Origin: an uncultured virus (IMG/VR IMGVR_UViG_3300010002_000006)
Lineage: Duplodnaviria; Heunggongvirae; Uroviricota; Caudoviricetes
Virus record (IMG/VR): IMGVR_UViG_3300010002_000006
Coordinates: 124,001-188,000 of that record
DNA: 64,000 nt
Reading direction: 5' to 3' (one strand)
The notes beneath the pieces were generated by a model. That model was not told where the DNA came from and did not search any database. It saw only the letters and a program-made list of their open reading frames with translations. The position numbers were made by a program, and so were the translations under genes. Of the stretch, positions 1 through 64,000 are shown piece by piece (within the stretch, counting starts at the first letter, position 1; the number at the start of each line of letters is the position of its first letter).

Positions 1-1102
1 TATCGAAGTAGTAGGTCTTGAACGCCTCAGCAAGCATGAGGTAATATTGTTCAAAGACATACTTGTTCTTCATAATCGCCTGCTCAAACTTCACATGCGA
101 ATATCCACCAAACCCTTTGGTGTTGATACGGTACTTCATGACGTCCATACGGTGAGTATACGCAATCACGTGGATGTACTTGGTGTACTCCGGTGGTCGC
201 AGATAACAACGTGCAGGGAAGATCTGACTGTAGATCCCGTTGATAAAGTCATCGTCACCCTGAAGGGTTGCTGACAACGCCGCGGTCTTGGCATGGTTAC
301 CAAACATCAGTGACATATAAACCGAGTAGATCGATTCATGTGCTTCATCAATGATGCGATAGCCACAGGCTAAGTCCCGATAGACCTCGTCCATGCACGG
401 CAAACTGGGATCTTCTTTGACGCGTTTTAAGTACACGTCAATTTTAGTTAATGGCAAGATAATGAAGGTCGGATTGATCAGGCCCTCTTTCATTGCCCGA
501 TGTACATCCTCAACCGAATACTTGTCAACTACCAAGATGTCAGTTGGGTGAACATCCAGAAACTCACCAATGGTTTTAATCCAGATGTCGACATAACGGG
601 GAAGCACGGTAATCAACGTACGTTTACCTAACAGGTATGCCGTATAGATTGCCATAAAGCTTTTACCAAACCCGGTGGTTGCGTTGTTCACCACCACTGG
701 ACTCGGGCCCGTCATAAACTCCACGTAATCTTCCTGCAGTTCGTTACGGGGTTTGATGTCTGGATTCCGCAATTTGATCTTTGCGGTGGCTCCCTGGATT
801 ACCGCTTCGTCCTGAATCAGAATACGGTTTTCGGCATAGCCATTGTCTTTCATTAGCTGAATCAGTTCAGGCAGTTTCTCTACGTTGAACCTTAGCTCGG
901 TTTTATCAGCGTTGAACCGAGCGAATACATGACTGACTTCCCACTTGAAGGCGTTGGGTCCACCTCCAGGGACGGGAGTTTTCTGAATTCGATAAAAGTG
1001 TTTCTTACAAAAAGGAATGAGCACTTGTTTAACGAGTTCAGGTTTAAAGTCAGTCAAACGAACATAGTTGTTCGCTTTGTGCACCACTAACGTTCTGCGC
1101 AT
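1..1102 (-). CDS. SF2 (DExH-box) helicase, phiKZ gp75-like; runs off the window edge
   Basis: Not in the ORF track. Read manually from ATG at 1102 (MRRTLVVHKANN...). Walker A NATTGFGKS, motif II IIDEAH, motif III LSAT. Follows the nvRNAP beta' gene as in phiKZ-like phages. Confidence 0.85.
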   Translation of the reverse strand, partial: MRRTLVVHKANNYVRLTDFKPELVKQVLIPFCKKHFYRIQKTPVPGGGPNAFKWEVSHVFARFNADKTELRFNVEKLPELIQLMKDNGYAENRILIQDEAVIQGATAKIKLRNPDIKPRNELQEDYVEFMTGPSPVVVNNATTGFGKSFMAIYTAYLLGKRTLITVLPRYVDIWIKTIGEFLDVHPTDILVVDKYSVEDVHRAMKEGLINPTFIILPLTKIDVYLKRVKEDPSLPCMDEVYRDLACGYRIIDEAHESIYSVYMSLMFGNHAKTAALSATLQGDDDFINGIYSQIFPARCYLRPPEYTKYIHVIAYTHRMDVMKYRINTKGFGGYSHVKFEQAIMKNKYVFEQYYLMLAEAFKTYYFD

Positions 1103-1234
1103 CTGACAAACCTCTTTACTGAAAAACCCTATATAATAGGGGGCGTCCAAAAGATACTTAGCTACCTGATTTGGACTCCAGTACTTTTAAATGCTAATTC
1201 CTTTTTGCGGGAAATCCATTTCCCCTACAGATAC

Positions 1235-1792
1235 TTACGTCTCTATAGATAGTGTCCCAGTAATCCATCCCCAACCTTTGATCGTCAGTTCCCGTGTTTT
1301 GAGATCTAACGTAAGGTCAATCAGAATAGGAACGTTGGTTAATGCCAGGCCGTTAAACTGACCGGTCAAGATACCCGGTTGTTTCTCAGCCAACTCAACG
1401 CGCCATCCCCAATCCAACAACCCTTCAGATAACCTGCCTTCTGCTTCGCAAATATAGTAGCGGTAAGGTTTTTCAGGTGTACCGATCTGTTCTTCAGTAA
1501 GGGTGAGTTTGCTGAGGCCGTGTTCGCCGCATTGTAAATAGACGTAATCGATGATTTCACCGGGTTCGTCTACTTTCTTTAAGTCTAACTTATTGACATC
1601 GATGTTGGGACCGTCGTACCAATATGCTGCCGTATACGCTTCGACAAACCGTGCTTTGGTGTATTCACGGTCTTCGGGTTTGATACGGGACTCAAAGTTC
1701 TTCCACTCTTCCTGAAGGGATTTGTCCAATTGAGATTCGACAAGTTTAAACCGCCGTTCTACTTCTTCGGGAAGAGTAGCGGTTACTTTCCC
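1235..1792 (-). CDS. Paralogue-array member 4; probably the -1 frameshift extension of 1783..2211
   Basis: Frame is open from 1798 to 1235 with no ATG/GTG near its 5' end (the track uses TTG 1729). It is entered exactly by a -1 slip at GGGAAAG (1786..1792). C-terminal LDLKTRELTIKGWGW matches the neighbours. Confidence 0.65.
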   Translation of the reverse strand, partial: GKVTATLPEEVERRFKLVESQLDKSLQEEWKNFESRIKPEDREYTKARFVEAYTAAYWYDGPNIDVNKLDLKKVDEPGEIIDYVYLQCGEHGLSKLTLTEEQIGTPEKPYRYYICEAEGRLSEGLLDWGWRVELAEKQPGILTGQFNGLALTNVPILIDLTLDLKTRELTIKGWGWITGTLSIET

Positions 1793-2211
1793 AGATCTTC
1801 ACCGTCGCCCAGTTTGTCTTCGGCCAGGTTCTGATCGTGTTCTGCGATGGTTGGCAGCGATTCGATTTCCACGTTGATCAGGGCAGAGGTCCAGCCATAA
1901 CCGGCGGCGCGAGTTTGACCTTCAGCGACGTCCACTTCCAGGATCATGGACAGGGTCGCAGGAATGTCTTTCTCTGCGTCAGAATACTGCAGGATGAAAC
2001 AGGCGTCCTGTTTGGTTTTATCAAATGACGGCACCATCTTTCTTGGTGTTTCAAATTCCACCATCACGTCGTCACCGTTTTTGATTTCGACCAGGAAGAA
2101 ACTGAGTGCACCAACTGCAACGCCTGCTGGCAGTGCAGTTAATGGCGCAACGGTTTTCTCTGGCAGGGTTGAGTCCAGGGTAATTTCAAAGCCTTCAACT
2201 TGTGTGTTCAT
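1783..2211 (-). CDS. Hypothetical protein, paralogue-array member 3
   Basis: 142 aa; motif FETPRKMVPSFD; ends CTG GGA AAG TAA. Confidence 0.8.
   Translation of the reverse strand: MNTQVEGFEITLDSTLPEKTVAPLTALPAGVAVGALSFFLVEIKNGDDVMVEFETPRKMVPSFDKTKQDACFILQYSDAEKDIPATLSMILEVDVAEGQTRAAGYGWTSALINVEIESLPTIAEHDQNLAEDKLGDGEDLGK
1786..1792 (-). promoter_or_regulatory. Programmed -1 ribosomal frameshift heptamer G GGA AAG
   Basis: In-phase X XXY YYZ heptamer immediately before the stop codon. Hairpin CTACTCTT-CCCG-AAGA(A)GTAG starts 6 nt downstream. The -1 frame continues for 183 codons. Confidence 0.7.
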
Positions 2212-2220
2212 ACTAAGTCC

Positions 2221-2592
2221 TTACGGTTTATATACGTGGATGTTGACATAATGGAAACCACTGCCTTTGATCTTAATCTGACGCTTGGTCAAATCGATCT
2301 CACCAGTGACTTTAACACGGGCATCTTCGGCCGGTGACCGACTTGCCCATTGGATAATCAGGGTATCTTTCTTCTTCTCTTCGTCGAACGTTACCACAAA
2401 GGCTTTCTTGGGTACCACAGCGAAATAGAAGTTATCTTCGTTTTGAGGGACTAATGATGCACCCACCAAAATAAAGAGATGCTCACAGCTCAGCTCATCG
2501 CCGTCTGGAATAGAGAAAGTCTCACCACGGTTCACTGAATAGACAAACAGGGGAGGGGCTTCTTCCATGATCTTTTCTAAGTTTACTTTCAT
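2221..2592 (-). CDS. Hypothetical protein, paralogue-array member 2
   Basis: 123 aa; VVPKKAFVVTFD and IDLTKRQIKIKGSGF motifs shared with neighbours. Confidence 0.8.
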   Translation of the reverse strand: MKVNLEKIMEEAPPLFVYSVNRGETFSIPDGDELSCEHLFILVGASLVPQNEDNFYFAVVPKKAFVVTFDEEKKKDTLIIQWASRSPAEDARVKVTGEIDLTKRQIKIKGSGFHYVNIHVYKP

Positions 2593-2598
2593 ACGCGG

Positions 2599-2961
2599 TT
2601 ACTCAGGTTTAACAGCGTCTTGCTCATGCAGGTGTAGGACAATAAAGTCGAACCCATCACCTTCGATGGTGATCATTCCTTCTTTCAGCAGCGCTTTACC
2701 GCGAACCGAAACCGAGTCATGACCTTCAATGCGTTCGTCAATATTGGCATAGGCAAAGATCTGTTCGTTATCTACTTTGGACAGATCAAAACTTGGAACA
2801 AACTTACGTGGGGTAGTAAAGAAAATTCCTTCACCTTCCGCCACGTGGACTTCTGCAATTTCCAGCTTGATATTTTTACACAGCTCGCGACCCATTTCAT
2901 GGGTGTTGCCGTTTTTAATGGTGATGGTATTGGCTGGGAAATTAACAGTGTTTTCGTTCAT
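2599..2961 (-). CDS. Hypothetical protein, paralogue-array member 1
   Basis: 120 aa; FTTPRKFVPSFD and ITIEGDGF motifs; RBS AGGA; early-type promoter motif upstream. Confidence 0.8.
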   Translation of the reverse strand: MNENTVNFPANTITIKNGNTHEMGRELCKNIKLEIAEVHVAEGEGIFFTTPRKFVPSFDLSKVDNEQIFAYANIDERIEGHDSVSVRGKALLKEGMITIEGDGFDFIVLHLHEQDAVKPE

Positions 2962-2983
2962 TTAAATTTTCCTGTATGGTATT

Positions 2984-3010
2984 TACAAAAGGATAATATC
3001 GATCTAGTTT
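2984..3010 (-). promoter_or_regulatory. Putative phage early promoter
   Basis: One of 9 copies of (G/T)ATAT(T/C)AT-N4-5-GT upstream of minus-strand genes (core 2993..3000). Confidence 0.55.
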
Positions 3011-3074
3011 TTGTTGGCTCAAATAAAATAAAATACCCACCTCTCCTAAAACAGGAAAGGTAGGTTAAAAGGCG

Positions 3075-3389
3075 TCAATCGTCGTTCTGTTCGGAGCTTG
3101 GGAACATCGGTGAGAGCTTGTCCAATTTAGCACTGAGTTTAGGATCTGCTTTGGCCACACTGACGTCGTGTTGGTTTTGCAGGTTTAGCCAGAACTGAGG
3201 TGTCGTTCCCAGAACTTTGCCCAGGCGCAATGCCAGATTTGCAGTAACTGCACTTTTGCCGTTGATCACCCGACTCACTACACCTTTATCCACATCCAGC
3301 GCTTCGGCCAGTTTACCGGCGGTAAGACCGGTGGGATCCAGGTATTCGTATTTCAGGATATCTCCGGGGGTCGATGCTTCACGCAACAT
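3075..3389 (-). CDS. higA: HigA-family antitoxin / XRE HTH protein (no toxin partner)
   Basis: Typical HigA pattern PGDILKYEYL...LAEALDV...INGKSAVTANLALRLGKVLGTTPQFWLNLQ. Confidence 0.8.
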   Translation of the reverse strand: MLREASTPGDILKYEYLDPTGLTAGKLAEALDVDKGVVSRVINGKSAVTANLALRLGKVLGTTPQFWLNLQNQHDVSVAKADPKLSAKLDKLSPMFPSSEQNDD

Positions 3390-3409
3390 ACGAACTCCTG
3401 ATAAGTTAA

Positions 3410-3607
3410 CTATTGATTGCCGGGCCAGGTAAAGGCATCTGCCTTACCGGTAACAACCGCCCATGCCCCTGTTACACGTTGTTTAACACCGGCCCATCCT
3501 TGCATACCTTTGGGGCGGGCTGGTTCCCACTTACCATTGATATTGACGCAGGTGCCGGATTTGCTTTTATCCAACGCTTTCAGTAAATCATCGTACTTGT
3601 AAGTCAT
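3410..3607 (-). CDS. Small hypothetical protein
   Basis: 65 aa ORF with RBS GAGGT; INGKWEPARP motif. Confidence 0.65.
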   Translation of the reverse strand: MTYKYDDLLKALDKSKSGTCVNINGKWEPARPKGMQGWAGVKQRVTGAWAVVTGKADAFTWPGNQ

Positions 3608-3642
3608 GACGAACCTCGATTACGGACATCCTTGTCCTGAAA

Positions 3643-5664
3643 TTAATCGCGGGCGATCGGATGCATAAACGCTTCCAATGCACCGCCTTGGCGGTTTTTG
3701 ATCAGCATGTTGTTTGGATGTCCAAACAGTGACGTTCCCTGCCACCCATACTGGAGACTGTTTCCCAGACCTCGGCTTAACACCATCTCATGAAGGCCCA
3801 CAAAATTACGTGGTTCTTCACCCACCGGTAAACCATAATCGAGATTCTCCGGATCACGTGCCATACAAGACCACAGGAAGATGGAGTGCATGATGCTGTT
3901 GGCATCCTTGTACTTTTCATCTACCACTTTCCAGAAGGCAATCATGGTCTCGCCATGCAGCTCTGGAGTGATCTTCATGTCCCAACGTCGCGTGACGTTC
4001 TGGAACTTTAAGAAGTTCTCTACACGTTTACGGTATGCATCCAGATCTTCGTTGACCTGTGGTAATTCAAACGCCGGCTCTTTAAAGCTGTAGTCCTTCA
4101 AGGAGATCTTGAAGTTACGGCCTTCCTCTTCCATGGGGCGAGACAGCAGATACTCAATGAACGTTTTGGTCATGCGTGCATCACGCGAGGCAATCGTGGT
4201 AGTCAGTACCGGGAAGTAAGTCGCCTTACGGTCATCAAACATCGGGTTAACGATACTGACCTTGAGCTTGATACTTTCATAGGTTCTGAATCGGGTCGCA
4301 TCAAGATCATCCAAACTGTCCATGAACTGGAAGTCAGAGAAGTCCTGCTGCGTTTCTTTATCCAGGATGATATACGGATCGGATTCCCCGTTCAGGATAT
4401 CTTTGTGGAAATAGATAAAGTCCCCGGTCTCATCGGTTGTAATGTACGGGAGATCCGCACGTTCAACTTTAAAGCCCACCGAGGTTGCCGAACCAATACG
4501 GTGTTTGGTTTTCAAGATCGACTGACCAATAGGCTCAGCAAAGGTTGACCCGTAGAAGAGACCCGGTACAGCGCCCTTCTTGGTATACGGGTTATAGGGG
4601 AGTGCCGACTCCATCTTGCCAAAGCAGACTGAACAGGGTTTCCCACCTTTACTGTTGTGACACCAGGCAATATCACGAATACGAATCGTGTCCCCGGTTT
4701 CCAGCTTCTTGATCTCGTCACCAGTTAACAGGGTATTGGTACCATCTTCATTGATCGTCCAACGCCCAACCAGTGCTTTCTTAAACTCCGTACTGATGAT
4801 CTTTAACACCGGACCGGTTCGCGATCCACAGTCGGTTTGATACTGCACCGCCTGCACGACCTGTGCCAGGTTGTGAACCTTTTTATGGAACCACTCGGAG
4901 TCCTGCAACGCCGAGCCGTTACTGATCAGGGAGAAGCCCGCACCTTTGGAGTCACCGAGTGAATCCGCCAGGTTGGTAATCCCGTCTGCGTAACTGGTCA
5001 TGATGGTGTTTGGTAAGATCACGTTGTTCAAGTCGAAGACGTCACCACGTGCCACGATCAACTGGAACGACTGCGTGGAGTTCACCGAACGAGTACGATA
5101 GAGTAAGGTAAAGACATAGGGGTTCATGTCCTGCTCACTCATCATGATCTCATCGAACTCCTTGTGTGCATCCGCCATATTGGTTTTACGGCTGTGTACA
5201 CGTTCACGCAGGTCTTTGATTTTGGGATGGCGATAGATATGCACGATATCCACCGCACGGGCTGAAACCACTCCCTCTTCACCTTTGATCGCCAGATAGT
5301 TATGACACTGGTTATGCCAGGTAAAACTCAACTGCTTAATGAAATCGTAAAACACCGGGTCATTGTACTTCGGCATTAAACGACCCAAGAAGTTGTCGAT
5401 GGGTTTCTTTAACGTGTCGTCATCCACAAATGCTTGACGACCGTTTTTACTTTTCAGTAACGCCAGCTCATCAATGTAGTAGGGCTCGTCATTATAATGA
5501 CGGTGAACAACCAGACCAAACCAGCTTATTGCCAACATCCATGTGTCGGTGATTTGCGCTTCACCTTGATCATCAATGACATTGATCTTTACGCGACGCT
5601 CAGTGAACTGCAACATGCTGAGGCACGACAGATTTGCAAACTCACGTAGTTTTATCGTCTTCAC
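3643..5664 (-). CDS. Non-virion RNA polymerase beta' C-terminal subunit (phiKZ gp74-like)
   Basis: TDCGS, zinc site CHNSKGGKPCSVCFG, trigger-loop-like FAEPIGQSILKTKH; gene order. Confidence 0.85.
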   Translation of the reverse strand: MKTIKLREFANLSCLSMLQFTERRVKINVIDDQGEAQITDTWMLAISWFGLVVHRHYNDEPYYIDELALLKSKNGRQAFVDDDTLKKPIDNFLGRLMPKYNDPVFYDFIKQLSFTWHNQCHNYLAIKGEEGVVSARAVDIVHIYRHPKIKDLRERVHSRKTNMADAHKEFDEIMMSEQDMNPYVFTLLYRTRSVNSTQSFQLIVARGDVFDLNNVILPNTIMTSYADGITNLADSLGDSKGAGFSLISNGSALQDSEWFHKKVHNLAQVVQAVQYQTDCGSRTGPVLKIISTEFKKALVGRWTINEDGTNTLLTGDEIKKLETGDTIRIRDIAWCHNSKGGKPCSVCFGKMESALPYNPYTKKGAVPGLFYGSTFAEPIGQSILKTKHRIGSATSVGFKVERADLPYITTDETGDFIYFHKDILNGESDPYIILDKETQQDFSDFQFMDSLDDLDATRFRTYESIKLKVSIVNPMFDDRKATYFPVLTTTIASRDARMTKTFIEYLLSRPMEEEGRNFKISLKDYSFKEPAFELPQVNEDLDAYRKRVENFLKFQNVTRRWDMKITPELHGETMIAFWKVVDEKYKDANSIMHSIFLWSCMARDPENLDYGLPVGEEPRNFVGLHEMVLSRGLGNSLQYGWQGTSLFGHPNNMLIKNRQGGALEAFMHPIARD

Positions 5665-7738
5665 GTTCTTTCCTTAATGATAATCCAAAATCAGAGAGCA
5701 TACTGTCGATGACCTGAAGAGAGTGGTTCTGACGCTCTTCACCGGGCTTGATCAATTCAGAAATCAAGAACGGGTTAGGGGCACGGATCAGTCGTTTCAC
5801 TGAGATGTCTAATAGTTCAGCCGAGTTCGCCCAGGCCAGCATGCGCGTTGCGGCCGCACCACCTTTCTGGTTCACAAACAAGCGACCTTCGGTTTCACCC
5901 ACGTTACGGTTCAGTGTCGCACGATAGAAATCCCGCGCACGTTCATGTTTCGAGAGTGAGGTTGGCAGACCAAAGATGTTGAGCTTTGGCGTCGACTGAC
6001 ACGAGATGTCATCACCGAACTTATCCAGCATGATGTAGTAGACACTACTGATCACAATGGGCTGACGAGAACGTTTCTTCTCACCGAACTCATTGACCCA
6101 ACTTACCGGGGTCGGTTGGATTTCTGGATAGCGATCCACGAATCGTTCCATGATTCGCACACCCTGGAGATCATTGGTGTTGTTACCCAATGCCGAGAAC
6201 TCATTCTCATCCTTGGCAATCCAGTGCAGGTGATTAAGACGCATCTCCTCGGTAAAGGTATCCATAATTGCGGCATGTTCAGGTGACGCAGTTTCATAGA
6301 AACGATAAGCGATGTCCCAGGCAGTCTGGTAATCTTTATTGTTATACGCTTCCATGATTTTAGGATAGAGGTGGATGTTCACGAAGTTAATGTCAAGTTC
6401 CATAAACGAGTTATAGATCTGACGACGGTAACCCGGTGTGTTCCCCACTAACATATCCGCTACGTTGCCGTGGTCATCAACCGGTGCCATATGACTTGGC
6501 AATACCTTCATGATGATGGATTTGTTTCCGTCCATACCGGTGTTCTTAAAGCGGGTCTTACCTTCCACATCTTCACGCAGGTGAATCTGCACACGCCAGT
6601 CTTTCAACTGAATGTTGCTCATCTTACGTTTGATCTTGGTATAGCGACCATTACTGTTGTGTGTACTGAAGTCACGGGTAATGTTCGCCTGACCCTGGAA
6701 ACAGATGAAGTTCCACAGCGCATGGGTGATCGGTACCTTTTTGTCTTTGTATTCGCGTTGCTTCTCTTTGAACCAGCGAACAATCTCATTCGCAAATTCA
6801 TTTTGACGCTCTTCGATTTTCTCAAACATCAAGGTGTGTGGATGACTGCGCTTTTCGGCTCGCTTGTTGTTCGACACATTCTTATACCGCTCGGTCATGA
6901 CTTCAATATCCATGACCACACAGTTTGCACTGGAGTGGAAGAGTATGTCATAGGTAGAATCCGGAATCATCAGCGCCTCTTTAGTGAGACCTGACATCGC
7001 GGTTTCCACCGTCTTACGACGAAAGCCCATAACGATACCGTCGGCACGAACCCGTTCACCGGCCAGCGGTGTAGGTTGAGGATTGTCGATGGTTCCGTAC
7101 AAGTTCAACGGAATGTATTCATCTTCGTTCCACTGGAAGTCGTGACTGCGCTTAAACGTCACACCGATCTTCTTGGCGTAGTGTTCAAAGATCACCACGG
7201 CATCCTCTTCGGTGTAGACATGCGACATGGCTGCCACTTTGGTTTCCACACCCGGAACCCATTCATTACTTTCCGTGATACGAGCTGAGGTAGCAAACAC
7301 AGCACCCTTTTTAAAGGTCTTGCCTTTCTCAACCCGACGCAGCATATCTTTGTCGTATTTGTACTCGAAGCCAAGCTCCATATTTTGGGTGTTGAACTTC
7401 GGCATTTCAATGAGGTCGTAATAACCGGTGTCCAGGTTTTTCACGATAACGTAATGAGAGCCCCACGGCATCGGTTCACGATCATTGAGAATGTTCTTGA
7501 CGAACAAGATCTTCTCAACTTCAACCTCTGATTGGGTTTCAACAATGCGGGCACCTTTGGCATATTCCTGCTCATCACCTGAGGAGTATTTGCGATTGGT
7601 GGTTCCGTGAATAACAGCCGCCTTGCCTTGGTTCTTACCCAGCATGTACAAACGAGAAGGTGAGTTAGTTGCGCGGTTGGTGTTCATCCCAATCGCAACG
7701 CCCGCCGTATTCGGTCTAATTTGATTTGATTTATCCAT
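5642..7738 (-). CDS. Non-virion RNA polymerase beta C-terminal subunit (phiKZ gp71-73-like), uninterrupted
   Basis: EEDAVVI, GMDGNKSII (cf. GRHGNKGV), RNVGETEGR (cf. RFGEME); start set at ATG 7738 after GAGGTG. Confidence 0.85.
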   Translation of the reverse strand: MDKSNQIRPNTAGVAIGMNTNRATNSPSRLYMLGKNQGKAAVIHGTTNRKYSSGDEQEYAKGARIVETQSEVEVEKILFVKNILNDREPMPWGSHYVIVKNLDTGYYDLIEMPKFNTQNMELGFEYKYDKDMLRRVEKGKTFKKGAVFATSARITESNEWVPGVETKVAAMSHVYTEEDAVVIFEHYAKKIGVTFKRSHDFQWNEDEYIPLNLYGTIDNPQPTPLAGERVRADGIVMGFRRKTVETAMSGLTKEALMIPDSTYDILFHSSANCVVMDIEVMTERYKNVSNNKRAEKRSHPHTLMFEKIEERQNEFANEIVRWFKEKQREYKDKKVPITHALWNFICFQGQANITRDFSTHNSNGRYTKIKRKMSNIQLKDWRVQIHLREDVEGKTRFKNTGMDGNKSIIMKVLPSHMAPVDDHGNVADMLVGNTPGYRRQIYNSFMELDINFVNIHLYPKIMEAYNNKDYQTAWDIAYRFYETASPEHAAIMDTFTEEMRLNHLHWIAKDENEFSALGNNTNDLQGVRIMERFVDRYPEIQPTPVSWVNEFGEKKRSRQPIVISSVYYIMLDKFGDDISCQSTPKLNIFGLPTSLSKHERARDFYRATLNRNVGETEGRLFVNQKGGAAATRMLAWANSAELLDISVKRLIRAPNPFLISELIKPGEERQNHSLQVIDSMLSDFGLSLRKEREDDKTT

Positions 7739-7762
7739 GTTACATGACACCTCTTTTCATTA

Positions 7763-7790
7763 TACATAAAGATAATATCTGCTTCATTAT
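7763..7790 (-). promoter_or_regulatory. Putative phage early promoter
   Basis: GCAGATATTATCTTTATGTA on the minus strand (core 7772..7779). Confidence 0.55.
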
Positions 7791-7821
7791 CTTTGGCATG
7801 ACTTTTTCTTGGAGACGCGCA

Positions 7822-8166
7822 ATGCCCCTTCCTTATACTGGCGGTGATGAACTTTATTACACCGACGAATACAAAGTGATTATCCGTTCCTGTAAAGAGG
7901 TGTTACTCGCACAAGCCTCAAAGACTCAACTGTTGGATCCGGGAATCCGCTACGCCTACCGTTACAACTTTCACAAATTCTTGCGGCAGCTTAGAAACGC
8001 CAATGAGGGTGCGTTTGTTATCCCGGAAGAGTTAATCTGGACGATCGCCTTTATTAATGGCATCGAAGATCCTGCGGACGATTTCAGTCATTTTACTGAG
8101 TTACGTATCGTGACCATGGAGCAAGTGGATGCTCTTATTCAGAGTACCCGTACCGTGAGACAATAA
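7822..8166 (+). CDS. Small protein, possibly LysM-like baseplate component
   Basis: GGAG RBS before ATG 7822; WTIAFINGIEDP resembles the T4 gp53/LysM-type W-x-I-x-x-x-N-x-I-x-D-P motif (weak). Confidence 0.4.
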   Translation: MPLPYTGGDELYYTDEYKVIIRSCKEVLLAQASKTQLLDPGIRYAYRYNFHKFLRQLRNANEGAFVIPEELIWTIAFINGIEDPADDFSHFTELRIVTMEQVDALIQSTRTVRQ

Positions 8167-8181
8167 AAAATAAAGAAGAAT

Positions 8182-8211
8182 ACTACTCCCTACGATGACG
8201 TAGGGAGTAGT
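8182..8211. terminator. Terminator hairpin between convergent genes
   Basis: 13-bp perfect stem ACTACTCCCTACG/CGTAGGGAGTAGT. Confidence 0.75.
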
Positions 8212-8232
8212 TATTTACTTTTCAGTTAGTGC

Positions 8233-9735
8233 TTAGTAACCGTTGTTCACGCCACCCATAATCAGTCCATTGTTATTGTTATCCGGGAACCCCATGTTCC
8301 CCAGGGCGGTACCCATATTGTTGTTACTCATGCCATTGTTGTTATTGTTTCCCGCCGGCACGAAGTTACCAGTATAAGGGTCACGTACCATGTTACCGTT
8401 ACCGTTCATGCCCACCAACGGCATCATGTTACCCATGCCGTTCATCATGCCGTTCATCATCATCCCCATCATGGCCGGGTTCATCATGCCATTGGGCATC
8501 ATGCCGTTCTGCTGACCGTTCTGTGGATATTGGAAATCTTCAGAGATGAAGCGACCATCTTCGGCCAGACGTTTCACACGAATCATTCCAGTTTGTTGCT
8601 GGAACTTATATTCGTAGATACCGTTGTGCGGAGAGTACTCCGACCCGATGTAGGTTTCGCCCGGTAAGGCATCCGGCACTTTTGGTGCGTTGCCGGTGTG
8701 TGGCGCCACATTGTGCTGAACCTGATGCTGGTTGTTGTTCTGATTGGTATCATTAAACATACCGTGCAACGGGTTGTAGCTGGAGATACGGTTGTTCACT
8801 GCTGTTTCTGGTACCGCAGTCAGATTATAGTTGTTATAATCCAGCGCCGGAATCAGGCCTTTGATTTCACCAATCTCATCGAGATCAGAGATCCAGTCCA
8901 GATCAATACCGTAAACGCCGATGGAATCGAACTCTTTACGGAACTTACCGATCAGACCATTCAGATCGCTGGCTACCAGACCGTAGGAATGCAGGTAGGC
9001 AACCAGACGCGCTGCATCAGAAGACGTCGCAGAATACTTCTTACGGCTTGGGTCCACACACGCCGGCAGTGCCAGTTCAAACAACGCAATCACTGTGTTC
9101 AGTGCCTGCATGGTAACACTTTTGTTGTTGAATGTTACACGGTCGCTGGGCTTCAGGTGTTCGTTCTGACTGACCACGCGATAGAGCTCAGTATAGAACG
9201 GGAAGCTTGGGGTCGCGGTGTAGTACGCCGTTTCGTCGTTGTCGGTTTTGCCGCCTTTGATCAGAGAGAAGTTAATCAGACGGGTATCGAAGCCCGATTG
9301 ATCATCCACCACAATCGAGATGGCTTTAATGATGTCGATGACTTCAAGCTTGACATCTTTCGACAGGTTCTTAAACGGCTCCAGCGATTCCAGCATTTTG
9401 CCTGACAGTGTTTTGCCGCTTTTCTTACCGGCAACCGCACACAGCACTTCGAATACAGACTGGAAGGTGGTGTGCAGTTTGGCGGTGGTGAGTTTGCGGA
9501 TAACCTTGAACATCTCTGTCTCTTTAGACATGATGGATTCACAGGCCGGGTGGAAGAACACTTTGCCGATGGTGACGCCGTTCAGGTTGTCAGAGGTTGG
9601 CAGATAGGTTTGTTTACCATCCACTTTTACCGGCACAGACAGGCCATTGGTGTTCAGCGTGATTGCGTAGTCATCAGTAAACGTACAACCCCACGATTCT
9701 AACATGGCGGCATACAGTTTGTTTAATTTGTTCAT
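8233..9735 (-). CDS. Conserved core protein (phiKZ gp70 position) with M/N/G-rich low-complexity C-terminus
   Basis: 500 aa; lies between PicA-like and nvRNAP beta genes. Confidence 0.6.
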   Translation of the reverse strand: MNKLNKLYAAMLESWGCTFTDDYAITLNTNGLSVPVKVDGKQTYLPTSDNLNGVTIGKVFFHPACESIMSKETEMFKVIRKLTTAKLHTTFQSVFEVLCAVAGKKSGKTLSGKMLESLEPFKNLSKDVKLEVIDIIKAISIVVDDQSGFDTRLINFSLIKGGKTDNDETAYYTATPSFPFYTELYRVVSQNEHLKPSDRVTFNNKSVTMQALNTVIALFELALPACVDPSRKKYSATSSDAARLVAYLHSYGLVASDLNGLIGKFRKEFDSIGVYGIDLDWISDLDEIGEIKGLIPALDYNNYNLTAVPETAVNNRISSYNPLHGMFNDTNQNNNQHQVQHNVAPHTGNAPKVPDALPGETYIGSEYSPHNGIYEYKFQQQTGMIRVKRLAEDGRFISEDFQYPQNGQQNGMMPNGMMNPAMMGMMMNGMMNGMGNMMPLVGMNGNGNMVRDPYTGNFVPAGNNNNNGMSNNNMGTALGNMGFPDNNNNGLIMGGVNNGY

Positions 9736-9761
9736 AAAGAAATCTCAATGTTGGAATTCGA

Positions 9762-11309
9762 TTAAAGGGAGAAGTACTGCTGCACGTTAGAGAAGAAGTT
9801 CGACCCTGCTACACGTGCGTCTTCGCTGTGACCCAGAATCGGGCTGGTTGCATTGATTGCGAACGTCGGGAACATGTGGACTTTACCGACACGCTGTCCT
9901 GCTTCTTCGGTTGAGAACCCGTTACCAATGTTGGTGTCATCAACCTGTGCAATATCAATGCACGTGGTACCAAACAGTTCCGCATCGACCTGGAATCGAA
10001 TAGGGGTCAGACCGTTGATGTTCAGACCGTTTAACTTGGTAAAGATCTGTGACCGGAGATCTTCAACAAACGCTTCGGTTTTCTGATACAGTCGAACGTC
10101 ATCGTCTTCCAGGGAAGCTGGGTTGTAGGGGAAGATAACGATGTTGTCTAAACCACCGTCGCCGAAGTTATCACAGTTAGATCCGCGGAAGCTGATCATA
10201 TTCAATCCGTGCTTCAGTAAAAGATCAAGGATGTTTACCTCGATCTCGGTCGCCACAACTTCAACCAGACTTGAGGTACCGAAGCTTTCGGTGTCCTGCG
10301 TGTAGTCCGTTGAGGTGAATTGCTCACTGGTCAGGATAGTCAAATCCAACACATCGTTGAAATTGTCAAACACCATTGCCAGGTCGCCGATGCGATAACC
10401 GGTAAAGCCTTTGAGGTTGCCTGCATAACCCAGGTTTTCCATCATCTCGGCAAAGAACGGATCACGCAGCATCTGCGGTTCATGACGCTGAGCCTGATAA
10501 CTGAGGTTACCCAGTTCACCAAACAAACCATCCCAGTTACCCATGTTAACCCCAACGTCCATGCTGTTGCTGGAGATCATGGTGTTACGCTGCAGATTGG
10601 TCCCGGCTTTCAGGATGTCTGTGGCGTAGCTTGACGGGTTGGTGTTGTTACGACGTGAAGCAATTACGCCTGCACGATCAATCGAAGACCCTGCCGGTTG
10701 TACCTGAGGTTGAATACCCGATAAACCTTCTTCGTCCATGCGGGTCTGCAGATCCTGCTCAGTGGCTTTCTCCAGGCCGTAGTCGATAACATCAGAAGGA
10801 CGCAGAGTGACCAGGTCATTACCCGCAGCACCGTCGTTGAACATGTAGTCAGTACGACCACCGATCTTGCGCTGGATAGAGGTAGGATCCAGACCCATGC
10901 CCGGTATGTTGGTGGTAACCGTTTCCTGTGACCGCCAGCTCATAACCGGGTGGAACTCTGCATCGCGGGTCAAGCCTGCAGTCGATGCGTTGTTGGTGAT
11001 ATAGCCCAACACGTGCATGTACTCGACCATGACCGGACTGTCCTGCGTGACCATATCCAGCTTCAGCAAGCCTTTGGTTTCGTTCCAACCTTCTTTGATG
11101 TTGGCAAAGCTCGATGCCTGAATGTTCAGACCGCCTGACATCACTGCGGTGTGCAGCAAGCTTGCCGGGTTGATCCCGCCATTGTGGTTCTGCATGGTGA
11201 GCTCGTCGATGAGCTGAGTGTGAATGTTCATGGCCGGGTTACGAATAACCTGTGGGTTATAGTAGTTGGTCAAGCCCGCCATTGCACTTACTAATGTTAC
11301 ATTACTCAT
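9762..11309 (-). CDS. picA: Phage-nucleus protein importer PicA/Imp1-like (phiKZ gp69 position)
   Basis: 515 aa, directly downstream of the gp68-like gene; assigned by synteny and size only. Confidence 0.55.
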   Translation of the reverse strand: MSNVTLVSAMAGLTNYYNPQVIRNPAMNIHTQLIDELTMQNHNGGINPASLLHTAVMSGGLNIQASSFANIKEGWNETKGLLKLDMVTQDSPVMVEYMHVLGYITNNASTAGLTRDAEFHPVMSWRSQETVTTNIPGMGLDPTSIQRKIGGRTDYMFNDGAAGNDLVTLRPSDVIDYGLEKATEQDLQTRMDEEGLSGIQPQVQPAGSSIDRAGVIASRRNNTNPSSYATDILKAGTNLQRNTMISSNSMDVGVNMGNWDGLFGELGNLSYQAQRHEPQMLRDPFFAEMMENLGYAGNLKGFTGYRIGDLAMVFDNFNDVLDLTILTSEQFTSTDYTQDTESFGTSSLVEVVATEIEVNILDLLLKHGLNMISFRGSNCDNFGDGGLDNIVIFPYNPASLEDDDVRLYQKTEAFVEDLRSQIFTKLNGLNINGLTPIRFQVDAELFGTTCIDIAQVDDTNIGNGFSTEEAGQRVGKVHMFPTFAINATSPILGHSEDARVAGSNFFSNVQQYFSL

Positions 11310-12954
11310 TTGGTTCTGCCCCTAAGTCAAATTGGTTAGTTTCTTTAATCAGTCGGATAAGTTCGTGCTTGATCGCAGGTAACATGTCAACCTGATACAA
11401 TTGTCCAGATGCCATGACTGCAACGAAGTCTTTGTTACCCAACAATCCCGGTTCGATATTGGAATCCCAACCGGTGGTACTCAGTTCATCCAGGAAGTCG
11501 GTGACCGATTTCACTAAAATGTTTTCAGTACTGGAGATCGACTGACCCACATACACATCACACAGTTCAACCAGTTGATCACGGTCTTTGGTGGAGAGTT
11601 TGAAGTCGTCGTCAAGATACATGGGTGAATAGGTGGGATTACGCACAATCGCACACAGCTGTGCTAAATGTTCATAGCCCGATTCAAAGAGCTTGACCTG
11701 TGCCAAACAGATGGCCGCCATGAGCTGGTCATAGTTCAACGCTGGATACAGATTAAAGCTGACGTGTCCGCGGAATGTCAGCGACAGTAACTTTAAATGC
11801 ACCAGGGTCAAGCGGAAGTTCCATACCCGTGGTAAGGTATTAAACAGCCTTTCTGCCAGTTCCTGATTTTCAATACCAAGACCCAGACACTGATAGCTAA
11901 AGAAGTCTTTGGTCTTCTTGACATACTCCGTGGTGGCGTTGCCGTATTTGTCTTTGCCCGGTACCTCATTATAGAGGTCAAAAGTAAAGTACTCAGCCTG
12001 TGCCGCTTCATCAGTACCGTTAACCACCTGAGTGATACGGTAGCTTTCAGGAATCGACTGGTCATCCGAACCTGGTTTGGGGTCACCGTACGTTTTGAAC
12101 TTCACGTCAGTGGCGCCGCGGATATCACCTTCAACCAGGGAGTTCAACTCTTTGGATAAGTTCTTGCCATTGATCTTACTGGGCAGGAAGGTTAAACAGA
12201 GTTTGTTGAACAGACCTTTATACACGATGTAATCGATGTACTTGGTTTCAGAGACGACCGCAATAGAGTTACGTCGTGCTTCCTGACGCAGACACGATGC
12301 TCTTACATAAACATCCAGAATGGTCCAGCCACTCATTTCGGTCAGCGGGTGAATATGGGAGATCAGGTTCTCACCCACAATCGCATCTTTGTAATCTTTA
12401 CCGGTGGTTGGCGTAACGTGTTCCAACAGCTGGTTAATAATCGGGAACGAGAGCTGGGTAGCAAAAGCAAGTTTCACCAGTTCACCGTACTTGCGATTAT
12501 CAATGGTGGTCTCCTCAGGGTAATCCCCTAATTGCGACATTGCCATGAGATCTTTGGGTGCTTCAGTACGTCCTGAAACTACCGCGCCGTACACAATGTC
12601 CTGCGGTGGGAACAGGCGATAGATTTCGTTGATTACCTTTTCCAGTTTACCGGTGACGAATTTGTAATCCTGATTGAACCGACGCAGTTCTAAAATCTCA
12701 GGCGTTTCAGGGTCATTGAAGTGACCAGGTGAGAGAATGCGTTTACCTTGACAGAGCAAGGTCCAGAGCTGGGCACGTTGGTGATCGTGACAGCTGCGCA
12801 GAAACTCATTGATGTATTCAAAGAGTTCTTGGTTAGCATCACCCCCGTTGACCTTTTGAGCACCGGTAAAGATCAAGGAATCCTCACCGTACTTAACGAC
12901 AATTGCGTCAATGTTCTTTTTCCCGGTCATCCGGGTTTCATAACGCATTTCCAT
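11302..12954 (-). CDS. nvRNAP sigma-like specificity subunit (phiKZ gp68-like)
   Basis: 550 aa helical protein; synteny ChmC - gp68 - PicA - gp70 - beta - beta'. Confidence 0.55.
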   Translation of the reverse strand: MEMRYETRMTGKKNIDAIVVKYGEDSLIFTGAQKVNGGDANQELFEYINEFLRSCHDHQRAQLWTLLCQGKRILSPGHFNDPETPEILELRRFNQDYKFVTGKLEKVINEIYRLFPPQDIVYGAVVSGRTEAPKDLMAMSQLGDYPEETTIDNRKYGELVKLAFATQLSFPIINQLLEHVTPTTGKDYKDAIVGENLISHIHPLTEMSGWTILDVYVRASCLRQEARRNSIAVVSETKYIDYIVYKGLFNKLCLTFLPSKINGKNLSKELNSLVEGDIRGATDVKFKTYGDPKPGSDDQSIPESYRITQVVNGTDEAAQAEYFTFDLYNEVPGKDKYGNATTEYVKKTKDFFSYQCLGLGIENQELAERLFNTLPRVWNFRLTLVHLKLLSLTFRGHVSFNLYPALNYDQLMAAICLAQVKLFESGYEHLAQLCAIVRNPTYSPMYLDDDFKLSTKDRDQLVELCDVYVGQSISSTENILVKSVTDFLDELSTTGWDSNIEPGLLGNKDFVAVMASGQLYQVDMLPAIKHELIRLIKETNQFDLGAEPNE

Positions 12955-12982
12955 AGTTCATCTCCAATAACTATTTATGTTA

Positions 12983-13010
12983 TACACCCTGATAATATCT
13001 GGTTAAAAAT
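12983..13010 (-). promoter_or_regulatory. Putative phage early promoter
   Basis: TTTAACCAGATATTATCAGGGTGTA on the minus strand (core 12992..12999). Confidence 0.6.
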
Positions 13011-13092
13011 ATATAGGGTATATAAAAGAAGCAGGTGGGTTACTATAGATTGGGGATGCGGTATTTATCTAAAGACAGCATAAAAGTTAAGA

Positions 13093-13122
13093 GAACTCCT
13101 AGCCCGTGAAGGCTAGGAGTTC
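13093..13122 (-). terminator. Terminator hairpin
   Basis: GAACTCCTAGCC/GGCTAGGAGTTC 12-bp stem after the chmC-like stop. Confidence 0.7.
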
Positions 13123-13139
13123 AAGATAGTGGTTACTGC

Positions 13140-13901
13140 TTAGAAGTCAATATCGGTATCGAAGTCAGGCATTGGGGCTTGACGAGTCTGTTGACCACCG
13201 CCATTACCGCCGTTGCTATTTCCGCCACCATTACTGTTACCACCGCCGTTCCAACCGCCACCGCCGTTGCCACCGCGGTTGCCGCCATTACCGCCGCCGC
13301 CATTATCTTTCTTCTCACGCGGTTTGAAGTTATCCCACTCGTACTGATCCAGGAACTTCTTGGAGAAGTCGATAAACGCTTTGCAGTAGACACGTGACAT
13401 CAGACCACGATCTTCACGCGGCTCGCCACCTTCAGAGGCAACCAGGATTACCGAGTCGTATGGTGAGGTGAACGGGAACATCACTTTGTAGGTGCCCTTG
13501 GTGTAACCCACCAGGATACGGCCTTCGCTGTCACGCATAACAGTAAAGGTCGCCAGCACAGACGGATGTTCGTTCATGCGGCCGTTGGCGCCGAATACTG
13601 TTTTCTTCACCACGTACTGAGACTTGGTAAAGTTAGGATTGTTGATCGCCTCTTCCATCAGGTTAAAGAGCGCGCCACGATCCAGCACGGACATTTCTAC
13701 TTCTTTGCTTTTGGCGTTCTTATCGTCACGACCCCAGATACCGTCGTTGATTTTGAAGTAGATTGAGCCATTTAAGCCGCAGTCCCAGATCCAACGAGCC
13801 GGGTGCTTTGCGCCTTCAACCGGTTTGTCAGATTTCGGCATTGGGTAGCGGAAATCGTTCAGCATGGTCTGCGGGCGGCGTTGTACGTTTTGGTTATCCA
13901 T
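13140..13901 (-). CDS. chmC: ChmC-like nucleic-acid-binding protein (phiKZ gp67 position)
   Basis: About 250 aa with a Gly/Asn-rich disordered tail, immediately upstream of the gp68-like gene, matching the described ChmC architecture; acidic end DFDTDIDF. Confidence 0.6.
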   Translation of the reverse strand: MDNQNVQRRPQTMLNDFRYPMPKSDKPVEGAKHPARWIWDCGLNGSIYFKINDGIWGRDDKNAKSKEVEMSVLDRGALFNLMEEAINNPNFTKSQYVVKKTVFGANGRMNEHPSVLATFTVMRDSEGRILVGYTKGTYKVMFPFTSPYDSVILVASEGGEPREDRGLMSRVYCKAFIDFSKKFLDQYEWDNFKPREKKDNGGGGNGGNRGGNGGGGWNGGGNSNGGGNSNGGNGGGQQTRQAPMPDFDTDIDF

Positions 13902-13916
13902 TTGAGATCTCTCTTT

Positions 13917-14714
13917 TTAAATCATTTTCAGTAGAATGTCTTTCTCTGGGCTGGGCGCCAGAGACCGGATAGAACGGGCAACCATGCCAGGCGTCGATGC
14001 TGTGCTCCAATGGGCGGCGTCGGCCAGTTGCTTTAATTCGTTCTTTACACCAATAGGCTGCGAATAGAAGTTAATGGAGTTGTCTCCAAAGATCTGAATC
14101 GTTAATTTGCTCATCGGTATGTTAGTGAGTTTGTCTGACCCTGTGAGCTTAGTATAGAACAGCGTGTAATTCTTTATTGTGCCGGTATGCGACTCCAGCA
14201 AGTTGAGCCTGGCGTACGAGTCCGTGGTGACCAGGTCAACCGGGTGGCTCGTCAGGATCAATGCTTGTCCTGCAAATTGCGGGACAACGCTGTCAACAGA
14301 ATTAATGTGTTTACCAAACTCACTTAGCAATTTATCAATCACCCCTTGATCTAACTGGGCAATGCTTTTTTGTTTGTCAGTTCCGTCCTTTGCTACGTTT
14401 TTGAGCTTAGCCAGTGGAAACAACCGGGGCAGACCTCTGTACGAGGGATAGTAAAGCTTGATGTCCAGATCGTTCTTGAGCTTCATATCCGCAATAAATT
14501 CCAGCAGACCCACAATGTCCTCTTTACACGCCTGAAATAACTCCGCATGTTTGGGAACATATTGGTCATACGCTTGCCGGGCATTACGCACAATGGTCCG
14601 TAGGTTGATCAGAAAAGAGTGGTATTTGTACATCGCAGTTTTAGGCAGCGCTTCAAGAGCCAGCGCTGTTCCTACACTCACGGGGACCGTACCACGGGTC
14701 CTTTCAATCGCCAT
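13917..14714 (-). CDS. Conserved core protein, possibly 5'-nuclease-fold (phiKZ gp66 position)
   Basis: 265 aa; LINLRT, ILTSHPVDL and QIFGD motifs; overlaps the SbcD-like gene. Confidence 0.45.
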   Translation of the reverse strand: MAIERTRGTVPVSVGTALALEALPKTAMYKYHSFLINLRTIVRNARQAYDQYVPKHAELFQACKEDIVGLLEFIADMKLKNDLDIKLYYPSYRGLPRLFPLAKLKNVAKDGTDKQKSIAQLDQGVIDKLLSEFGKHINSVDSVVPQFAGQALILTSHPVDLVTTDSYARLNLLESHTGTIKNYTLFYTKLTGSDKLTNIPMSKLTIQIFGDNSINFYSQPIGVKNELKQLADAAHWSTASTPGMVARSIRSLAPSPEKDILLKMI

Positions 14715-15846
14715 TCATGACCTCATCGAGTAAGTCACTGAGCAGTTGCCGATCAATCTCTTCGTTCTGCAGCAGTGTGGGTTCCATAAAGTTAAACAAA
14801 CTATCCTTCAGGTTCCCCTTATTAAGATGACGCCCTTTATACATCTCAGGGATATACAAGGTATCATCAATCTCAATACTGTCCTCTTTAGCGTTCTCCA
14901 GATCGAATACGTACTGCGGGTATTGATCTTTGTAATCGTTAATCAACGGGGAGGTCACAGATGACAATCCACCCACTAACCGAATATGGGTGTTCTTTGG
15001 TGGCACTTTAGCCAGGTAGTTGTTGAGCTCTTTGGCAACCTGTCGGGTATTCATCTCACGGTTAATCAAGATCTTATCAAAGATCAACGCGTTTTTGTTT
15101 TCCCAGAACTCCGCATGAAAACTCTCTTCATTAAAACGGAATCGGTACGCCCCTTTCGGGTGCATCTCGCCAAAGGCTGTGCGATCAAACGACCCACCAC
15201 CAATGATCTTTCCTTTATTCGCCGGTTTATGGATATGACCACTAAAGATAACTTTCTTGGCCAGAGCTTGCCATTTCACCGAATCATACAACGTCCCCTT
15301 TTTATTGGCGATTGGGGGAAGTTGGAAATCAAACCCACCGTGTAGAACAATTATGTCTACCTGGGTAATGTTGTTTTCTGCCAGTAACTGCAGCGCTTGT
15401 TCATAAATCAATTCAGTTGGTGTGTGACCAAAGTTATCTGGCACATACATCAACCAAAGTTTAAGTTCTTCGATATACTCAACACTCAGGGAGTTGACGT
15501 ATTTAATATACGGGCTGTCCTTGGGTTTCAAGATATCAAAGATTTCAGGTTGTGCCCAATCGTGAGACGATGTCCCCTCGATAATACGCACGTGCACCTT
15601 TTTCTCATGACACAGATAGAGGTGCTTTTTGATCCAGCGCTGACACAACATGTAATTGACATCGTTAGCTGGCGCTAGATCATGAAAGAAGTCCCCGCCC
15701 CATAAGCTCAAGTCAATCTTGGAGAGATCGTTGTCCCGGTAATAAAAGTTATCCAGGTTACTCAAGATGTGACGGGTGGGTGTGTGCGGGTGAAGGTTGT
15801 GGTGATCCGTTGAAAACAGACCGTGAAACATGTTCTTTTTAAGCAT
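14704..15846 (-). CDS. SbcD/Mre11-like metallophosphoesterase nuclease
   Basis: Motifs STDHH, GGDFFH, GTSSHD, VLHG, SGHIH. Confidence 0.85.
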   Translation of the reverse strand: MLKKNMFHGLFSTDHHNLHPHTPTRHILSNLDNFYYRDNDLSKIDLSLWGGDFFHDLAPANDVNYMLCQRWIKKHLYLCHEKKVHVRIIEGTSSHDWAQPEIFDILKPKDSPYIKYVNSLSVEYIEELKLWLMYVPDNFGHTPTELIYEQALQLLAENNITQVDIIVLHGGFDFQLPPIANKKGTLYDSVKWQALAKKVIFSGHIHKPANKGKIIGGGSFDRTAFGEMHPKGAYRFRFNEESFHAEFWENKNALIFDKILINREMNTRQVAKELNNYLAKVPPKNTHIRLVGGLSSVTSPLINDYKDQYPQYVFDLENAKEDSIEIDDTLYIPEMYKGRHLNKGNLKDSLFNFMEPTLLQNEEIDRQLLSDLLDEVMNGD

Positions 15847-15873
15847 TACAAATCCTTGACACCCGCATGGTTA

Positions 15874-16665
15874 TTAATCGCTAAGCAGATCAAATGGGCG
15901 ATCGGTAGAGGAAGATTGGTCTTCTACTTTATTGGACTCGCCGTTGAAAATAAATGTGCCCTGAGTGATCTCATTCACCACGGCGCGCTCGGCTGCGTTG
16001 ATCTTTTCTGACCGGCTATTACGCAGCAGAATATCAGTGACCTGATCCAGGAGATCGCCGTTCGAGGGGTGATTCATCTTCACACCTTTATAGGAGAAAG
16101 TGTCACGGATGTAGACCACCTGTTTGGAGACATACGGGTTAATACCGTGTGACAGGTAATACTCCCACGGGATCATCATGGTCAGGGTGTCGTACTCTTC
16201 ATTCTGCGAGGTCACCTTTTCAATGATAGACGCCACATTGTTGACAATGCTGTCCACATCCGCTTTATCCGGAATGTTGGCCGCATGAGCTGCCTGACGG
16301 GTGACCTGATCCAGGTAGTTCTTGTGGTTGATCCCAAGGTCCATGTCAATGAACTTACGAATCACCAGCACTGGCTCTTTCTCTTTATTGAGCACGATCA
16401 CGCCTTTGGTGTAACCGTCGGTCAGGACGTTCCAGCTATCCTGATTAAAGTAGTTCTTACCGGCTACGTTACCAATGGCAAACAGCGGCAACCAGTTGGC
16501 AACAAAATACTCTTCATCCATCAGGACGTGTTCCACAAACTCCCCATCAGGCAGCTGCATCACTTTGTGACCACCCACATCCAGGGAGCGGATATCACGT
16601 AACATGTCTAACAGTTCGCCGTGTTTCTGTGAATCAATGCCCGCAAAGGCGTTATTATTTTCCAT
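15874..16665 (-). CDS. Hypothetical core protein
   Basis: 263 aa ORF in the core block. Confidence 0.7.
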   Translation of the reverse strand: MENNNAFAGIDSQKHGELLDMLRDIRSLDVGGHKVMQLPDGEFVEHVLMDEEYFVANWLPLFAIGNVAGKNYFNQDSWNVLTDGYTKGVIVLNKEKEPVLVIRKFIDMDLGINHKNYLDQVTRQAAHAANIPDKADVDSIVNNVASIIEKVTSQNEEYDTLTMMIPWEYYLSHGINPYVSKQVVYIRDTFSYKGVKMNHPSNGDLLDQVTDILLRNSRSEKINAAERAVVNEITQGTFIFNGESNKVEDQSSSTDRPFDLLSD

Positions 16666-17074
16666 TGTTCAATGCTCTCATCTGATCGATAATTTTAAAG
16701 GAAGACCCTTCGAGTGCCACCGCATGGGCGACATCGTAAATTTTGCCATCTTGACCCACTTCGCCACTCAGCGCCAGGGTAAACATTTTGTCACCCGGTT
16801 GTTTGCGAATGGCGATTGCACCGACGCTAACCGTGTCAAAGATCTGCAACAGATATTCGGTGAAGTTTCTTTTAATGTCCTCTAAGAATGCTTCTTCACT
16901 GTCTTTATCATCCTGATGTTTGGCCACGATATATTGGTACGAATGAATATCGCGTAGAATGATTGACTGATCAACACGGTTGGCGAAATAGTACTTCACT
17001 GCCCGATCGATCTTTAATGTGGGCTCTTCAATGAACCCCACGGTATCCATGGTTCCTACAACGCCCTTTGGCAT
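16655..17074 (-). CDS. Hypothetical core protein
   Basis: Start reassigned to MPKGVVG (GGAGAGAG RBS). Confidence 0.7.
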   Translation of the reverse strand: MPKGVVGTMDTVGFIEEPTLKIDRAVKYYFANRVDQSIILRDIHSYQYIVAKHQDDKDSEEAFLEDIKRNFTEYLLQIFDTVSVGAIAIRKQPGDKMFTLALSGEVGQDGKIYDVAHAVALEGSSFKIIDQMRALNNGK

Positions 17075-17134
17075 AATCTCTCTCCAGTTATATTCGTAAT
17101 CAAAATATAAACAAAAAAAAAATAACACAGTATG

Positions 17135-17162
17135 CAGGATCTCCCAATGACGGGAGATCCTG
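17135..17162 (-). terminator. Terminator hairpin
   Basis: CAGGATCTCCC/GGGAGATCCTG stem; T-tract about 10 nt downstream on the minus strand. Confidence 0.7.
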
Positions 17163-17171
17163 TTAGTAAAG

Positions 17172-17345
17172 TTATTTGTTGCGTCTGGCCATTGTTGGTG
17201 CTGGGGTGATCAGAACCTTTACCGCGCCCACAATTGCACGCAGGGCAGCATAACCAAAAACCATAACCGCAGTCCCAGAAAGGAATGCGCCGACCATAGC
17301 AACGCCATCAGGAGTGTCTGAGCTAAGAGTAATTAATTCTAACAT
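17172..17345 (-). CDS. 57-aa predicted membrane peptide
   Basis: Below the track cutoff: MLELITLSSDTPDGVAMVGAFLSGTAVMVFGYAALRAIVGAVKVLITPAPTMARRNK; GAGG RBS; own promoter motif and terminator. Confidence 0.65.
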   Translation of the reverse strand: MLELITLSSDTPDGVAMVGAFLSGTAVMVFGYAALRAIVGAVKVLITPAPTMARRNK

Positions 17346-17389
17346 ATTCGCCTCACTATATAAGTTAAGTGTTTAAACTGTTTAGGTTT

Positions 17390-17416
17390 ATTACTTAAAT
17401 GATATAGGTCTGAAAC
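17390..17416 (-). promoter_or_regulatory. Putative phage early promoter
   Basis: TTTCAGACCTATATCATTTAAGTA; near-identical copies at about 50330 and 56150. Confidence 0.65.
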
Positions 17417-17434
17417 TCTATGCACCTGAAACCG

Positions 17435-18163
17435 TCAGTCTTTTATACTGTCCCAGGTTTCGGCACACAAAGTAATTGACTCTGGTAATTTCTTTTCAGC
17501 GAGGAGCTTTTCAATGACCGGAAAAGCAATCTCCGCCTCAGTACCGTATACCAGGGAAACGTGGAGCAAGAGATCATCGTAGGAGTGTTCAAACCCCTCT
17601 TTGACCAACTGTTTGTGTCGCTCAAGCACACCTTCGGACTCTAAGATCAGCGCACACGCGCGCCACTTGGACCCGACTTTTCCCATCATTCTCACTTCCT
17701 TGATCTGCGCTTTAAACGCCTGATTAGAATAAGAGGGAATGATATTAGGATTGCGTTTGTCATACATGATGGTAGCGTGAAGGGTATTGATTGGAATCAG
17801 ATCCTTTACCTCTTCCCCTACTGCCGGCACAATGACGTTATACAATTTTGTTGCGCTGTTAAGATCAACATGTAACTCGGCATAGCCGTGATTAGCCATA
17901 AATTTGGGAACCTTTGTAATTTTGCCTGCACTGACTGCAAGTAACGCGGAGTCGATACAATCCTTGACAAATGTGTTTTCCTTTCCTTCTTTATTCTTAA
18001 AGCGATCGCTAAGAATAATGAGCAAATGCTCCTCAGTCAAACCATTGGTTGAGAATTCTAACCGGGCTACGCGGTCATCGTTTTTGTCATACACTTTGTA
18101 TTGGTCAGTTTCCCCATATACCGTGCGAATACGGCTGGACTCACCTCGATAGATTGTTCCCAC
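17435..18163 (-). CDS. acb1: Acb1-like (T4 57B-type) 2H phosphoesterase with N-terminal Tad1-like domain
   Basis: 2H motifs LHATIMY and LHVSLVY plus LES..L..RH...G..H.YDD as in Acb1. N-terminal NGLTEEHLLIILSDRFK...KEN...IDSALL resembles the Tad1 helical hairpin. GTG start at 18163 after AAAGGA. Confidence 0.75.
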   Translation of the reverse strand: MGTIYRGESSRIRTVYGETDQYKVYDKNDDRVARLEFSTNGLTEEHLLIILSDRFKNKEGKENTFVKDCIDSALLAVSAGKITKVPKFMANHGYAELHVDLNSATKLYNVIVPAVGEEVKDLIPINTLHATIMYDKRNPNIIPSYSNQAFKAQIKEVRMMGKVGSKWRACALILESEGVLERHKQLVKEGFEHSYDDLLLHVSLVYGTEAEIAFPVIEKLLAEKKLPESITLCAETWDSIKD

Positions 18164-18207
18164 GACATTTCCTTTAACGAGACAAAAAAAAAATAAGTAC
18201 AATAAAG

Positions 18208-18233
18208 GTAACCAGGGAATGACCCCTGGTTAC
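18208..18233 (-). terminator. Terminator hairpin
   Basis: GTAACCAGGG/CCCTGGTTAC stem; displaced T-tract. Confidence 0.7.
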
Positions 18234-18240
18234 ACTTTGC

Positions 18241-18918
18241 TTATTGTTCGTCGGTTGGATTATCGCGTTCGGCTTGTGCCGCTCGGCGTTCTTCGACTTG
18301 TTCCACCGACAGGATTTCTCCGTTGGTGACCGAGGTCGGGTCAAACAAGTTTGCCAGCAGATGCAGGTTCGTTGCTTGCCACGTTCGATGGATATCTGCC
18401 CGCTCTTTAAAACTCAGTTGGGTGAGAGAATCACGCGAACTGGAGTAATTAGTACGAGTCAGTGTTTCCGCTTCTTTGTCAAAGACGACTTTGCCATCCA
18501 TAGCACGGTTATAGAAATAGTTCTCTCGTCCAATACCGGTGCAGGCATCAGAGAAATCTCCATCATAACCCGAGATACGCTCTTCCAGATAGAGTCCCAT
18601 GGCCATCGGGTTTGCCATAATGTAATCCCGCATAAAGCCCGTGGCTTGCTGCTGGTATTTCACTTCTGACAGATAGCCGAGTTCAAAACGACCAACATAG
18701 GTTCCATCTTTACCGTTGAGGCGATTACTGAATTCCCACATACGACTGTTCATGAAGTTAGTGTGGGCTTCTTTTACCGAATCCAGCGCGCCTCCAAGCC
18801 AGCCGCCTAATCCCTCATACTTCTGATAAAGTCCGGCCATGTGTTGATCAAACACAGCAGCACTTCGTTCAGTCAGGGAGCCACTGGCGCCTCGCATAAA
18901 AGCAGCAGTTACGTTCAA
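18241..18918 (-). CDS. Hypothetical core protein following nvRNAP beta' N-terminal gene
   Basis: 225 aa ORF abutting 18921..20513. Confidence 0.7.
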   Translation of the reverse strand: MNVTAAFMRGASGSLTERSAAVFDQHMAGLYQKYEGLGGWLGGALDSVKEAHTNFMNSRMWEFSNRLNGKDGTYVGRFELGYLSEVKYQQQATGFMRDYIMANPMAMGLYLEERISGYDGDFSDACTGIGRENYFYNRAMDGKVVFDKEAETLTRTNYSSSRDSLTQLSFKERADIHRTWQATNLHLLANLFDPTSVTNGEILSVEQVEERRAAQAERDNPTDEQ

Positions 18919-18920
18919 GG

Positions 18921-20513
18921 TTATTCCTCTGCGATGGGTTCACTTAAGAGCAACGAGTTGATGTTCAACAGGTTAGTCTTGGTATGGGTCGCAAAACGAC
19001 TCAGTTTAAACGGACGGTTTGGATCCAACATCTGATGGTGACCCCAGCTACTATATGCTTCTACCTTGGACATCATATCCGGCAGGAAAATCACATACAT
19101 GGCATCGCCATCAAAGTCCGCGCCATATTCCTTAACCGTGGTAATCGGAATACGAATGGATTTATCATCAAGGTCACGAGAGAACTTGACAAAGAACGCA
19201 CGAGCAGACAGGTATTGAATCGAGGGGTTACGACCCGCTGTTGCCATAGCAAAGCGATTGTCTTCGACCCAGGTAATAAACTCCTCCACCAGAGGATGAC
19301 GATAGTTGTTTGCCGTACGAATGATTTCCTTCACTCGCATTGGGGTGTAGCCTCGGCGGTACAACCAGTTGGTGAGGTGTTTATCTAAACAGGTTAATGC
19401 ATAGAGCCAGGGTAATACAATTGTATCACTACGACAAACCCCTGACTCACCGGTGATGATAGAACGACCTGTTAAGGGCAATTTGCCCGCACCGGCATGA
19501 TAACGAATCATACCTTTCTTACCGAACAGAATATTTTTCTGTACGTTCATCAGTGCTTCAACGAGGCCTTTGGTGTTCTTACCCATGAGGTCTTCGTTGT
19601 CGGTCGCGCGGATATCATCAATGGGATACGTATCGGCGAGTGTAAAGTAAATCTTATCTAAGTCAGCTTGTTCTTTGTTGACATAACGGTCACGTTGGTC
19701 AGACTCCACAACCGTTGTGATTTTGTTGGGCAGCGGCAGGTATTTGAATACCGCCTTTTTACTGTACCGACGCCAGAAGGTAGCAAAGTCGCTACGGTCT
19801 TTTTCGGTGAGGTCCAGCACTTTACTGACATCCTGCTCGATTGCTGACATCACAATCAGGTTCATGTTGTCGATAAAACTGTTGTAACCAAACTCGATGT
19901 TTAACGTCGACCGGAAGCTTTCGATCTTCGCGGCAATTTTAAACGCGTTGTTGTTCGGGTCGGTGAAACGTTTGTCTTCCCGTACCGAAGGATCAATCCA
20001 ATACTCGACTAAGTTAACTTTGGGTGACTTGGTGTTGAGCTTACTAAAGAAGATGGCCCACATCGCGGGATTAATGAAGCCAGATACATAAGGCGGGGTT
20101 CGCAGCCACACCTTGGTCTCGATGCGTTGGGTTAAAGGTTTGATCACCTCATGCCCACACTCATCACATGTGATCTTCATGTCTTCATAAATGTTACTAC
20201 GAAACTTCTTACATTGACACGAGGCCACGGTATCGAAGCTGTTTCCTTCATACTCAGTGCGCAGCAATTCCACAATCGCTTCACGATGCTCTTCGATGTT
20301 GAAGTCGAAGTCGTTGAGATAGATCGGGGAAGTCACTGATAAATCGTGCTTGAGATCAAAGTCCTCGAAGTCAGGATACAGCGCTTTATAGAAGGAAGGG
20401 TCATCATTACGAGGTGTAATCCCCGCAACACTTATAATGCCATCAAACAACTTACTCGGAATCATGTTGTTATCCGCGTAGTTGCTGAGAATGTCCGCCA
20501 CCGTTGTTGACAT
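18921..20513 (-). CDS. Non-virion RNA polymerase beta' N-terminal/catalytic subunit (phiKZ gp55-56.1-like), uninterrupted
   Basis: Catalytic YGADFDGD, RNPSI, zinc finger CQC...CDECG. Confidence 0.9.
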   Translation of the reverse strand: MSTTVADILSNYADNNMIPSKLFDGIISVAGITPRNDDPSFYKALYPDFEDFDLKHDLSVTSPIYLNDFDFNIEEHREAIVELLRTEYEGNSFDTVASCQCKKFRSNIYEDMKITCDECGHEVIKPLTQRIETKVWLRTPPYVSGFINPAMWAIFFSKLNTKSPKVNLVEYWIDPSVREDKRFTDPNNNAFKIAAKIESFRSTLNIEFGYNSFIDNMNLIVMSAIEQDVSKVLDLTEKDRSDFATFWRRYSKKAVFKYLPLPNKITTVVESDQRDRYVNKEQADLDKIYFTLADTYPIDDIRATDNEDLMGKNTKGLVEALMNVQKNILFGKKGMIRYHAGAGKLPLTGRSIITGESGVCRSDTIVLPWLYALTCLDKHLTNWLYRRGYTPMRVKEIIRTANNYRHPLVEEFITWVEDNRFAMATAGRNPSIQYLSARAFFVKFSRDLDDKSIRIPITTVKEYGADFDGDAMYVIFLPDMMSKVEAYSSWGHHQMLDPNRPFKLSRFATHTKTNLLNINSLLLSEPIAEE

Positions 20514-20608
20514 AAAAAATAAACCCTATGTAAAAACAAGGATAGCAGGAATTAACCCGCTATCCTTGTGATTGTTACTTAGCTAAATATCTGTACCACT
20601 GCTACGAA

Positions 20609-22528
20609 TTAGTAGCCGGAGAACGCGCCATTGAAGCCCAGGCCAGCAGTCTGAACAGACTGAGACAGCTGAGTGGTGATGGCATGGTTCAGATATTCGT
20701 TACCGGTGTTCATGTTCCACATGGACGCCAGGTTAGAACCAGACAGAGACAGCGTACCAGAACGCGCCATCGCACGAGCGAAGGTTGCGAAGAAGCTGTT
20801 TTTCCAGATGAAGCGACGGTTCCAACCGTTCAGGATGACGTTTGCACCAAACAGCTGGTTCAGACGGTTGTAGATGTTGTACTGACGGATGCGAATGTTG
20901 TCGCCGCCCAGGGTGCCATTGATCAGCGCCTGGTATTCAGAGATCATCGCTTCGTTCTGGCCGTAGTACGTATCCTGACGCAGGAACATGCCATCGACTT
21001 CAGCCAGGTCGAACCACTTACCGTCTTTACCTTGGGCAATACCGTTAGGCAGAACGATGTTGGTCGCTTCCAGGATGTTGTCGGTTGGGATCCAATCGGT
21101 CATCAGTGAACGCGCCTGACCCATTTCGACGTTCTTCTTAACTTCTTTAGAGAACTCGCCGTTGGACAGAGTGTCCAGCAGTTTGATCAGCGTGCGGTGG
21201 TAAGTTGAACCAGCCGGTTTGCTGATGAGGTTCCACCAGAAGTCAGTGTTCGCCACGTCCTGAGTGAACGTTGCCAGATCCAGAACGTACACAGCGTGTG
21301 GTGCTACATACGTACCCAGCCACTGGTTCATCACCTGAGCATTGTTCAGGTTCTTATCAGTGATGTACTGCGCAGTACCGTAGTTCTGCTGACCCAGTAC
21401 CTGAGACAGGTAGTAGTTGAAGTTACCCACATTACCACGATGACCGACTTCTTTGCCGCGGAACGCTTCAGAGAAGTAGCTGATGTTGTTCGCACCGATA
21501 GATGCATACAGACCCAGCAGGGCAGTCAGCAGTGAGCTGTTGTTGTTCAGGGTTTCGCCAGGGATGGTGATACCGGTAGAGATCACAGGAACCAGTGGTC
21601 CGATAACGCGGCCTGGGTTACGAGCACGTTCCTGCTGGAACTGCTGGCCAGACATCGCTTCCAGTGACACGGTCATGTGCGCAGTAGCAACTGAACGGCT
21701 CTGAGAGCTGTTAGCGTTCTGCGTGTTGTTTTTGTTGGTGGTAGAGATTTTCGCTGCCAGGTTGTATGGCGTTGGAACACCGTCGATAACCAGTTTGTTA
21801 ACCGGCTCGATACGACCAACCGCAGAATCATCTTTACCGAACAGTTTACCGTCTTTGAACGGGTTAGGCAGCGGCAGATCCGCAACAGTCGCTTCCAGAG
21901 TCGCGATGTTCAGCAGTGAAGTTGACCACTCTTTCAGAATGGTGTTCGCCACTTGCTGGATCATGTCTTCGCCAACAACTTGGTTTTTGATGTACGGTTC
22001 CAGGTCACGGACGATTGGAGACAGCAGGATGACTTTGGCCATCTGCACGCCATCGACGTAAGCGTACTGTGCTTTCACACGTTCCATCAGCTGCGCGTCC
22101 ATGAAGTTCGCAGCAGGTTTCGCGATTGCACGCGGCGCAGGTTCGTTAGCCAGCATGATGGTGTCAGTGACTTCGGTGATACCGACTTTGTAGAACAGCA
22201 CAGGCTGAACGTACGCGGCGTTACCGATAACAGTTGACAGCGCGATGCCCGGCAGGTTCGGAGAGATGTCCGCAGTGATGTTCTGAACTTTCTTCGGCAG
22301 CGCCATTTTCTGCGCTTCGCTGGCGGTGTTTTCGTTCAGCTGTTTGATGATTTCCAGCACGCGCTTCATCACTTCGGTGACTTCAGTGATGTTGTGGGTT
22401 GAAGAGATCAGGTTCTGTTGGCCCAGCAGCGCCAGCAGCGGATTGTTAGAATTGCTCATATTGTTATTGTTACCGTTGTTGCTGTTAGAAGAAGAGTTGT
22501 TGTTGCTGTTGCGATCGTCGAGCGCCAT
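20609..22528 (-). CDS. chmA: Chimallin, phage nuclear shell protein (ChmA/PhuN, phiKZ gp54-like)
   Basis: 639 aa, immediately upstream of beta' N; disordered N/S-rich N-terminus; strongly biased high-expression codon use; early promoter motif upstream. Confidence 0.75.
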   Translation of the reverse strand: MALDDRNSNNNSSSNSNNGNNNNMSNSNNPLLALLGQQNLISSTHNITEVTEVMKRVLEIIKQLNENTASEAQKMALPKKVQNITADISPNLPGIALSTVIGNAAYVQPVLFYKVGITEVTDTIMLANEPAPRAIAKPAANFMDAQLMERVKAQYAYVDGVQMAKVILLSPIVRDLEPYIKNQVVGEDMIQQVANTILKEWSTSLLNIATLEATVADLPLPNPFKDGKLFGKDDSAVGRIEPVNKLVIDGVPTPYNLAAKISTTNKNNTQNANSSQSRSVATAHMTVSLEAMSGQQFQQERARNPGRVIGPLVPVISTGITIPGETLNNNSSLLTALLGLYASIGANNISYFSEAFRGKEVGHRGNVGNFNYYLSQVLGQQNYGTAQYITDKNLNNAQVMNQWLGTYVAPHAVYVLDLATFTQDVANTDFWWNLISKPAGSTYHRTLIKLLDTLSNGEFSKEVKKNVEMGQARSLMTDWIPTDNILEATNIVLPNGIAQGKDGKWFDLAEVDGMFLRQDTYYGQNEAMISEYQALINGTLGGDNIRIRQYNIYNRLNQLFGANVILNGWNRRFIWKNSFFATFARAMARSGTLSLSGSNLASMWNMNTGNEYLNHAITTQLSQSVQTAGLGFNGAFSGY

Positions 22529-22625
22529 AATGCGAATTCCTTAATAAAAGTGTGAACTGTTCAGTGATATAGATTAACGTTAATATACATGGTGGAGACA
22601 AAATGAAATGACATCTTATCTATTA

Positions 22626-22655
22626 TGCACTATAATAATATAGACTTAAGAAATT
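22626..22655 (-). promoter_or_regulatory. Putative phage early promoter of chimallin
   Basis: TTAAGTCTATATTATTATAGTGCA (core 22635..22642). Confidence 0.55.
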
Positions 22656-22811
22656 ATAGAGCAATGTTTTTTCGCACAGTAAATCGTATGTATACTGAAA
22701 AATAAACGTACGACTCCCGTGTATTCTTAAGGACATGCCTTAAGAATTAGTTTACATAATATAGAGATGTCCATTAATTAAATACTGACACATTAATTGA
22801 GGTTTCATTAC

Positions 22812-23909
22812 ATGTCCTATTTCAAGCTTCAACCTAATGGGTTGAACTACGGTAAACGAGAATATCCCGGACTGGGTAATCTCGAACGTATCCTGTCAAG
22901 AAATGAAGACCGCTTTTTCAGCTACCTGAATCAAGGCAACCGTACCCTCCCGAATCAGAACCCGTTGGTTCAATTTCTTCAGTCGCTGTCAGTGAACGTA
23001 GAATGGGAACGTGATTACTTAATTAATCAGATTCATACTCGCGCCAAATCTATCGCGAGCTTGGTGGACATCACCTCCCTCTATAATAAAGGAAAGAACC
23101 ACCTTACCTCACTGTATCCTGAAAGCAATCACCACACATTGCTGGTGCTGCCTTTTGGGGACGCGAGTCCTGCACAAATAAATGTATACTTTAGTAAGAA
23201 TTTAGACGAGCTGGTTCCGCTCTATCCGATCTATACGACCGATACCCTGCAACGCTGGGATATCATGGATCTGCTGGACACTCGTCAGCTGACGGCACCG
23301 CGTCCTATCTTCACCATTATTAACATCGATGTCTATGCCTTGGTCATAGGGTATTGGCGTTGGTTAAAAGAGGGACCGGATTGGGGTAAGTCACCGCACG
23401 GGTATCTGGCGAACTTTCCGCTGGCGAATTGTTATCTGTACCACAACGAGCTGGTTAACTTTAACTATCTCAATGGACAGGGTGAGTCGATCGACATCTC
23501 CAAAGGTAACTGGAACCTTGAGAACTATTACACTCAGCTTACCGAATACACGGATCACAAGAACCGGGTAATGTTGGGTGAACCCATGAAAAGCTTTATG
23601 GAGTTCTTCCAGATTAACTGTCGAGCGAACCCCAATGTGGATGTGGCAAAGATGGTGTTTCCTCAGGCCTATAAAAGTCTGTACTTTGTTCAAATGAACT
23701 GGGTGTGGTCTATGGCGTCACTGGGGATGGTCAGTAAGTACCTTCGTTACATGGACATCCTGGGCAGTGTAGATGGTCAGATTAAAGCTCAGCTAGGAAT
23801 GTACTTTACCAAGGTACAATTACAAACTCAGATGAATCAGATTCAGGATTCGGTCTGGAAGCACCACTTCAGCGAACTGTGGAATAGCGTTAACGACATC
23901 AGACCATAA
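22812..23909 (+). CDS. Conserved hypothetical, probably virion protein (phiKZ gp52 position)
   Basis: 365 aa, opposite strand between DNA polymerase and chimallin; GAGG RBS before ATG 22812. Confidence 0.55.
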   Translation: MSYFKLQPNGLNYGKREYPGLGNLERILSRNEDRFFSYLNQGNRTLPNQNPLVQFLQSLSVNVEWERDYLINQIHTRAKSIASLVDITSLYNKGKNHLTSLYPESNHHTLLVLPFGDASPAQINVYFSKNLDELVPLYPIYTTDTLQRWDIMDLLDTRQLTAPRPIFTIINIDVYALVIGYWRWLKEGPDWGKSPHGYLANFPLANCYLYHNELVNFNYLNGQGESIDISKGNWNLENYYTQLTEYTDHKNRVMLGEPMKSFMEFFQINCRANPNVDVAKMVFPQAYKSLYFVQMNWVWSMASLGMVSKYLRYMDILGSVDGQIKAQLGMYFTKVQLQTQMNQIQDSVWKHHFSELWNSVNDIRP

Positions 23910-23913
23910 AGGT

Positions 23914-23942
23914 GAACTCTACCCCTGTGCGGGGTAGAGTTC
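23914..23942. terminator. Terminator hairpin between convergent genes
   Basis: GAACTCTACCCC/GGGGTAGAGTTC. Confidence 0.75.
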
Positions 23943-23968
23943 GTCATGTAATAGTTTACATAAAATTG

Positions 23969-26047
23969 TTAGTGTTCATCACTGACCAGACGGGTAATCG
24001 AGTCATTCATGAAGTACAACCCTGTTGAGTTCAACACCTCATAAACACACTTCAGGTTCTGCTTGATTACGGTGCGGTAATCTACAGCCGTCTTGATCTC
24101 ATCTGGAATCCCCTGCAGATATTGCAGACGTTCCATTGGGACCACGATACCGTTTAAATCAGTACGACCGGTTTCTTCAAAGAACGCTGTTAACCGTTCT
24201 CTTACATCGGCATCTGGAATACTTTCGATCCAGGCTTTCAGTTTAGACTTAGACCCTAAGTCAACCGACATCTTCACACCCACATACGGCAGCTCCGGCG
24301 CCGAACCGTATTTACTGGCAAATACATTCTCCCACATTTCATGGTAGAAGTAGACAGAGCCGTTGGGATTAGAATACGACGCCTTACCTTTCACACCTTG
24401 GCGGGATAACCATTTCCAGTCACCGTTGTTGGTGTCATCCACGATCATACGTTCCAGGTCACCAATCCCTTTTAAGATCTCTGGTGCGTCCAGCTTCTTC
24501 TTGTGCTCAATCGCTTCCAGGGTATCTTTCATCAACTGCTGAGCAAAGTTCTTGATACTCTTGGCAATCTTCGACGATTTCAAGTGAACCCCTTTGATCT
24601 CCATTTCAGGGTGTTCGTTCATTACCCCCTCCACCATCTGCTGGCTAGCATAATAGTGTTTGGACATCTGGGTGGTCACGTAGGCACCGAAGTAATACTC
24701 GTTCTTCATCCCCAGCATGCGCAGGTTGCGTTTACTGACGTTGAGGTTAGCCGAGAGCTGCTGATGTTGATCGACCGAGATCATGCGAATGAAGTAGGTT
24801 AATACCGCATTCAACTTGATACCTTTCTCACGGTCACTGGTGTAAGCCTCAATCATCTCATCCACGGTGTAGATCGAGGAGTCGGTATCTGAGGTTAATA
24901 CACAGTCACGGATCGACGAGGTCACATCAAACAGACCTGACGGTGGGATCGGTGATCGGAAGAAGATATTCATCAAGTCACTGTACTGTGTTTCCACAGC
25001 GTCGTGATGATGGTTCAGTGCAACCACATCCAAATGCGAGGCGTTACGAGGAAGCTTCGATACCGCCAAAACATATTTATCGTCGTTGTCGGGACTGACG
25101 TAATCTTCAACGGTCTTACCCGGCTCCGGTGGATTAGAAGCCGCAAAGGCGTCAAAGAAGGCCGAGATGGTTTCTTTGTTGTGGTTAAACAACGAGACCA
25201 AGTCCAGAGTATAGAGAATAGACGCGAGCTGTAGACTTGAGACCTTTTTAAGGAAGTCCTCAATGATCGCCATGTACTTCGCTGAATCCCAATACCGGCT
25301 AGAGCAATAGCGCACGCGCACCATGACTTCTTCAACGGTTGGATAATGAAGCTTGTACTTCTCCATAACGTCTTGCAGCTTCTTGAGGTCGGTGACCTGC
25401 ATTCGAGCTAGCAGCGACTGTAACGTGTTCTCCGGGGTGTTGTAGAAACGGTTGCCGGCAATGAACTGTTCGTTAATTAAGTTCGCTGTGGACGTCAGAC
25501 AACGGCAGGTGGAGGTCAATGACGTATGACCGGTCTTGTTGTTGATTGGCGTACCTTCAGATGACATCGCACCGGATTGGGCGTTGTTGAAGATCTTAAA
25601 GGCGTTCTGCAGTTCATCGTACTTGCTGTAGAGATCATCGTCGCCGGCTTTGTGCGCTTTCTTACGCAGACCTTTATAGAAGGAGCGGTTGTCGATAAAC
25701 AGACGCGTACCAATGGAGTTCACACACTCCTCTTCTTCTGAGTTGGTATACGCAACCATAGAGGGAGAGAAATGGTAGTTATTCTTTTCAACGTGTTTCA
25801 GGACACCAGAGAAAGGCACCTTGTGTTGCTCACGGTCACCCTGTTTGTTTTTAATCAGGATGGTGGCCATGCGAGACTTGAATTCTTCTTTGTGCTCTTT
25901 GAAGTATTTGACCAGGTTACGACGAATCTTGTCTTCGTCTTCGTTGCGTGTTTTGCTCAGAAAGGTGGCATATTGGGTAATCGCGTGTTTTAAGATATTG
26001 CGATCACTCTGATACTCTTCTGAGAGAAATGGACCTACACTCGACAT
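23969..26047 (-). CDS. Family-B DNA polymerase, catalytic part (phiKZ gp50-like)
   Basis: KIFNNAQSG (motif B-like), SDTDS (motif C), KHYYA, IKGVHLKSS. Confidence 0.85.
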   Translation of the reverse strand: MSSVGPFLSEEYQSDRNILKHAITQYATFLSKTRNEDEDKIRRNLVKYFKEHKEEFKSRMATILIKNKQGDREQHKVPFSGVLKHVEKNNYHFSPSMVAYTNSEEEECVNSIGTRLFIDNRSFYKGLRKKAHKAGDDDLYSKYDELQNAFKIFNNAQSGAMSSEGTPINNKTGHTSLTSTCRCLTSTANLINEQFIAGNRFYNTPENTLQSLLARMQVTDLKKLQDVMEKYKLHYPTVEEVMVRVRYCSSRYWDSAKYMAIIEDFLKKVSSLQLASILYTLDLVSLFNHNKETISAFFDAFAASNPPEPGKTVEDYVSPDNDDKYVLAVSKLPRNASHLDVVALNHHHDAVETQYSDLMNIFFRSPIPPSGLFDVTSSIRDCVLTSDTDSSIYTVDEMIEAYTSDREKGIKLNAVLTYFIRMISVDQHQQLSANLNVSKRNLRMLGMKNEYYFGAYVTTQMSKHYYASQQMVEGVMNEHPEMEIKGVHLKSSKIAKSIKNFAQQLMKDTLEAIEHKKKLDAPEILKGIGDLERMIVDDTNNGDWKWLSRQGVKGKASYSNPNGSVYFYHEMWENVFASKYGSAPELPYVGVKMSVDLGSKSKLKAWIESIPDADVRERLTAFFEETGRTDLNGIVVPMERLQYLQGIPDEIKTAVDYRTVIKQNLKCVYEVLNSTGLYFMNDSITRLVSDEH

Positions 26048-26134
26048 CGCGATTCCCTCATGACGAGAAAAAAAAAATAATTGTGGTAACTATTACCAGA
26101 CCTACTTTATAGTAGGTCCAGTAATAGGATAATG

Positions 26135-26557
26135 TTACTTGTCGTCAATCTTTATTGTGTACTGTACGTTCAAGCTGTTCAGGAAGTCGATCAGCGGTGC
26201 GCGGTGATACTCAACAAAGCCTTGAATGATGATCTGTGCTTCACGGGTAGTAATGGTAGTCAGGGAATCCTTGTTGATCCAGGGAATCCCGAAAACCAGT
26301 AACTCGCTCTGCGTCGCATCGAGCTGTACCGTGAGATACTTATACACATTGGGATCATTAACATTATCCACGCTGTCTTTAAAGAACGGATAAAAGTTAG
26401 CGTGTCGACCATCAATACTGGGATCCAGTCTTTTTGCCACAGCATAACTAACAATGCCGTTGACAATCACACCTTTATATTGATCCCCATAGATGCCGGG
26501 CGTGATCATATCAAAGTTGATGATATCATCCGCTGCGATGGTGTTAAAGTCGGTCAT
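26135..26557 (-). CDS. Hypothetical protein
   Basis: 140 aa ORF, overlaps upstream gene. Confidence 0.7.
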   Translation of the reverse strand: MTDFNTIAADDIINFDMITPGIYGDQYKGVIVNGIVSYAVAKRLDPSIDGRHANFYPFFKDSVDNVNDPNVYKYLTVQLDATQSELLVFGIPWINKDSLTTITTREAQIIIQGFVEYHRAPLIDFLNSLNVQYTIKIDDK

Positions 26558-27216
26558 AAATTGTGAACCTCAAGTAAAATAGAGGGGAAGGTTATCACAG
26601 AATCCCCGTACTTCACTTTAGGTCCAGGAAGATCCAACACGGTCATACTTTTCAAATATTCCGTATATCCGATGTTGTTGTTGATGTGGTGCAACAGGAA
26701 CTTATCCAACTCACTAATTTCAGCGGTGAGGTAGCGTTCAGTCCAATCCCGCAGGAAGTTGGCGAACTGATCCGATTTCAGGGTCGCGCCGTTGGCCAGA
26801 ACATAATCACCCTCATTATCCAGGGTAACACCTTCAACGTGACCGTTGCCGATCCAGTCCAGGAAGTGTTCCAGGTATCCGACTAACAAGTCATCATTGG
26901 TACCCGTCAGACAATCTCCCAGGGTATTCAGGATCTTACCCATCAGGATATAGAAGTCATCGGCAGTGGGATCCGAATTTTCTTCTGCATCAACATAGTT
27001 CTGCGTATGCTGAACCGAGTTAAGCAAGGAAAGCACAATCGTTTCTTGCCACGGCTCTAACTGATTGGCAGCGGTACGGACTTTATGACGTGCTTGAAAA
27101 TCAATGAAGACTTTCTTAATGGTCTCATCGTCAAGGGGATTGTCCTGAAGATCGAGACGGTCCACGATACCTGTCAATAGCGCGTCGTAGTCGAAATGGT
27201 TGGCTTTGATGTACAT
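26554..27216 (-). CDS. Hypothetical protein
   Basis: 220 aa ORF in operon. Confidence 0.7.
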   Translation of the reverse strand: MYIKANHFDYDALLTGIVDRLDLQDNPLDDETIKKVFIDFQARHKVRTAANQLEPWQETIVLSLLNSVQHTQNYVDAEENSDPTADDFYILMGKILNTLGDCLTGTNDDLLVGYLEHFLDWIGNGHVEGVTLDNEGDYVLANGATLKSDQFANFLRDWTERYLTAEISELDKFLLHHINNNIGYTEYLKSMTVLDLPGPKVKYGDSVITFPSILLEVHNL

Positions 27217-27222
27217 GCTGCA

Positions 27223-27567
27223 TTACCTGCAACTAAACGTCATGTAGACGTGAACGGTGGATCCCTGGAGCTCGCACTCTATCGTGTTGTACTCACGACT
27301 AAGGTTATCCAAGAAGGTTTTAAAGTTGAGGTATTCAACCATGAACGCCTCATCTTGCTTTGCGTCACCGGTTTGTACTGACCCGATGTGTCCAGGGTCA
27401 CGGGCCAGTGAATGTTTGACGCCATAACTATCTAGCAATAAGATAATCGACGCCAGTAAACTTTCAAATGGAATACCGGGGTTGTGCAGGGAGTGACTGA
27501 ACTTCGCGAGAATGGGATCACTCTCTCCCAGAATATTATTCACAATGTCATTCAGGCTCATGGTCAT
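27223..27567 (-). CDS. Hypothetical protein
   Basis: 114 aa ORF in operon. Confidence 0.65.
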   Translation of the reverse strand: MTMSLNDIVNNILGESDPILAKFSHSLHNPGIPFESLLASIILLLDSYGVKHSLARDPGHIGSVQTGDAKQDEAFMVEYLNFKTFLDNLSREYNTIECELQGSTVHVYMTFSCR

Positions 27568-27850
27568 CGGGATAATCCTTGATATAAAGTTGGTTGTTCT
27601 GGATGAAAAAGCCTTGTACGTTATCCGTATGGTCTACTGCACTTACCAGCTCATATATAATAGGTCGGAGTTCTGATTTAATATTGGCTGCGTCAAATGG
27701 ATTAAACCATCTGGACAACTGAGCATTGAGAATTTCCCCTCGACGATGCGAGAGGAAATCCAGAATGATATTAAATAACTTCTCAGAATCCAGCTGATAG
27801 CGCTTACTGATACGGACCAACGGGTACAAGTTGCAAGAGTGCAACTTCAC
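27548..27850 (-). CDS. Hypothetical protein
   Basis: 100 aa; GTG start after GAGGAG. Confidence 0.65.
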   Translation of the reverse strand: MKLHSCNLYPLVRISKRYQLDSEKLFNIILDFLSHRRGEILNAQLSRWFNPFDAANIKSELRPIIYELVSAVDHTDNVQGFFIQNNQLYIKDYPDDHEPE

Positions 27851-27856
27851 GTTAGT

Positions 27857-28486
27857 TTACTCCTCAGGATAAGCGTGTTTACTTGCTTCCCACAACAGGG
27901 CATTATCGTCCCACAGATGTTGTTTGAAAAGCGCGTTGATGTCAATGCGATGCCCATACTTGGTATCTAGCAGGACTTGAAACTGTACAAATTCTTTTTG
28001 CAACTCTGGCCAGAGTTCACTGCTGAACTTCATGTAGCCGCCATACCCGGTTGCAGTGAGGTGCTCGGGATCACAGGCGGATTCCGGTACCAGGATAAAG
28101 TTAAGACTATCTTGGTAACGAATTAAACGATACTGCTCATCTAAAGAGATTCCTTTTTGCAACCCCAGGTAATCCCGGAACAACAACAGCAGATCGTCGA
28201 ACTCCTCAACGATCGCATCGTGTTCATACCAGTAACTGATATCGGGATGGCGAACATACCCCACGATATCAAAACAACCGGCATGACGAATCAACCATTC
28301 CCGCAATGCCCAAATCAGGGTAGGGTGGTCAGAGAGATTAATCAGCCGGTGAGAGAGATGTTGCTTAAGTTCAAGCTGCTCTTCGATAATCCCATCAAAA
28401 GAAGTAAACTCGACCCTATTGCACGTTCTGGTCGAAGTATCGTTCAAGGTCTTCGACACTTGGGTAGTCGATGACGTCTGCGTCAT
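27857..28486 (-). CDS. Hypothetical protein
   Basis: Start reassigned to MTQTSS after AAGGAG. Confidence 0.65.
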   Translation of the reverse strand: MTQTSSTTQVSKTLNDTSTRTCNRVEFTSFDGIIEEQLELKQHLSHRLINLSDHPTLIWALREWLIRHAGCFDIVGYVRHPDISYWYEHDAIVEEFDDLLLLFRDYLGLQKGISLDEQYRLIRYQDSLNFILVPESACDPEHLTATGYGGYMKFSSELWPELQKEFVQFQVLLDTKYGHRIDINALFKQHLWDDNALLWEASKHAYPEE

Positions 28487-28889
28487 TACTGTCTCCTTCG
28501 GATTCGGTTTGGAAACTAGCAAACGTCAGATCCAAGTCCATGCCGATGCCGTAATACGTAATAGTGGAACGCGGAAGTGTGCGCTTCATAAGTCTGAACT
28601 TAAGACGGCGATCAAAACCAGCCGTAATGAATTGCTTTTTGATTTCCCGCACTTCATTATGAATGATTTCACCGAAGAATTGCAGATCAACATCCTGACG
28701 GTATTTTATCAGTTCTTCGTTGATTGCGTCTTCCGTATGACGCGTCTCACTGTTCATGATGTCAACAATGATGTCCAACACAATCGGAAAGTAGTAAGCA
28801 ATCCGTTCTTCGAGTTCGCCCTTTTCAGTCCTTGGAAGAAGTAACATTCCAATATTGGATTTCAATCCTCGACTGTCGATGTTGTACAT
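28416..28889 (-). CDS. Hypothetical protein
   Basis: Start reassigned to MYNIDSRG. Confidence 0.65.
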   Translation of the reverse strand: MYNIDSRGLKSNIGMLLLPRTEKGELEERIAYYFPIVLDIIVDIMNSETRHTEDAINEELIKYRQDVDLQFFGEIIHNEVREIKKQFITAGFDRRLKFRLMKRTLPRSTITYYGIGMDLDLTFASFQTESEGDSNDADVIDYPSVEDLERYFDQNVQ

Positions 28890-28896
28890 GTGCTCT

Positions 28897-29175
28897 CTAA
28901 TGTGTAGTAAGTTGGAATTGAAGATTACCCAACGAAGCAAGGTTAGCCGCATCGGTAACGTGTACGCCAAGCAAACAGCTCTCAGCATAATCTTTGACAC
29001 TCTCATACACAAACCCATGGGTAAGAGAAGCGTCAGGGTAATAGTTGGGTTGCTCTACCGGAAAGCCATTGTCATGACAAATCTGGGCCAGCATTGCATG
29101 CGCTAACCCAATGTCATTTTCAGACACAACAGCCAGGGAGTTACGCAAAGATGAGAGGTTAAACAAAATTTTCAT
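28897..29175 (-). CDS. Hypothetical protein
   Basis: 92 aa ORF downstream of PhuZ. Confidence 0.6.
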   Translation of the reverse strand: MKILFNLSSLRNSLAVVSENDIGLAHAMLAQICHDNGFPVEQPNYYPDASLTHGFVYESVKDYAESCLLGVHVTDAANLASLGNLQFQLTTH

Positions 29176-29215
29176 GGGGGCTAAAGCCCTGGGATTCCCA
29201 GGGCCTCCTTTTCAA

Positions 29216-30166
29216 TTACATCATGCCATCATCAGAGTTGGCGTCGCCGAACGGGTTTGCTGCTTTGTTAGAGAAACGGCCAGAGAGTTCATCGCTCTTG
29301 ACTTGTTTCTCATTAACCAGCTCTTTCAAACTCTCCAGGGTATCGCCATGATCCAGCACCGCATGCATGCCAGTTTGGATACCGTGGAACGACTGACCAA
29401 AGACGCCAGACTTACGGTACAACATGTTCGGGAACGGCACTTTGACTTCATCTGCGTCAGAGAACAAACTGATCGCAGCAACCGGCTTCGATTTGTAGCT
29501 CGCCAGATTATCCTGATGCAGGAATGAAACCTGCGACATGATTGGATCGGCTTGCACGATGTCGGTATAGTAGAAGAAGTTTTTGATGTCCTGTTCGTCG
29601 ATGCTGTCGTTTTCCAGGTTGAACATCATGATGGCGTTGTCGATACGCGCACAAGCCACGGCATTGTTTTCACCGTGCGTGGTTTCTTCGGTATTCTCGA
29701 TATAGGAGAACAGCACCGGATGACCGAGCTTGGTCTGGTTGTACAGCGAGCCCAGGGTTTCCACGGTGTTGGATTGTTCATTGAACGTTGAGGTATCGCC
29801 AATCACAATCGCCAGCACCGGGATCTTGCGCTCCAGCATACGACGCACTAACCACGGACCCAGTGACGCACCGGTACCACCGCCGGTTGAGAAGATCACG
29901 ATGTTCATTTTGTTAGGTGCGTATTTCGCCAGCATCGATTTGGAGAAGTCACCCCATTTCTCTCTGTGCGTATGACGACTGCCACCTGAACCTTTCGCGC
30001 CTTCCAGACGCTCCAGCGGATACGCGCCATCGGTGACGGCATCAGCATCAGAACTGTCGAAGCCTACCAGGGTACCCACAAACTTTCCGTTCTTCCCTTC
30101 GCGCAGATAACGGTTCAGGATTTTGATTGCGGTACCGCCAGCTGCATAAATGTTAAAGTCTTTCAT
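29216..30166 (-). CDS. phuZ: Phage tubulin PhuZ
   Basis: AGGTA, GAKGSGG, tubulin signature STGGGTGAS, T7-like SIDEQD, acidic C-tail. Confidence 0.92.
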   Translation of the reverse strand: MKDFNIYAAGGTAIKILNRYLREGKNGKFVGTLVGFDSSDADAVTDGAYPLERLEGAKGSGGSRHTHREKWGDFSKSMLAKYAPNKMNIVIFSTGGGTGASLGPWLVRRMLERKIPVLAIVIGDTSTFNEQSNTVETLGSLYNQTKLGHPVLFSYIENTEETTHGENNAVACARIDNAIMMFNLENDSIDEQDIKNFFYYTDIVQADPIMSQVSFLHQDNLASYKSKPVAAISLFSDADEVKVPFPNMLYRKSGVFGQSFHGIQTGMHAVLDHGDTLESLKELVNEKQVKSDELSGRFSNKAANPFGDANSDDGMM

Positions 30167-30302
30167 CTTTTATCCTTTCAAGGCTAAGTTACTTTCAGAG
30201 GTTAGCATAAAGCTCCAAATTCCATCTTTATGCGATTTAATCGTCTAAATAATAGTACGATCAGTATTAGTTAACTAAAGGGCTTAGAATCGCTTACAGA
30301 GA

Positions 30303-30698
30303 TTATTCCAACATTTGACCCAGGATGTTTTCTGCTTCATCCGAGATCCAAACGAGAATACCGTCCATGAGCTCTTCTTCAGTTTCTGCGTACAGCGCGT
30401 AATCGAGCTGAACACCCACACCGAGTGGGGAAGGCATGAACTCATACCCCTGGCGTTTTACCGGTGAGTTGGTAAAGGTGGCCTGCAGTTTCACCAGGAA
30501 GTTACCGGGGCCGGCTTCATCCACGGGATAGACCACAATGCTAAAGGTCAGGTTAAGATCCGCTTCGGTGATGCGAAAGTTAAAACCCTGCATATCTTCG
30601 ATGTTAAACCAGTTAGGGATCGGCTTGTCCAACTGCTCTTGACAGATCAGTTTGACTTTATCCACGGCATAACGGTTCACGGCATCAGTGCTGCTCAT
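30303..30698 (-). CDS. Hypothetical protein
   Basis: Start MSSTDAVN after GAGGA. Confidence 0.65.
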   Translation of the reverse strand: MSSTDAVNRYAVDKVKLICQEQLDKPIPNWFNIEDMQGFNFRITEADLNLTFSIVVYPVDEAGPGNFLVKLQATFTNSPVKRQGYEFMPSPLGVGVQLDYALYAETEEELMDGILVWISDEAENILGQMLE

Positions 30699-31059
30699 AC
30701 ATGTCCTCGACTTTCTGGAGTTTCTCGACAAAGGTCGGGATCACTCGTTGTTTTAAGATTTCAGCAATGTCTTTGTACACCACCAAATCGTGTTTACGAA
30801 AGAACGTAATTGACTCGCGCTCTTTGGGCTTCAAGAAACTGATACCAAAAGAGACGTTGCGTTCTGACTGGGTTAAGTCAATCTCGACAAAGCAGATAAA
30901 CACTTCTTTCTTCGATGACTTCCAGCGAAAACTCACAAAGAGGCTTTTACGGTCTCCGGGATTGAGCACCTTGATAAAGTACACATTCCGATACGGTTTG
31001 GGAGTATGACGAAAGGCAGCATCCATTAAGATTTCAGCGACCAGATCTTTGAGATTCAT
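30685..31059 (-). CDS. Hypothetical protein
   Basis: Start MNLKDL after GGAGGG. Confidence 0.65.
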   Translation of the reverse strand: MNLKDLVAEILMDAAFRHTPKPYRNVYFIKVLNPGDRKSLFVSFRWKSSKKEVFICFVEIDLTQSERNVSFGISFLKPKERESITFFRKHDLVVYKDIAEILKQRVIPTFVEKLQKVEDMYEQH

Positions 31060-31594
31060 TTTTCCCTCCCGCGTCACGGACAGCTGACTTAATTGTGCTC
31101 ATGATATCGGGCTGTGACTTTAACCACATATCAATAAGGTTTACTATGGTGCTGCCTTCCATGGGAAGATACGCGGCACTCGGATACGCCATGGGAAATT
31201 CCATCTCCCCGAGCCGAATATAGATCCCCGCTAATCGTGTCTCTGATCGGTTACGATAGATGAGATCCAGGATATCAACAGGATACCCAGTTCGTGAGCA
31301 CAGCAATGAGATCGTGTAATACTTTCTGATCGTGGAGTGAACATCGGCATCCAAACCTTTTAGCTTGGTAACAATGTAATATGCATTATAGCCAGGAACT
31401 TGAAATGATTCAGGCAATTGATTTAAAAACTGAATATTCAACATCGCTGACAGGGCATTACCAAGCGTATAATTTAGCCCATGTTGGAAGAAATTAAATC
31501 GCTCTTTCTCGAACATGTCCTCATTCATAATGTCAAAGCCTATATCTGCGTTATGTACACAATGATAATATTTGTTTGAAATTATTTTAACCAA
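31034..31594 (-). CDS. Hypothetical protein
   Basis: Up to 186 aa; true start may be internal (MNEDMF). Confidence 0.6.
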   Translation of the reverse strand: MVKIISNKYYHCVHNADIGFDIMNEDMFEKERFNFFQHGLNYTLGNALSAMLNIQFLNQLPESFQVPGYNAYYIVTKLKGLDADVHSTIRKYYTISLLCSRTGYPVDILDLIYRNRSETRLAGIYIRLGEMEFPMAYPSAAYLPMEGSTIVNLIDMWLKSQPDIMSTIKSAVRDAGGKNESQRSGR

Positions 31595-31636
31595 GCATAA
31601 TTGAGAGCAGGGTTTCCCCCGCTCTCAATGGTTGGC

Positions 31637-33394
31637 TTATTTAGCTTCAGTTTTCAATTGCAGGTAACGGGTAACAACACGTGCGTTGTTTTCGGTTCCC
31701 TCGTTGATCTGAACCTGGAGGTGACCGTTAACCAGTTTACCTTTCAGAATCAGATCACCCTCATTGGTTACGCCAATACCGGCAGCACGACCAATAGACC
31801 ACTGCTCCTTGATGTCTGCAAACTTCTCTAATGCCGCCAGTTCCTTATCATCAGTGATACGGGACATAACAGCTTCAAAGTAGTAAGAGACACCGGCTTC
31901 AGCGCGGCTCTTAGACGTTGCGGTGATCATCGGGATCACATTACGTGTGTATGGCTTAAGTTGCACATAGACCGTAATTTTACCGCCTGCGGTTTTGTTG
32001 ATCTTGGCTGCTAACAGTGGGCTCGAACCTACCGGCATTAAAGTACCGTTGATTCCACCACCATTGTGAACCTGAACACGAAGCAGGGTATTACCGCCAC
32101 CCTGACGTACGCCATCGACATCATCTAAACGGGCACTTTTCGACAAGTAGTTGCCGGTACCGATCATGTTGATATCAAGGCTGTCACCTTCCTCTGGCAG
32201 GAAGAAATTGCCGACACAGAACCAAGCAGGTTTATCGCTTGAGTTACTGATCTTGTTACGTGAACCCAGAGTACCCGGTTCCAGCACACCATCAACAAAG
32301 ATGCCGTGAGGTTGGATATCCACACGACCACGTTCCCACTCGCTCAACCAACGTTCGTCAGGAGCAGGAGTATAGTCGATGCCAGAAGTGGCACCGTGCA
32401 GATTACGGCCAATTTCAGTAAGACGGCAGTTCGCAGCACGAAGTTTCTTGGCACAATCTTCCATGTTGAAGTTCTGCATGACCCAACCACCACCAGAGAT
32501 ATCACCTGGATCGTCACAGTGCTCAATCCAACCGTTGCGCAGCAATGCCTGCGTACAACGTTGCATATCAAACACTTTACCGCCACGCACATTCTGGATG
32601 TTGAAGTTAGTTAACTCCACAGCGGTGGTATGGTTCCAGCCGCCGGCGTCACGATTAGACCAACGGTTAACCAGCACGTCACCGGTACATTGTGACACAT
32701 ACCACTGATCCAGTTTGGTATCCAGCGTATCAATAAGGCTAAGACACGTGCCACCAATTTTGGAGAAGCGCAGTGACTTACCATTAAAGAACTGACCACC
32801 AATAATGGTGTTGTTCAGGATACCTTTCTTGTTAGGTTTATCAACAGTGCTTACACCACGGAACTCAATGTTGTTAAGCTCTACCCAACGGTGATTCAGG
32901 TTTAACAGGAACTCTTCTTTGTCGTCAGTCACAATAACGGTACTGGCGAAATAGCCGAACTCAGCTGGCGCACCTGACATGCGGAAGTAATCGGACTCTC
33001 TTGCTGTCTCAAACTTAGAGACATAGAACTGGCCCGGTGGGAACTGAATACCCAGACCGCGATAGTTCTTCATTGTCCAATCATGCATTTTGTTCATGGC
33101 GACAATAGCATCGACCTTACCGCCAGGAACGGCACCAAACTCCAGTACAGTGACTTTTCCTGGGTTGGCAACTTCACGCTCCCAGAAATAATCCTTACCT
33201 GCAGCGACCATACCACCGTCGCTCCATTTCTGGATCACATTACGATTGACCAGATGGCCAATGAAATAGCCACCCCCAACGCGAGTGCCTGCATTCCACG
33301 CTTCCAGAAGAACACGTTGTCCTTCGGCAGTTGGTTTTAAGGCGCACAAATCAGAATACGACGCAACCGTATCTACTGTTACACTGGTGACCAT
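31637..33394 (-). CDS. AmsF/WceF-like tailspike-fold (beta-helix) exopolysaccharide-active protein
   Basis: N-terminal L..LKP...GQRV.L..W..G...GGG.F motif, EFGAVPGG, IQFPPGQFYV pectate-lyase-3-like start and beta-helix periodicity; recalled similarity to Erwinia AmsF. Confidence 0.65.
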   Translation of the reverse strand: MVTSVTVDTVASYSDLCALKPTAEGQRVLLEAWNAGTRVGGGYFIGHLVNRNVIQKWSDGGMVAAGKDYFWEREVANPGKVTVLEFGAVPGGKVDAIVAMNKMHDWTMKNYRGLGIQFPPGQFYVSKFETARESDYFRMSGAPAEFGYFASTVIVTDDKEEFLLNLNHRWVELNNIEFRGVSTVDKPNKKGILNNTIIGGQFFNGKSLRFSKIGGTCLSLIDTLDTKLDQWYVSQCTGDVLVNRWSNRDAGGWNHTTAVELTNFNIQNVRGGKVFDMQRCTQALLRNGWIEHCDDPGDISGGGWVMQNFNMEDCAKKLRAANCRLTEIGRNLHGATSGIDYTPAPDERWLSEWERGRVDIQPHGIFVDGVLEPGTLGSRNKISNSSDKPAWFCVGNFFLPEEGDSLDINMIGTGNYLSKSARLDDVDGVRQGGGNTLLRVQVHNGGGINGTLMPVGSSPLLAAKINKTAGGKITVYVQLKPYTRNVIPMITATSKSRAEAGVSYYFEAVMSRITDDKELAALEKFADIKEQWSIGRAAGIGVTNEGDLILKGKLVNGHLQVQINEGTENNARVVTRYLQLKTEAK

Positions 33395-33503
33395 TTTTTA
33401 CCTCTTCTAATTACACACTAAACAGAATCTAAATACACTCTAATTACATTTATACAAACGTCTGTACAAAGTATCATATTAGAAAAAATTAAAAGAGATA
33501 ATA

Positions 33504-33533
33504 AACCTCTACTCCCGTAAAGGAGTAGAGGTT
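33504..33533 (-). terminator. Terminator hairpin (CTCTACTC family)
   Basis: AACCTCTACTCC/GGAGTAGAGGTT. Confidence 0.75.
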
Positions 33534-33542
33534 AAGGAACGA

Positions 33543-34985
33543 TTATTGAGAGTAATGACTTCTCATCATTTTGAACATTTCGATCGCAGTCCGATGGGTT
33601 GTCTGGATAGGATCCATGACCTGAACAAACCGCTGCTCTTGACCTGGGGTCGGATGAGCAACTTCAAACACGGCATTATTTTCACGGTAGCTCATCCGGT
33701 AGACAGTATCACCCATATAGGTGTTACCGCTTGGAACTTTGAACGTATAGACAACACTGTGTTCAATTTCGCTGGCTTGCTGTTGCGGTGGGGTAGGAAT
33801 TTCAAACCGACGGATGTTAACATACGCCTGCTGGCTGTCAGAACGACGCAGAGGGTAACTGACTGCCTGTGGTCCTCCATCCTTGAACTCGGGGATGCTT
33901 TTCATGAGTTCACTTAAACTGGCGTCTACTTGTTGCAGGGTTGTGAACATCATATCGATGTCGTTGTTGGGACGACTATCAGGATGCTGTTGCTCTTTAT
34001 CAGTCTCACATTGACCGCAAATACAAACACGGCCAGAGAGGACATCCTGAAGGAATTGCTGACGAATTGCTTCACGACGTTCCAATTCTGAATCAGGAAG
34101 AGCGAATTCTTCTTGCAGACCCTGGAGTGAATTGCCGCACCTTGCAGTCCTCATGAGTTTAATAAGGTGAGCAAAGCGGCCAGCGCTTGTGATTCCTTCT
34201 GAAGAAGCCGGTTCCTTCAGTTCTTCTGTTTCATCAGTTTTGGGTAACGGTTCTTCTGTGCCCGAGGCTTGTCCCATCTCCAGTACTTCAGGAGAATCTG
34301 CCTGCGGAATAGCTGGAGCCGTCTTTTTATCAAACCCTTCATTGAGATAGCGGATAAACTTCTCGCCGCGCTCAACAGGAGTATCCGACAGATTCATGCC
34401 CATCTGCTGACCCATATCGAAATTGTCTTCGATGAATGGGCGCTGGAGATACGGGTATGACGTCAACAGTTCCAGGATTTTATCCAGGTGATGAGCAAAT
34501 GTCATTTTATCTTCCGCTTTTGTCATCTGCTCGAAATTGATCTGCAGCACAGAAGCGATGTTATCCACCGAAGTGTATCCAGTATACCGTTCTGCAATAC
34601 CTGGGAAAACCAGATACTGCGTATCGATATTAGGTTTGCCCGTTACCACAAACTTACCCTGTCCTGTCAACCCACGTTTGATTTTCATCGCAAACGACAT
34701 GCGCATCTTTTCATTTTTAGTGTGACAGATCTCTTTCCAAAGATCGATCAAATCCCCACCTTTATTCGTGCTGATCATCTCGGAGATTTTTCTCTCAATG
34801 GTCGCGGCACTGTTGATCGGGTCCTGGGTGTGGGCCGTTTCGATCTGGGTGAATGTGTTCATGATACGATCGACCATCTTGTCATTGAGACCCCCGTGTT
34901 CTTTGAACGAATTGGCGAAGCTTGGAACAGCGGCGATCAGGGTAACAACATAACGGTGCAGTAAATTGATATGTTTAGAAGGCAT
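33543..34985 (-). CDS. Hypothetical protein
   Basis: 480 aa; CICGQC cluster; acidic linker. Confidence 0.75.
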   Translation of the reverse strand: MPSKHINLLHRYVVTLIAAVPSFANSFKEHGGLNDKMVDRIMNTFTQIETAHTQDPINSAATIERKISEMISTNKGGDLIDLWKEICHTKNEKMRMSFAMKIKRGLTGQGKFVVTGKPNIDTQYLVFPGIAERYTGYTSVDNIASVLQINFEQMTKAEDKMTFAHHLDKILELLTSYPYLQRPFIEDNFDMGQQMGMNLSDTPVERGEKFIRYLNEGFDKKTAPAIPQADSPEVLEMGQASGTEEPLPKTDETEELKEPASSEGITSAGRFAHLIKLMRTARCGNSLQGLQEEFALPDSELERREAIRQQFLQDVLSGRVCICGQCETDKEQQHPDSRPNNDIDMMFTTLQQVDASLSELMKSIPEFKDGGPQAVSYPLRRSDSQQAYVNIRRFEIPTPPQQQASEIEHSVVYTFKVPSGNTYMGDTVYRMSYRENNAVFEVAHPTPGQEQRFVQVMDPIQTTHRTAIEMFKMMRSHYSQ

Positions 34986-35010
34986 GATATTTTCTCGCTA
35001 AGTAAATAAG

Positions 35011-35038
35011 GTAACTCTCGGAATGACCCGAGAGTTAC
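35011..35038 (-). terminator. Terminator hairpin
   Basis: GTAACTCTCGG/CCGAGAGTTAC. Confidence 0.7.
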
Positions 35039-35053
35039 ACAGAGGTGTGTGGG

Positions 35054-35509
35054 TTAGGCGTTAGCCATCAGGTTTGCTGCAATCTGAGGAAGTTCACTCA
35101 GCAGACGTTGTACGCGTTTAAAGAGGCGTTTCTCTTCGACTGATTCGACCGTTAAATCAACAACGTGATGTTCAACGATGAACGTGTCTTTGCGTTCAGT
35201 TAACCACAGGCTGACTTTCAGACTGTAGTACCCTGTTGGAGTTGGAGTCATAGTGAGCCGAATAGTGATCGGCTTATTGATCTGCAACAAGTCCACAGTC
35301 TGACTGATACCGAGCTCTTTATGAAGGGAACTGAGTTTCAGGTTTTCCTCTTCCAGACTTTCGATACCCAATGCCGAGCTTTCGCTAATGCTGAGCTTTA
35401 ATACAGCGCTCATGGCATTACGGATAGTGTACCAGCTTTGGTTAACCAGATCGGTTTGATCCTGTTCGCTCTCGAACAGAATGTTGATGCGTTGCTGCAA
35501 GCTAAGCAT
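35054..35509 (-). CDS. Hypothetical protein
   Basis: 151 aa; GAGG RBS. Confidence 0.7.
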   Translation of the reverse strand: MLSLQQRINILFESEQDQTDLVNQSWYTIRNAMSAVLKLSISESSALGIESLEEENLKLSSLHKELGISQTVDLLQINKPITIRLTMTPTPTGYYSLKVSLWLTERKDTFIVEHHVVDLTVESVEEKRLFKRVQRLLSELPQIAANLMANA

Positions 35510-35517
35510 TATGACCT

Positions 35518-35964
35518 CTATACGGGTTGATTACGGTAGTACGATAAATGAATAGGTGAAGCTTGTTTTGGTAAAGCCTCGAAGTTGCAATCAATAAATG
35601 AAGCGTTACCAAATTGATTTAGCCCAATAAAGGACAGGGTGGAATTTTGAATATGACACCGTGGTTTAATAACCAGTAGATGTAGTTTTCCATTTTCGAT
35701 CTTGGGATCATAGAGATGTGCTGAACTTAATTCAACCTTTCCCTTTAAAGAGAATCCTTTCCGCTCGGTAATGGTATTGTACCCAAACAGGCGGAGATCT
35801 AACTCACCATTATTAATGGCGGTTTCCAAATCGTTCCAAGCTTCATAAGCCGGGGAGATTTCACACTTCCCCACAGGCTTAAAGAAAACATGCAGAGACC
35901 CGCCGTTCTGTGGGTCATCTACTACCAGATTACCTTTCTCAACAGCAAATTGCAGTCTCTGCAT
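35518..35964 (-). CDS. Hypothetical protein
   Basis: 148 aa; GAGGT RBS. Confidence 0.7.
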   Translation of the reverse strand: MQRLQFAVEKGNLVVDDPQNGGSLHVFFKPVGKCEISPAYEAWNDLETAINNGELDLRLFGYNTITERKGFSLKGKVELSSAHLYDPKIENGKLHLLVIKPRCHIQNSTLSFIGLNQFGNASFIDCNFEALPKQASPIHLSYYRNQPV

Positions 35965-35975
35965 AACTACCTCAC

Positions 35976-36215
35976 TTACTCATAATGAGCAACACGTTGT
36001 TTATTACGGATATCCGAAAAGAGTTCGCCATGATTCTTGCGAGGCTTGTTACAGCACCACCCATCACACGATTTAGGGGCAGCAGCAACACGTCCAACAA
36101 TCTTCTTGTCTGTTTGTGGTCCCACATGATTCCCACTGCTGGACACATGATATCGGGCACAGTTCTTTTTCTTCACAACCAATTTATAACGACGGTAAGC
36201 ACGAGTACGAGTCAT
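35976..36215 (-). CDS. Small basic Cys-rich protein
   Basis: 79 aa; RTRAYRR N-terminus, PKSCDGWCCNKPRK; AGGAG RBS. Confidence 0.7.
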   Translation of the reverse strand: MTRTRAYRRYKLVVKKKNCARYHVSSSGNHVGPQTDKKIVGRVAAAPKSCDGWCCNKPRKNHGELFSDIRNKQRVAHYE

Positions 36216-36302
36216 AAGGGTATCTCCTGATCCACGGGAATAGCAATGGCGCTATTCCCTACATGGGGATCTCAGAGTGGCGAATTGATCGCAGGGTTTT
36301 GA

Positions 36303-37034
36303 TCACATTTCCACCAGTGGCCAGGTAAACCCTTCTTCAGCTAACCCCAGGGTTATCAGGGTGATCGCATATAAATGAACGATGCGCAGACAACGGTCTT
36401 TGTGAGACTGGCCTTCAGACTGCCCTTGGTTCAACGCATTGTAATGCGTTTCCTGTTTGGCAATCTGAAGTTCTTCGCTGTCAGACGCGGGCAGTCGCAG
36501 ACTGACGTTGAAACCCAGGTCATCCCAACTGGCATCGATCATACCGTTGAACTGTTTGGTGATCGCTTCAAAGTCCTGTGCTTCTACGTAGGTTCCAATG
36601 CGATCAGACAGACCGTAACGATACCACTCACGCGCCATCGCAGCAACGATGTGTTCCAGTAAGCTGTTACTGACTTGGATCATCGTGTTGCTGGCCAGGG
36701 TTTTCTCCAGACCCAGATCGATGTCTTCACGGGTCAAGCTAATGCCCCACGGTGTACCATGGATAAAGATCGCCATGGTCACTTCTTTCAGCTGCGGATT
36801 AGGATCATCTTCAGGATCGAGACCCAACGGACGCAATGGATTACCGCTGAAGATAATGGTGATGTCTTCTACACGGCCTTCGGTAGTGCGGAGTTGATAG
36901 GTTTTCGTCGGCCGATCTTTAAGCGCCTTGGCTTCGTGTAACGCAAATCCATCGGTCACGATCTGTCTCACTAACTGACGCAGATCGTCATGCAGACCCA
37001 TCACAGTCTGAATGTCGTAATAGTTCTTGGTCAT
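36303..37034 (-). CDS. Hypothetical protein
   Basis: 243 aa ORF. Confidence 0.7.
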   Translation of the reverse strand: MTKNYYDIQTVMGLHDDLRQLVRQIVTDGFALHEAKALKDRPTKTYQLRTTEGRVEDITIIFSGNPLRPLGLDPEDDPNPQLKEVTMAIFIHGTPWGISLTREDIDLGLEKTLASNTMIQVSNSLLEHIVAAMAREWYRYGLSDRIGTYVEAQDFEAITKQFNGMIDASWDDLGFNVSLRLPASDSEELQIAKQETHYNALNQGQSEGQSHKDRCLRIVHLYAITLITLGLAEEGFTWPLVEM

Positions 37035-37351
37035 TTGATTTCCTTGATACGTAGACCCATAAAGGCATCGGTAAGTTCTTTTACCAGCGCCGGATCTAAT
37101 CGTTGTTGTGAAAGGGAGTCACACGAGAGTATGGAATAAGGAATCTTCTTTCCATTGACATCTCCGATAACCTCAATGCGACTGTCATTGTACAATGGGA
37201 GAAGAGCCGTGGCATACAGGGCAATTTTGTAATTGGGGTCAAGCGCGCCTCGATTGTAGAAGTCACGCTCAACTTTACCTGTTACAACTTGCTCTAACAC
37301 GATCTGAATAAACTTCTCCACTCTGGGCCGCAGCTTTTTAGGTATGGCCAT
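37031..37351 (-). CDS. Hypothetical protein
   Basis: 106 aa, coupled overlaps at both ends. Confidence 0.7.
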   Translation of the reverse strand: MAIPKKLRPRVEKFIQIVLEQVVTGKVERDFYNRGALDPNYKIALYATALLPLYNDSRIEVIGDVNGKKIPYSILSCDSLSQQRLDPALVKELTDAFMGLRIKEIK

Positions 37352-38286
37352 TAAAACCCTTGGTTGCCGCCATAAGGATTGAAGTTGGAGTTGCGCAGTC
37401 CGCTCTCAGACATGGGTGCGGTCAGATGCGGATCCAACGTGTTGATCATCATGACTGATTTGTCATAAAGATGCTGAGGAAGTTCGACACCTGTACCACG
37501 CTCATCAGAGAAATAAGGCTCAATAACAAGCGGGTCAGTTTTCAGATCCTGATACAATACGCCTTGAACCATATACGTATTGATATCCAGATCAACTTCA
37601 CGTGCTGGTCGAATATACTGACCGCACGTCAACGAGACGATATCGGCAATGACGCTCAAGATAGACGAGTGAGTACTCATCGACTCCAGGATACACTCAA
37701 ACCGACTAACTTCCATTTCGCCTTGGCTAACCACAATACCACGTGGTGAGATCTTAACTTGCAGGTTATTAGGGAAACTAATAAATGCCGCACCTGTTTC
37801 ATCCGTTATTGGAGACGGCATCGTGTTACCCATTATTGCCGAGATTAATGTGCCGTGGCGAACTGAGTGAGCGTGAATCCCGTTCTTAAGTTGCAACAGC
37901 GCCTGACTGTTAGAGAGATAGTTAGCCTTCTCGCCCAGTGAGTTCAACAGTGATTCAATAAACATTTTGGTCGTACAGATAGCCGTCATGGAACGAAGAC
38001 CCGGCGACCAGGTATCAATACGACGGCCCAGTGTCATGTTCCCGATCATGTACGTTTCGGTACGTGAAGGATTTTGAGAACCTCTGGCGGCACGCATAAA
38101 TGGATGAACTTCGCTACCGTCGCTATACTGAGTAGACCCACGGACATCCAGTTTGATGGTGCACGGAATGTATTCAACGTCAAAATTGATAACTTGCGAT
38201 TTCTCGGCAGGGTTGTTTAACTTACTGTGGACGTCAAAAGCCAATGCCAGTTTGCCGATCAGTTCTTTGGTGAAAGTAACTTTCAT
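37351..38286 (-). CDS. Hypothetical protein
   Basis: 311 aa ORF. Confidence 0.7.
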   Translation of the reverse strand: MKVTFTKELIGKLALAFDVHSKLNNPAEKSQVINFDVEYIPCTIKLDVRGSTQYSDGSEVHPFMRAARGSQNPSRTETYMIGNMTLGRRIDTWSPGLRSMTAICTTKMFIESLLNSLGEKANYLSNSQALLQLKNGIHAHSVRHGTLISAIMGNTMPSPITDETGAAFISFPNNLQVKISPRGIVVSQGEMEVSRFECILESMSTHSSILSVIADIVSLTCGQYIRPAREVDLDINTYMVQGVLYQDLKTDPLVIEPYFSDERGTGVELPQHLYDKSVMMINTLDPHLTAPMSESGLRNSNFNPYGGNQGF

Positions 38287-38341
38287 AATAATTCTCGCTA
38301 AATTAAATGGGGGTTTGGGGGTGACTAGCTGTTTCGATAAC

Positions 38342-38896
38342 TTAGATATTGAACGGTAACCAGTGGCCAGTGATCATGTAAGTCACAATGGACTTTGGAA
38401 TACACAGAGCAGGAGAAAGTTTAAAGCCATTGACTTCAAATTCCAGCGATTCCACTGGCTCGCCTTTAGGACCAGCAATCTGAATCGTTTCACCAATCGT
38501 TACCGTGAACCCGCCTGGCAGTTCCAGAACTTCGGTTTTCATTTGACGATTGCTGACGGCGCTGACAATCTTCATCAACAGTGAATGGTTGATCAGCACA
38601 TTGTCGTACAACGCTTCAGCGACACGGAAAGTCAGGATATCACCCAGTTCCTGGACTTTACCACTGATCTGCTCAATGGTGTCACGGGTGGCTTTATCAC
38701 GATAGACTACACAATTCGCGACTTTACCGGTAATGCAGAGCTTTCCTTCTCGTCCTGGTTTTACTTCAACAACAACTTCGGCACTGCCGATAAGAAGCAG
38801 AGGGTGTGTACCAACTTTGAGGTTGGCAGGTGATGACAGAAACTGCGCGATCACAGTTGAAGCAGCGGTAACGGTATTCTTGTTGATAACGGCCAT
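38342..38896 (-). CDS. Hypothetical protein
   Basis: Start reassigned to MAVINK after TTAACTTAGAGGA. Confidence 0.7.
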   Translation of the reverse strand: MAVINKNTVTAASTVIAQFLSSPANLKVGTHPLLLIGSAEVVVEVKPGREGKLCITGKVANCVVYRDKATRDTIEQISGKVQELGDILTFRVAEALYDNVLINHSLLMKIVSAVSNRQMKTEVLELPGGFTVTIGETIQIAGPKGEPVESLEFEVNGFKLSPALCIPKSIVTYMITGHWLPFNI

Positions 38897-39000
38897 GGGG
38901 GATAATTCCTCTAAGTTAAAATTAAAATGTGTGAGTTTAGACACATTAATAATGTCAGGCTATAAAGATTTGTAAATGAAAATGAAAAAGAGATAACAAA

Positions 39001-39028
39001 CCTCTACTATCGGTTACGGTAGTAGAGG
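39001..39028 (-). terminator. Terminator hairpin (CTCTACT family)
   Basis: CCTCTACTATCG/CGGTAGTAGAGG. Confidence 0.7.
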
Positions 39029-39038
39029 AATAAGTTAT

Positions 39039-39707
39039 TTACTTACTGAAAGAATCCTGAAGAAGATTATAACATCTGCGAGTAATGCCTTCCACTACGT
39101 ACGATTCAGGTTTGAACCACTTCTGAACTTGTTCTTCCGTGATCTCAGATATCTTGATTTGTGGCGCAACAGCGATACTCCACCTGGTCCCAAGATAATC
39201 GAAATGGGCAATTATGGCCTGCTCACCTTCTTCAATGTTAATGATCATTTTCGGACCATCACGAAAACGCAGTTCGGTATGGAAATTTTCAGGATCCCGA
39301 ATCTTATTCAGATTCCTTACGAGAGAGGTCACATACCCACGCAGGTTGTCCTTGGAAATAATTTCTGGCCAGGTGGCATTTTCAAATTGAGGATAATATT
39401 CATCCACCAATCTTTCAATAAGAAAGTTCACACCCGGTGTCAGTTGATGTTTCCGAACATCCTCTTTAGTGATATTCTCTCGCGGATATCCGTCAAACCT
39501 GAAAGGAATCACCGCTGTCTTATCACCAATGGTCAAATGAACATCTTGGGTTCGTGTTTCAGGATTCTGAATAACCCGATACTCACTTGGTGCGCCAACA
39601 TGTCGGAACTTCAAATGTTCCAGGAAATACTTGGGTGCATGGATATTGATGATGTTACTAACCACATTCATTATACAATGTTCAAACTCTTTCTTAGAAA
39701 TAGACAT
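39039..39707 (-). CDS. Hypothetical protein
   Basis: Start MSISKK. Confidence 0.7.
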   Translation of the reverse strand: MSISKKEFEHCIMNVVSNIINIHAPKYFLEHLKFRHVGAPSEYRVIQNPETRTQDVHLTIGDKTAVIPFRFDGYPRENITKEDVRKHQLTPGVNFLIERLVDEYYPQFENATWPEIISKDNLRGYVTSLVRNLNKIRDPENFHTELRFRDGPKMIINIEEGEQAIIAHFDYLGTRWSIAVAPQIKISEITEEQVQKWFKPESYVVEGITRRCYNLLQDSFSK

Positions 39708-39715
39708 AGTGACCC

Positions 39716-40153
39716 TTATAAGGCGGAACGGAAAGGAACACCCCAAGTTGGGATACGTTGAAGACCTAGCTTTTTATACTGAATCGCTATGCACTCAATT
39801 TCTCTGAACTTCATGGGGCCTTTTGGTTTACCAACAACAAGAGGAGTGCCACCGGGATACTGACTGATGTAACAACACCCATCTATCCATTTGACTTTGA
39901 ACATTGCGCTACGTAATAACCCATCAGACCCCATATAACGAAGCCGCGTGAATTTAATATTCCAATAACGAAGTTCCTGGATATCACTTAAAAGAAAGTT
40001 TCTCTTTAAGCTCTTCATTTTCTTTTCGCTACGATTACGCCATGCAATCTTTACATTCCACCACTTTTTACGGAACCAGTTTGGTTTGATATATTTGTTT
40101 CCACCAACTTCATAGAGAAACTCGCTGATGTTACTGCTGTTGATCTCTCTCAT
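39716..40153 (-). CDS. Hypothetical basic protein
   Basis: 145 aa ORF in operon. Confidence 0.6.
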   Translation of the reverse strand: MREINSSNISEFLYEVGGNKYIKPNWFRKKWWNVKIAWRNRSEKKMKSLKRNFLLSDIQELRYWNIKFTRLRYMGSDGLLRSAMFKVKWIDGCCYISQYPGGTPLVVGKPKGPMKFREIECIAIQYKKLGLQRIPTWGVPFRSAL

Positions 40154-40158
40154 GAATA

Positions 40159-41055
40159 CTAATCACTTGCCAGAGAGTTTAACTCAGTCAACATCCAGTC
40201 GTACCAGTTAACACCATCAGTACGATCGACGGAGAAGAAGAAATGAACCATCCCAACTTTGATCCGAACATATTTACCTGACTTCACTTGCATCATGGTA
40301 ACTTCCGCACTAGGGAACCATGGATAGGTCACAATAATACCGGGTCCGAAATTACCATTAGCGTATCGGTCGCGAATATCATTAATGACCTGATGCATTT
40401 CAACTTGGTGATCCTGGACATATGCCAACACATTTGCTGCCATCAATTTCTTATCGGCAACGTGTTCAGGAAAATCAATCCACCAATCACCCAGTAAACG
40501 TTTAGCGATACTGTCACGAGAGAACAACATATCAACAGGTTCATCCGAAACAGTGGTAGAATCAACCTGGGACAGAACAGTTTTCATTTTGTTAGCGAAA
40601 ACTACTTTATCACCTGTTGTTTCAGGTTCAACCACTTTAACGGAATCACCACCGAAATCACGGTTATCAGAAATAGAGACACGATAAGCGCCACTACCCG
40701 CTTCTTCTACTTGGAAGAAGATGTCGTGATGGACACTGTTGAGAGAACCCAGGTCGTCCCAGTACAGAGCGATGTAAACACGGTTATAACGAATGCCGTC
40801 TAAACGATCACGCTGTACTCGACCACCGATTGCTTTGACATCTTTGTCAACACCGGAGGCAAAGACAGTGGTCAGTGGAGGCGGAATGATAACAACCTGA
40901 ATATCACTGTTATAGAACAGCTCATTAACCACAACGTTAATGATGTCAGTGGAAACCATCCCCGGTAACTGAATACCGATGATACCCTGCTGAAGCGGAT
41001 TCGATTCCAGTTTGTGCTGGATCATCTTAACAAAGTTTACGCCGGTGATATTCAT
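40159..41055 (-). CDS. Hypothetical protein
   Basis: 298 aa; GAGGA RBS. Confidence 0.7.
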   Translation of the reverse strand: MNITGVNFVKMIQHKLESNPLQQGIIGIQLPGMVSTDIINVVVNELFYNSDIQVVIIPPPLTTVFASGVDKDVKAIGGRVQRDRLDGIRYNRVYIALYWDDLGSLNSVHHDIFFQVEEAGSGAYRVSISDNRDFGGDSVKVVEPETTGDKVVFANKMKTVLSQVDSTTVSDEPVDMLFSRDSIAKRLLGDWWIDFPEHVADKKLMAANVLAYVQDHQVEMHQVINDIRDRYANGNFGPGIIVTYPWFPSAEVTMMQVKSGKYVRIKVGMVHFFFSVDRTDGVNWYDWMLTELNSLASD

Positions 41056-41231
41056 TAGTACGTCCTCAAGCCAGAAAGGGGGTCGATGATAATAACCGTT
41101 GGAGCTTCACGAGTTACCAGTTTAGTTGAAGAAGTTGTCCTTACCTGACAAGGAGTGATAACTTTGATATCTTTGTCTTTGACCAATTCCTTGGTGCGGG
41201 AGAATAGATCGTTCATTTGTTCTTGAGACAT
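41055..41231 (-). CDS. 58-aa hypothetical protein
   Basis: Below the track cutoff (MSQEQMNDLFSRTKELV...); TAATG overlap with the next gene. Confidence 0.55.
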   Translation of the reverse strand: MSQEQMNDLFSRTKELVKDKDIKVITPCQVRTTSSTKLVTREAPTVIIIDPLSGLRTY

Positions 41232-41243
41232 TCTTCAATATCC

Positions 41244-41576
41244 TCAGTGAACCGCATTAACAGATTTAAAAATCCGATTAATCAACAGCGTGTTGATCTG
41301 AACAAACCGCTCCACAATCCAGCTTTCATCATGGAGTTTGATATCAGCAAAATTCTGAGGTGAAATTCTAAAGGCAACGATCTCACCGTACCAGCCGTTG
41401 ATGTAGACAACCAGGTCGTCCATTTCCAGGATAAAGCGAACTTCCACTTCCTCATCCCGATGTTGGAACCGAAATGTTTCAGGTGCCGTCTTGATATCAG
41501 GCAGTACCATGAGATGTTGGATCACCGGGGTGATGAGTTCTTTTAACTCTGCACGAAGTTTCTTACGCGTTAGCAT
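41244..41576 (-). CDS. Hypothetical protein
   Basis: 110 aa; GGAG RBS. Confidence 0.7.
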   Translation of the reverse strand: MLTRKKLRAELKELITPVIQHLMVLPDIKTAPETFRFQHRDEEVEVRFILEMDDLVVYINGWYGEIVAFRISPQNFADIKLHDESWIVERFVQINTLLINRIFKSVNAVH

Positions 41577-41818
41577 GGATGTTTCTCCAAAACGTTTTGA
41601 TAAACCTGCTCCATGTGACCCGGTGTGGTTTGAAGTACCCGATCCAATTCACGGAAGGTGGTGAATCCCATCCAGGGATGTTGGCCGTAATAGAGTTTAC
41701 GGGCGACATCCAGAGGTTGATCAATCCTGTCAGTGAACTGAGAGGCAGAGATATTTTTACGGTGGCAAATGGCGCGAACGATTTCGGCAAAGGCTGCATT
41801 GAGTTTTTGAGCTTTCAT
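41570..41818 (-). CDS. Small XRE/HigA-like HTH protein (divergent)
   Basis: NISASQFTDRID...RELDRVLQTTPGHM parallels HigA LRLGKVLGTTPQFW. Confidence 0.45.
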   Translation of the reverse strand: MKAQKLNAAFAEIVRAICHRKNISASQFTDRIDQPLDVARKLYYGQHPWMGFTTFRELDRVLQTTPGHMEQVYQNVLEKHPC

Positions 41819-41905
41819 GATTTCTCTCTAAGTTAAACATAGGTGATCAAAGATGACCCAGCCGGAGCTAGATCATCTTGACTGTAGTTTGATAATATTC
41901 TACTG

Positions 41906-42427
41906 CTAGCCGGGTAAGGAAGACCGGGTATTCAACTTCACGATAAAATTACCCAGTATACTCATGACAACCTCATCATGGATGAACTCATCTTCCAGGT
42001 GATAGTCATATTCACGTACGCTGGTCATTACTGCAATGTGGTTAGGATAAATATTAATACGACCCAGTGGGGTTTTGCTGCCTTCCTTTTCAACCGTGAT
42101 CGACAAAGGGGTTTGATCAAAAGGTGTGAAGACATACTCGTTCACTGAGAAGGGGGTGAAATCGGTGAGTGTTCGACTTTTAAGCGAGTTGATCATCTCG
42201 GAGAACTGCACAACAAATTTCATCAACGCCTGGGTATCGTACTGATCAAGTTCAGCACTGAGTTTATTCACCAAGCCTTCTAACAATTTTTTCTGTAACA
42301 CTTCTTTGTTATCGTCGAATCGACCATCTAACTTCTCTGACGCTTTGGCGATATCGAGCTCCAGCTGCTTTTGAAGGGATACGGCGTAACGATCAACTAT
42401 TTTGGTTAATTCTTCTTTGTATTCCAT
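41906..42427 (-). CDS. Hypothetical protein
   Basis: 173 aa; coiled-coil N-half. Confidence 0.7.
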   Translation of the reverse strand: MEYKEELTKIVDRYAVSLQKQLELDIAKASEKLDGRFDDNKEVLQKKLLEGLVNKLSAELDQYDTQALMKFVVQFSEMINSLKSRTLTDFTPFSVNEYVFTPFDQTPLSITVEKEGSKTPLGRINIYPNHIAVMTSVREYDYHLEDEFIHDEVVMSILGNFIVKLNTRSSLPG

Positions 42428-42459
42428 TTACAACGTTCCCAATTGAAAAAGCGGATTTT

Positions 42460-42488
42460 CTCTAGTTACCCTTTTGAGGTAACTAGAG
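42460..42488 (-). terminator. Hairpin, probable terminator
   Basis: CTCTAGTTACC/GGTAACTAGAG. Confidence 0.6.
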
Positions 42489-42778
42489 TCTTGATCTTTC
42501 TCTTTTCTCTTAAGGAGGTTTCTTTCCTCTCTTCTCCTTTCTTCTCTCTTATAGTTACTCTATATATATTAACTATATAATAAATATAATTACCTTAAAA
42601 GGTAAGAGAAGAATCAAGAATAGAAATTGCCCCTATTATCCCCTTTAAAGATAAGAAAAAGAAGAGAAAATCTTATAAACCACATTACCATAAAAGGGGG
42701 AAACCAGTAAGGTGATCGATAAGACTACATACAATAGAAAACGCGTAAAAGAAAACCCCGATATTAATAGGGAAACAT

Positions 42779-43159
42779 TCACGCTCTGTGGGGAAGGTGA
42801 TAGTCAATGATCGCATTCATAAACGTCAGCTTGGAGACAACATCTCCAGCTTCGATCACGATGTGGTGACGTCCTTTGTCAATGTCACGATCGAGTCGAA
42901 TTTCTACGTTCGGTACCAAATCCCCAACCCGATTGATAATCGTAATCAGATCTGAGATGTGCAGTGCCGGTGCGTTTAAAAGACGTTTATTGATTTCAAT
43001 TTCAATGTTGCCATAAGCGCACTTTACATCCTTCACAGCCTGTTGAATCTTTTCTGATTCGTTAAGCAAGACGCAGACGAGCCAAATCGCTCCCACTGCC
43101 AACAAGATCAACGCTATCAAAATAATGATTCCCAACAACCCATAATTGGTTATGCCCAT
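42779..43159 (-). CDS. Predicted membrane-anchored protein
   Basis: N-terminal hydrophobic run YGLLGIIILIALILLAVGAIWLVCVLL. Confidence 0.7.
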   Translation of the reverse strand: MGITNYGLLGIIILIALILLAVGAIWLVCVLLNESEKIQQAVKDVKCAYGNIEIEINKRLLNAPALHISDLITIINRVGDLVPNVEIRLDRDIDKGRHHIVIEAGDVVSKLTFMNAIIDYHLPHRA

Positions 43160-43223
43160 GTTATTATTCTCAAAAGACAACAAAAAAATATAGACAGGGA
43201 GTTTCCTCCCCATCTACGTACGG

Positions 43224-43898
43224 TTACTTCAAGTGACGCTCAACATGTTCCAGCAATACCTCACGGACCCAACGGTTCAGTGACACATCGGCCACGTTCG
43301 CGTGATAGGTTCGCATGATCCCGGCATGAACCGGCACCAGTTTCGTGAAGAGACCTGAGACGTCGCCCGTGTAAGTCTCAATAAACACCTGAAGGCGATT
43401 AAAGAGACCACGCTGGATCACAACTCGGGTTTTCATCAGAGAACTGATGTTGCTGTCGCCGTAATGGATTTCCTGGACGTTCTGACCAAAGATCAGACGT
43501 TTGAACCAGCCAATCGCATTAACAAACGGTTTGATATTGACCAGGTTAACACTTTGCGTAATGATATCAATGGCTTCATTATACGTGCTGCGGTGTTCCC
43601 GGTGAAACCAGACTTCAAGTTGGTTCAATACCGATTTACTGATATGAGGGTTTTTACCTAACTTAATGAACCGTTCAGTCCGTCCTGTGGTCAGGTGTAG
43701 ACTGTAGACCCCACCTTCCAGTACCAACGTGACTCGCAACGCGCCTGCACTGAACAGAACACATTGGGTATAGGAACCAGTTGCCATTGGTAACATCACG
43801 GCATTGGTGAGTTCTTTATTTACCCTGGCGATGTTCTCAGCTAACAGAGACAGGAACATACGCAGGTAAATAACAGTCATGCTGTTATAGTCAAACAT
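43224..43898 (-). CDS. Hypothetical protein
   Basis: Start MFDYNS after GAGGA. Confidence 0.7.
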   Translation of the reverse strand: MFDYNSMTVIYLRMFLSLLAENIARVNKELTNAVMLPMATGSYTQCVLFSAGALRVTLVLEGGVYSLHLTTGRTERFIKLGKNPHISKSVLNQLEVWFHREHRSTYNEAIDIITQSVNLVNIKPFVNAIGWFKRLIFGQNVQEIHYGDSNISSLMKTRVVIQRGLFNRLQVFIETYTGDVSGLFTKLVPVHAGIMRTYHANVADVSLNRWVREVLLEHVERHLK

Positions 43899-43995
43899 TA
43901 ACCATATCCTCAGAGAGTTTTTGAGTGTGTGTAATATCCTTATACGTAAGTGACGACTAACTGCAAAAACAGTCAGGATCACAATATAGTAATGG

Positions 43996-44433
43996 TTAGC
44001 CCAAACTTACCTGAACTGGATCTGAAGTAACCTTAACTGCCCAGGTTCCCTTGATATCGTAAATGCGTTCAGCTGACCAGAATTTAACGGTGTAAGATTC
44101 CGTGTTTCCTTCCCAGTCTACTGTCACCTCAGTATAGCTCTGGGTTTTGGCATAGTTTCTGAGCCAGACCACAAAGTCCTGTAACTGGTGTGTGCTGATA
44201 CTGTTGGATTTAAGATAGAGACTATTGAGTCGTTCTTCGACCACCATGATAAACCGGGATTCCAAAGAACCCGTAATCCAGACCTGGTTCTTTTGTTTGT
44301 ACTGCTTTTGTTTCTCAACCCAGTTGTCATGATAACGCTGCAGCGCAGGCAGGATGTAACGTCCCAGAACAAACCCTAACAAAAAGGTCAACGTTCCAAT
44401 AATTAACAGGTTGGTTATTTCTACAGTGATCAT
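43996..44433 (-). CDS. Predicted membrane-anchored protein
   Basis: N-terminal TM LLIIGTLTFLLGFVLG. Confidence 0.7.
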   Translation of the reverse strand: MITVEITNLLIIGTLTFLLGFVLGRYILPALQRYHDNWVEKQKQYKQKNQVWITGSLESRFIMVVEERLNSLYLKSNSISTHQLQDFVVWLRNYAKTQSYTEVTVDWEGNTESYTVKFWSAERIYDIKGTWAVKVTSDPVQVSLG

Positions 44434-44563
44434 AATAGCCTCTAAGTAAAAGACACTAACGAATAAGGATACTCACTTCGTTCGTTAATATATTAGTAAT
44501 TTCCTTTCGGAAGGTAGACCGGATCAGACCCCTACCCCTAACAGATAGGAGTAGGAGTAAGAA

Positions 44564-44890
44564 TTAATTTGAAAGCTGCTTTAAGATATCTTCAACAATC
44601 TCATCGGTGATGATAGGGTTGTCGTAAGAATAGATAATCTTCTTTTTGAGGGGATGAGAAACATATACTGTCAACTCACAGCGACCCATCTCCAATACCG
44701 TCCGATCCCCACCGTTGATCTTCGCCATCATAAAACCGGCACCGGTGGTGATGTTGAAAGTAATGCCTTTGACCGTGAGATCAAATTTGCTGCGCATCAC
44801 CTTCATCGCCAGGATATCGTTCAGCATGATCCGAAACGCAATCGCCTGTTTGGACCAGTGGCTGAGCTGTTCTTCACGAAGACGTGTCAT
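44564..44890 (-). CDS. Hypothetical protein
   Basis: 108 aa; AGGAG RBS, ATGA overlap. Confidence 0.7.
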   Translation of the reverse strand: MTRLREEQLSHWSKQAIAFRIMLNDILAMKVMRSKFDLTVKGITFNITTGAGFMMAKINGGDRTVLEMGRCELTVYVSHPLKKKIIYSYDNPIITDEIVEDILKQLSN

Positions 44891-45264
44891 TTGGTCTCCT
44901 TGGCATGCCCCACCAGTTTGTCCATGACTTCTTTGATCATGATCTCCAGATCAACGGGATCAGGCACTTCGCAGAGTTTGACCCCTTTGTTGATTTTGCG
45001 CAGCAGGTTACAGTTCACCGCGTCAAAGATCTCATCGAGCTCAATGTCGAGAACCTCTTCGTACTTCAGGATCTCATGGTAGATCCTAAAATAGTCCAGG
45101 TGGATAACTTCTTTGGTTCGGGATTTTGCACCCGTGAATCTTGGTTTACGAGACATGTGTCTCTCCTTGTCGGTATTGTTGGAGCGAGTCCAAGAGTAAT
45201 AAGCCAGGCAGGCAGTAATCCCACCCAGCACAAAGAGTGCAAGTATGCAGAGAACGATTTTCAT
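44887..45264 (-). CDS. Predicted membrane-anchored protein
   Basis: N-terminal hydrophobic helix; possible internal start MSRKP after AAGGAGAG. Confidence 0.65.
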   Translation of the reverse strand: MKIVLCILALFVLGGITACLAYYSWTRSNNTDKERHMSRKPRFTGAKSRTKEVIHLDYFRIYHEILKYEEVLDIELDEIFDAVNCNLLRKINKGVKLCEVPDPVDLEIMIKEVMDKLVGHAKETK

Positions 45265-45878
45265 TAGATCTCGAAAATGTCGGAGAGCTTAACCGGACCG
45301 TTATCCCCGTGAATGGAAACGATCTGACCGTTCTTAATGACGCCATCATATTGTACAAAGCGACCGTTTTTCTCGACGGTGACTTCGAACAAGGCATCAT
45401 AAGTTTGAGTGTGGCGATGCGTGAAGGTCACTTTGTAACCATCACTGTATTGCAAATCATTGCCACTTTGCTCACATGCACGCTGCAATCTTCTCTTGAT
45501 ATCCTTCGCTGCCATCAAACCAACCACACTGTCCACAATGCGGCCAAGTAAGTTAAAACGCTCATTCATACTTTCAGTAATATAAAAATAGAAATCGTAT
45601 GATTTGAGCTCGCACAACAGGAATCGCAAAATCCCCTCTTTAGGACGGGTGTAAGCGATACGTCCTTTACTTTCAATCGCAAACGTGTACATTCTGATGT
45701 CACGGTTGACAATGAATTCGATGCACGCGACTTCGATGCCGTTCATGCTCATGTCTCGCAACGAACCAGGGTTGGCACGGGTTACGCGAACTGAGTTAAT
45801 GGTCAGGTACTCGCCGAGTTTGGTAGCGAACTCTGCACGAATCGCGTCTAAGTTCAGTGGTGTGGTTTCTAAGTTCAT
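45264..45878 (-). CDS. Hypothetical early protein
   Basis: 204 aa; first gene after promoter motif at 45924..45931. Confidence 0.7.
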   Translation of the reverse strand: MNLETTPLNLDAIRAEFATKLGEYLTINSVRVTRANPGSLRDMSMNGIEVACIEFIVNRDIRMYTFAIESKGRIAYTRPKEGILRFLLCELKSYDFYFYITESMNERFNLLGRIVDSVVGLMAAKDIKRRLQRACEQSGNDLQYSDGYKVTFTHRHTQTYDALFEVTVEKNGRFVQYDGVIKNGQIVSIHGDNGPVKLSDIFEI

Positions 45879-45913
45879 GGTGGATCCTCTAAATTAAAAT
45901 AACTGCGTTAAGT

Positions 45914-45942
45914 ATACACTGTGATAATATCGGCTTAATTAA
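45914..45942 (-). promoter_or_regulatory. Putative phage early promoter
   Basis: TTAAGCCGATATTATCACAGTGTA. Confidence 0.6.
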
Positions 45943-46643
45943 TTATAAGCTCTTTTATTTTATGTAATAAAACGCTTACTTATTTTCATCTCTGATGAGA
46001 TAAGAGACACTTGCTGTGGTGTCTCTGCTTTTTTATAAGCATTCTTACGAGTGTTTATAAAGAAGTATGTTCGCAACGTGCTTCTTGTGCCTTGGGCATG
46101 TAGTAGGGTTTTCATCATCGCTAACAAAGTGGAAGGGGTCCGCCAATCTCTTCCGCTTTCTTTAAAGGTATTCTTGCGAGTGTCTTTAAAGAAAGCATGG
46201 GGGCGTGCTTTCAATTCTGGCTAGCTGTTCTGTTGTACTAACTAAAAGGGAGTGAGTTGGTCTTACTTTTCCTCCACTCACTCGCCTTTTTATTTCTCTA
46301 TGTCTATTCCCTGAGTAGCTATAAAGAAATAACATTGCGCTCAATGCTGTTTCTGGATTTGTTATCATACTTGTATGGATTTGCCTTCTATTAGGCAGGG
46401 GTTCAACGACCCCTTCTTTCAATGCATATTAACCAATGTATATTGCAAGAATTTTCCTGTTGTAACTAGTAGGCTTTACCTGTTCCGAATCCATTCGGGG
46501 CGGCTAAAACTATTATGCTGTTTGTCGTAAAAGATTATTCAGATATTTATAGTCTGAGCAAAGTAGTCGCCTGCGGTAATTTCCCTCTCTTGTCCTTCGT
46601 GGAGGAAGAGCGAGATCCAGGAGGGAAAGCAACAAAGTTTTAT

Positions 46644-47192
46644 TCTCCCATAGTTCAGTTGGTAGAACGAGGTAAAGATCATGGCAATGAGGGATTTAAA
46701 GATCCTTTTCGATAGCATAGTCTCTGATCCTTCTTCGGGCTGCTGGAACTGGACTAAGAGTACTCGTGAAGGATATGGTCAAATCAAAGTTGGCGATATC
46801 CACTGGACGACACACCGTTATGCTGCAACAGCTATTTATGGTGAGATTCCGAAAGGGATGGTCGTTAGACATTCCTGTAATAACCGACGGTGCTGTAATC
46901 CTAATCACTTAAGCATCGGCAGTCACCAGGATAATTGGGAAGACTCTGAAGTAGTTCACAGAGAGAACACCGATAAGATGAGAAAGATGAGAGGTTGGAA
47001 CATAGACGGTGTCTGTTATCCATCTTCTCGAATCGCTCATCAGAAAACTGGCATTTCGATGGCGAGCTTAGTCAAGTATACTCAATCTGGTATATTCGAT
47101 ATAGAAACGTATCGGAAGAATTGCGAACGCCAGGGTAAAGTTCCCAAAGTCTGATCCGTATGTCGCAAGTTCGAGCCTTGCCGGGAGAGCCA
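46644..47192 (+). pseudogene. tRNA-Asn-derived gene split by an HNH endonuclease ORF (5' half 46644..46669, 3' half 47155..47192)
   Basis: TCTCCCA TA GTTC AGTTGGTA GAAC G ... TCCGT ATGTC GCAAG TTCGAGC CTTGC CGGGAGA GCCA. Closely parallels enterobacterial tRNA-Asn; anticodon loop and 5' anticodon strand are missing. Confidence 0.8.
46681..47154 (+). mobile_element. HNH homing endonuclease
   Basis: CWNW...GYG...THR...VRHSCNNRRCCNPNHL..GSHQDN (HNH_3/His-Cys type). Confidence 0.9.
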
Positions 47193-47194
47193 AA

Positions 47195-47295
47195 TTACAT
47201 TCACACGCAGTTGGGGTACAATAGACCAGGGGCGCTTTTGCGACCATACCTGGGATCCACTTCCCACCTACCAGCATAAGGACGTGTGGATGTAA
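47195..47295 (+). ncRNA. Structured ncRNA candidate
   Basis: 13-bp closing stem TTACATTCACACG/CGTGTGGATGTAA with nested CCAGG/CCTGG and CGC-TTTT-GCG; fills the gap between two tRNA genes. Confidence 0.55.
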
Positions 47296-47301
47296 CCTTT
47301 T

Positions 47302-47391
47302 AGAGAGTTGGATGAGCGGTTTAAGTCACCTCCCTGCTAAGGAGGCGTATCAGTAATGGTACCGAGGGTTCGAATCCCTCACTCTCTGCCA
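47302..47391 (+). tRNA. tRNA-Ser(GCT)
   Basis: AGAGAGT/ACTCTCT acceptor, CCTCC-CTGCTAA-GGAGG anticodon arm, long variable arm, GAGGG-TTCGAAT-CCCTC, encoded GCCA. Confidence 0.95.
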
Positions 47392-47394
47392 AAT

Positions 47395-47481
47395 ATCGGG
47401 ATAGTCTATTTAAACTTAGTGTCGGAATTCGACGGCGGATACGTCCGTAAGGCTATGTAGGTTCGAATCCTACTCCTGATA
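47395..47481 (+). ncRNA. tRNA-like RNA (acceptor + T arm, non-canonical core)
   Basis: ATCGGGA/TCCTGAT acceptor, GTAGG-TTCGAAT-CCTAC; internal hairpins GTCG/CGAC and GCGGA-TACG-TCCGT. Confidence 0.65.
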
Positions 47482-47489
47482 ATAAATAT

Positions 47490-47593
47490 GCGGTTATGTC
47501 TTTAGGGGCATCGTAAAGGTACGAAAGTGGATGATTAGTTTCTACCACTGGATAACTTTACAGTAGTCAGGTTAAATCCCTGTGGCCGCGCCA
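47490..47593 (+). ncRNA. tRNA-like RNA ending in CCA
   Basis: GCGGTTA/TGGCCGC-GCCA acceptor; variant T arm CAGG-TTAAATC-CCTG; three internal hairpins. Confidence 0.55.
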
Positions 47594-47602
47594 AATTTTT
47601 AT

Positions 47603-47740
47603 GGGGGTCGTGTCGTGGGACACAAGTTCGGTTATGCTCTAGCGATCGAAGATCGTGAACCCATTAGCGGTGAAGATAGACAACTCTACTTTAACTGTAC
47701 TGAACGATAAGCCGAGTTCGACTCTCGGGACTGTCTACTC
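47603..47740 (+). ncRNA. tRNA-like RNA candidate
   Basis: Perfect T arm CCGAG-TTCGACT-CTCGG; weak acceptor GGGGGTC/GACTGTC; hairpins GTGTC/GACAC and CGATC-GAA-GATCG. Confidence 0.4.
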
Positions 47741-47759
47741 ATTTCATAAGGAATAGGTT

Positions 47760-47897
47760 ATGGATTTTGATTTAGATGATTTAGAGATCACCGGTCTCGA
47801 TGAAGCTGAAGCGCGTAATACCGAGCGTCTGAACGAAGCGGATGCAGCTGCTGCGGCAATTGGCGATGAAGCCGACTGCGAAGGTTGTAAGATCTAA
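47760..47897 (+). CDS. 45-aa acidic peptide ending in a CxxC motif resembling the NrdA C-terminal tail
   Basis: MDFDLDDLEITGLDEAEARNTERLNEADAAAAAIGDEADCEGCKI; TAAGGA RBS; below the track cutoff. Confidence 0.75.
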   Translation: MDFDLDDLEITGLDEAEARNTERLNEADAAAAAIGDEADCEGCKI

Positions 47898-48003
47898 TTT
47901 TTACCTGTCAGTATGTTTTAAGATGGACCTGTTTTAGCAACACAAAAATAATGCATTGGCTGCCAGTTGGATAACCAGCGGTAGATCAAGGCAACACCCT
48001 CTT

Positions 48004-48081
48004 AGGCGGGTAGCTCAGTCTGGTAGAGCGCCGTGGGGTACACTCCCACACCTGTCCGTGGTTCGAATCCACGCTCGCCTA
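48004..48081 (+). tRNA. tRNA-like gene with aberrant anticodon arm (undetermined/pseudo-tRNA)
   Basis: Canonical acceptor AGGCGGG/CTCGCCT, D arm GCTC-AGTCTGGTA-GAGC and T arm CGTGG-TTCGAAT-CCACG; loop GTACACT lacks purine-37; no CCA. Confidence 0.65.
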
Positions 48082-48346
48082 AACTTTTTAATTCGTTAGC
48101 GGAGATTCCAAATGAGTATGGCTTACCCTTCAGAGTTTAAACACGCGCACTCCCAGCCTTGTATGGTCGTTGAAGTTCTCGTTCAACCTTCAACCATCTG
48201 CCAGGCATCTGTTTGTGATCAAGAGTCCAAAGCGGCTCCGTCATTAAACATTATGGGTAGTAGCATCGTGCCGTCGCAGTCTTGTAGCGACAGACTCAGA
48301 AGTTTTGGTATTTGATTGACACGGCTCTACTGTTTAGGAAACATGC

Positions 48347-48622
48347 ATGAAAATCGTTATTTACGGTCGACCTGGTTGCCCGTACTGCGTTAAAGCTCAC
48401 GATCTCTGCCAGGCCAAAGCCCTGGACTTCGAATACATCGATTATAAAGATGTAGGTCTAGAGAAAGCAGATCTGGAAAAGATCGTTGGCAAGCTGATCA
48501 CCACTGTTCCCCAGATTCTGGTTGACGGTGTTCCGATCGGCGGTTTCACCGAATTACAGCAATACCTTCTGGACCTACAAAGCGAAGATCCTCTGGATAC
48601 GGACGATCTCGGCGGCATTTAA
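48347..48622 (+). CDS. grxA: Glutaredoxin (Grx1-like)
   Basis: YGRPGCPYC, TVPQI, IGGFTEL. Confidence 0.93.
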   Translation: MKIVIYGRPGCPYCVKAHDLCQAKALDFEYIDYKDVGLEKADLEKIVGKLITTVPQILVDGVPIGGFTELQQYLLDLQSEDPLDTDDLGGI

Positions 48623-48642
48623 CTGACAACGGCGGTGAACCC

Positions 48643-48786
48643 ATGAAAATCAAGAAGAAAAGTATCTCTCTGAAAGAAAAGATTCGCCGCCTTAATCAGA
48701 ATGCAGAAAAACCGCTGTACCTGGATGGGGATGGTGATACTTTCACTATGACCAAAACCAAAGATGGGTACCGGCTAAACCAGTAG
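48643..48786 (+). CDS. 47-aa basic hypothetical protein
   Basis: MKIKKKSISLKEKIRRLNQ...; follows grx; below the track cutoff. Confidence 0.5.
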   Translation: MKIKKKSISLKEKIRRLNQNAEKPLYLDGDGDTFTMTKTKDGYRLNQ

Positions 48787-48843
48787 GGTCTCTGACCCTA
48801 TTGTATTTTTTTGTCTTCAACTACCGTATATTATGTAATTCAA

Positions 48844-49473
48844 TCGAATGTAGCTGTTTGCAGCCCTGAGGGGCGGCTTGGTTATGTTACCTCGTTATAT
48901 TCGACTGTAAGACCCTTGTTATCCAGGTGTGGGAATATAACAAGGGCAATACCCGGTAACTTGCAGTGCCGGGTTAAATCCAAGTAAGACCGGCGACCGT
49001 TATCTCGCTATCCGTTGAGCTTGGTGGGCAATGCAGTGAGCTGACCTCAGCTGCGTCATAGCAACGCGACTAAAGAGAAGTCCCCCTATCGTCTAAGCTT
49101 AAGACACCTCGACTTAATTGTTGGGGGAAATCTGAGATGAACCCGAAACACTCAATTGGGGGCAAATATAAAATATCTTTAGTAGTGGGAAAGTTGTGCC
49201 CTTTCCTGACAATAGTATGAAAATATTATTGTCAACCTCTTTGTACCGGTGGCTGATATCCAAGTAGAGCTTTAATTATACCTGACGGCATAGCGCTCAA
49301 AGTGAACAACCATTGGTACATCCTCTTGAGGGTCTTGAACGAGAACCGTAGACAGATCCACCGAGCGCAACTACGTCGCATATAAAGGTGGAATTAGCAG
49401 GGGACTAGCGAGTCATCCTGGGTGATATCAAGATCCTCAACCTTATCTACTCTCCGTGATATGGAGTGGATAC
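48844..49473 (+). ncRNA. Array of structured RNA modules, including a degenerate tRNA-like element at about 49080..49165
   Basis: No credible ORF; back-to-back 10-13 bp closing stems with G-U pairs (48844..48904, 48913..48946, 49207..49234, 49242..49320, 49326..49440). Confidence 0.5.
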
Positions 49474-49488
49474 TCTCCTGGTGGAGAA

Positions 49489-49585
49489 CGTCGTACCATC
49501 TGATGAGTCCTGCGACGGTAAAAAATAATGGGGACGAAACGGGTTCTGCAGAAGGGGTCTCCAAACTCTGAGCAGATCCGTCATG
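49489..49585 (+). ncRNA. Hammerhead ribozyme (type I topology, pseudoknotted)
   Basis: CTGATGA (49500..49506), stem II GTCC/GGAC, GAAAC, stem III ACGGG(T)TCTGC/GCAGATCCGT, GTC cleavage triplet (after C49582), stem I CAT/ATG, loop II TGCGACG pairing with 5' CGTCGTA. Confidence 0.8.
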
Positions 49586-49842
49586 AATCGCTCCGCCCTA
49601 ACTGTGAGGAGCAGCCTCAGTCTACGATTCTAGAGGAACAACAGCGTCGCCTGCAGGGGACCATTGGCAAATGGGATCTTAAGGTTGGCAAACAGTCCGC
49701 TCCTTTTGCCAGAGGAGAAGTTGTCAAAACCAAGAGGTGTAGACAGCCTTTAGACCACTGTAATGATGAATCGGGGTTGCTCCCGTAGTAACCACCACCA
49801 GTGATCTTTAGGGTGTTTACAAAAATAATAAATAGATAGAGA

Positions 49843-49872
49843 CCCTCTACTCTCCGTTAGGAGAGTAGAGGG
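49843..49872. terminator. Terminator hairpin (CTCTACTC family) closing the RNA island
   Basis: CCCTCTACTCTCC/GGAGAGTAGAGGG; T-rich runs on both strands. Confidence 0.8.
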
Positions 49873-49883
49873 AATCTTTTTTA

Positions 49884-50282
49884 TTAGTTTTCTAAAGTCA
49901 GTTCATGCCAGACTTTATACAGACGATCCATGTCATTATACAGTTTACCTAATGCTACTGTATTTTTCAGATTACCTGCGTAACACCAGAGTTCGCATTT
50001 AGGCTCGCCCTTCAGTATAATGTCGTTGAAATACATCACGACGGATTTAGCTGAGGTTGCAATCAAATCTTTGCGGTTAACCGCAAAAGGAAACTCGTTA
50101 GAATCATCGATCACGTTGCAGCAGTAAATAAATAATGCTGCATCGAAGTCGTTAATATCGAACCCATGTTCTTCGATCAAGCCGAACCGACGGGTTTCAA
50201 TTGCGGAGCTAACCACATCTAACTTAACCAGAGATCCATCAGCAGTGATCATTGACAGGTTACGTTTGAAAATATTTTCCAT
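49884..50282 (-). CDS. Hypothetical early protein
   Basis: Start MENIFK after GGAG; promoter motif at 50329..50336. Confidence 0.7.
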   Translation of the reverse strand: MENIFKRNLSMITADGSLVKLDVVSSAIETRRFGLIEEHGFDINDFDAALFIYCCNVIDDSNEFPFAVNRKDLIATSAKSVVMYFNDIILKGEPKCELWCYAGNLKNTVALGKLYNDMDRLYKVWHELTLEN

Positions 50283-50319
50283 GTTATTCTCCAATAGATT
50301 AAGAACATTATTGTTCATA

Positions 50320-50346
50320 TATACTTAAATGATATCGGTCTGAAAT
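50320..50346 (-). promoter_or_regulatory. Putative phage early promoter
   Basis: TTTCAGACCGATATCATTTAAGTA. Confidence 0.65.
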
Positions 50347-50472
50347 GGAATGTGACTAAACCATACTCTATTTGATCATATGAGCTCGTTTCATTCACAG
50401 CCAGGACGGTTGTTAATGAGACTCCTTTGCGGTCATTGTGACTCAGAGGCTATTTCGAAATAGAGGTAACAT

Positions 50473-51330
50473 ATGAGTTTAAGTTCACCCGTTGATTTTG
50501 CGATCAACTACGTCATTAACGGTCCCACTGATATCAGCGAGTATTTGCTGAAGCTTGCCTTTACGCCCATTAACAATGGCTATGGCGGACCCTGGGGATC
50601 GATCAACACCGAGTTCTCTATTGAACAAGGCCTGCGTGATAAAGTCATCAACAAAATGGTGGCTCCCCTGTTACAGGTGGCAGGTGGTCAAACAGAAACC
50701 ATCGATCTTAGTGGTGCACATATTGAGAACCTGGCAGGCGGTATGATCTGGGTAAACGTACCCGATTTTCTGACCGGCGGTCGTCGCATTCTGGAAGTGG
50801 TGGAAGTCTATCCGGGGAATATGACTCAGAACATCGTGGGCGGTCAACTCTCTGGCGGTGGTGGTATTGGTTGCAGTCCTGGCGCCATTGCCGGCGGTTT
50901 AAGTCGTTTGCTGAATAACCTGGATGATTCACAGGTTACCCGAAGCTTCACAAGCTTTACCCCGGTAGGTCCAAACTCCTTTATTATCCGTGATGCCAGT
51001 TCAGTAATGTTCAACATGGTGGCCAAGGTGATCTTGTCATATGACGAGAATTTCTCTGGGGTTCCCCTGAAGATGTTTGACAAGTTCGCAGAACTGGTTG
51101 AGTTGGGAACCAAAGCCTACATCTATAAGACCTGTCGCCGTGGCATGCAAGAAGCCGTCTCTCGTTTTGGCGTTACCGTTGACGATGTGCAAGATGACAT
51201 CCAGGGGTACTCAGATGCTGCGCAGCAGTTCAGAGAGTTCTACAACGAGAAGATGAAGAAGTATATGGCGTATGCTGATGCCAAAGGCAAAACCGACTCC
51301 ATTAAAATGATGGTACCAAGGAAGCGATAA
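50473..51330 (+). CDS. Conserved hypothetical, probably virion/late protein
   Basis: 285 aa; GAGGT RBS; plus-strand operon. Confidence 0.6.
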   Translation: MSLSSPVDFAINYVINGPTDISEYLLKLAFTPINNGYGGPWGSINTEFSIEQGLRDKVINKMVAPLLQVAGGQTETIDLSGAHIENLAGGMIWVNVPDFLTGGRRILEVVEVYPGNMTQNIVGGQLSGGGGIGCSPGAIAGGLSRLLNNLDDSQVTRSFTSFTPVGPNSFIIRDASSVMFNMVAKVILSYDENFSGVPLKMFDKFAELVELGTKAYIYKTCRRGMQEAVSRFGVTVDDVQDDIQGYSDAAQQFREFYNEKMKKYMAYADAKGKTDSIKMMVPRKR

Positions 51331-52802
51331 TGTCTGCATTCCCCAAAGACCCTAACACACTGATAGGGAACATCTATACTCCTGCGCTGTTGATTGATCA
51401 GGAGGAACACCGCCTCTCTGATAGTGAGCTGCGTGAAATGATCGCGGGATTTGAAACCCGTGATGCACCCTATACCCTGTTTGGTCCTGAGATCAAATTC
51501 AATGCTTACGGCGGCATGGAGTCGTTTCAGGATAACCTGGAATACATTGCCGGTCTGGAAGCGTTAGCCCCGAACTTTGAATATGATCGCGACAATGCGG
51601 TTAAAGATGTATTCGACGGTTTGGTGGATGACCTGATTATCAATGCCCGCTGGGTTTCGACCCTGCGTCGATTTGTGTACGGCTTTGCCACCAAAGACAA
51701 TGACCACACTGAGTTCTTTGGTTCCCCGTATCTTGGTACTCATCGTGTCCTGTTTAAAACCAGTGACCGTGTGACCTTCTTTCGGGATATCATTGATGTG
51801 GATGAAGTGCGTCTGCGTGATGAACTGATCAAAACTAAGTGGATCAACAAAGACTTCAAAGTCTCGTCTGAAGCCTTTAACTTGTCGATCATTTATCTGA
51901 TGCACCGTGTTCATATCTCTGATCTGCCTGCGCACATGAAAAACGATGCGCTGGTGAACCTGGTGATGTTGTTCCACTACCGCATCATGACCTCAATCAT
52001 GAACCACTACTTTGGTTACCTGGTAAAACCCAGTGTCGCTATTACGGCCTATAACAAGCTCTCCTTGAAGTTCGACATCAAGAAGTACGGTTCATGGACC
52101 GACTTGTTTAAAGCCCGTGGTGAGTTTATCATCGACCCTCGTACCGGTATTCACTACGATGCCTTTAGTAAGATGGACAATGATAAGAAAATTGTCTATA
52201 TGGTCAATGACATGGAGTCCCGTTTAAAAGGCGTGGTCAACGATTACACCAAAGTGCTGTATGAGATCAAAGACTCAGCTGCCTTGGTGGAAACCGATTC
52301 CGGTCTGGCGATCATGGAAGGTGAGCTGAACATCAAAGACGTGCAGAAGCGGGAGACCATGTATAAAGGGTATATCGCTAACGTACTCTCTGCAACCAAC
52401 AGTTTTTATAAACAGGAGTTGGTAAGTTATGCGGCCAAGGCAATTCCGCGTACTGATGAAGATAAACTGGAAACCATTATTCGTGATTTCCCTCTTCAGT
52501 ACTCGCATGCCAAAGGCGATAAATACCGTGAGTTTGTGGATGATTGTACAACTCACCTGTTTGAATATCTCTCGAGTAACTCCATTCGACACCAGGACCT
52601 CAAGAACGTATTCTTTAAACTGCGGGGCGCGTACACGTCAAACAAATCGTCAAACTCCCTGCTTCTTAAATTGCGTACCAACGGCGACGAGTTAGTGAAG
52701 TCCATGACCGGGATTAAAACAGAGATTAAGATTACCTCTCTGCGAACCAGTCTGATGCTCTATATCGTGTTGCGTACCCTTGTGATGGATTCAATGACAT
52801 GA
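51330..52802 (+). CDS. Conserved hypothetical, possibly head-associated protein
   Basis: 490 aa; N-terminal G-x-E motifs (GFE, GME, GLE). Confidence 0.55.
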   Translation: MSAFPKDPNTLIGNIYTPALLIDQEEHRLSDSELREMIAGFETRDAPYTLFGPEIKFNAYGGMESFQDNLEYIAGLEALAPNFEYDRDNAVKDVFDGLVDDLIINARWVSTLRRFVYGFATKDNDHTEFFGSPYLGTHRVLFKTSDRVTFFRDIIDVDEVRLRDELIKTKWINKDFKVSSEAFNLSIIYLMHRVHISDLPAHMKNDALVNLVMLFHYRIMTSIMNHYFGYLVKPSVAITAYNKLSLKFDIKKYGSWTDLFKARGEFIIDPRTGIHYDAFSKMDNDKKIVYMVNDMESRLKGVVNDYTKVLYEIKDSAALVETDSGLAIMEGELNIKDVQKRETMYKGYIANVLSATNSFYKQELVSYAAKAIPRTDEDKLETIIRDFPLQYSHAKGDKYREFVDDCTTHLFEYLSSNSIRHQDLKNVFFKLRGAYTSNKSSNSLLLKLRTNGDELVKSMTGIKTEIKITSLRTSLMLYIVLRTLVMDSMT

Positions 52803-53455
52803 TCGACAAGAAGTCTTATGATGTTTTTGAGGGACCTGACTTTGCGGGCAAGTCCACCTTAACCAAATTGGTGGCTGAGCGTCTGGGTTACCGTTTAGTG
52901 GCCGAGCCGTTTACAGAATCGGAAAACGCCAAGCGCATTAAACAGGCACTGATCACCAACACCTTTAACAAAGAGACCGAAATCTATTTGTTATTGGCAA
53001 ACCGCCTGGAAGCGTTCCGGGAAGTGATCTCACCGATGCGTCACAGCACCGGGGTCATCGGTGATCGCTCTGTGGTCAGCACCATGGTGTACCAGTCTGA
53101 GAAAGAAGGTTGGTATCGTCAGTTACCTATTCTGGACATGATGACCAAAGCACTGGAAGATCAGTGTCACGACATCTTCCCAGATAACCTTTTCTTCCTG
53201 GACATTGATCACGATACTTATCTTGATCGTCTGGCTAAATCTGAGCGTCAAGCAGATGCTAAAGAACTGGCGTTGATGAAGCCTGAAAACTGGATGCGTC
53301 TCAAGGAAGATTACTACAGTGCACTTGACTGGGTGAGCTTCCGTAACAACAAGGTGAAGATTCATTTCATCACCCCAGACACTACGGTGGATGAGATCGT
53401 TGCGATCATCAAGCCTGAGCTGATTCCAACTTCGGTTCTGACTTCTATTAAGTAA
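52799..53455 (+). CDS. tmk: Thymidylate kinase
   Basis: FEGPDFAGKST P-loop, AEP, DRS..S..VYQ. Confidence 0.9.
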   Translation: MIDKKSYDVFEGPDFAGKSTLTKLVAERLGYRLVAEPFTESENAKRIKQALITNTFNKETEIYLLLANRLEAFREVISPMRHSTGVIGDRSVVSTMVYQSEKEGWYRQLPILDMMTKALEDQCHDIFPDNLFFLDIDHDTYLDRLAKSERQADAKELALMKPENWMRLKEDYYSALDWVSFRNNKVKIHFITPDTTVDEIVAIIKPELIPTSVLTSIK

Positions 53456-53477
53456 AAAAAAAATAAGCGATGATAAT

Positions 53478-53505
53478 CCTCTACTCTCCAGAAGGAGAGT
53501 AGAGG
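53478..53505. terminator. Terminator hairpin (CTCTACTC family)
   Basis: CCTCTACTCTCC/GGAGAGTAGAGG between convergent genes. Confidence 0.8.
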
Positions 53506-53512
53506 GTGTCAT

Positions 53513-53923
53513 TTAGTTTGGCAGTTCAGCGATGCGCTCGAACATGTATTTGGTTTCTTCACGAGCGACCAATGCCGTTGCGAAATCCAGATCAGTCAAT
53601 TCAACTTCAATGTAACCTTCCAGCGTATCTTTGAAGAACCACTCGAAGTCATCCGCTGGTACACCTTCAAGGTGATGGTTGTACAACTGAACCATGGCTT
53701 TGCAGACTACTGGCAAATCAGAGGCACGGTTGTTACGCTCCACGATCAAGTTAGACTTGTCGAACATCATCATGGTTACTGCATAGACAGCGCCTTCCAT
53801 GGTGTCTGATTTGAATCCGTCGTTCTGGATAAAGGTATCCAGGGTGGCAAAGTCTTCGTCAGTTAATACAATCCCAGTGCGACCAGTTACAGTTTGGATG
53901 TTTGATGCAAGAATATCTTTCAT
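53513..53923 (-). CDS. Hypothetical protein
   Basis: 136 aa ORF. Confidence 0.7.
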   Translation of the reverse strand: MKDILASNIQTVTGRTGIVLTDEDFATLDTFIQNDGFKSDTMEGAVYAVTMMMFDKSNLIVERNNRASDLPVVCKAMVQLYNHHLEGVPADDFEWFFKDTLEGYIEVELTDLDFATALVAREETKYMFERIAELPN

Positions 53924-53995
53924 GAGTCTCTTCCTAAGTTAAGAACGCTACCACCTAACAACGTGATAGCGTATGATGATAAAAGGGTTATTTGG

Positions 53996-54802
53996 TTAGT
54001 CGGTGATAACGTGATTTAACAGTGCATTGACATCGGTACCGTAGAAGGCACAGCTTCCCACCGGCGTGTTTGGATAATACTGAAGTTCGGCAACAAAACC
54101 ATGAGCTTTGATTTCATTGATCGATTCTTCGATGGTGGTGCGCTCTGGAACAAAGTCGTCGGTTGTCAGTTCAAAGCTGAGTTCGCAGTCAGGATCAAAA
54201 TCTGGTTTCACTGGACGGTATTCCAGATAGGTCCCTGCAACGGCATTGTTAGCGAGGAAATTAAACTTCTCGATATTGAAGGTCGGAATCAGATCATAAG
54301 CTTCATGATCATTTTCTTTGACCCAATTCAGTAACGATACGGCATCGTAAGAGATGATGTGGATATGGCAGGTCTCCTCTCCCTTCTCATACTCCATAGA
54401 AAGTTCCACAGCGAAATCTTTTTCAATGATCTCTTTTGCCGAGACAATCAACTTTGCGCTGCATTCAGCTAAATGCGATGCAACGGAATCGTACACAGTA
54501 GCATTAGCTTTGGCCGTGAGTTCAAAGCAAACCAACTTCAGACCGGTCGTTGAATCCATGGCATTGATTGAAGCAAGGTCGGCAGCCCAGCGCTCATAAA
54601 ACTCATCAGTGAACGTATTGATCTGTTCATACTTCATTGCCAGGAAAAGGCCCATACCTGGCACTTCACTGTGGGTCTTGGTTAAGGTATCAAGCTCAGC
54701 CAGGCGTTCCTGTCGGGTATGACCTTCAGGTAAACGCGTTTCAGTTAATTTACCCAGATCGATAAAAGCCTGAGAGTGGATAAGATGACGTGGAATGGTC
54801 AT
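53996..54802 (-). CDS. Hypothetical protein
   Basis: 268 aa; C-terminal LQYYPNTPVG motif. Confidence 0.7.
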   Translation of the reverse strand: MTIPRHLIHSQAFIDLGKLTETRLPEGHTRQERLAELDTLTKTHSEVPGMGLFLAMKYEQINTFTDEFYERWAADLASINAMDSTTGLKLVCFELTAKANATVYDSVASHLAECSAKLIVSAKEIIEKDFAVELSMEYEKGEETCHIHIISYDAVSLLNWVKENDHEAYDLIPTFNIEKFNFLANNAVAGTYLEYRPVKPDFDPDCELSFELTTDDFVPERTTIEESINEIKAHGFVAELQYYPNTPVGSCAFYGTDVNALLNHVITD

Positions 54803-54848
54803 GGTTATTCTCGCTAAGTTATAAGTTGACAGTTATTTGTTTTTGGCG

Positions 54849-55886
54849 TTACAAAGCCGAAAGCCATTTGCTGGTTCTTTCTTCGCTGCGCTTTAAATCC
54901 AAGAGAAAGAATTCATGCTCAATCTGACACGCTTCTTTTTTCTGCTCATCGGTGAACACATAGCCTTTCTTGCTTTTCTCTTCAAGTTCCCAGGCCCGCA
55001 TCTTGAGCTGCTCCATTGCCTCTGACTCGTCATCGGTATGCAGCAAGTCAGTCAATAGTGAGGCTAAACGTTTCCAGTCCATGTCACGATATGGACGCGG
55101 GCCATTAACCAGCTTGTGGTTATCGGGATTATACGGCGGGAGATCAATCTCACCGATACCCAGGAAGCGTTCCAGCACTTCACGCCCCACTACTTTGTCC
55201 AACACCACGCCATCTACTGCAATCTTGAAGCCCATGCTGTGTTCAAAGTAGTTGAACCACACCTTCACCAGCTTGTCGTGAGCAATGCCCCAGAGATAGG
55301 CAGCGCCGTTACAGTAGTGAACAGTCAGTCCCAGTGCATCGGTATTGATCGTGCGCTTGACGATGTACTTGTCAGTGTCATGACGGGATTCAGGATCCAT
55401 CACCAGATCCAGGAACTGAGACAGTTCTGCCGGGACATTCCAGGACTCGCGGACTTCAGCACTCACTGGTGCCGCGCCAGGAGTTCTTCCCATCTGTTTA
55501 CGCAGATCGATGATCTTCCGCTCAATAAGTGGGGTGTCCTTGTCATTCAACAACTCACGTTTGAAATCAATGCTGATGAAATGATCTTGAAATGCTTCAG
55601 TCATCAACAGCAGGGTTGATTTGTTAATGGCAGGGTTGTTATAGAAGTGAATAAAGATACGAACCAGGGTGCGCAGATCTTCTTCACGATTCCGTCCATT
55701 ACCTAACCACTTCCGATGGTAATAGATACCAGTGACGATAAAAGCAATCGCAGCTTCATTGATATCTTCGCCCAGCGTCACACCTTTCATGAGTTCCTGA
55801 AAAACATCAAAGTCCTGATCCGTAATGGCGAATTCAGGATGAGGGATGATTGCGTTTACTTTTGCTTCTAATGCTGCTTTGTTCAT
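54849..55886 (-). CDS. Hypothetical protein
   Basis: 345 aa; GAGGAG RBS. Confidence 0.7.
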   Translation of the reverse strand: MNKAALEAKVNAIIPHPEFAITDQDFDVFQELMKGVTLGEDINEAAIAFIVTGIYYHRKWLGNGRNREEDLRTLVRIFIHFYNNPAINKSTLLLMTEAFQDHFISIDFKRELLNDKDTPLIERKIIDLRKQMGRTPGAAPVSAEVRESWNVPAELSQFLDLVMDPESRHDTDKYIVKRTINTDALGLTVHYCNGAAYLWGIAHDKLVKVWFNYFEHSMGFKIAVDGVVLDKVVGREVLERFLGIGEIDLPPYNPDNHKLVNGPRPYRDMDWKRLASLLTDLLHTDDESEAMEQLKMRAWELEEKSKKGYVFTDEQKKEACQIEHEFFLLDLKRSEERTSKWLSAL

Positions 55887-55903
55887 GGTAGCTCCTCGCT
55901 AAA

Positions 55904-56110
55904 TTAAAAGGTTGTTCCGAAAGACTCGACATTAGGAATGTTCTTCTGAAAGTCCATACCTGATTTAAACGCTCGACATTCTTTATCGGAATAATGATAG
56001 ATCTCGTTCAATTTAAGTTTCAGGTTAGCTTCTAAATAACTATTGCCTGAATCAACCGCCGATTGAATACGAGATTGAAGCAGTGATACAAGTTCAGTTT
56101 TGTTGTCCAT
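55904..56110 (-). CDS. Small hypothetical early protein
   Basis: 68 aa; first gene after promoter motif. Confidence 0.65.
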   Translation of the reverse strand: MDNKTELVSLLQSRIQSAVDSGNSYLEANLKLKLNEIYHYSDKECRAFKSGMDFQKNIPNVESFGTTF

Positions 56111-56140
56111 ACATGTTCCTGAATTAAATTAGTTAAGTTT

Positions 56141-56167
56141 ATTACTTTAATGATATAGGTCTGTTTC
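56141..56167 (-). promoter_or_regulatory. Putative phage early promoter
   Basis: ACAGACCTATATCATTAAAGTA (core 56150..56157). Confidence 0.65.
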
Positions 56168-56247
56168 TGAATGCAAGTGAACTATACTTTGTAACGCGCT
56201 GTACAGCGCTCTAAGCTTATGTATGAATAGATGAAGGTAATCGCCTT

Positions 56248-58572
56248 ATGAGTCCAGCAGAAAGAGCCAAGCAGGTTCTGGAGCATCTTGGGTTGAAACA
56301 CTCAAACCTCCCAGAATACTTGATGGACGACAAAAACAAACGAACCCCCTTGCACGACGAAGAGCACCGCCTGCTTGCTCACTGGGAAGAAGATACCCTG
56401 TGGACATTAAAGACCTGTCGCTTCCTCAAAGACTTTCAGCGCTACGATGCAGGTATTCATTTCAATACCTCAAACAAATCGTTTAAACGTACGGCTGAAC
56501 TCTTTCGTTCCATGGGTGTCAAGAACTATTACTTCATGTTGCAGCTTAATAACCCAATGCTGCAAGATGTCGATCCCTGGGATCCCACCCTGGATGACGT
56601 GACCAAAGCCATGATCCACGCCGAATGTAACGAGAACATCTGGTACATCATTCGTGAAGTTGTGGTGATCGGTGGCCGGCGCTTTAAAGGTAACCGCGCA
56701 GTGCTCTCCTTTATCTGGGCGTGTCTGTGTCATATCCCAACTACTATTCTGATGCCACGTCAGTCAGGCAAGACCGTAGGGATGCAGGTACTGGCCTTTG
56801 TAATGCAGTACTTTATCGGAAGGGGATACCGAACCGGGTTAATAACTCTTGCGGCCTCGAACCGTATGCAGTTCGTGGAAGCGATTAAAAAGATCCGTGC
56901 AGGCTTGCCAGACTACCTCATCAATATCACCTATAAAGATAAAGATGCGGGTAACATTCTCTCCTATGAAGCATTCGGGGAGAAGTTTAAAAATACTTTT
57001 GAAGTTCGTGTTCCATCAGGCGGTCGCGATGGTGCTGAGAACGTCAGTCGTGGTGCAACTCTTGAAGCGCTGTTGTATGACGAACCGGCCTGGACCAAGT
57101 TTATTGAGGAGATCATCAACGGCTCGGGTCCTGCGACCCTGACTGCCCAACGTGAAGCGCGTGAGAAAGGGGTTCCTTACTTTACTGCGAAAGCTACCAC
57201 ACCGAACTCGATCTTAAAAGAAGAAGGTCGGTATATGCACCAGGACTTCATGGATTCCACTGAGTGGCGGGAAACTTTCTTTGACAGCTTCTCGGAATCG
57301 CACCTGGTTCAGCGTTTAATTCGTGCGTCGCCCATCACAACCACCTCGCCTAAACTGGGAATGATGTTTACTCACCTGCAGTTGGGCTTTGGTCACATGT
57401 GGGTCAAAGAGACCATGGATAAACTGGGCTTGTCCTGGTCCAAGGCCAAGATCGACTTGTTGATGATGTGGACTGAAGAGGGGATGAACAAACTCTTTGA
57501 TGACTACGTCCGTGAACGGTTAGCCGAGTGCAAAGAAGAACCGGTTTGGAATGAAGAGATTAATGACACAGGGTTGTTTATTGATTGGTTTATGAACAAG
57601 GAGAGTTTACACAGTTTGGCCGAAGACGAGGATGAGTTTATCCTCTTTGGAATGGATACGTCAGATGCGAACAACCGCGATGCCATGACGTTGGTAGCGA
57701 GGAGAATGAAGTCAGGTGAGAACATTGGGGTGGGACGGTATCCGTTGGCGTTTGCCGACGATGTTACTGAAATTCTAAAAGAACTTCTGATTCGTATTCC
57801 CCGCAGCCTGCTGATTATTGAGCGTAACCGCGCAGCGCACATGATCGAGCGTCTATTGCTGACTCTTCCGGCTTACAACATTGACCCGTTCCGTCGGATC
57901 TTCAATGACATTATTCAGGATCCGATTAAATACAAGAACGAGTTCCGTGATCTCTCAGAGGTACATTTCAAACACCGCAGTAAAGAGTTCTACTTGCGGT
58001 TCAAACGTTTCTTTGGTTTCTATACCGGTCCTGAAACGCGTCGCCAGATGTATGGCTTTATTCATGAGGCGGTGTCATTAACTGGCTCAGGGATTCGCTA
58101 TAAGTTGTTGGTCGATGAACTGATCGGGCTTGAGGTGAACAAGGATGGGCGTATTGACCACGGCAACAAAACCCACGATGACTTGGTGGTGGCCTGGTTA
58201 CTGACCTACTGGTTCATTAAGCTTGGGTACAACAAAAGCTATTATGGGATTCCGCAAGGCATGACCATGACGCAAGTCACCTCGCTGAAAGACAACAGTG
58301 AAGGACCCAAGTATACCCGCAACCAGTTGGAGTTCTTCTTAAAGGCCAAGACCCGTATTAACGACTTGACCAAAGAGTTGATGCAGTGTACCAACAACCT
58401 GATTGCCGAACGTATCGAACAGGAAATTCGCAAGCTCTCTGAAATCATCCCTAAAGAGCTCAAGAAGACCATCACGATCGATACCATTATTGAGGAAGCC
58501 AAAGCAGAACGCACCAAACGTGCGGTTGCCAAACGTTCTCGATTTGGTAATGTCAGTGTACGTCGTTATTGA
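56248..58572 (+). CDS. terL: Terminase large subunit
   Basis: Walker A MPRQSGKT, Walker B LLYDE, RNase H-like GMDTS, IIERN, HDDLVVA. Confidence 0.92.
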   Translation: MSPAERAKQVLEHLGLKHSNLPEYLMDDKNKRTPLHDEEHRLLAHWEEDTLWTLKTCRFLKDFQRYDAGIHFNTSNKSFKRTAELFRSMGVKNYYFMLQLNNPMLQDVDPWDPTLDDVTKAMIHAECNENIWYIIREVVVIGGRRFKGNRAVLSFIWACLCHIPTTILMPRQSGKTVGMQVLAFVMQYFIGRGYRTGLITLAASNRMQFVEAIKKIRAGLPDYLINITYKDKDAGNILSYEAFGEKFKNTFEVRVPSGGRDGAENVSRGATLEALLYDEPAWTKFIEEIINGSGPATLTAQREAREKGVPYFTAKATTPNSILKEEGRYMHQDFMDSTEWRETFFDSFSESHLVQRLIRASPITTTSPKLGMMFTHLQLGFGHMWVKETMDKLGLSWSKAKIDLLMMWTEEGMNKLFDDYVRERLAECKEEPVWNEEINDTGLFIDWFMNKESLHSLAEDEDEFILFGMDTSDANNRDAMTLVARRMKSGENIGVGRYPLAFADDVTEILKELLIRIPRSLLIIERNRAAHMIERLLLTLPAYNIDPFRRIFNDIIQDPIKYKNEFRDLSEVHFKHRSKEFYLRFKRFFGFYTGPETRRQMYGFIHEAVSLTGSGIRYKLLVDELIGLEVNKDGRIDHGNKTHDDLVVAWLLTYWFIKLGYNKSYYGIPQGMTMTQVTSLKDNSEGPKYTRNQLEFFLKAKTRINDLTKELMQCTNNLIAERIEQEIRKLSEIIPKELKKTITIDTIIEEAKAERTKRAVAKRSRFGNVSVRRY

Positions 58573-58593
58573 CAAAAAAAAAACAAGTGATAA

Positions 58594-58623
58594 AGAACTC
58601 CTACCCGGTTGGGTAGGAGTTCT
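58594..58623. terminator. Terminator hairpin
   Basis: AGAACTCCTACCC/GGGTAGGAGTTCT between convergent genes. Confidence 0.8.
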
Positions 58624-58628
58624 GTTTG

Positions 58629-59192
58629 TTATGGGATGTTAACTGTCAGACCTTTATCCAGCGGATTGGTACTGAGATAGTGCGCCAGTGTTGAGAACAG
58701 GTCACTGTGATTCTCGCTGCGATGCGGAGCAGAGTAGATTAACCTTGTGCCCACATTAGCCAGAACATCAATAAACTGAATTTTTCCTGTTGGTACCGCA
58801 TCACAGTAAATTTGAGCTGCTAATCCAAAGCCCAACGCCACACCTTCAAATTCGGGACCTTGGATAACATCCATCATTCGACCTACTGCCGCGTGAATCG
58901 CGTTCTGCACAAACGGATAGCAACCTTTAGAGAATTCTTCTTTAACAGTATGTACTCCCATTGCCCGCTCGGCACATCCCCGTAGCTTAGCGATATCAAT
59001 GGTACAGATTTGTTCGCCTTCTACTTCGATGTTATAAAAGGTGTTGTTACCATGAATGGTTCGAATCGCGGTGACTTTATGTCCTTCATTCACAATGATG
59101 ATGCGCGGATAGTCGCCTTTGGTAACAGCCTCTTCCAGCTGGTTAACAAAACTAAGTGCAACAAGGTTAATGTTTTCTTGAGTTAATAACAT
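58629..59192 (-). CDS. Hypothetical early protein
   Basis: 187 aa; own promoter motif at 59261..59268. Confidence 0.7.
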   Translation of the reverse strand: MLLTQENINLVALSFVNQLEEAVTKGDYPRIIIVNEGHKVTAIRTIHGNNTFYNIEVEGEQICTIDIAKLRGCAERAMGVHTVKEEFSKGCYPFVQNAIHAAVGRMMDVIQGPEFEGVALGFGLAAQIYCDAVPTGKIQFIDVLANVGTRLIYSAPHRSENHSDLFSTLAHYLSTNPLDKGLTVNIP

Positions 59193-59250
59193 AACGGATC
59201 TCTCTAAGTTAAGGAGTGGGGTTTAGTCCCGATTAAAAATGTGTTGATTT

Positions 59251-59280
59251 ATACACAATAATAATATCCGTTTGAAAATA
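59251..59280 (-). promoter_or_regulatory. Putative phage early promoter
   Basis: TTTCAAACGGATATTATTATTGTGTA. Confidence 0.6.
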
Positions 59281-59290
59281 TATAGAAGAA

Positions 59291-59318
59291 GCTACTCTAC
59301 CCAACCGGGTAGAGTAGC
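59291..59318 (-). terminator. Terminator hairpin
   Basis: GCTACTCTACCC/GGGTAGAGTAGC. Confidence 0.75.
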
Positions 59319-59326
59319 CTAATCAA

Positions 59327-61084
59327 TTAGATCTTCACTTCTTCACACACGGCAGCAGATACACCCAACTGCAGTTCGTTGCCAGAATCATCCCGACGGG
59401 TCCAGCGAATAAAGACACCTTCGCCTGTGGTCAGTGACATGTCACTGATCGGTAACTGGTTAAACGCCGCAATTGGAATCGCTGTGCGAGCGGTACCGTC
59501 AATGCGCACTAAATCAAAGTGCGTAGGTTCCGGTGCCTTGACTTCTTGACGCGGATCAAAGATCGGCTCAAATTGCCAGTACGCTTTTTGCAGGAAGTCC
59601 GCCAGATCGGTTGCCGTGAAACTTGCCAGCAGTCCCTGACCTATGTCGTTGCGGAATGCAAGCTTGAGGCTTGAGAACGCAGGGCGACTGTAGGAGTGAC
59701 GCACGTCCCATTTACGACCCGGTGATGTTGCTGGGTTATAAAGGGTGATCGTGGTATGCTGGGTAAATGTCCACGGTTCATAGATCGCCGAGACATCACG
59801 CAAGTTCAGGTTAAAGATCAGCGGTTGTTCCTGACCGTAGAGCTGACCGTTGAATACCGGTGATGCCTCGTTCAAGGTTTCCTTGCCCGTGATATCACGA
59901 CAGTACTTACGATCCAGATCCGTCAGGAAGTGCTTGAGACGCCAACCCACTGCTGGATCCCAGTACGGGTAGCTGTAGATACGCGGACTGTACGCACCTT
60001 CGGCTGGTGTGGCCACAATCTCATAGACTTCAGACATGTGACGCGGTGCACCAGCTTGAACAATCGACGCTTGCTCACTTTCACTGAAGAAGTAGGACAA
60101 TACCAAATCTTCAGAGATCTGACCCGGTGTCGTGGGTTTGTACTGCGACACACCGTCCAAGCGGAAACCGTTGTCCCCGTTATAGGAGTTCACCGGATGT
60201 TCTTCCACATCGCCATTACTGTAGCGTACCAGGGCCCGGAATTCCACTGAGGTCAGCGGCAGGTTGATTGGTACGAACATGGTATTAGGTTTAGTGGAGT
60301 TAGTGAACCACGGCGCCACCAGTTCAATCCCGGTCACGTACCGTTTGTCCAACTGATGATCACGCATGTAACCACAGTTCTGAACCACTACCGGATAGGT
60401 CGGTGGAATCGGACGTCCTGCCTGATCATAATAGACCAGCGTACAGCGTGTGCCGTTGGGGAGCTCTGCTTCGTTCTTGGTGACACTGAAGCGATTGCAT
60501 CCCATGATCGTGATGTTCTCCAGGTTATCAAACACAATCGGCGCAACCGTGATCTGGTTGTTGATAATGTCTTGACCGGCGTAACTGGCCGAGATCACTT
60601 CCGGGGTATTCGCATCCCCTGTGACATTCCCGATCAGTGAACCTTTATACAGAAGCGCATACGCGGCATTCGGTGCTGTGGCATTGGCATCAACGGCAGC
60701 AACCGACGGACGAGAGGTAAAGTCAATTGTTAATGCCAGTTCGCCTGAGAGGAATCCGTACTCATGCTGCGGGAACAGCGTATAGTCCGAGGTCTCTTTT
60801 TCCGGCAACAGGAAGAAGTTAACAAAGGTTGACTTCCAGGTGTTGAACTTATCCACATGGGAGACTTTCAGTAAACGCTGCGCTGCAACGTCCACGACAA
60901 TCTCACCTTCCAGCGGCACGACGTAACGTGCCATATCTTTTATCGGGTGAACATCCGGATCAAAGCACTGATCCAGATAGAGTACCCGTTTTAAATCCCC
61001 TTCGTTACGCACCCCAACGTCGTTACCGGGAGCAACCCCGGACGTATCGCCAGGTGACTTGGGGAGACCATCAAACATTCCCAT
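59327..61084 (-). CDS. Virion structural protein (phiKZ gp26-like position)
   Basis: 585 aa, beta-rich; next to terminase; synteny only. Confidence 0.5.
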   Translation of the reverse strand: MGMFDGLPKSPGDTSGVAPGNDVGVRNEGDLKRVLYLDQCFDPDVHPIKDMARYVVPLEGEIVVDVAAQRLLKVSHVDKFNTWKSTFVNFFLLPEKETSDYTLFPQHEYGFLSGELALTIDFTSRPSVAAVDANATAPNAAYALLYKGSLIGNVTGDANTPEVISASYAGQDIINNQITVAPIVFDNLENITIMGCNRFSVTKNEAELPNGTRCTLVYYDQAGRPIPPTYPVVVQNCGYMRDHQLDKRYVTGIELVAPWFTNSTKPNTMFVPINLPLTSVEFRALVRYSNGDVEEHPVNSYNGDNGFRLDGVSQYKPTTPGQISEDLVLSYFFSESEQASIVQAGAPRHMSEVYEIVATPAEGAYSPRIYSYPYWDPAVGWRLKHFLTDLDRKYCRDITGKETLNEASPVFNGQLYGQEQPLIFNLNLRDVSAIYEPWTFTQHTTITLYNPATSPGRKWDVRHSYSRPAFSSLKLAFRNDIGQGLLASFTATDLADFLQKAYWQFEPIFDPRQEVKAPEPTHFDLVRIDGTARTAIPIAAFNQLPISDMSLTTGEGVFIRWTRRDDSGNELQLGVSAAVCEEVKI

Positions 61085-63893
61085 TTTTCACCTCAAAGTG
61101 TCCCTCAATTGCCACCTTGCCTTGCAAGTAGAGTTCGTTCACCATTTTGATAAAGGTCAACTGATCCGGTGTGACAACAGGACGGGTATAGTTGCTGTAT
61201 GGATGAACGGTGAAGTACTGCCAATCAAACCCAATGATCACGGGATCGTATTTCAACAACCACTCGTAATCCTTGATGAGCTCTTCCACCGTCTGCGGCG
61301 GATAGGGTACGGTTTTACCCGACGGGGTCGGTGCAGTCATAAAGCCCAGCACTAACTCGTTCACTACCATACTCAAGAACGGACTGAACAAAGTATATTT
61401 GTCCTCAGCCAGGTAGATCGTGTTCTTGGGTTGCTTGGGTTTGTAGTCCACATATTCCGTGAGATACTTGCTGACCGTTTCATCCAAATCACGGGCAGCT
61501 TGGTAGCCCCAATACGCATCGTACTTATCCACATACTTGTTGGCTAAATAGATGTGCTTGACTTCATAGGGACGACCGTTGAGTGCTTTGAGATTCTCAC
61601 CGTGGTGAATGTCTTCTGCCCAATCCACCGTTGAGGTCAGGAACAGACGCCCGTTCAGAATCGTTTTGGTAGGACGATCGATACGCAGGTTGTAACGCCC
61701 GTTGTACCCAATGACGCCGTCAGCCACAATCCCCAGTTCACTGGTGCGCACCAACCCGTTACGAGACAGACCTGTACCACGATACTGAATGAACTGCGGA
61801 CCGTCTACTAACCACATCTTGTTAATGAGATAGACATTCGGGAAGTCCAGAATGTAATCCACATTCTCAATCAACGGATGACGGTTTAACCAGATGTCGA
61901 TCTGACCCGGTTGCAACGGCAGTTGAATCCCGCCCACTTTCCACTTATGCGTAATCCCAAAGCTCAGGGAGTTATCAATGTGAGACAGTGAGAACTCGTT
62001 ATAGAGGTGTGCGGAATCAAACACCACCATACCGACCCAGTTTACGGTATCAAACTTCCAGACCACATAACCGTCAACAATCTCATACTGCGTTTTGTCA
62101 TCGGTGATATCAATCCAGTCACCGTATGGGCGTCCACCCGGTGGTAAGTCGTTTGCACCCTCATCGGTGTTCTCGGTGTCCTTGTAGATCTTGAGTTCCC
62201 GGCCTTTCTCTCCGTAAGGATTAGTGCCGTCGGTGGAAACCATGATCTCATTGGGAAGGTCATCGGGATTGTAGTCAGGGTCAATTGCCCACTGCGCTTT
62301 GTACAGACGGAACCCGAATCCTTCTTTGAGCTTGACATCCTTTTTGCTGATAATGTAATCCAGCCAGGTTGTTGCTCGTCCCAATGCCCATTCAACGTAG
62401 AACGCATCCACACCCGGTGAATACCACTGTCGACCCGTGACCCTTACTTTGCGAATCAGCAACCCTTCTTTATTATACTCGTAGGCGGTTGAGCTCTCAC
62501 GGAATGAATGAGGAATCTCATAGCCCAATCCCGAGGTAAAGGGGGCAGTAGGGTAGAAGTCATCGAAGCCCACATCTTCCGGCGTGACATACGGCATATA
62601 CAGAGGTGTGTTGGACATCGCCATGCTGCAGCCGTGATAACCCAGCGCATTACGTACCGCTTCAGTACGCAAAGATTGTACCACTGAACTTAAGATCTGG
62701 TTCACCGGCGCATTCTCAAGCGTTGCCGCTTGCCACTCTTTGACGTTGGAATTGGACCCGGTCATTGCTCCCACAATCAGGCTGGGATCTTCCAGCAGAT
62801 AGAGATCATTAAGACGACTGGAGGTAGGACCCAGTTTTGTCTGCCAACGGGTTTTGTGATATGCCACCTGAATCTGAATATCCGCCATCTTGGATTTCTG
62901 ACTCGGGTCTTCACTGATCAGTCGATTACCCAGATACTCTACGTAGTCTGCGGCCATGCCGTAGTCCTGATGAGTTAACTGGCGAACCGCGTCAATAGAG
63001 TTACGGTTGAAGTAATAACCTTCTTGCGTGCGTTTATTGAAGATATAAAAATGGCAATCAGCAAAGTAACGATAGAAATGTGGGCGATCCATAAACGCAG
63101 GAAACAAGATTACCTTGCGTTTGCTGTCAAGCGTAGACAGGTAGTCTGGCATGGTGCGATAGTCATAGGAGAGAATCATCTCAATCGACGGATCGTAACA
63201 CACTTCCACCAAATCCCCGGCACGCACATTTGCAGTATCAATGGACTTGATCTTGCCGTTGTGGAAGAAGGTGACCATGCCCATATTAAACGCTTTCCAC
63301 GCATCGTAATTGGTACGCAGTCTTACCATGTCGTCACTGCGACGATAGAGGCCACCCACGTAACCGTAGGTCTGCTTCAGGCGGTTAGCTTCACTCACAG
63401 TACGAACATTGATGTCAGAACTGTAACAGTGAAGGTAGAGATTTTTATCCAGCGGCAGCGGGAAGTTTTTGTTAACAGGAATTGCCACCAACGTCGGCCC
63501 GTTAAAGCACGGCATGATCAACGCCGCTTCACGCGGGAACATTGAGCCGTCTCCTTTATAGATGTCGATGGCGACACCCCGGTTACGCGCATAGTCAGCA
63601 GCTGTGACCCAGGTATCAACAGGATACCAGCCTTTGCCTCGGTTTCCGAAATTCCAGAAGCCGGTGTCTAATCCACCCAACGTAAAGATGTGGTAGAAGG
63701 TATAAGTAGTTGGCAAATAACGCCGTTTACCCATGTAGACAAAATCATTAACAAAGCCTTGGACTGTAGAGACACGCGCCAGTTTGATCTGGTATTGTTG
63801 GGGAAGTTCAGGGTTCCCCCACATATTGTGAACACTATAGTCTACAAGTGGGTTATCTTCCTGGGTGTAGTTTTTCTCATAAGCAGTTGACAT
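61071..63893 (-). CDS. Large virion structural protein (phiKZ gp27-like position)
   Basis: 940 aa; coupled to 59327..61084; synteny and size only. Confidence 0.5.
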   Translation of the reverse strand: MSTAYEKNYTQEDNPLVDYSVHNMWGNPELPQQYQIKLARVSTVQGFVNDFVYMGKRRYLPTTYTFYHIFTLGGLDTGFWNFGNRGKGWYPVDTWVTAADYARNRGVAIDIYKGDGSMFPREAALIMPCFNGPTLVAIPVNKNFPLPLDKNLYLHCYSSDINVRTVSEANRLKQTYGYVGGLYRRSDDMVRLRTNYDAWKAFNMGMVTFFHNGKIKSIDTANVRAGDLVEVCYDPSIEMILSYDYRTMPDYLSTLDSKRKVILFPAFMDRPHFYRYFADCHFYIFNKRTQEGYYFNRNSIDAVRQLTHQDYGMAADYVEYLGNRLISEDPSQKSKMADIQIQVAYHKTRWQTKLGPTSSRLNDLYLLEDPSLIVGAMTGSNSNVKEWQAATLENAPVNQILSSVVQSLRTEAVRNALGYHGCSMAMSNTPLYMPYVTPEDVGFDDFYPTAPFTSGLGYEIPHSFRESSTAYEYNKEGLLIRKVRVTGRQWYSPGVDAFYVEWALGRATTWLDYIISKKDVKLKEGFGFRLYKAQWAIDPDYNPDDLPNEIMVSTDGTNPYGEKGRELKIYKDTENTDEGANDLPPGGRPYGDWIDITDDKTQYEIVDGYVVWKFDTVNWVGMVVFDSAHLYNEFSLSHIDNSLSFGITHKWKVGGIQLPLQPGQIDIWLNRHPLIENVDYILDFPNVYLINKMWLVDGPQFIQYRGTGLSRNGLVRTSELGIVADGVIGYNGRYNLRIDRPTKTILNGRLFLTSTVDWAEDIHHGENLKALNGRPYEVKHIYLANKYVDKYDAYWGYQAARDLDETVSKYLTEYVDYKPKQPKNTIYLAEDKYTLFSPFLSMVVNELVLGFMTAPTPSGKTVPYPPQTVEELIKDYEWLLKYDPVIIGFDWQYFTVHPYSNYTRPVVTPDQLTFIKMVNELYLQGKVAIEGHFEVKNGNV

Positions 63894-63918
63894 TGAGTTA
63901 CCCCAAGATAAAAAACAA

Positions 63919-64000
63919 TCAACGACCGGCCAGATAGAAGGAAACGGTTTGAATAAAGTTCGTTACCGAACTGTCGTTCTTGACGTTTAATTCCTGACCC
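63919..64000 (-). CDS. 3' end of an upstream gene (partial)
   Basis: Open frame ...GQELNVKNDSSVTNFIQTVSFYLAGR-stop. Confidence 0.45.
   Translation of the reverse strand, partial: GQELNVKNDSSVTNFIQTVSFYLAGR

Follow-up and report, generated by a model that had tools for sequence, protein, structure and literature searches.

In phage lambda, the heptamer G GGA AAG is the slippery site of the gpG/gpGT pair. The E. coli dnaX gene also undergoes a -1 shift, at a heptamer ending in the lysine codon AAG and followed by a stem-loop a few bases downstream; the shifted dnaX frame stops almost at once, so that the shift makes the shorter product. Passages of the review by Atkins et al. (2016, PMC5009743) describe G_GGA_AAG as highly shift-prone in E. 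coli. The same passages report Ig-like domains joined to phage proteins by frameshifting, as in T3 gene 10 and the Lactobacillus phage A2 capsid, among other cases (Fraser et al. 2006, as cited in PMC5009743), and contain the proposal that mobile Ig-like modules landing out of frame become expressed through frameshifting. By analogy, these frameshift-appended Ig-like domains of phage proteins are the closest known kind to the locus described here. A literature search conducted outside subscription journals found no report of such a frameshift in giant phages.

The locus belongs to a 260,738-bp (260.7-kb) jumbo phage record with direct terminal repeats. The window, meaning the whole 64,000-nucleotide stretch that was analysed, corresponds to bases 124001-188000 of this record, and all features given below in window positions lie on its minus strand. 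ORF142 (1783..2211), which encodes the zero-frame product of 142 aa, ends in GAA GAT CTG GGA AAG TAA, giving the protein C-terminus GEDLGK. Its final two sense codons form the slippery heptamer G GGA AAG (1786..1792) in the frame X XXY YYZ, and the zero-frame stop TAA (1783..1785) abuts the heptamer. The -1 frame is closed upstream by a TGA at 1799..1801 and is open from 1798, where it reads AGA TCT GGG AAA GTA ACC GCT... and continues free of stops to 1237..1235, an ORF of 187 open codons (1235..1798). The two frames overlap by 13 nt (1798..1786), of which the heptamer occupies 7. Since the -1 frame is open only from 1798, a change of frame is confined to these 13 nt. A tandem slip at the heptamer would give a product of 142 + 183 = 325 aa with the junction ...EDLGK-VTATLPEEVER....

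Past the heptamer, the -1 ORF has a stretch devoid of start codons (1730..1785, VTATLPEEVERRFKLVESQ). Its first ATG, GTG or TTG is the TTG at 1727..1729 (hereafter TTG 1729), the sole canonical start candidate for a free-standing product of 164 aa, and no ATG occurs further on. The coordinates and sizes that the initial annotation gave for ORF142 and its CTG GGA AAG TAA ending were correct, as was its description of a -1 ORF open from 1798 to 1235 with no ATG or GTG near the 5' end. The elements expected for tandem slippage, namely an in-frame heptamer, an abutting zero-frame stop and a long -1 ORF without a nearby start, were all found at this site.

On the evidence of the sequence, a programmed -1 frameshift at G GGA AAG is quite probable, and it would yield both a 142-aa and a 325-aa product. 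ORF142 and the start-less ORF behind it would then constitute one recoded gene. The majority of ribosomes would terminate at the TAA (1785..1783) and release a 142-aa beta-sandwich protein with a flexible tail. In a minority, the tRNAs on GGA and AAG would slip by -1 and re-pair with GGG and AAA within G GGA AAG (1792..1786), probably aided by the abutting stop codon and by a stem-loop at 1784..1749. The slipped ribosomes would read the -1 frame to 1235, producing 325 aa that comprise ORF142, the sequence VTATLPEEVER..., two helices and a second, Ig-like beta-sandwich. A mobile Ig-like module that landed out of frame behind ORF142 and came to be expressed through frameshifting would fit the known pattern. 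We infer the slip and its efficiency, the parts played by the stop and the hairpin, and the use of both products.

A metagenome scan identified one locus with the same gene array and layout, the 1,899-bp contig L003. Its ORF142 homologue, ORF153, shares 74% identity with ORF142 and ends in GAG GAC CTG GGA AAG TAA, with an identical heptamer (L003 1615-1621), the same TAA and the same GGTGA-derived TGA closing the -1 frame upstream. The -1 frame of L003 is open from the junction to the contig end. Comparison of the 19 codons that separate the heptamer from TTG 1729 revealed 14 nucleotide differences, distributed 3/1/10 over the -1-frame codon positions (binomial p 0.004), in a test that rests on one pair of sequences, the sole relative with DNA, and on 14-22 differences. 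At the codon level, 6 changes are synonymous and 6 non-synonymous, and 13 of the 19 residues are identical. When the comparison was extended to the 26 codons from the heptamer GGG to just before the ATG of L003 (24 codons after GGG AAA), the split was 6/2/14, and the -1 frame had 8 synonymous changes, compared with 0 and 2 for the other frames. Both other frames contain stops across the start-less stretch. Divergence per site is equal in the start-less stretch (0.25) and in ORF142 (0.24). By the measure of this pairwise sequence comparison, the start-less stretch evolves as coding sequence in the -1 frame. A conserved layout and coding-type evolution of the -1 frame, as expected for tandem slippage, were thus both found in this one relative.

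The start candidates of the two genomes do not align. The TTG of the window corresponds to CTA in L003, and the ATG of L003 to CAG in the window. Furthermore, pairing of a Shine-Dalgarno (SD) sequence, scored against the anti-SD motif as reference, amounted to 0 kcal/mol at TTG 1729. Among 8 other starts, 7 scored between -2.2 and -6.9 kcal/mol, and the GTG of RNAP702 scored 0. The initial annotation had proposed a 142-aa product and an approximately 325-aa two-domain fusion made by -1 frameshifting. This proposal is supported by L003, which retains heptamer, stop and open -1 frame, by the coding-like character of the start-less stretch, by the lack of conservation of the start positions and by the absence of SD pairing at TTG 1729. 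Some start codon is present 19-24 codons past the heptamer in each genome, which makes a free-standing product possible, and one initiated at TTG 1729 may be produced alongside the fusion.

Downstream of the heptamer, a stem-loop was identified at 1749..1784, consisting of a lower stem (1784-1780/1753-1749) and an upper stem (1779-1772/1767-1759). In a 41-nt context its predicted energy is -12.7 kcal/mol (z -2.55; 2 of 200 shuffles equal or better), whereas it does not stand out in a 76-nt context (z -0.76; 44 of 200 shuffles equal or better). The corresponding stem-loop in L003 is weaker, with -6.7 kcal/mol and z -1.17. The consensus of both sequences contains 13 pairs, of which 12 are invariant and 1 is compensatory (C-G to U-A), and the conserved stem-loop is best regarded as modest on this sequence evidence. 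The initial annotation placed it 6 nt after the heptamer, which holds for the upper stem; the flanking lower stem (pairs 1784-1749) begins after a gap of only 1 nt. Compared with the spacing of approximately 5-9 nt expected of a stimulatory structure, the locus thus offers a modest stem-loop whose lower stem lies 1 nt from the heptamer.

A GGTGA motif was also observed 6 nt 5' of the heptamer in three genomes (window 1796..1800, minus strand; L003 1604..1608; L001, the locus of Erwinia phage AH04, 3397..3401). We presume that this motif could pair with the 16S rRNA 3' end in the manner of the dnaX upstream stimulator. GGTGA also encodes a conserved Gly-Glu, and the meaning of its conservation is therefore ambiguous.

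Among named phages, the closest relative is Erwinia phage AH04 (262,639 bp, genus Meadowvirus), the only match of ORF142 in these searches. AH04 gp86 is 46% identical to ORF142 and ends in GCG GGA AAG TAG, with the same heptamer (L001 3408-3414) followed by a stop. Beyond gp86, the AH04 sequence offers 8 further -1-frame codons and then a conserved region upstream of the helicase gene, with no downstream ORF. Since AH04 has the heptamer without a downstream ORF, conservation of the heptamer alone is no evidence for frameshifting. Judging from the AH04 heptamer and from P0017, an ORF142 homologue of 130 aa that ends in GEETGK, the heptamer may be kept simply as the code for a conserved C-terminus. 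The same arrangement in AH04 indicates that the shifty C-terminus exists independently of the downstream module.

A further full-length relative, the 264,203-bp record that contains L004, encodes a 119-aa ORF142 homologue with no tail and no heptamer, and an unrelated 53-aa gene occupies the slot behind it. Homology of this 53-aa gene to the N-terminal helices of the -1 ORF was considered and rejected (BLASTP E 13). In both full genomes, a profile spanning the downstream ORF as well found the ORF142-like part alone, and the downstream module is therefore absent from AH04 and L004. On these sequence comparisons, the module is lineage-specific, having been either gained here or lost in the relatives, and the slot behind ORF142 is variable. 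Zero matches to the downstream ORF were obtained in DNA and protein searches of named phages. Scans of IMG/VR with single proteins, alignments and a cassette DNA pattern yielded nothing beyond L004, and no cassette relatives were found in the GTDB genome contigs searched.

At the protein level, the -1 ORF shows 69-71% identity to cluster P0003, with near-identity over the final 90 residues. This cluster comprises 5 members on 9 contigs, all of 155 aa and called from ATG. The ORF142 homologues of cluster P0016 comprise 6 members, all of 153 aa and likewise on 9 contigs, and P0016 itself ends in GEDLGK. The constant lengths of the P0003 and P0016 clusters imply a stable split layout and speak against both a recent break and a sequencing error.

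An in-frame fusion of ORF142 followed by ORF164 was absent from the 8 profile matches recovered among 1.84 billion representatives, and from the 2 matches of a word-based search over 102-328 aa. The 8 profile matches consisted of P0003, P0004 and six giant proteins, one of them P0005 (5,065 aa); the other five were scanned and carry DUF7507/DUF11 repeats. In P0004 (257 aa), a distant relative, a single ORF combines the two domain types in reversed order, with the sandwich of the -1 ORF preceding the ORF142-like domain; P0004 shares 49% identity with the -1 ORF over 110 aa. The initial annotation had pointed to conservation of the heptamer or in-frame fusions in related phages as a check. The heptamer was indeed kept in L003 and AH04, while a fusion in the same order was not found in these searches and P0004 presents the reverse order. 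The called start of P0004 aligns with residue 76 of the -1 ORF and, judging from this alignment, its true N-terminus may also lack a start. A protein atlas search gave no usable match.

The structural model of ORF142 (pLDDT 72) places a beta-sandwich at residues 1-118, after which come a helix and a disordered end, and this variable, low-confidence C-terminal tail could serve as a linker. The model of the -1 ORF, with a low pLDDT of 61, includes helices at residues 11-36 and 48-62 and a beta-sandwich at residues 82-186 with 8 strands of at least 3 residues. The 183 aa added after the shift are thus predicted to form two helices and then an Ig-like beta-sandwich. A VIA-wide structure search with the -1 ORF returned generic beta-sandwiches, the best with Z 8.5 and rmsd 2.9 over 94 residues, and a jumbo-phage capsid domain with Z 7.1, both values in the range that the search tool calls common. 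For ORF142, a Foldseek search of the PDB gave weak matches only, with none at E of 0.001 or below, and its BFVD matches were uncharacterised giant-phage proteins. No Pfam family exceeded the threshold for the 4 proteins searched, and the -1 ORF had 0 families at E up to 1. PHROGs returned matches of unknown function only (E 0.04 and 0.088). The -1 ORF has no direct Pfam Ig match, and only its profile reaches the DUF7507/DUF11 repeat proteins.

The expected frequency of such sites was also considered. With 4 occurrences in the window and 7.16 expected, GGGAAAG is not enriched. The chance of any X XXY YYZ in the 13-nt overlap is approximately 1% (3 in-frame positions, 1/256 each). A scan of the entire 260,738 bp required an ORF of 60 aa or more, any X XXY YYZ within the final 15 codons and a -1 extension of no fewer than 100 codons; it retained 5 ORFs, namely ORF142 and four ORFs of 64-79 aa. 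By itself the heptamer is within chance, and it is the comparative sequence evidence that raises the finding above it. Transcriptional slippage was rejected, as the runs of identical bases at the site are only three long.

The main alternative explanation, which we consider unlikely, is that the locus holds two genes. The downstream one would have its own start, TTG 1729 here and ATG in the L003 lineage, perhaps used through re-initiation by ribosomes that have just terminated at the TAA 54 nt upstream; a conserved RNA element such as the hairpin would lie between the genes, and the heptamer would be a by-product of the Gly-Lys C-terminus. Gene callers do give free-standing proteins of 164 aa and 155 aa, and the AH04 heptamer and stop with nothing behind, together with the GK ending of P0017, fit a by-product. 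The missing same-order fusion in the profile search and the lack of GGGAAAG enrichment in the window point in the same direction. The conserved stem-loop covers part of the start-less stretch and could account for some of its conservation, but the codon-position bias extends 3' of the stem-loop, where RNA structure explains nothing, and upstream of the TTG it places 10 of 14 differences at third positions, with 6 synonymous changes in 19 codons. The two start positions also differ, each being a non-start codon in the other genome, and TTG 1729 lacks SD pairing. Moreover, the helix predicted for residues 11-36 of the -1 ORF passes unbroken through the TTG site.

A broken gene or assembly error, in which a one-base indel split a single 325-aa gene whose downstream part is now decaying, appears highly improbable. 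A single-base deletion at the junction would give exactly this layout, but the same frame relation is present in the independent metagenome contig L003 and is implied by the two constant-length clusters on 9 contigs each. Over the part that lies on the L003 contig, the downstream ORF has diverged, with 37 of 69 residues identical, and its C-terminal domain is strongly conserved relative to P0003, which argues against decay. Programmed frameshifting at the heptamer therefore remains the preferred reading of the locus.

The initial annotation also located this site away from any tail-chaperone context, and the neighbouring genes bear this out, as they comprise RNA-polymerase-subunit-like genes, an HTH protein and a helicase. 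Two large ORFs of 673 and 702 aa with GTG starts occupy 3643..7750; neither has a Pfam family at E 0.001, and the AH04 counterpart of one of them is annotated as an RNA polymerase subunit, an identity that would be in keeping with the divergent, split polymerases known from giant phages. An HTH_3 protein of 104 aa (3075..3389; Pfam HTH_3, E 1.9e-7) lies directly after a 65-aa ORF without a family. Its AH04 counterpart is annotated as a DNA binding protein, and we take its sequence to resemble HigA-type antitoxins.

Immediately upstream of ORF142 lie two paralogues, ORF123 (2221..2592) and ORF120 (2599..2961), which share FVPSFD and G-x-GF motifs with it. The three genes form a tandem array of paralogues that encode small beta-sandwich proteins of 120, 123 and 142 aa, and AH04 (gp84-86) and L003 keep all of them. 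In L004, counterparts of two were observed within the stretch listed. Structural relatives of the array include uncharacterised proteins in pEt-SU, N1M2, PhiEaH1, 201phi2-1, Noxifer and other giant phages. The -1 ORF shows weak similarity to the array (E 0.006 and 0.017 over 15-34 residues).

Downstream of the -1 ORF is the helicase gene, with no tape-measure or tail gene nearby. Between the -1 ORF stop and the helicase, an 85-nt block (window 1141..1225, minus strand; L001 3443..3528; L004 3068..3150) is, on comparison by eye, near-identical in the window, AH04 and L004, even though the three have different genes immediately upstream. This block contains a GGGAAA-n4-TTTCCC palindrome followed by AAAGGAATTAGCATTTAAAAGTACT... 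and, from its sequence, looks like a regulatory element for the helicase gene. The helicase is listed here from a TTG at 1150 (minus strand); in AH04 and L004 it starts at an ATG (MRRTLV...), which in the window is found at 1102..1100 preceded by AGAGG, so that the shorter start is likely.

If the frameshift is confirmed, giant phages would gain a comparatively well-supported frameshift site outside tail-chaperone and capsid genes. The shifty C-terminus, present in AH04 with nothing behind it, would represent a docking point for a mobile domain. Since gene callers split or truncate the gene in every relative seen, current annotations would also miss the 325-aa product and mis-start the downstream protein. 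A bolder proposal, which we regard as quite unlikely, is that short and long forms are made at a set ratio, as with gpG/gpGT, for a process unrelated to tails. The short form would be the bulk subunit, the second binding domain of the rare long form would nucleate or cap an assembly specific to giant phages, and the whole array beside the RNA polymerase and helicase genes would constitute this machinery. As it stands, the locus adds a likely example to a known trick; it introduces no new type of mechanism and leaves the knowledge of frameshifting unchanged.

Among the known systems, the lambda gpG/gpGT pair, as covered in part by the cited review, shares the same heptamer and the production of a short and a C-terminally extended protein from one message by a shift near the end of the first ORF. 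Unlike in lambda, the heptamer here abuts the stop and has a conserved hairpin behind it, the surroundings contain neither a tape-measure gene nor a tail gene, and no match to a tail chaperone was obtained in Pfam or PHROGs. Assignment as a lambda G/GT tail chaperone was rejected because both the position test (upstream of a tape-measure gene) and the family test fail. As in dnaX, the translation system is bacterial and the heptamer ends in Lys-AAG with a stem-loop a few bases beyond it, but the shift here makes the longer product. With respect to the frameshift-appended Ig-like domains, the carriers named in the passages cited are capsid or tail proteins, whereas the carrier here is a small protein in a paralogue array that sits between RNA-polymerase-subunit-like genes and a helicase. 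The appended part also differs in having approximately 75 residues of helix before the sandwich and no direct Pfam Ig family. As in the examples covered by those passages, a -1 shift towards the end of the carrier gene would equip some of the molecules with a C-terminal beta-sandwich, and the module is present in some relatives and missing in others.

Follow-up and report, generated by a model that had tools for sequence, protein, structure and literature searches.

A fusion of a trimmed Tad1-like domain and a predicted Acb1 nuclease in a chimallivirus-like jumbo phage

The 64,000-nucleotide stretch of DNA analysed here (the window) is part of the genome of an uncultured virus (IMGVR_UViG_3300010002_000006, positions 124001-188000). 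The complete record, 260,738 bp with direct terminal repeats, is that of a chimallivirus-like jumbo phage. Among named phages, Erwinia phage AH04 (genus Meadowvirus, family Chimalliviridae) is the closest to it, with 76% nucleotide identity over the stretch of the gene considered here and 72% identity at the protein level. This gene encodes a single polypeptide whose two halves resemble Tad1, whose usual role is to sequester the alarm molecules of bacteria, and Acb1, an enzyme that destroys such molecules. It lies in the order RNA polymerase beta' – phrog_3254 – fused gene – 57-aa gene – phrog_3294 – phrog_14597 – SbcD, and the same order is found in AH04, Kosakonia phage Kc263, Klebsiella phage N1M2, OBP, Serratia phage Yubaba, Shewanella phage SXP01, Pantoea phage Survivor and Aeromonas phage D3. 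The features of the locus, in window coordinates, are as follows.

18921-20513: RNA polymerase beta' piece, a neighbour of the fused gene
18241-18918: phrog_3254 gene, a neighbour of the fused gene
18208..18233, minus strand: terminator-like hairpin of 11 pairs with a T-rich tail (pattern scan), which ends the upstream gene and precedes the fused gene
18168..18175, minus strand: Shine-Dalgarno-like AAAGGAAA, 4 nt upstream of GTG 18163, its GG core 7 nt away
17435..18163, minus strand: whole fused gene, 242 aa plus TGA stop, GTG start at 18163 (ORF list, sequence and translation)
17924..18163, minus strand: residues 1-80, very probably Tad1-derived domain (beta-strands 3-6, 10-15, 18-26 and 31-36; shortened helical hairpin 44-56 and 61-78)
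18050..18055, minus strand: junction F37/S38, at which 9 residues are missing (the beta4-alpha1 loop, QxGFVxEEx in split relatives, with CbTad1 R57)
17900..17923, minus strand: Lys-rich linker, residues 81-88 (KITKVPKF), in place of the Arg-rich end of alpha2 and the C-terminal lid
17897..17899, minus strand: ATG for Met89, internal here and equivalent to the acb1 start codon where the genes are separate
17438..17899, minus strand: residues 89-242, Acb1-type 2H phosphodiesterase domain
17771..17779, minus strand: first catalytic motif, H129-A-T131, aligned with LHTTIVY of FBB1 Acb1
17555..17563, minus strand: second catalytic motif, H201-V-S203, aligned with PHITLSY of FBB1 Acb1

The single 242-codon frame opening at GTG 18163, as first read from the sequence alone, is confirmed by the ORF list, by its translation and by the starts of its homologues: the column of this GTG is common to 15 homologues of 224-245 aa (one is a shorter gene call). 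Such fused proteins, all 224-245 aa long and co-linear, form 16 clusters in the protein database, with identities down to 50%. The pairing energy with the anti-Shine-Dalgarno sequence before GTG 18163 is -5.6 kcal/mol, against a median of -5.1 for the first ATGs of 231 long ORFs. The hairpin and T-run that precede the gene are also present in AH04 and in four further loci (L006-L008 and L012). A longer, TTG-initiated frame of 255 aa was considered and set aside, as it would start inside the terminator T-run and the homologues start at the GTG 18163 column. An Rfam frnS match over the terminator, which scores 24 bits where the gathering threshold is 60 (E 0.36), was taken as chance.

The nature of the C-terminal half is the simpler of the two questions. 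Both 2H motifs reported in the sequence-only reading (HAT and HVS) are where it placed them, and H129, T131, H201, V202 and S203 are invariant in all 16 rows of the alignment. The Acb1 model PF23474 scores 45 bits with the whole protein and 45.9 bits with residues 89-242 (cut-off 27), and the fused gene is its sole match within the phage genome (E 1.1e-12); residues 89-242 also match phrog_755 with E 9.6e-21. A Foldseek structure search with this half, one of the checks suggested along with the sequence-only reading, returned solved Acb1 enzymes as the best fold matches (9q2y, E 1.7e-5; 7t26, E 2.6e-4). Assignment of the C-terminal part to the Acb1 family of 2H phosphodiesterases is thus upheld by profile, motifs and fold together. 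The catalytic tetrad described for Acb1 is HxT/HxT, consisting of H44, T46, H113 and T115 in T4 numbering (PMC9117128). From its intact motifs, we infer that the Acb1 half is an active enzyme and the main working part of the protein; like the Acb1 proteins of T4 and FBB1, it would cleave CBASS cyclic di- and trinucleotides by hydrolysis of their 3'-5' bonds.

The origin of the N-terminal half is less immediately obvious. Four strands and two helices are modelled for residues 1-80 of the full-length protein, but the structural evidence is mixed, comparison of this fold with Tad1 giving one whole-domain match. The Pfam model Acb2_Tad1_hairpin (PF24729) has no match at E<=10, either with the fused protein or anywhere in the phage genome. 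However, a local Pfam scan of the split relatives N1M2_39 and OBP_060 likewise gives no PF24729 match, and because these proteins too are missed, the model appears to be insensitive to the jumbo-phage branch. Neither Pfam as a whole nor the PHROGs give a match with the N half of the window protein, and among the PHROGs that of AH04 matches only phrog_2428, with E 0.17. When a profile of 16 sequences of the fused family was compared with the PDB, solved Tad1 was not reached at E<=10, the only match being phiKZ gp184 (E 0.39). The connection to Tad1 is made through intermediates. The split protein N1M2_39 matches solved Tad1 directly (8kbb, E 4.8e-7; 7uav, E 1.2e-6), and BLASTP aligns the N half of the window protein with OBP_060 (E 7e-7), although with N1M2_39 it finds no alignment at E<=100. 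In hhalign comparisons, a profile built from the fused proteins only reaches 98.2% (E 4e-14) against four split proteins and 90.3% (E 1.5e-6) against five Tad1-like proteins of non-jumbo phages that had been found with OBP_060, the reversed-sequence controls for the latter comparison giving 0.2% and 0.1%. Moreover, in an index-free search of 1.84 billion protein representatives, positions 1-84 of the fused-family profile find P0165, a stand-alone Tad1-like protein of 149 aa, with E 1.6e-7.

Mainly on the strength of these sequence profiles and of the gene order, the N half is very probably homologous to Tad1. The N-terminal strings quoted in the sequence-only reading occur in the translation, and the alignment bears out both of the features it had noted, namely a resemblance to the Tad1 core and the lack of the Arg-rich C-terminal segment of Tad1; the proposed architecture, Tad1-like followed by Acb1-like, was right, with the intermediates providing the link to Tad1. 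Another N-terminal module of ~70 aa that occurs on Acb1 (the P0105 group) was considered as a further-trimmed Tad1 and rejected, hhalign giving only 0.1-0.3%.

The relatives of the locus suggest how the fusion could have arisen. In N1M2, Yubaba, OBP and SXP01 a Tad1-like gene of 107-151 aa ends directly before the acb1 start, its stop codon lying 0-3 codons ahead of the acb1 ATG. The two genes are parted by one or two stop codons with at most 2 codons between them, and in three of these four phages they share a frame. The Aeromonas jumbo phages D3 and AerS_266 also have a Tad1-like gene directly upstream of acb1, and in AerS_266 the two genes carry the depositors' annotations 'Anti-Thoeris, immune evasion protein' and 'Anti-CBASS, nuclease'. 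In a tblastn search with OBP_060 as query, 111 phage records have Tad1-like genes. Relatives of the window protein occur in 86 phage records, 11 of which cover at least 80% of it: four are fused (AH04, Kc263) and seven have split genes. A scan of IMG/VR yielded only 5 loci. When 30 Acb1 domains are placed on a tree, a single clade of 19 rows (support 96/98) takes in every one of the 17 fused rows; its other two rows, P0018 and P0022, come from contigs of 2,098 and 938 bp, so that their architecture is uncertain. The split forms are outside this clade, as are Survivor and Edwardsiella phage pEt-SU, which have Acb1 only. The Acb1-domain tree fits a single fusion event. The ancestor would have carried a stand-alone Tad1-like sponge gene with acb1 directly after it; in one lineage (the window phage, Erwinia phage AH04, Kosakonia phage Kc263 and their uncultured relatives), a deletion of the last ~20 tad1 codons and the stop would have joined the two frames.

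What the Tad1-derived half could still do depends on which parts of the ligand-binding apparatus it retains. In CbTad1, gcADPR and cyclic dinucleotides are bound in a pocket at the dimer interface by F82, N92, R109 and R113, the pocket being closed by the beta4-alpha1 loop (with R57) and a C-terminal lid (residues 116-122), while cyclic trinucleotides are bound at the hexamer interface via R90 and T97 (10.1101/2023.11.15.567273). We infer the positions of these residues through alignments; with a chain index offset of +1, every one of the eight named residues is recovered. Pocket columns were counted in 15 fused and 12 split rows (alignment A2). The R109 position is Arg in a single fused row, against 12/12 of the split ones, and the N92 position is Asn in 5/15 fused rows, the window protein (Asn63) included, against 12/12. 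At the F82 position there is an aromatic residue in neither set (0/15 and 0/12), and the R113 position is basic (Lys or Arg) throughout both (15/15 and 12/12). Residue K87 of the linker is Lys in 13 of the 15 fused rows; the model has low confidence in this region (pLDDT 43 for residues 84-92).

The nine columns of the beta4-alpha1 loop are gapped in every one of the 15 fused rows and filled in all 12 split rows, and the C-terminal tail of the split proteins (RxRxDDRxxRGVSNT) is missing in 15/15. A further 5 residues, between the two helices, are missing in 12 of the 15 fused rows; the three remaining rows, which are Kc263-like, retain four of the five and so represent an intermediate state of trimming. 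At the positions of CbTad1 R90 and T97, the fused rows have E/I/L/T/Q (window residue 62) and D/E/S (residue 68) and the split rows Q/H/Y and E/T, so that in the alignment the residues of the trinucleotide site and the hexamer interface are not conserved even among the split relatives. To judge by these alignments, the canonical pocket for gcADPR and cyclic dinucleotides is dismantled in the fused domain, which is probably no longer a canonical sponge. Because two mobile elements and most of the pocket side chains are gone, high-affinity sequestration of signals most likely no longer takes place. The window protein does keep Asn63, Lys84 and Lys87, and these may allow some residual nucleotide binding.

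These observations bear directly on the proposal, made in the sequence-only reading, of a true two-in-one inhibitor, in which the N domain would sequester Thoeris/CBASS signals with altered specificity and the C domain degrade CBASS signals. The invariably basic R113 position, the Lys at position 87 and the retention of Asn63 in the window protein are all in keeping with such an inhibitor, as are the homology of the N domain to Tad1 and the purifying selection on it (see below). There are also parallels elsewhere: an Acb4-Tad2 fusion blocks both Thoeris and CBASS, according to 10.1101/2025.07.12.664507, and the protein library contains a Tad5-Acb1 fusion (P0093). Furthermore, the phage genome has no other recognisable sponge, as none of the Pfam models PF11195, PF13876, PF21825 and PF24729, which cover Tad2, Acb4, Sequestin and the Acb2/Tad1 hairpin, matches it. 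A local HMM of the four split proteins, run with filters off, finds the fused ORF alone (E 9e-4), and a search of the genome with the OBP_060 sequence finds nothing at E<=1, the fused gene included. Against a working sponge, however, stands the uniform lack of the pocket-closing loop and lid, together with the near-disappearance of Arg at R109, the loss of Asn at N92 from two-thirds of the fused rows and the absence of an aromatic residue at F82. In CbTad1 the double mutants R109A/R113A and F82A/N92A lose binding of both gcADPR and 2'3'-cGAMP (10.1101/2023.11.15.567273). Nor does the trinucleotide site offer a way out, R90 and T97 having no counterpart even in the split relatives. We therefore consider the two-in-one inhibitor unlikely: the architecture of that proposal stands, but its working sponge is not supported.

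Perhaps the whole N half is simply on its way out. It could be a decaying remnant or leader, with Acb1 made alone from ATG 17899 as the working product and the 88 codons before it heading for the kind of loss seen in Survivor. In pairwise comparisons of six DNA sequences, dN/dS could be computed for 11 of 15 pairs in the N half, where it is 0.09-0.34, and for 10 of 15 in the C half, where it is 0.055-0.11, although dS is high (0.6-2.7) and the ratios are consequently rough. The N half has the higher value in 9 of the 10 comparable pairs and in these evolves 2-3 times faster than the C half, as might be expected of a remnant; the invariance of Met89 in all 16 rows, and the presence at the same locus of acb1 without a Tad1-like part in Survivor and pEt-SU, are likewise compatible with decay. 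Nevertheless, the N-half ratios are far below 1, 12 N-half residues are invariant over 16 rows whose identities go down to 50% and none of which has an interrupted frame. The stronger Shine-Dalgarno-like signal is the one at GTG 18163 (-5.6 as against -3.8 kcal/mol at ATG 17899), and the position of Survivor and pEt-SU outside the fused clade means that they are not cases of loss from a fused ancestor. The ratios indicate that both halves are under purifying selection, and a remnant on the way to deletion seems very unlikely.

The same internal ATG raises the possibility of two isoforms, i.e. the 242-aa fusion from GTG 18163 and a free 154-aa Acb1 from ATG 17899, made from one mRNA and having different roles. 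The sequence-only reading had noted this ATG at the start of the Acb1 part, where it indeed lies, and had credited it with a possible ribosome-binding site of its own. Met89 is not only invariant but corresponds to the ancestral acb1 start codon, and all six of the fused DNA sequences examined have an A(A/G)GG motif 11 nt before this ATG. This motif, however, doubles as codons for a conserved Lys/Arg-Val of the linker, and the pairing energy before ATG 17899, -3.8 kcal/mol, is equalled or bettered by 22% of the 1,713 internal in-frame ATGs of this genome. The proposed binding site is thus a weak one, no better than the internal-ATG background, and computational support for a second start is absent. 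The two-isoform idea is left neither supported nor excluded by these calculations; we would regard it as quite improbable.

The reading that we favour, with a probability of roughly 60%, is that of a natural fusion of an active Acb1 enzyme with a scaffold or capture module derived from Tad1, whose sponge function has most likely been lost. The Tad1-derived half would keep its beta-sheet and a shortened helical hairpin and would now serve the enzyme, most plausibly as a module for self-association, a scaffold inherited from the Tad1 dimer. Alternatively, it could provide a low-affinity surface for the capture of substrate, via the retained basic residues K84 and K87.

Why a phage should dispense with a sponge pocket is a matter for speculation, but one selective reason could be the Panoptes systems of the host. 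According to PMC12657218, these guard systems are set off once their decoy cyclic dinucleotide is sequestered by a phage sponge; both CbTad1 and ColiTad1 act as triggers of Panoptes, and some phages have lost the dinucleotide site of their Acb2. By analogy, the trimmed domain might be a disarmed sponge, one from which pressure from Panoptes has removed pocket and lid while the self-association core was kept and welded to Acb1. We think this scenario quite improbable. If it were true, the phage would have a nuclease, oligomeric or able to channel its substrate, that clears CBASS signals without tripping the sensors of sponges, and a sponge fold would for the first time be seen in use as an accessory to an enzyme.

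To our knowledge, phage counters to nucleotide signalling are usually described either as sponges or as nucleases, and the fusions that have been described join two intact sponges. Our search of the literature on Acb1, Tad1, jumbo phages and the Chimalliviridae did not find a Tad1-Acb1 fusion described, although one may be mentioned in the supplements of two preprints, where Tad1 homologues are aligned (10.1101/2023.11.15.567273) and fusions are listed (10.1101/2025.07.12.664507). Both parts of the fusion are known; it is their combination, a trimmed Tad1 domain on an intact Acb1, that appears to be new. Among present-day relatives the locus presents an evolutionary series in four steps, which runs from a full tad1 beside acb1, through a fused Tad1 core without its pocket, to a further loop deletion, with acb1 alone elsewhere. 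Such a series is a natural experiment on what the Tad1 fold contributes beyond ligand binding, on the effect of tethering on the kinetics or oligomeric state of Acb1 and on host sponge-sensing systems as a driver of sponge loss. There is a practical consequence for annotation as well, since homology tools may call such genes 'Tad1' or 'anti-Thoeris' even though the defining pocket has gone.

With respect to the known systems, the closest comparison is with the split pairs (OBP gp060/061, Klebsiella N1M2 gp39/40, Serratia Yubaba, Shewanella SXP01 and Aeromonas D3 and AerS_266), in which locus, gene order and flanks are the same and the acb1 part is 37-47% identical. In these phages, however, the Tad1-like protein is untrimmed and is made separately from Acb1, with Asn/Arg/Arg at N92/R109/R113 in 12/12 rows and the RGVSNT tail in place. 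With the solved Tad1 proteins (CbTad1, 7UAV/7UAW/8SMD/8KBE; CmTad1, 8KBB-8KBD) the fused domain shares, in its sequence, the conserved core F..NG(L/V).E..L..I..DR...C..AL and, to judge by its model, may share an N-terminal antiparallel sheet and a two-helix hairpin, but it is covalently joined to an enzyme. It has neither the C-terminal lid nor the beta4-alpha1 loop of CbTad1 and also lacks the F82 region and the R109-bearing end of alpha2. The other half has the 2H fold and the length (~150 aa) of known Acb1 proteins (T4 gp57B; FBB1, PDB 7T26/7T27; the BCSR5 phosphodiesterase, PDB 9Q2G/9Q2Y, for which our literature search found no paper; PF23474), even though identity to the solved enzymes is only 16-18%. 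Its second motif is HxS where those of T4 and FBB1 are HxT, the fourth catalytic residue being Ser and not Thr. Furthermore, whereas Acb1 is described as a free-standing monomer in 10.1101/2025.07.12.664507, here an 88-residue N-terminal part carrying the Tad1-derived domain is attached to it. Finally, the Acb4-Tad2 fusion of Pasteurella phage Pm86 and the Sequestin (PF21825) fusions, described in that preprint, have in common with the present protein the presence of two anti-signalling modules on one polypeptide. Those fusions join sponge to sponge, with their pockets intact and their functions tested; here a sponge-derived domain, its pocket apparently dismantled, is joined to an enzyme.

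In four relatives, an ORF of about 55-62 aa lies between the terminator hairpin and the fused tad1-acb1 gene, in a frame that differs from that of the fused gene, whose start it overlaps:

L006:2300-2520, small ORF
L007:2300-2520, small ORF
L008:2300-2530, small ORF
L012:1800-2010, small ORF

These ORFs encode a conserved module, RMDKAL..E.I..P.GLSREEKR.FIL, that is also found as an in-frame fusion at the N-terminus of the stand-alone Tad1-like proteins P0025, P0029, P0033, P0035 and P0165. A second small module, IHLKVP..RS.VE.LIL, is present in N1M2_39 (the separate Tad1-like protein of a jumbo phage with split genes) and in P0024, P0027 and P0030. Neither module is carried by the window phage or by the cultured phage AH04, and window 18164-18240 holds no counterpart of the ORF of the four relatives. 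In the window, a weak Rfam match to the frnS sRNA (18116-18240, minus strand) covers both the terminator hairpin and the beginning of the fused gene; it scores 24.3 bits where the gathering score is 60 (E 0.36), and we attribute it to chance.

Pantoea phage Survivor (L011) and Edwardsiella phage pEt-SU (L010) have acb1 alone at the same locus, with the following feature in Survivor:

L011:1908-2000, non-coding gap of about 90 nt in place of tad1

The Acb1 domains of these two phages form a separate clade outside that of the fused proteins, and the Tad1-like gene was therefore lost independently there.

Among the library representatives, the 100-aa P0099 has an N domain like that of the cultured phage Kc263 and, after about 55 residues, diverges from the family and continues as a basic tail unrelated to it; this protein probably reflects a frameshift or a mis-assembly in a copy of the fused gene. 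A module of about 65-70 aa ahead of Acb1 (residues 1 to ~70), composed of strands and then a helix with TLQEA, is shared by six representatives with lengths of 207-230 aa (P0105, P0121, P0148, P0178, P0183 and P0159). It has no Pfam match, and we considered it as a possible Tad1 trimmed still further; hhalign gave 0.1-0.3% against the fused, split and non-jumbo Tad1 profiles and so showed no kinship.

A Tad1-like segment also occurs at the C-terminus of phiKZ gp184, an inner-capsid vertex protein (PDB 8y6v chain I, residues ~158-226). It matches the profile of the alignment of fused and split proteins at E 2.4e-7, N1M2_39 at E 0.012 and the profile of the fused N halves alone at E 0.39. The available text of the phiKZ capsid paper treats gp184 as structural filler only (PMC11297242), and in that of another report Tad1 alone is given as the AntiDefenseFinder result for phiKZ anti-defence genes (PMC11724313). 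A Tad1-like protein packaged in the virion could be delivered together with the DNA.

A set of 36 proteins from the library matches of the fused-family profile was scanned with Pfam; neither PF24729 nor Tad2 was found in any of these Acb1-related proteins. Acb1 is fused to other modules in eight proteins (P0050, P0087, P0125, P0137, P0093, P0156, P0171 and P0132). The partner is a GNAT acetyltransferase in four of the 36, and a portal protein and DarA_N in one each; one further Acb1 protein has a weak Mu F-like domain under the Pfam cut-off. Finally, one of the 36 (P0093) joins Acb1 to Tad5 (PF25190), an inhibitor of type I Thoeris, and is another anti-Thoeris and anti-CBASS fusion.

What the first reader, a model, noticed from the sequence alone, without database searches (positions are those of the whole stretch)
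46510..49872. Whole island as a system: a polycistronic, self- and host-processed ncRNA cassette
Seen: 3.3 kb on one strand with only one canonical tRNA, at least five tRNA-like shells, several closed-stem RNAs, a hammerhead, an HNH gene, a redox peptide/Grx pair and one strong closing terminator, in an otherwise densely coding genome. Inference: since the phage nucleus shields DNA but not cytoplasmic RNA, this may be an RNA-based counter-defence or translation-support module cut into units by tRNA-maturation enzymes and a ribozyme. The function is a hypothesis.
Basis: inference. Interest (0 to 1): 0.75.

Follow-up and report, generated by a model that had tools for sequence, protein, structure and literature searches.

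The report
Phage tRNA island, ribozyme-cut large RNA
This stretch of a giant phage genome is its tRNA island: a patchwork of one working tRNA, a tRNA gene broken by a selfish nuclease gene, several undescribed tRNA-shaped small RNAs, and a roughly 1,000-base folded RNA that carries a hammerhead ribozyme placed to cut it in two; what these RNAs do is unknown.

Summary
Confirmed on the + strand: one canonical tRNA-Ser(GCU); five tRNA-like RNAs; a conserved closed-stem RNA; an HNH gene; a glutaredoxin with a CxxC partner peptide; a hammerhead; and a strong terminator at 49843-49872.

Corrected: a second terminator-like site (48781-48803), followed by an early-promoter-like ATATTAT motif, splits the island into at least two units. 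The parts are also gained, lost and reordered independently among relatives. It is a mosaic tRNA island, like the T4 tRNA region with RNAC, RNAD and SegB, not one co-inherited machine.

The HNH gene is a homing endonuclease sitting in the anticodon arm of a tRNA-Asn gene; a relative keeps the intact, uninterrupted tRNA.

The main result is at 48.83-49.88 kb. This is a non-coding, heavily base-paired RNA of about 1,050 nt, found at the same locus in the window, nine named Chimalliviridae phages and several unnamed contigs. It is annotated in none of them and matches no Rfam family.

A type I hammerhead with a 6-bp stem I/loop II pseudoknot should cut it after C49582, giving RNAs of about 745 and 300 nt. 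Nine aligned sequences support this fold by covariation. Cleavage, expression and function are untested. GOLLD and ROOL are the closest analogues.

The parts
46644..46674 (+). 5' remnant of a tRNA-Asn gene (acceptor 5' strand and D arm); its end supplies the ribosome-binding site of the HNH gene
   Evidence: ARAGORN with introns allowed. The same 5' half precedes the HNH gene in L011, L009 and N1M2. L010 has the intact tRNA-Asn.
46681..47154 (+). HNH homing-endonuclease gene (157 aa), replacing about 12 nt of the anticodon stem-loop of tRNA-Asn
   Evidence: Pfam HNH_3 4.2e-13. Presence/absence at the same tRNA site among relatives.
47155..47192 (+). 3' remnant of the tRNA-Asn gene (anticodon-stem 3' strand, variable loop, T arm, acceptor 3' strand, GCCA)
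   Evidence: 6 of 7 acceptor pairs form with the 5' remnant in the ARAGORN drawing; comparison with intact tRNA-Asn genes.
47194..47293 (+). Small RNA 'a': a long closing stem around a nearly invariant core; not tRNA-like
   Evidence: 22 predicted pairs, 4 compensatory, in 6 sequences. Matches in 4 named phages, unannotated in all.
47302..47391 (+). tRNA-Ser(GCU), canonical, with encoded CCA
   Evidence: ARAGORN; Rfam tRNA 52.1 bits.
47395..47481 (+). Small RNA 'c': tRNA-like (acceptor stem and T arm) with a 4-nt UACG loop where the anticodon loop should be
   Evidence: Rfam tRNA 31.5 bits. 87-93% identical in N1M2, SXP01 and Moabite, and about 80% in T4-like Klebsiella phages, where it lies between tRNA-Leu and tRNA-Thr.
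47490..47593 (+). Small RNA 'b': cloverleaf-like, with encoded GCCA and a 16-bp central arm capped by an invariant 14-nt loop
   Evidence: 35 pairs, 18 compensatory, in 6 sequences. Unannotated in 4 named phages. A short form without the central arm occurs in pEt-SU.
47603..47741 (+). Small RNA 'd': acceptor stem and T arm framing a branched core of about 90 nt
   Evidence: 46 pairs, 10 compensatory, in 5 sequences. 89% identical in pEt-SU, unannotated there.
47760..47897 (+). p45: acidic 45-aa peptide ending in DCEGCKI, partner of the glutaredoxin
   Evidence: Conserved in 5 loci; fused in frame to Grx in Survivor. No Pfam or PDB hit.
48003..48082 (+). Lineage-specific degenerate tRNA-like gene (anticodon ACA, extra bases between the D and anticodon stems)
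   Evidence: ARAGORN only. No Rfam tRNA hit at E<=10. Only one weak phage match.
48347..48622 (+). Glutaredoxin gene (91 aa, CPYC)
   Evidence: Pfam Glutaredoxin 2.3e-10. Present in all 8 related loci tested.
48643..48786 (+). p47: conserved 47-aa protein of unknown function
   Evidence: 76-88% identical in 4 loci.
48781..48813 (+). Internal intrinsic-terminator-like hairpin and T run that ends the tRNA/Grx unit
   Evidence: 10 pairs followed by TATTTTTTTG.
48828..48834 (+). ATATTAT core of an early-promoter-like motif upstream of the large RNA
   Evidence: The flanking block is invariant in 5 genomes. The genome carries the recurrent motif. It fits the published predicted early-promoter consensus of N1M2 and OBP (PMC7058600 passages).
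48838..49582 (+). Large structured RNA, 5' product (about 745 nt), which keeps the hammerhead core at its 3' end
   Evidence: No codon periodicity and at least 15 stops in every frame. No Rfam family.
49489..49586 (+). Type I hammerhead: pseudoknot strand 49489-49494, stem I 49496-49499 with 49583-49586, core CUGAUGA 49500-49506, predicted cut after C49582
   Evidence: 92.3% of cells paired, 11 of 23 pairs changed on both sides, 0 of 500 shuffles as high.
49583..49842 (+). 3' structured RNA domain (about 260 nt), released with a 5'-OH if the ribozyme cuts
   Evidence: Helices 25-34. Present in the window, L001, L009-L011, L002, L025, L034 and Kc263; absent in L003, L004 and L005.
49843..49882 (+). 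Closing terminator (13-bp hairpin and T run); also faces the convergent minus-strand gene 49884-50318
   Evidence: The homologous N1M2 hairpin is listed as a predicted terminator in the supplement of PMC7058600.

Best explanation
The stretch is the phage's tRNA island, a mosaic of independently inherited genes in at least two transcription units, not one machine.

Unit 1 runs to the terminator at about 48.80 kb. It holds the remains of a tRNA-Asn gene whose anticodon arm was replaced by an HNH homing-endonuclease gene, and one working tRNA-Ser(GCU). It also holds four conserved small-RNA families: one closed hairpin type, and three built on a tRNA acceptor-stem/T-arm frame with no anticodon loop. 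A lineage-specific degenerate tRNA and small protein genes follow, including a glutaredoxin and its CxxC partner peptide. By inference from the T4 tRNA cluster, RNase P and the 3' tRNA-trimming enzymes cut out the tRNA-framed RNAs as stable small RNAs.

Unit 2 (48.83-49.88 kb) is a non-coding transcript of about 1,050 nt with an early-type promoter motif. It folds into about 36 helices. A built-in type I hammerhead, held by a 6-bp stem I/loop II pseudoknot, is predicted to cut it after C49582. The products would be a 5' RNA of about 745 nt ending in a 2',3'-cyclic phosphate and a 3' RNA of about 300 nt starting with a 5'-OH. In relatives that lack the 3' domain, the same ribozyme would only remove the terminator hairpin. 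Its conserved job is therefore 3'-end maturation of the large RNA.

Shown here: the anatomy, the conservation and the covariation. Inferred: transcription, processing, RNA stability and any function. The most likely role is stable cytoplasmic RNAs acting on host RNA or translation machinery, as is also suspected but unproven for GOLLD and ROOL.
For: Large RNA. It lies at the same locus, between the Grx/tRNA genes and the DUF7484 virion gene, in AH04, N1M2, SXP01, Survivor, pEt-SU and Kc263. BLAST also finds it in Yubaba, Sureiya and OBP. It is present in unnamed loci L009-L011, L025 and L034. On the 5 close sequences, 95.7% of cells pair. 46 of 245 pairs change on both sides, against 20.6+-3.1 in shuffles (0 of 500 as high) and 5-9 when partners are slid. 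Variable sites fall 98/92/99 over the three codon phases, and every frame has at least 15 stops.

Hammerhead. The core is invariant in the 11 sequences read. Only the free position N7 varies: U in 5, C in 6. Stems I, II and III and the pseudoknot all covary.

HNH. L010 has the intact tRNA-Asn without the gene. L011 and N1M2 have the old 5' half, the HNH gene and a different whole tRNA-Asn. L009 has a decayed 3' half.

Mosaic. The order and content of the modules differ in every relative.

Two units. A terminator-like site at 48781-48803 is followed by an ATATTAT motif.

T4 parallel. The T4 tRNA cluster carries RNAC, RNAD and segB. The roles of RNAC and RNAD are unknown (PMC3014915 passage).
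Against: There are no expression or cleavage data. Rfam scores the hammerhead below its cut-offs: 18.4 against 48.5 bits, and 23.7 against 34 on L011. The transcription start and the strength of the internal terminator are unknown, so read-through from unit 1 is possible. In relatives no strong terminator separates the units. With the distant members included, RNAalifold recovers only 27 pairs of the 5' domain. The alignments are small (5-9 related sequences), and the tool warns that relatedness alone can beat the shuffles. The structure tested was derived from those same sequences. The consensus fold of element c failed because of an alignment offset. The ACA tRNA-like gene and the 46.5-46.64 kb hairpin are not conserved.
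Confidence: 0.62

Rival explanations
1. One reading: the whole 3.3 kb is one polycistronic RNA operon. tRNA-maturation enzymes and the ribozyme cut it into units, and it works as an RNA-based counter-defence or translation-support module for a nucleus-forming phage.
For: Every part lies on the + strand. Three small RNAs are framed by tRNA acceptor and T arms. A tRNA-Met directly abuts the large RNA in N1M2 and L034. The scan finds no strong terminator between the units in three relatives. The overall order (tRNA/small RNAs, Grx, large RNA, DUF7484 gene) is kept across several Chimalliviridae genera. Phage tRNAs are known to counter tRNA-cleaving defences (PMC11464382 and PMC11555353; search listing and abstract starts only).
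Against: The window has an internal terminator-like site and a promoter-like motif. The modules are gained, lost and reordered independently. Three or four of the genes encode proteins. No defence or counter-defence gene is linked to the island. Function was not tested.
Confidence: 0.2
2. The large RNA is a cis-acting untranslated region. It would be a long 3' UTR of the Grx operon or a leader for the downstream virion genes, with the hammerhead tuning mRNA stability, rather than a free-standing RNA.
For: In pEt-SU the RNA starts right after the Grx stop codon. Hammerheads between phage genes have been proposed to process long transcripts (PMC3088659 passages).
Against: A strong hairpin terminator lies between the RNA and the DUF7484 gene in all members read. 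600-750 nt of covarying structure is far more than known UTR elements need. The window group has its own promoter-like motif.
Confidence: 0.08
3. The tRNA-like elements and the 1-kb region are decaying pseudogenes, left over from tRNAs and a dead protein gene, and have no function.
For: The tRNA-Asn really is broken. The ACA tRNA-like gene is lineage-specific and odd. L009 shows a decayed 3' half.
Against: Elements a-d are 80-93% identical between genera that otherwise share almost no DNA similarity here. They keep their helices through compensatory changes. The large RNA shows 46 pairs changed on both sides and invariant ribozyme core bases.
Confidence: 0.05
4. The 1-kb region encodes one or more small proteins, for example the 86-codon ORF at 49528-49788.
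For: An 86-aa ORF exists. Kc263 and N1M2 carry annotated 'hypothetical protein' CDSs over parts of the region.
Against: There is no three-base periodicity of substitutions (98/92/99), and every frame has at least 15 stops in all 5 sequences. Indels are not multiples of three. No Pfam hit. AH04, SXP01, Survivor and pEt-SU annotate nothing there.
Confidence: 0.03

Closest known systems
Type I hammerhead ribozymes with a stem I/stem II pseudoknot, common in phages and prophages (Perreault et al. 2011, PMC3088659; passages read)
   Same: The full catalytic core, three covarying stems, a 6-bp pseudoknot joining the 5' flank of stem I to loop II, and a phage intergenic context.
   Different: It scores below Rfam's gathering thresholds. 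Stem I is only 3-4 bp and stem III carries an insert of about 30 nt. It sits inside a large structured RNA, not between protein genes. Cleavage is untested.
GOLLD and ROOL large ornate RNAs of phages and prophages (PMC5737381; bioRxiv 10.1101/2024.12.08.627333; passages read)
   Same: Hundreds of nucleotides of covarying multi-helix structure. Phage-encoded and located beside tRNA islands. One GOLLD example lies downstream of a tRNA-Met, as this RNA does in N1M2 and L034. Function unknown.
   Different: No match to any Rfam model, GOLLD and ROOL included, at E<=10 on the window or E<=1 on 9 related loci. It has an integral hammerhead that splits it in two. It was found here only in an OBP-like group of Chimalliviridae. 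Cage formation is unknown.
The bacteriophage T4 tRNA region: eight tRNAs, stable RNAs RNAC and RNAD, and the SegB homing endonuclease (PMC3014915 passage)
   Same: A tRNA cluster that also encodes small stable RNAs of unknown role and a homing-endonuclease gene.
   Different: No sequence similarity to RNAC or RNAD (0 blastn hits to L008). The nuclease is HNH, not GIY-YIG, and lies inside a tRNA gene. Element c does occur in T4-like Klebsiella phages.
Phage tRNAs that neutralise tRNA-cleaving defences such as PARIS and retron effectors (PMC11464382, PMC11555353; search listing and abstract starts only)
   Same: tRNA-shaped phage RNAs made in the host cytoplasm.
   Different: Elements b, c and d have no 7-nt anticodon loop, so they cannot replace a cleaved tRNA. 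A decoy role is speculation.

Membership tests
Hammerhead ribozyme, type I | Catalytic core: C3 U4 G5 A6 N7 G8 A9, G12 A13 A14, the A15.1-U16.1 pair, and H17 at the cleavage site | tested here: met
   Invariant in the 11 sequences read. Only N7 varies: U in 5, C in 6. GUC lies before the cut, after window 49582.
Hammerhead ribozyme, type I | Three helices around the core, with stem I open-ended | tested here: met
   Stem I: all 4 pairs change on both sides. Stem II: 91.7% of cells paired, 1 compensatory pair. Stem III: 92.6% paired, 4 compensatory pairs.
Hammerhead ribozyme, type I | [quoted passage not shown] | tested here: met
   A 6-bp pseudoknot with 100% of cells paired; 2 pairs change on both sides and 1 on one side. 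Its sequence is entirely different in L025.
Hammerhead ribozyme, type I | Score at or above the Rfam gathering threshold | tested here: not met
   Hammerhead_3: 18.4 against 48.5 bits on the window. Hammerhead_1: 23.7 against 34 on L011. No hit at E<=1 on L001-L006.
Hammerhead ribozyme, type I | Site-specific self-cleavage | not testable with these tools
   Needs in-vitro transcription or end-specific RNA-seq.
Decoding tRNA (elements b, c, d) | Acceptor stem and T arm | tested here: met
   Element c: Rfam tRNA 31.5 bits against 29. Elements b and d: covarying acceptor and T stems.
Decoding tRNA (elements b, c, d) | A 7-nt anticodon loop on a 5-bp stem | tested here: not met
   Element c has a 4-nt UACG loop. 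Element b has an invariant 14-nt loop on a 16-bp arm. Element d has a branched core. Neither b nor d hits Rfam tRNA at E<=10.
GOLLD / ROOL | Match to the family covariance model | tested here: not met
   No hit on the window at E<=10, nor on L001-L006 and L009-L011 at E<=1.
GOLLD / ROOL | A large covarying multi-helix RNA in phages beside tRNA islands | tested here: met
   The context statement for GOLLD and ROOL comes from passages read.
GOLLD / ROOL | An RNA-only homo-oligomeric cage | not testable with these tools
   Needs cryo-EM or native gels.
Group I intron in a tRNA anticodon loop | A ribozyme core (P3-P9) within the insert, and exons that restore a tRNA | tested here: not met
   The ORF fills 474 nt of the roughly 480-nt insert. 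No intron family at E<=10. The anticodon-stem 5' strand and the loop are missing from both flanks.
HNH homing endonuclease | An HNH nuclease domain, and presence/absence of the gene at one conserved target among relatives | tested here: met
   Pfam HNH_3 4.2e-13. L010 has the uninterrupted tRNA-Asn. L011, L009, N1M2 and the window are occupied, all with the same 5' junction. Cleavage specificity not tested.
YrlA / Y RNA with Ro protein | Match to the covariance model, and a TROVE (Ro) protein in the genome | tested here: not met
   YrlA 20.8 against 69 bits, E 0.61. No TROVE match in the genome.
T4 RNAC / RNAD | Sequence similarity to the T4 RNAs | tested here: not met
   No blastn hit of window 45801-50400 to L008 at E<1e-4. 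Only the genomic context is alike.

The most novel reading that the evidence does not exclude
The hammerhead-divided transcript of about 1 kb is a new class of ornate phage RNA that yields two stable RNAs. Together with the anticodon-less, tRNA-framed small RNAs, it would act in the host cytoplasm, outside the phage nucleus, as an RNA-only toolkit: a cage, sponge or decoy for host translation, RNA-repair or tRNA-cleaving defence factors.
Probability: 0.2. Interest if true: 0.85.

Novelty: new variant of a known kind. Interest (0 to 1): 0.65.

Why it matters
Large, intricately folded RNAs are rare in bacteria and phages, and the known ones (GOLLD, ROOL) still have no function. This locus adds a distinct family with a built-in ribozyme, in phages that can be grown (AH04, N1M2, OBP, pEt-SU and others). 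Processing, abundance, assembly and deletion phenotypes are therefore directly testable.

It also adds four unannotated small-RNA families. Three use a tRNA frame without an anticodon, and one of these is shared between jumbo phages and T4-like phages. This revives the 50-year-old question of what the non-tRNA RNAs in phage tRNA clusters do.

For annotation, it shows that the 'empty' kilobase beside the tRNAs of these phages is a gene. Two database CDSs laid over it are probably wrong.

Tried and rejected
- Group I intron for the HNH insert: rejected. There is no room for a ribozyme core and no Rfam hit.
- ARAGORN's 'tRNA-Gly(CCC) with a 466-nt intron': rejected. Its anticodon stem is poor, and relatives show that the gene is tRNA-Asn.
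- YrlA/Ro: rejected.
- Coding potential of the 1-kb region: rejected.
- GOLLD or ROOL membership: no model match.
- Genome-wide promoter role for the three TWTAAAGAA repeats at 46.03-46.33 kb: in that sequence context they occur only here.
- TATATTAY as the promoter word: too rare, 9 sites. ATATTAT in its wider context fits better.
- Exact-pattern scans of IMG/VR for elements a and b returned only contigs already in hand.
- The scan for element c gave 9 stretches: 5 real, 4 chance.
- The hammerhead pattern scan gave 6 viral stretches (5 in this family), 9 metagenome stretches (2 in this family) and 7 bacterial-genome stretches (0 in this family).
- RNAalifold on element c failed because the two subgroups are offset by one column.
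- p45 against PDB sequences: no hit at E<=10.
- The genome has no ribonucleotide reductase large subunit. My recalled likeness of the p45 C-terminus to the NrdA tail remains an untested lead.
- The scan's earlier notes hold no look-alike of this RNA by sequence.
I obtained the boundaries instead by BLAST from window coordinates, so they are approximate to a few bases.

Full report
WHAT THE WINDOW IS. The window lies in a complete 260,738-bp virus record with terminal repeats. The nearest named relative is Erwinia phage AH04, genus Meadowvirus, family Chimalliviridae. Other named phages share parts of the locus: Klebsiella N1M2, Shewanella SXP01, Pantoea Survivor, Edwardsiella pEt-SU, Serratia Moabite and Kosakonia Kc263. 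Most of their genera are listed under Chimalliviridae. I did not test for the nucleus-shell gene itself.

CHECKING THE OBSERVATION. ARAGORN finds two tRNA genes in the window and none elsewhere in the genome: tRNA-Ser(GCU) at 47302-47391 and an odd 'tRNA-Cys(ACA)' at 48003-48082. Rfam confirms the first at 52.1 bits. It also calls a second tRNA-like match at 47395-47481 at 31.5 bits, against a cut-off of 29. The HNH gene (46681-47154; HNH_3, 4e-13) and the glutaredoxin (48347-48622) are real. The consensus scan finds the strong closing terminator at 49843-49872. It also finds a second + strand terminator-like site inside the island at 48781-48803, and a third at 46003-46026 just upstream. So 'one closing terminator' is wrong; the rest of the inventory holds up, as set out below.

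THE HNH GENE AND THE SPLIT tRNA. A tRNA 5' half (46644-46674) directly precedes the HNH start codon, and a 3' half (47155-47192) directly follows its stop codon. The two halves form 6 of 7 acceptor pairs. ARAGORN's model of a tRNA-Gly with a 466-nt intron is not credible. Relatives show that the gene is tRNA-Asn(GUU) and that about 12 nt, the 5' strand of the anticodon stem plus the loop, are replaced by the ORF and its ribosome-binding site.
- L010 has the intact tRNA-Asn and no HNH gene.
- L011 and N1M2 have the same old 5' half, then the HNH gene, then a different but complete tRNA-Asn.
- L009 has the 5' half, the HNH gene and a decayed 3' half, and ARAGORN finds no tRNA there.
The ORF fills 474 nt of the roughly 480-nt insert, and no intron family matches. 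This is therefore a free-standing homing endonuclease lodged in a tRNA gene, not a self-splicing intron. In the window the tRNA-Asn is most likely dead.

FOUR SMALL-RNA FAMILIES. Four conserved, unannotated elements lie between and after the tRNAs.
- Element a (about 47194-47293) has a long closing stem whose sequence differs completely between phages, around a nearly invariant core. It has 22 predicted pairs, 4 of them compensatory, in 6 sequences, and matches 4 named phages.
- Element c (47395-47481) has an acceptor stem and a T arm, but a 4-nt UACG loop where the anticodon loop should be. It is 87-93% identical in N1M2, SXP01 and Moabite. It recurs at about 80% identity in T4-like Klebsiella phages, between tRNA-Leu and tRNA-Thr. 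Of 9 IMG/VR pattern matches, 5 were real and 4 were chance.
- Element b (47490-47593) is a cloverleaf with encoded GCCA. Its central arm is 16 bp long and is capped by an invariant 14-nt loop. It has 35 pairs, 18 of them compensatory, in 6 sequences. pEt-SU carries a short form without the central arm.
- Element d (47603-47741) has an acceptor stem and a T arm around a branched core. It has 46 pairs, 10 of them compensatory, in 5 sequences.
The 'tRNA-Cys(ACA)' has two extra bases between the D and anticodon stems and a pyrimidine at position 37. It has no Rfam tRNA hit at E<=10 and no homologue beyond one weak tRNA-Trp match.

A MOSAIC, NOT A UNIT. The order and content of these modules differ in every genome.
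- Window: broken Asn with HNH, a, Ser, c, b, d.
- AH04: Cys, b, a.
- N1M2: HNH, Asn, a, b, c, Arg.
- Survivor: Asn, Ser, a, d, b.
- SXP01: Asn, Ser, an ORF, c, b, Cys.
- pEt-SU: Tyr, a, short b, d.
- Moabite: Tyr, Ser, then c further on.
- L010: Asn, b, d.
- L011: HNH, Asn, Ser, d.
- L009: HNH, a.
The modules behave like individual tRNA genes in an array. The closest classical parallel is the T4 tRNA region, which holds eight tRNAs, the stable RNAs RNAC and RNAD, and the SegB homing endonuclease. The roles of those two RNAs are still unknown (PMC3014915 passage). There is no sequence similarity to them.

THE PROTEIN GENES. The 45-aa acidic peptide ending in DCEGCKI is conserved in five loci. 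In Survivor it is fused in frame to the glutaredoxin, so the 'redox peptide/Grx pair' is a genuine functional pairing. A 47-aa protein is also conserved. The 67-aa ORF at 48112-48315 has no homologue in any fetched locus. These genes have no evident link to RNA.

THE LARGE RNA. From 48826 to about 49823 the window is 74-79% identical to gene-free DNA in AH04 and L009, and in part to L010 and L011.
- It is not coding. Variable sites fall 98/92/99 over the three codon phases, and every frame has at least 15 stops in all five sequences.
- It is structured. RNAalifold predicts 245 pairs in 36 helices. On that structure 95.7% of cells pair. 46 pairs change on both sides, against 20.6+-3.1 in shuffles (0 of 500 as high) and 5-9 when partners are slid. 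Two caveats apply: the structure was derived from the same five related sequences, and the tool warns that relatedness inflates such tests.
- More distant members lie at the same place, between the Grx/tRNA genes and the DUF7484 virion gene, in N1M2, SXP01, Survivor, pEt-SU and Kc263. BLAST with the N1M2 copy adds Serratia phages Yubaba and Sureiya (100% coverage, about 90% identity) and Pseudomonas phage OBP. Unnamed loci L025 and L034 also carry it.
- With the distant members added, RNAalifold recovers only 27 pairs of the 5' domain, 14 of them compensatory, because the alignment is poor.
- No Rfam family matches at E<=10 on the window, or at E<=1 on nine related loci. GenBank annotates nothing there, except a minus-strand hypothetical CDS in N1M2 and a short hypothetical CDS in Kc263.
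- Three full-text searches listed no paper describing it. This does not cover subscription journals.

THE HAMMERHEAD. All 11 sequences read carry CUGANGA, a short stem II, GAAAC, a long stem III and GUC. Only N7, the one free core position, varies: U in 5 and C in 6. On the nine-sequence alignment A3 I wrote a type I structure with a pseudoknot and counted pairs.
- 92.3% of cells pair, against 23-49% when partners are slid.
- 11 of 23 pairs change on both sides, and 0 of 500 shuffles score as high.
- All four stem I pairs covary.
- The 6-bp pseudoknot, between the 5' flank of stem I and loop II, pairs in 100% of cells.
Such pseudoknots were reported to stabilise about 40% of natural hammerheads, many of them in phage contexts (PMC3088659 passages). 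Rfam scores stay below threshold (18.4 and 23.7 bits), probably because stem I is short and the loops are long.
The predicted cut is after C49582. Distances from the aligned start to the cut are 601-747 nt across the family. In SXP01, Survivor and pEt-SU only a short spacer and the terminator hairpin follow the cut. In the window, AH04, L009-L011, N1M2, L025, L034 and Kc263 a conserved, covarying domain of about 260 nt lies between the cut and the terminator. The conserved job of the ribozyme is therefore to make the 3' end of the large RNA. In most members it would also release a second structured RNA.

ONE TRANSCRIPT OR TWO? In the window group the large RNA is preceded by the terminator-like hairpin at 48781-48803 and by a block that is invariant in five genomes and contains ATATTAT. 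The genome carries about 20 sites of a recurrent motif (TTTCAAR, a few bases, GATATTAT, then GTGTA), mostly on the minus strand. This matches the predicted early-promoter consensus published for N1M2 and OBP (PMC7058600 passages). Early promoters of such phages are AT-rich motifs centred near -10 (PMC7598289 passage). The site before the RNA fits the core, but its spacing differs from the consensus.
In N1M2 and L034 a tRNA-Met ends immediately before the RNA. In pEt-SU the RNA starts right after the Grx stop codon. The scan finds no strong terminator between the units in three relatives. The N1M2 supplement lists the hairpin after the RNA as a predicted terminator. My term searches of its promoter table returned no promoter inside the tRNA-to-RNA stretch; I searched by terms and did not read the whole table. 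Co-transcription with tRNA-type processing at the 5' end is thus plausible in relatives. The window looks like two units. None of this is shown by RNA data.

COMPARISON WITH KNOWN SYSTEMS AND VERDICT. The hammerhead is a new member of a known class. The large RNA works like, and sits like, GOLLD and ROOL: large, ornate, phage-borne, beside tRNA islands, in one GOLLD case downstream of a tRNA-Met (passages). It fails their model-based membership test and differs in having an internal ribozyme. The small RNAs parallel T4 RNAC and RNAD in context only.
Earlier notes of this scan (unchecked AI notes) report hammerhead-released folded RNAs and anticodon-less tRNA look-alikes in the tRNA arrays of other jumbo and T5-like phages. 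None resembles this RNA by sequence. I treat them as a sign that the arrangement is recurrent, not as evidence.
The defensible statement is a mosaic tRNA island that contains several undescribed RNA families, the most striking being a ribozyme-divided RNA of about 1 kb. Function is unknown.

Noticed in passing
window 46027-46420: Three tandem units of about 130 nt. Each starts with a shared motif (ATTCTTRCGAGTGTYTWTAAAGAA), followed by a hairpin, and ends in a terminator-like hairpin with a T run. In this sequence context the motif occurs only here in the genome. AH04 is 68% identical over 45898-46293. They may be three tiny transcription units or promoters for the tRNA unit.
   Followed up: partly
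window 47760-47897; L004 3973-4467: The 45-aa peptide ending in DCEGCKI is fused to the glutaredoxin in Pantoea phage Survivor, where the tail reads DCKDGCAV. From memory, the tail resembles the redox-shuttle C-terminus of class Ia ribonucleotide reductase NrdA. The genome has no RNR large subunit and PDB sequences give no hit.
   Followed up: partly
window 45930 (minus strand) and about 20 other genome sites: A recurrent motif (TTTCAAR, a few bases, GATATTAT, then GTGTA), mostly on the minus strand. It matches the published predicted early promoter of N1M2 and OBP. The site at 45930 would drive the leftward operon, divergent from the island.
   Followed up: partly
L002 4344-4856 (minus strand); L046 3008-3199: Database 'hypothetical protein' CDSs in N1M2 (gp252) and Kc263 (gp258) lie over the large structured RNA. 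They are probably mis-annotations.
   Followed up: no
window 47531-47566 and homologues: The invariant loop of element b begins an 11-codon AUG-to-UAG frame that stays open in the four copies I read by eye. Most of it is invariant RNA sequence, so this is probably coincidence.
   Followed up: no
L001 4112-4197; L003 4253-4339: AH04 and SXP01 carry a tRNA-Cys(GCA) of 86-87 nt with a long variable arm, which is unusual for tRNA-Cys.
   Followed up: no
window 49821-49882; L001 10091-10151; L009 8949-9006: The closing terminator hairpin recurs after the thymidylate kinase gene a few kb downstream in relatives. Hairpins of the CCCTAC...GGGGTAGGG type are listed many times among the predicted terminators of N1M2. 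It appears to be a standard terminator of this phage group.
   Followed up: no
window 49884-50318 (minus strand): A 144-aa convergent gene with no Pfam hit. It is present in L011 (94% identity) and L010 (62%) but absent from AH04. It is a variable insertion next to the RNA's terminator.
   Followed up: no
L021, L027, L030 and others: The hammerhead pattern scans also picked up unrelated candidate hammerheads in other viral, metagenome and bacterial contigs. None carries the large RNA.
   Followed up: partly

Follow-up and report, generated by a model that had tools for sequence, protein, structure and literature searches.

An HNH endonuclease gene inside the tRNA-Asn gene of an uncultured phage: probable homing without an intron

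Homing endonuclease genes usually spare their carrier by residing in introns, inteins or intergenic DNA. Group I introns occur in the anticodon loops of bacterial tRNA genes and can carry an endonuclease ORF. Closest to the locus described here are free-standing endonuclease genes in phage tRNA clusters. In its passages on bacteriophage T4, PMC2330249 presents SegB as a free-standing GIY-YIG family endonuclease, which is encoded in the tRNA cluster, recognises a T-arm motif and prefers a site within T2L's tRNA-Asn gene. Its discussion also suggests that tRNA processing at the stop codon of segB influences expression of the gene. The same source, where it turns to T5, places the ORFs of F-TflI, F-TflII as well as F-TflIV in the phage tRNA gene cluster. 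PMC5418858 deals, in its parts on the subject, with endonucleases in protein genes. In our literature search no paper described a phage tRNA gene that is interrupted by an endonuclease ORF without an intron.

We analysed a window of 64,000 nucleotides, i.e. bases 124001-188000 of the complete, 260,738-bp virus record IMGVR_UViG_3300010002_000006 of IMG/VR with direct terminal repeats. Here the endonuclease gene lies bare inside its presumed target gene, and the sole tRNA-Asn of the phage is removed. We consider it highly probable that a free-standing homing endonuclease gene of the HNH (His-Me finger) type was inserted in the tRNA-Asn(GUU) of this jumbo phage and destroyed its own target.

Anatomy of the split tRNA-Asn gene

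The features of the locus are collected in Table 1. Direct reading confirmed the arrangement that an earlier note had drawn from the letters: a 5' tRNA half that ends after the D arm with GAACG, an 11-nt leader with a ribosome-binding site, the HNH ORF, and a 3' half that starts one base past the TGA. The GAGG of the putative ribosome-binding site overlaps G26 of the tRNA. D arm, T arm and CCA are present as described, and the two halves pair at six of seven acceptor positions, the single A-C mismatch being A7/C66. The 3' remnant holds the 3' anticodon-stem strand, the variable loop, the T arm (stem paired at 5/5 positions, loop TTCGAGC), the acceptor 3' strand, G73 and the CCA. Because the acceptor strands are complementary at 6/7 positions both halves derive from one formerly working gene. 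The insertion point is the junction of D arm and anticodon stem after G26. With its own Shine-Dalgarno motif and ATG the ORF takes up 474 of the 485 inserted nucleotides.

Table 1. Features of the split tRNA-Asn locus (coordinates of the window)
Feature	Position	Strand	Content or basis
5' remnant of tRNA-Asn(GUU), nt 1-26	46644..46669	+	acceptor 5' strand, nt 8-9, D arm, G26; reads TCTCCCATAGTTCAGTTGGTAGAACG
Putative Shine-Dalgarno motif GAGG, 8 nt before the ATG at 46681; includes G26 of the tRNA remnant	46669..46672	+	sequence
Cassette of 485 nt (leader and HNH ORF) in place of tRNA nt 27-38	46670..47154	+	occupied versus empty sites (Sureiya, Survivor)
Leader, 11 nt	46670-46680	+	sequence
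HNH_3 homing endonuclease gene, 157 aa, intact, TGA at 47152-47154	46681..47154	+	ORF, PF13392
3' remnant of the same tRNA-Asn, nt 39-76	47155..47192	+	reads TCCGTATGTCGCAAGTTCGAGCCTTGCCGGGAGAGCCA
Intact tRNA-Ser(GCU), neighbour; context marker of a small tRNA cluster	47302..47391	+	ARAGORN; Rfam tRNA 52.1 bits

The isotype was settled by the 3' half. In a phage-wide search with at least 80% coverage, all 20 matching phage records (20/20) fell on annotated tRNA-Asn genes. The 5' half alone was isotype-ambiguous with 11 Asn and 7 Gln among the 30 matches listed. A comparison of the halves with 55 ARAGORN tRNAs from the retrieved loci had been indecisive, and the phage-wide search with the 3' half decided the matter.

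Relatives with an uninterrupted tRNA-Asn gene provided the comparison which the earlier note had called for, and it bore the proposed split out. The jumbo phages Survivor (Pantoea; L048:1464-1539, Rfam tRNA 73.7 bits) and Sureiya (Serratia; L049:1464-1539, 70.6 bits) each have an empty site, a tRNA-Asn(gtt) gene with nt 27-38 present, that aligns base for base with the halves. Identities were 21/26 (5' half) and 31/38 (3' half) for Survivor and 20/26 and 31/38 for Sureiya. The T stem is GCAAG/CTTGC in the window versus ACAGG/CCTGT in Survivor and Sureiya, i.e. it differs by two compensatory pairs. By alignment to both genes the loss, which had been put at about 11-12 nt of anticodon strand and loop, amounts to exactly 12 nt (nt 27-38), comprising the 5' anticodon-stem strand and the anticodon loop. 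A script that passed constructs to ARAGORN returned no gene (0) for the joined halves and tRNA-Asn(gtt) when nt 27-38 of Survivor were placed between them. By the 20/20 phage records and this ARAGORN call the match of the halves to tRNA-Asn is not a matter of chance. The allele type of Survivor is host-like: chromosomal tRNA-Asn genes with 91-94% identity to it are present in 5425/5426 E. coli genomes.

Run with default settings, ARAGORN detected no tRNA at the locus; its only calls in the window and the whole genome were tRNA-Ser(gct) at 47302-47391 and a 'tRNA-Cys(aca)' at 48003-48082. No Rfam family for tRNA, tmRNA or introns matched over the locus at E <= 10, and the tmRNA search of ARAGORN returned nothing in the window or the whole genome. 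Neither ARAGORN nor Rfam found a tRNA-Asn elsewhere in the complete genome. The phage is now without any tRNA-Asn, its only copy having been killed by the insertion. Of practical interest for annotation is that tRNA finders overlook such halves when they flank a small ORF in a phage tRNA cluster.

The ORF might instead lie within a self-splicing or enzyme-spliced intron, with the tRNA still being made. With introns allowed, ARAGORN in fact proposed a 'tRNA-Gly(ccc)' with a 466-nt intron that spans exactly 46644-47192. We rejected this call as forced and not credible: it requires an anticodon stem of two Watson-Crick pairs, two G-U pairs and one mismatch as well as the anticodon CCC, and its variable loop has 12 nt. 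Furthermore, 12 nt of exon are absent when compared with the intact genes, thus no tRNA could be restored. The earlier note had seen no room for an intron core, and this held: the group I and group II models gave no match at E <= 10 over 46600-47240 or over 44000-51000. The share of the insert taken by the ORF speaks against an intron as well. We give this explanation practically no credence.

Two further ideas on the insertion boundaries were discarded. GAACG-AGGTAAAG (46665-46677) resembles GAACGCCAGGGTAAAG (47128-47143), but as a target duplication the direct repeat was rejected, as it is missing from the 3' ends of the ORF in three relatives (G001, G002 and N1M2, see below); we treated the resemblance as chance within coding sequence. 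The stop codon and last codons of the ORF do not seem to come from the anticodon loop, because the C-terminus P-K-[VLI]-stop is common to relatives at other tRNAs. A scan for promoters and terminators returned sites no more numerous than in shuffles.

Several unusual elements lie downstream. Just past the 3' end of the tRNA-Asn, 47207-47285 is a conserved non-coding element that contains an invariant hairpin, CCAGG...CCTGG, as well as a GGG/CCC helix and also occurs in Survivor, G001, N1M2 and Edwardsiella phage pEt-SU. At 47395-47481 there is a conserved tRNA-like element (Rfam tRNA 31.5 bits). Its acceptor measures 6 bp and its long-range helix 7 bp, the T arm is canonical, and the tetraloop of the hairpin GGCGGA-UACG-UCCGU occupies the place of the anticodon loop. 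N1M2, Shewanella phage SXP01 and Serratia phage Moabite carry the element at 87-93% identity, and 10/10 matching records leave it unannotated. Another unannotated stretch, 47598-47749, may encode a structured RNA of ~135 nt that has a T-arm-like hairpin close to the 3' end; among four sequences, compensatory changes affect 12 of the 44 predicted pairs, and identity is 91-95% in G002, 89% in pEt-SU and weaker in Survivor. The odd 'tRNA-Cys(aca)' at 48003-48082 (Rfam tRNA 42 bits), with A34 and with a pyrimidine as base 37, lacks the CCA and overlaps a weak match to YrlA (Y RNA-like, E 0.93). Finally, 49485-49545 gave a sub-threshold match to Hammerhead_3 (18.4 bits, E 5) with the core letters CUGAUGA and GAAAC, which is most likely due to chance.

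The endonuclease and the sites it occupies

The ORF product matched PF13392 (HNH_3) over residues 44-85 with 49.1 bits against a gathering cutoff of 24.8 (E 4e-13) and HNH/endonuclease families of PHROG with a best E of 3.7e-28. Seven family sequences share 45 invariant columns. A search of PDB sequences with the family profile returned nothing significant (best E 0.1). The AlphaFold model from a shallow alignment was mediocre with a mean pLDDT of 67, the C-terminal 50 residues reaching 75-88. The top five PDB fold matches of this predicted model were I-PpoI and I-HmuI, all of them weak with E values of 7e-3 to 2e-2.

Four lineages are occupied at the same left junction: the window, the two IMG/VR phages G001 (locus L025, 266,753 bp) and G002 (L026, 270,936 bp), and Klebsiella phage N1M2 (L002). 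The orthologous endonucleases of these other three jumbo phages, G001, G002 and N1M2, are 56%, 57% and 52.9% (tblastn) identical to the window protein. In all three relatives the D arm ends with GAACG, 9 nt follow to the ATG, and GAGG or GGGA stands at the equivalent Shine-Dalgarno place. Searches of IMG/VR and metagenomes with a left-junction pattern revealed no further occupied sites, only G001 (in both collections) and G002 again; another match, in L058, was a chance match inside a coding region and was discarded.

The right side differs between the lineages. In G001 the 3' half has decayed: its T loop is non-canonical, acceptor pairing is 4/7, and TCA stands instead of CCA. Across the whole genome of this phage the tRNA model of Rfam had 0 matches at E <= 0.1. 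In G002 and N1M2 a complete tRNA-Asn(gtt) starts on the base right after the endonuclease stop codon (Rfam 66 and 64.3 bits, respectively), and its acceptor does not match the 5' fragment. We refer to this tRNA-Asn of different sequence as the second type. Among phage records only N1M2 has it at full identity, the next-best match being 80%; by a 23-nt pattern G002 is alone in IMG/VR, and the second-type anticodon arm had no exact match in the genome collection. The window phage represents the bare form, without a compensating second tRNA-Asn.

Between lineages the endonuclease DNA is 60-65% identical; for the window against G001 and G002 the values are 62-63% and 70% over the best-aligned 328 nt. 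For the genes in the flanks, DNA identity of the window to G001 and G002 is 65-84%. Because the endonuclease genes have diverged about as much as the flanks, vertical inheritance of one old insertion is possible. The divergence would be compatible with repeated homing, too. The 5' fragment of N1M2 matches the intact Sureiya gene at 25/26 positions and the preceding 75 nt at 72/75. In G001 an endonuclease close to that of G002 (92% aa identity) resides in a Sureiya-like flank, and the acceptor strand GCTTCCA is a chimera between GCTCATG and TCTCCCA. The endonuclease, acceptor strand and flank of G001 are suggestive of biased inheritance with co-conversion at most.

Two observations concern the N1M2 record. 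The RefSeq CDS PQB72_gp256 (L002:2330-2917) starts 120 nt too far upstream and runs through the 5' fragment of tRNA-Asn; the start homologous to that of the window is the ATG at L002:2450. Hence tRNA halves can also be swallowed by over-long CDS calls. Upstream of tRNA-Asn, a non-coding stretch (L002:2213-2414 / L049:1119-1463) is nearly identical in N1M2 and Sureiya, phages of different genera. It is also present in G001 and absent from the window and G002, and could represent a further conserved RNA or a piece of DNA that was exchanged recently.

The endonucleases of G001 and G002 differ at 12/157 residues, with dS 0.40, pS 0.31 and dN/dS 0.08. The endonuclease is intact and, judged by these rates, under purifying selection. 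Its wider subfamily is found at tRNA genes. Among the full-length relatives (at least 130 residues aligned) ARAGORN placed a tRNA at a distance of at most 150 nt in 7/11 and within the available flanks in 9/11, versus a nearby tRNA in 4/35 relatives that share the HNH part alone. By eye, nine of the eleven full-length relatives have a same-strand tRNA or tRNA 5' fragment shortly upstream of the start codon. Bacterial genomes contributed 20 loci, in which the match lay within residues 7-145 at most and nearly always in the HNH part, and 0 full-length relatives.

The earlier note had suggested a search for other tRNA halves that bracket HNH ORFs, and tRNA fragments were indeed seen, by eye, beside the ORF in five relatives. 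Centimanus has an intact tRNA-Met, the ORF and a Met-like 3' fragment directly past the stop. In KpLz-2_45 a tRNA-Arg-like 5' fragment that ends after the D arm precedes the ORF, and in PS1 the order is tRNA 5' fragment, ORF, tRNA-Met. Both L028 and L029 show tRNA-Arg, ORF and a short 3' fragment.

The fate of the two tRNA halves

The 5' fragment is unusually well preserved. Its nt 8-26 are identical at a minimum of 18/19 positions among the four occupied loci and at 17/19 to 19/19 positions against the two intact genes, as compared with 60-65% for the endonuclease DNA. Between G001 and G002 there are 0/19 differences in nt 8-26 and 2/26 in the whole fragment versus a synonymous-site difference of 31% in the adjacent ORF. 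Binomial estimates for these counts are ~8e-4 and ~5e-3, respectively. By these estimates the 5' fragment is conserved beyond neutral expectation, and its contrast to the 3' half is genuine. For an old insertion, neither the near-perfect halves of the window nor the strongly conserved 5' fragment would be expected of a neutral scar.

Tentatively, selection may keep the 5' fragment, be it as part of the ribosome-binding region or mRNA 5' end, as a homology arm for homing or as an autoregulatory half-site; this would be compatible with the homing explanation. The conservation just described points in this direction, as do the overlap of GAGG with G26 and the tRNA or 5' fragment ahead of the start codon in 9/11 full-length relatives. 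Autorepression by I-TevI speaks in favour of a half-site. On the other hand, repeated homing into an intact tRNA-Asn, or conversion from one, would also keep the fragment fresh, and the chimeric acceptor of G001 points to exchange with intact genes. A hairpin over the Shine-Dalgarno motif and AUG was unconvincing with 7 pairs, -4.7 kcal/mol and 1 compensatory pair. The excess conservation could mean that the element needs part of its target for expression or spread.

As its second reading the earlier note had offered a tRNA-capped mRNA of tmRNA-like topology. The tRNA ends would be functional: a 549-nt transcript, released from that of the cluster by RNase P and 3' processing enzymes, would pair its ends as an acceptor/T-arm module that stabilises the endonuclease mRNA or regulates it. 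All parts of such a module are intact in the window, namely acceptor (6/7), T arm (5/5, with canonical loop), G73 and CCA. Both the MFE and the centroid fold of 46644-47192 predict a terminal helix of 6 bp, with a z-score of -3.6 for the whole RNA; yet the ends of the fold were chosen in advance, thus this helix is partly built in. tmRNA precursors are substrates of RNase P despite their large insert, which would suit such a transcript. The T4 segB gene, for which PMC2330249 considers an effect of tRNA processing at the stop codon in the passages concerned, offers a parallel. Against these points, end pairing is retained in only one of the four lineages. G001 is left with 4/7 pairs, a degenerate T loop and TCA, and in G002 and N1M2 the 3' side is an unrelated full tRNA, the acceptor of which fails to match the 5' fragment. 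Neither tmRNA nor tRNA models gave a match, and the ORF has its own Shine-Dalgarno motif and ATG. The identity pair for alanine is G3-U70; position 3-70 of the window is T-A, not G-U. Asn identity requires the anticodon, which is missing here. Given this state of the 3' half in the three relatives, the proposal is without comparative support, and we regard it as improbable. There is likewise a slim chance that a 549-nt RNA with a tRNA-like cap stabilises or throttles the selfish message, in which case the conserved 5' fragment would be the part that is always needed.

The arrangement in G002 and N1M2, i.e. 5' fragment, endonuclease and complete tRNA-Asn, could also be taken for the half-way stage of a different history. 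In this account no insertion into a tRNA took place. The ORF was flanked by tandem tRNA-Asn genes, and of these two deletions left nt 1-26 in the upstream and nt 39-76 in the downstream copy. However, the downstream tRNA of G002 and N1M2 is of a different type with an acceptor that does not fit the 5' fragment. Nothing is duplicated in the window, where 12 nt are missing and the complementary halves stand in exact register, so that two independent deletions would have needed luck. We consider this history very unlikely.

Intronless homing that destroyed its own target, the first reading of the earlier note, is thus the one we favor. The gene encodes a nuclease that belongs to a family of homing endonucleases, has no intron, and is present or absent at the same site among relatives. 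Support comes from the empty sites of Survivor and Sureiya, a left junction common to four lineages, the intact endonuclease under apparent purifying selection and the occurrence of its subfamily in tRNA clusters beside fragments. The enzyme would recognise and cut or nick the uninterrupted tRNA-Asn of co-infecting relatives near nt 26-39. The break would be repaired by recombination from the endonuclease-bearing genome, whereby the gene is copied in, and the insertion, by removing the recognition site, would render the carrier immune. Presumably the gene shares the transcript of the tRNA cluster, and its translation begins at its own GAGG-ATG. Both remnants of the tRNA would then be a scar, fresh in the window and decayed or overwritten in the relatives. 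For G002 and N1M2 it is probable that the lost function is supplied by the different, intact tRNA-Asn next to the stop codon, and that this tRNA gene is not cleaved.

The relatives offer a readable series of intact target, fresh split, decayed split and split compensated by a second tRNA-Asn. Thus the life cycle of a tRNA-targeting homing element may be read from sequence alone. In addition, the intact and the split alleles form a concrete pair of substrates for the enzyme.

Comparison with described systems

In tmRNA, as conceivably in the RNA of this locus, 5' and 3' ends pair into an acceptor/T-arm module around a coding region. Unlike tmRNA, the locus has no model match and no G3-U70, encodes a full enzyme with its own Shine-Dalgarno motif and ATG, and its end pairing is not kept in relatives. 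With group I introns of tRNA genes it has in common that a mobile element interrupts the anticodon region; in contrast to them no ribozyme was detected, and 12 nt of the exon are deleted. The likeness to I-HmuI and I-PpoI (PDB 1u3e, 1evw) would lie in the catalytic HNH/His-Me fold. These were the best matches of the predicted model over 118-138 aligned columns, yet weak ones with E 7e-3 to 1.4e-2 and a TM of about 0.3 at a model pLDDT of 67. I-HmuI and I-PpoI are both intron-encoded, while the window gene is without an intron.

The F-Tfl enzymes, which we take to be members of the HNH family, provide a parallel as endonuclease ORFs in a phage tRNA cluster. The window has a split tRNA; none is reported in the F-Tfl passages of PMC2330249. 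As far as the passages on SegB go, SegB too is a free-standing endonuclease gene in a phage tRNA cluster, and its target is the tRNA-Asn of relatives without the gene. Moreover, the end of the SegB ORF abuts a tRNA, so that tRNA processing touches its mRNA, which resembles the situation here. Yet SegB is a GIY-YIG enzyme directed at a T-arm motif and lies between tRNA genes, whereas the window gene is of the HNH_3 type, sits at the D/anticodon junction and has both halves of the split tRNA in place. Measured against what the source reports of SegB and F-Tfl, the difference is that here the endonuclease gene interrupts the tRNA gene itself, both halves of which are readable, and has no intron.
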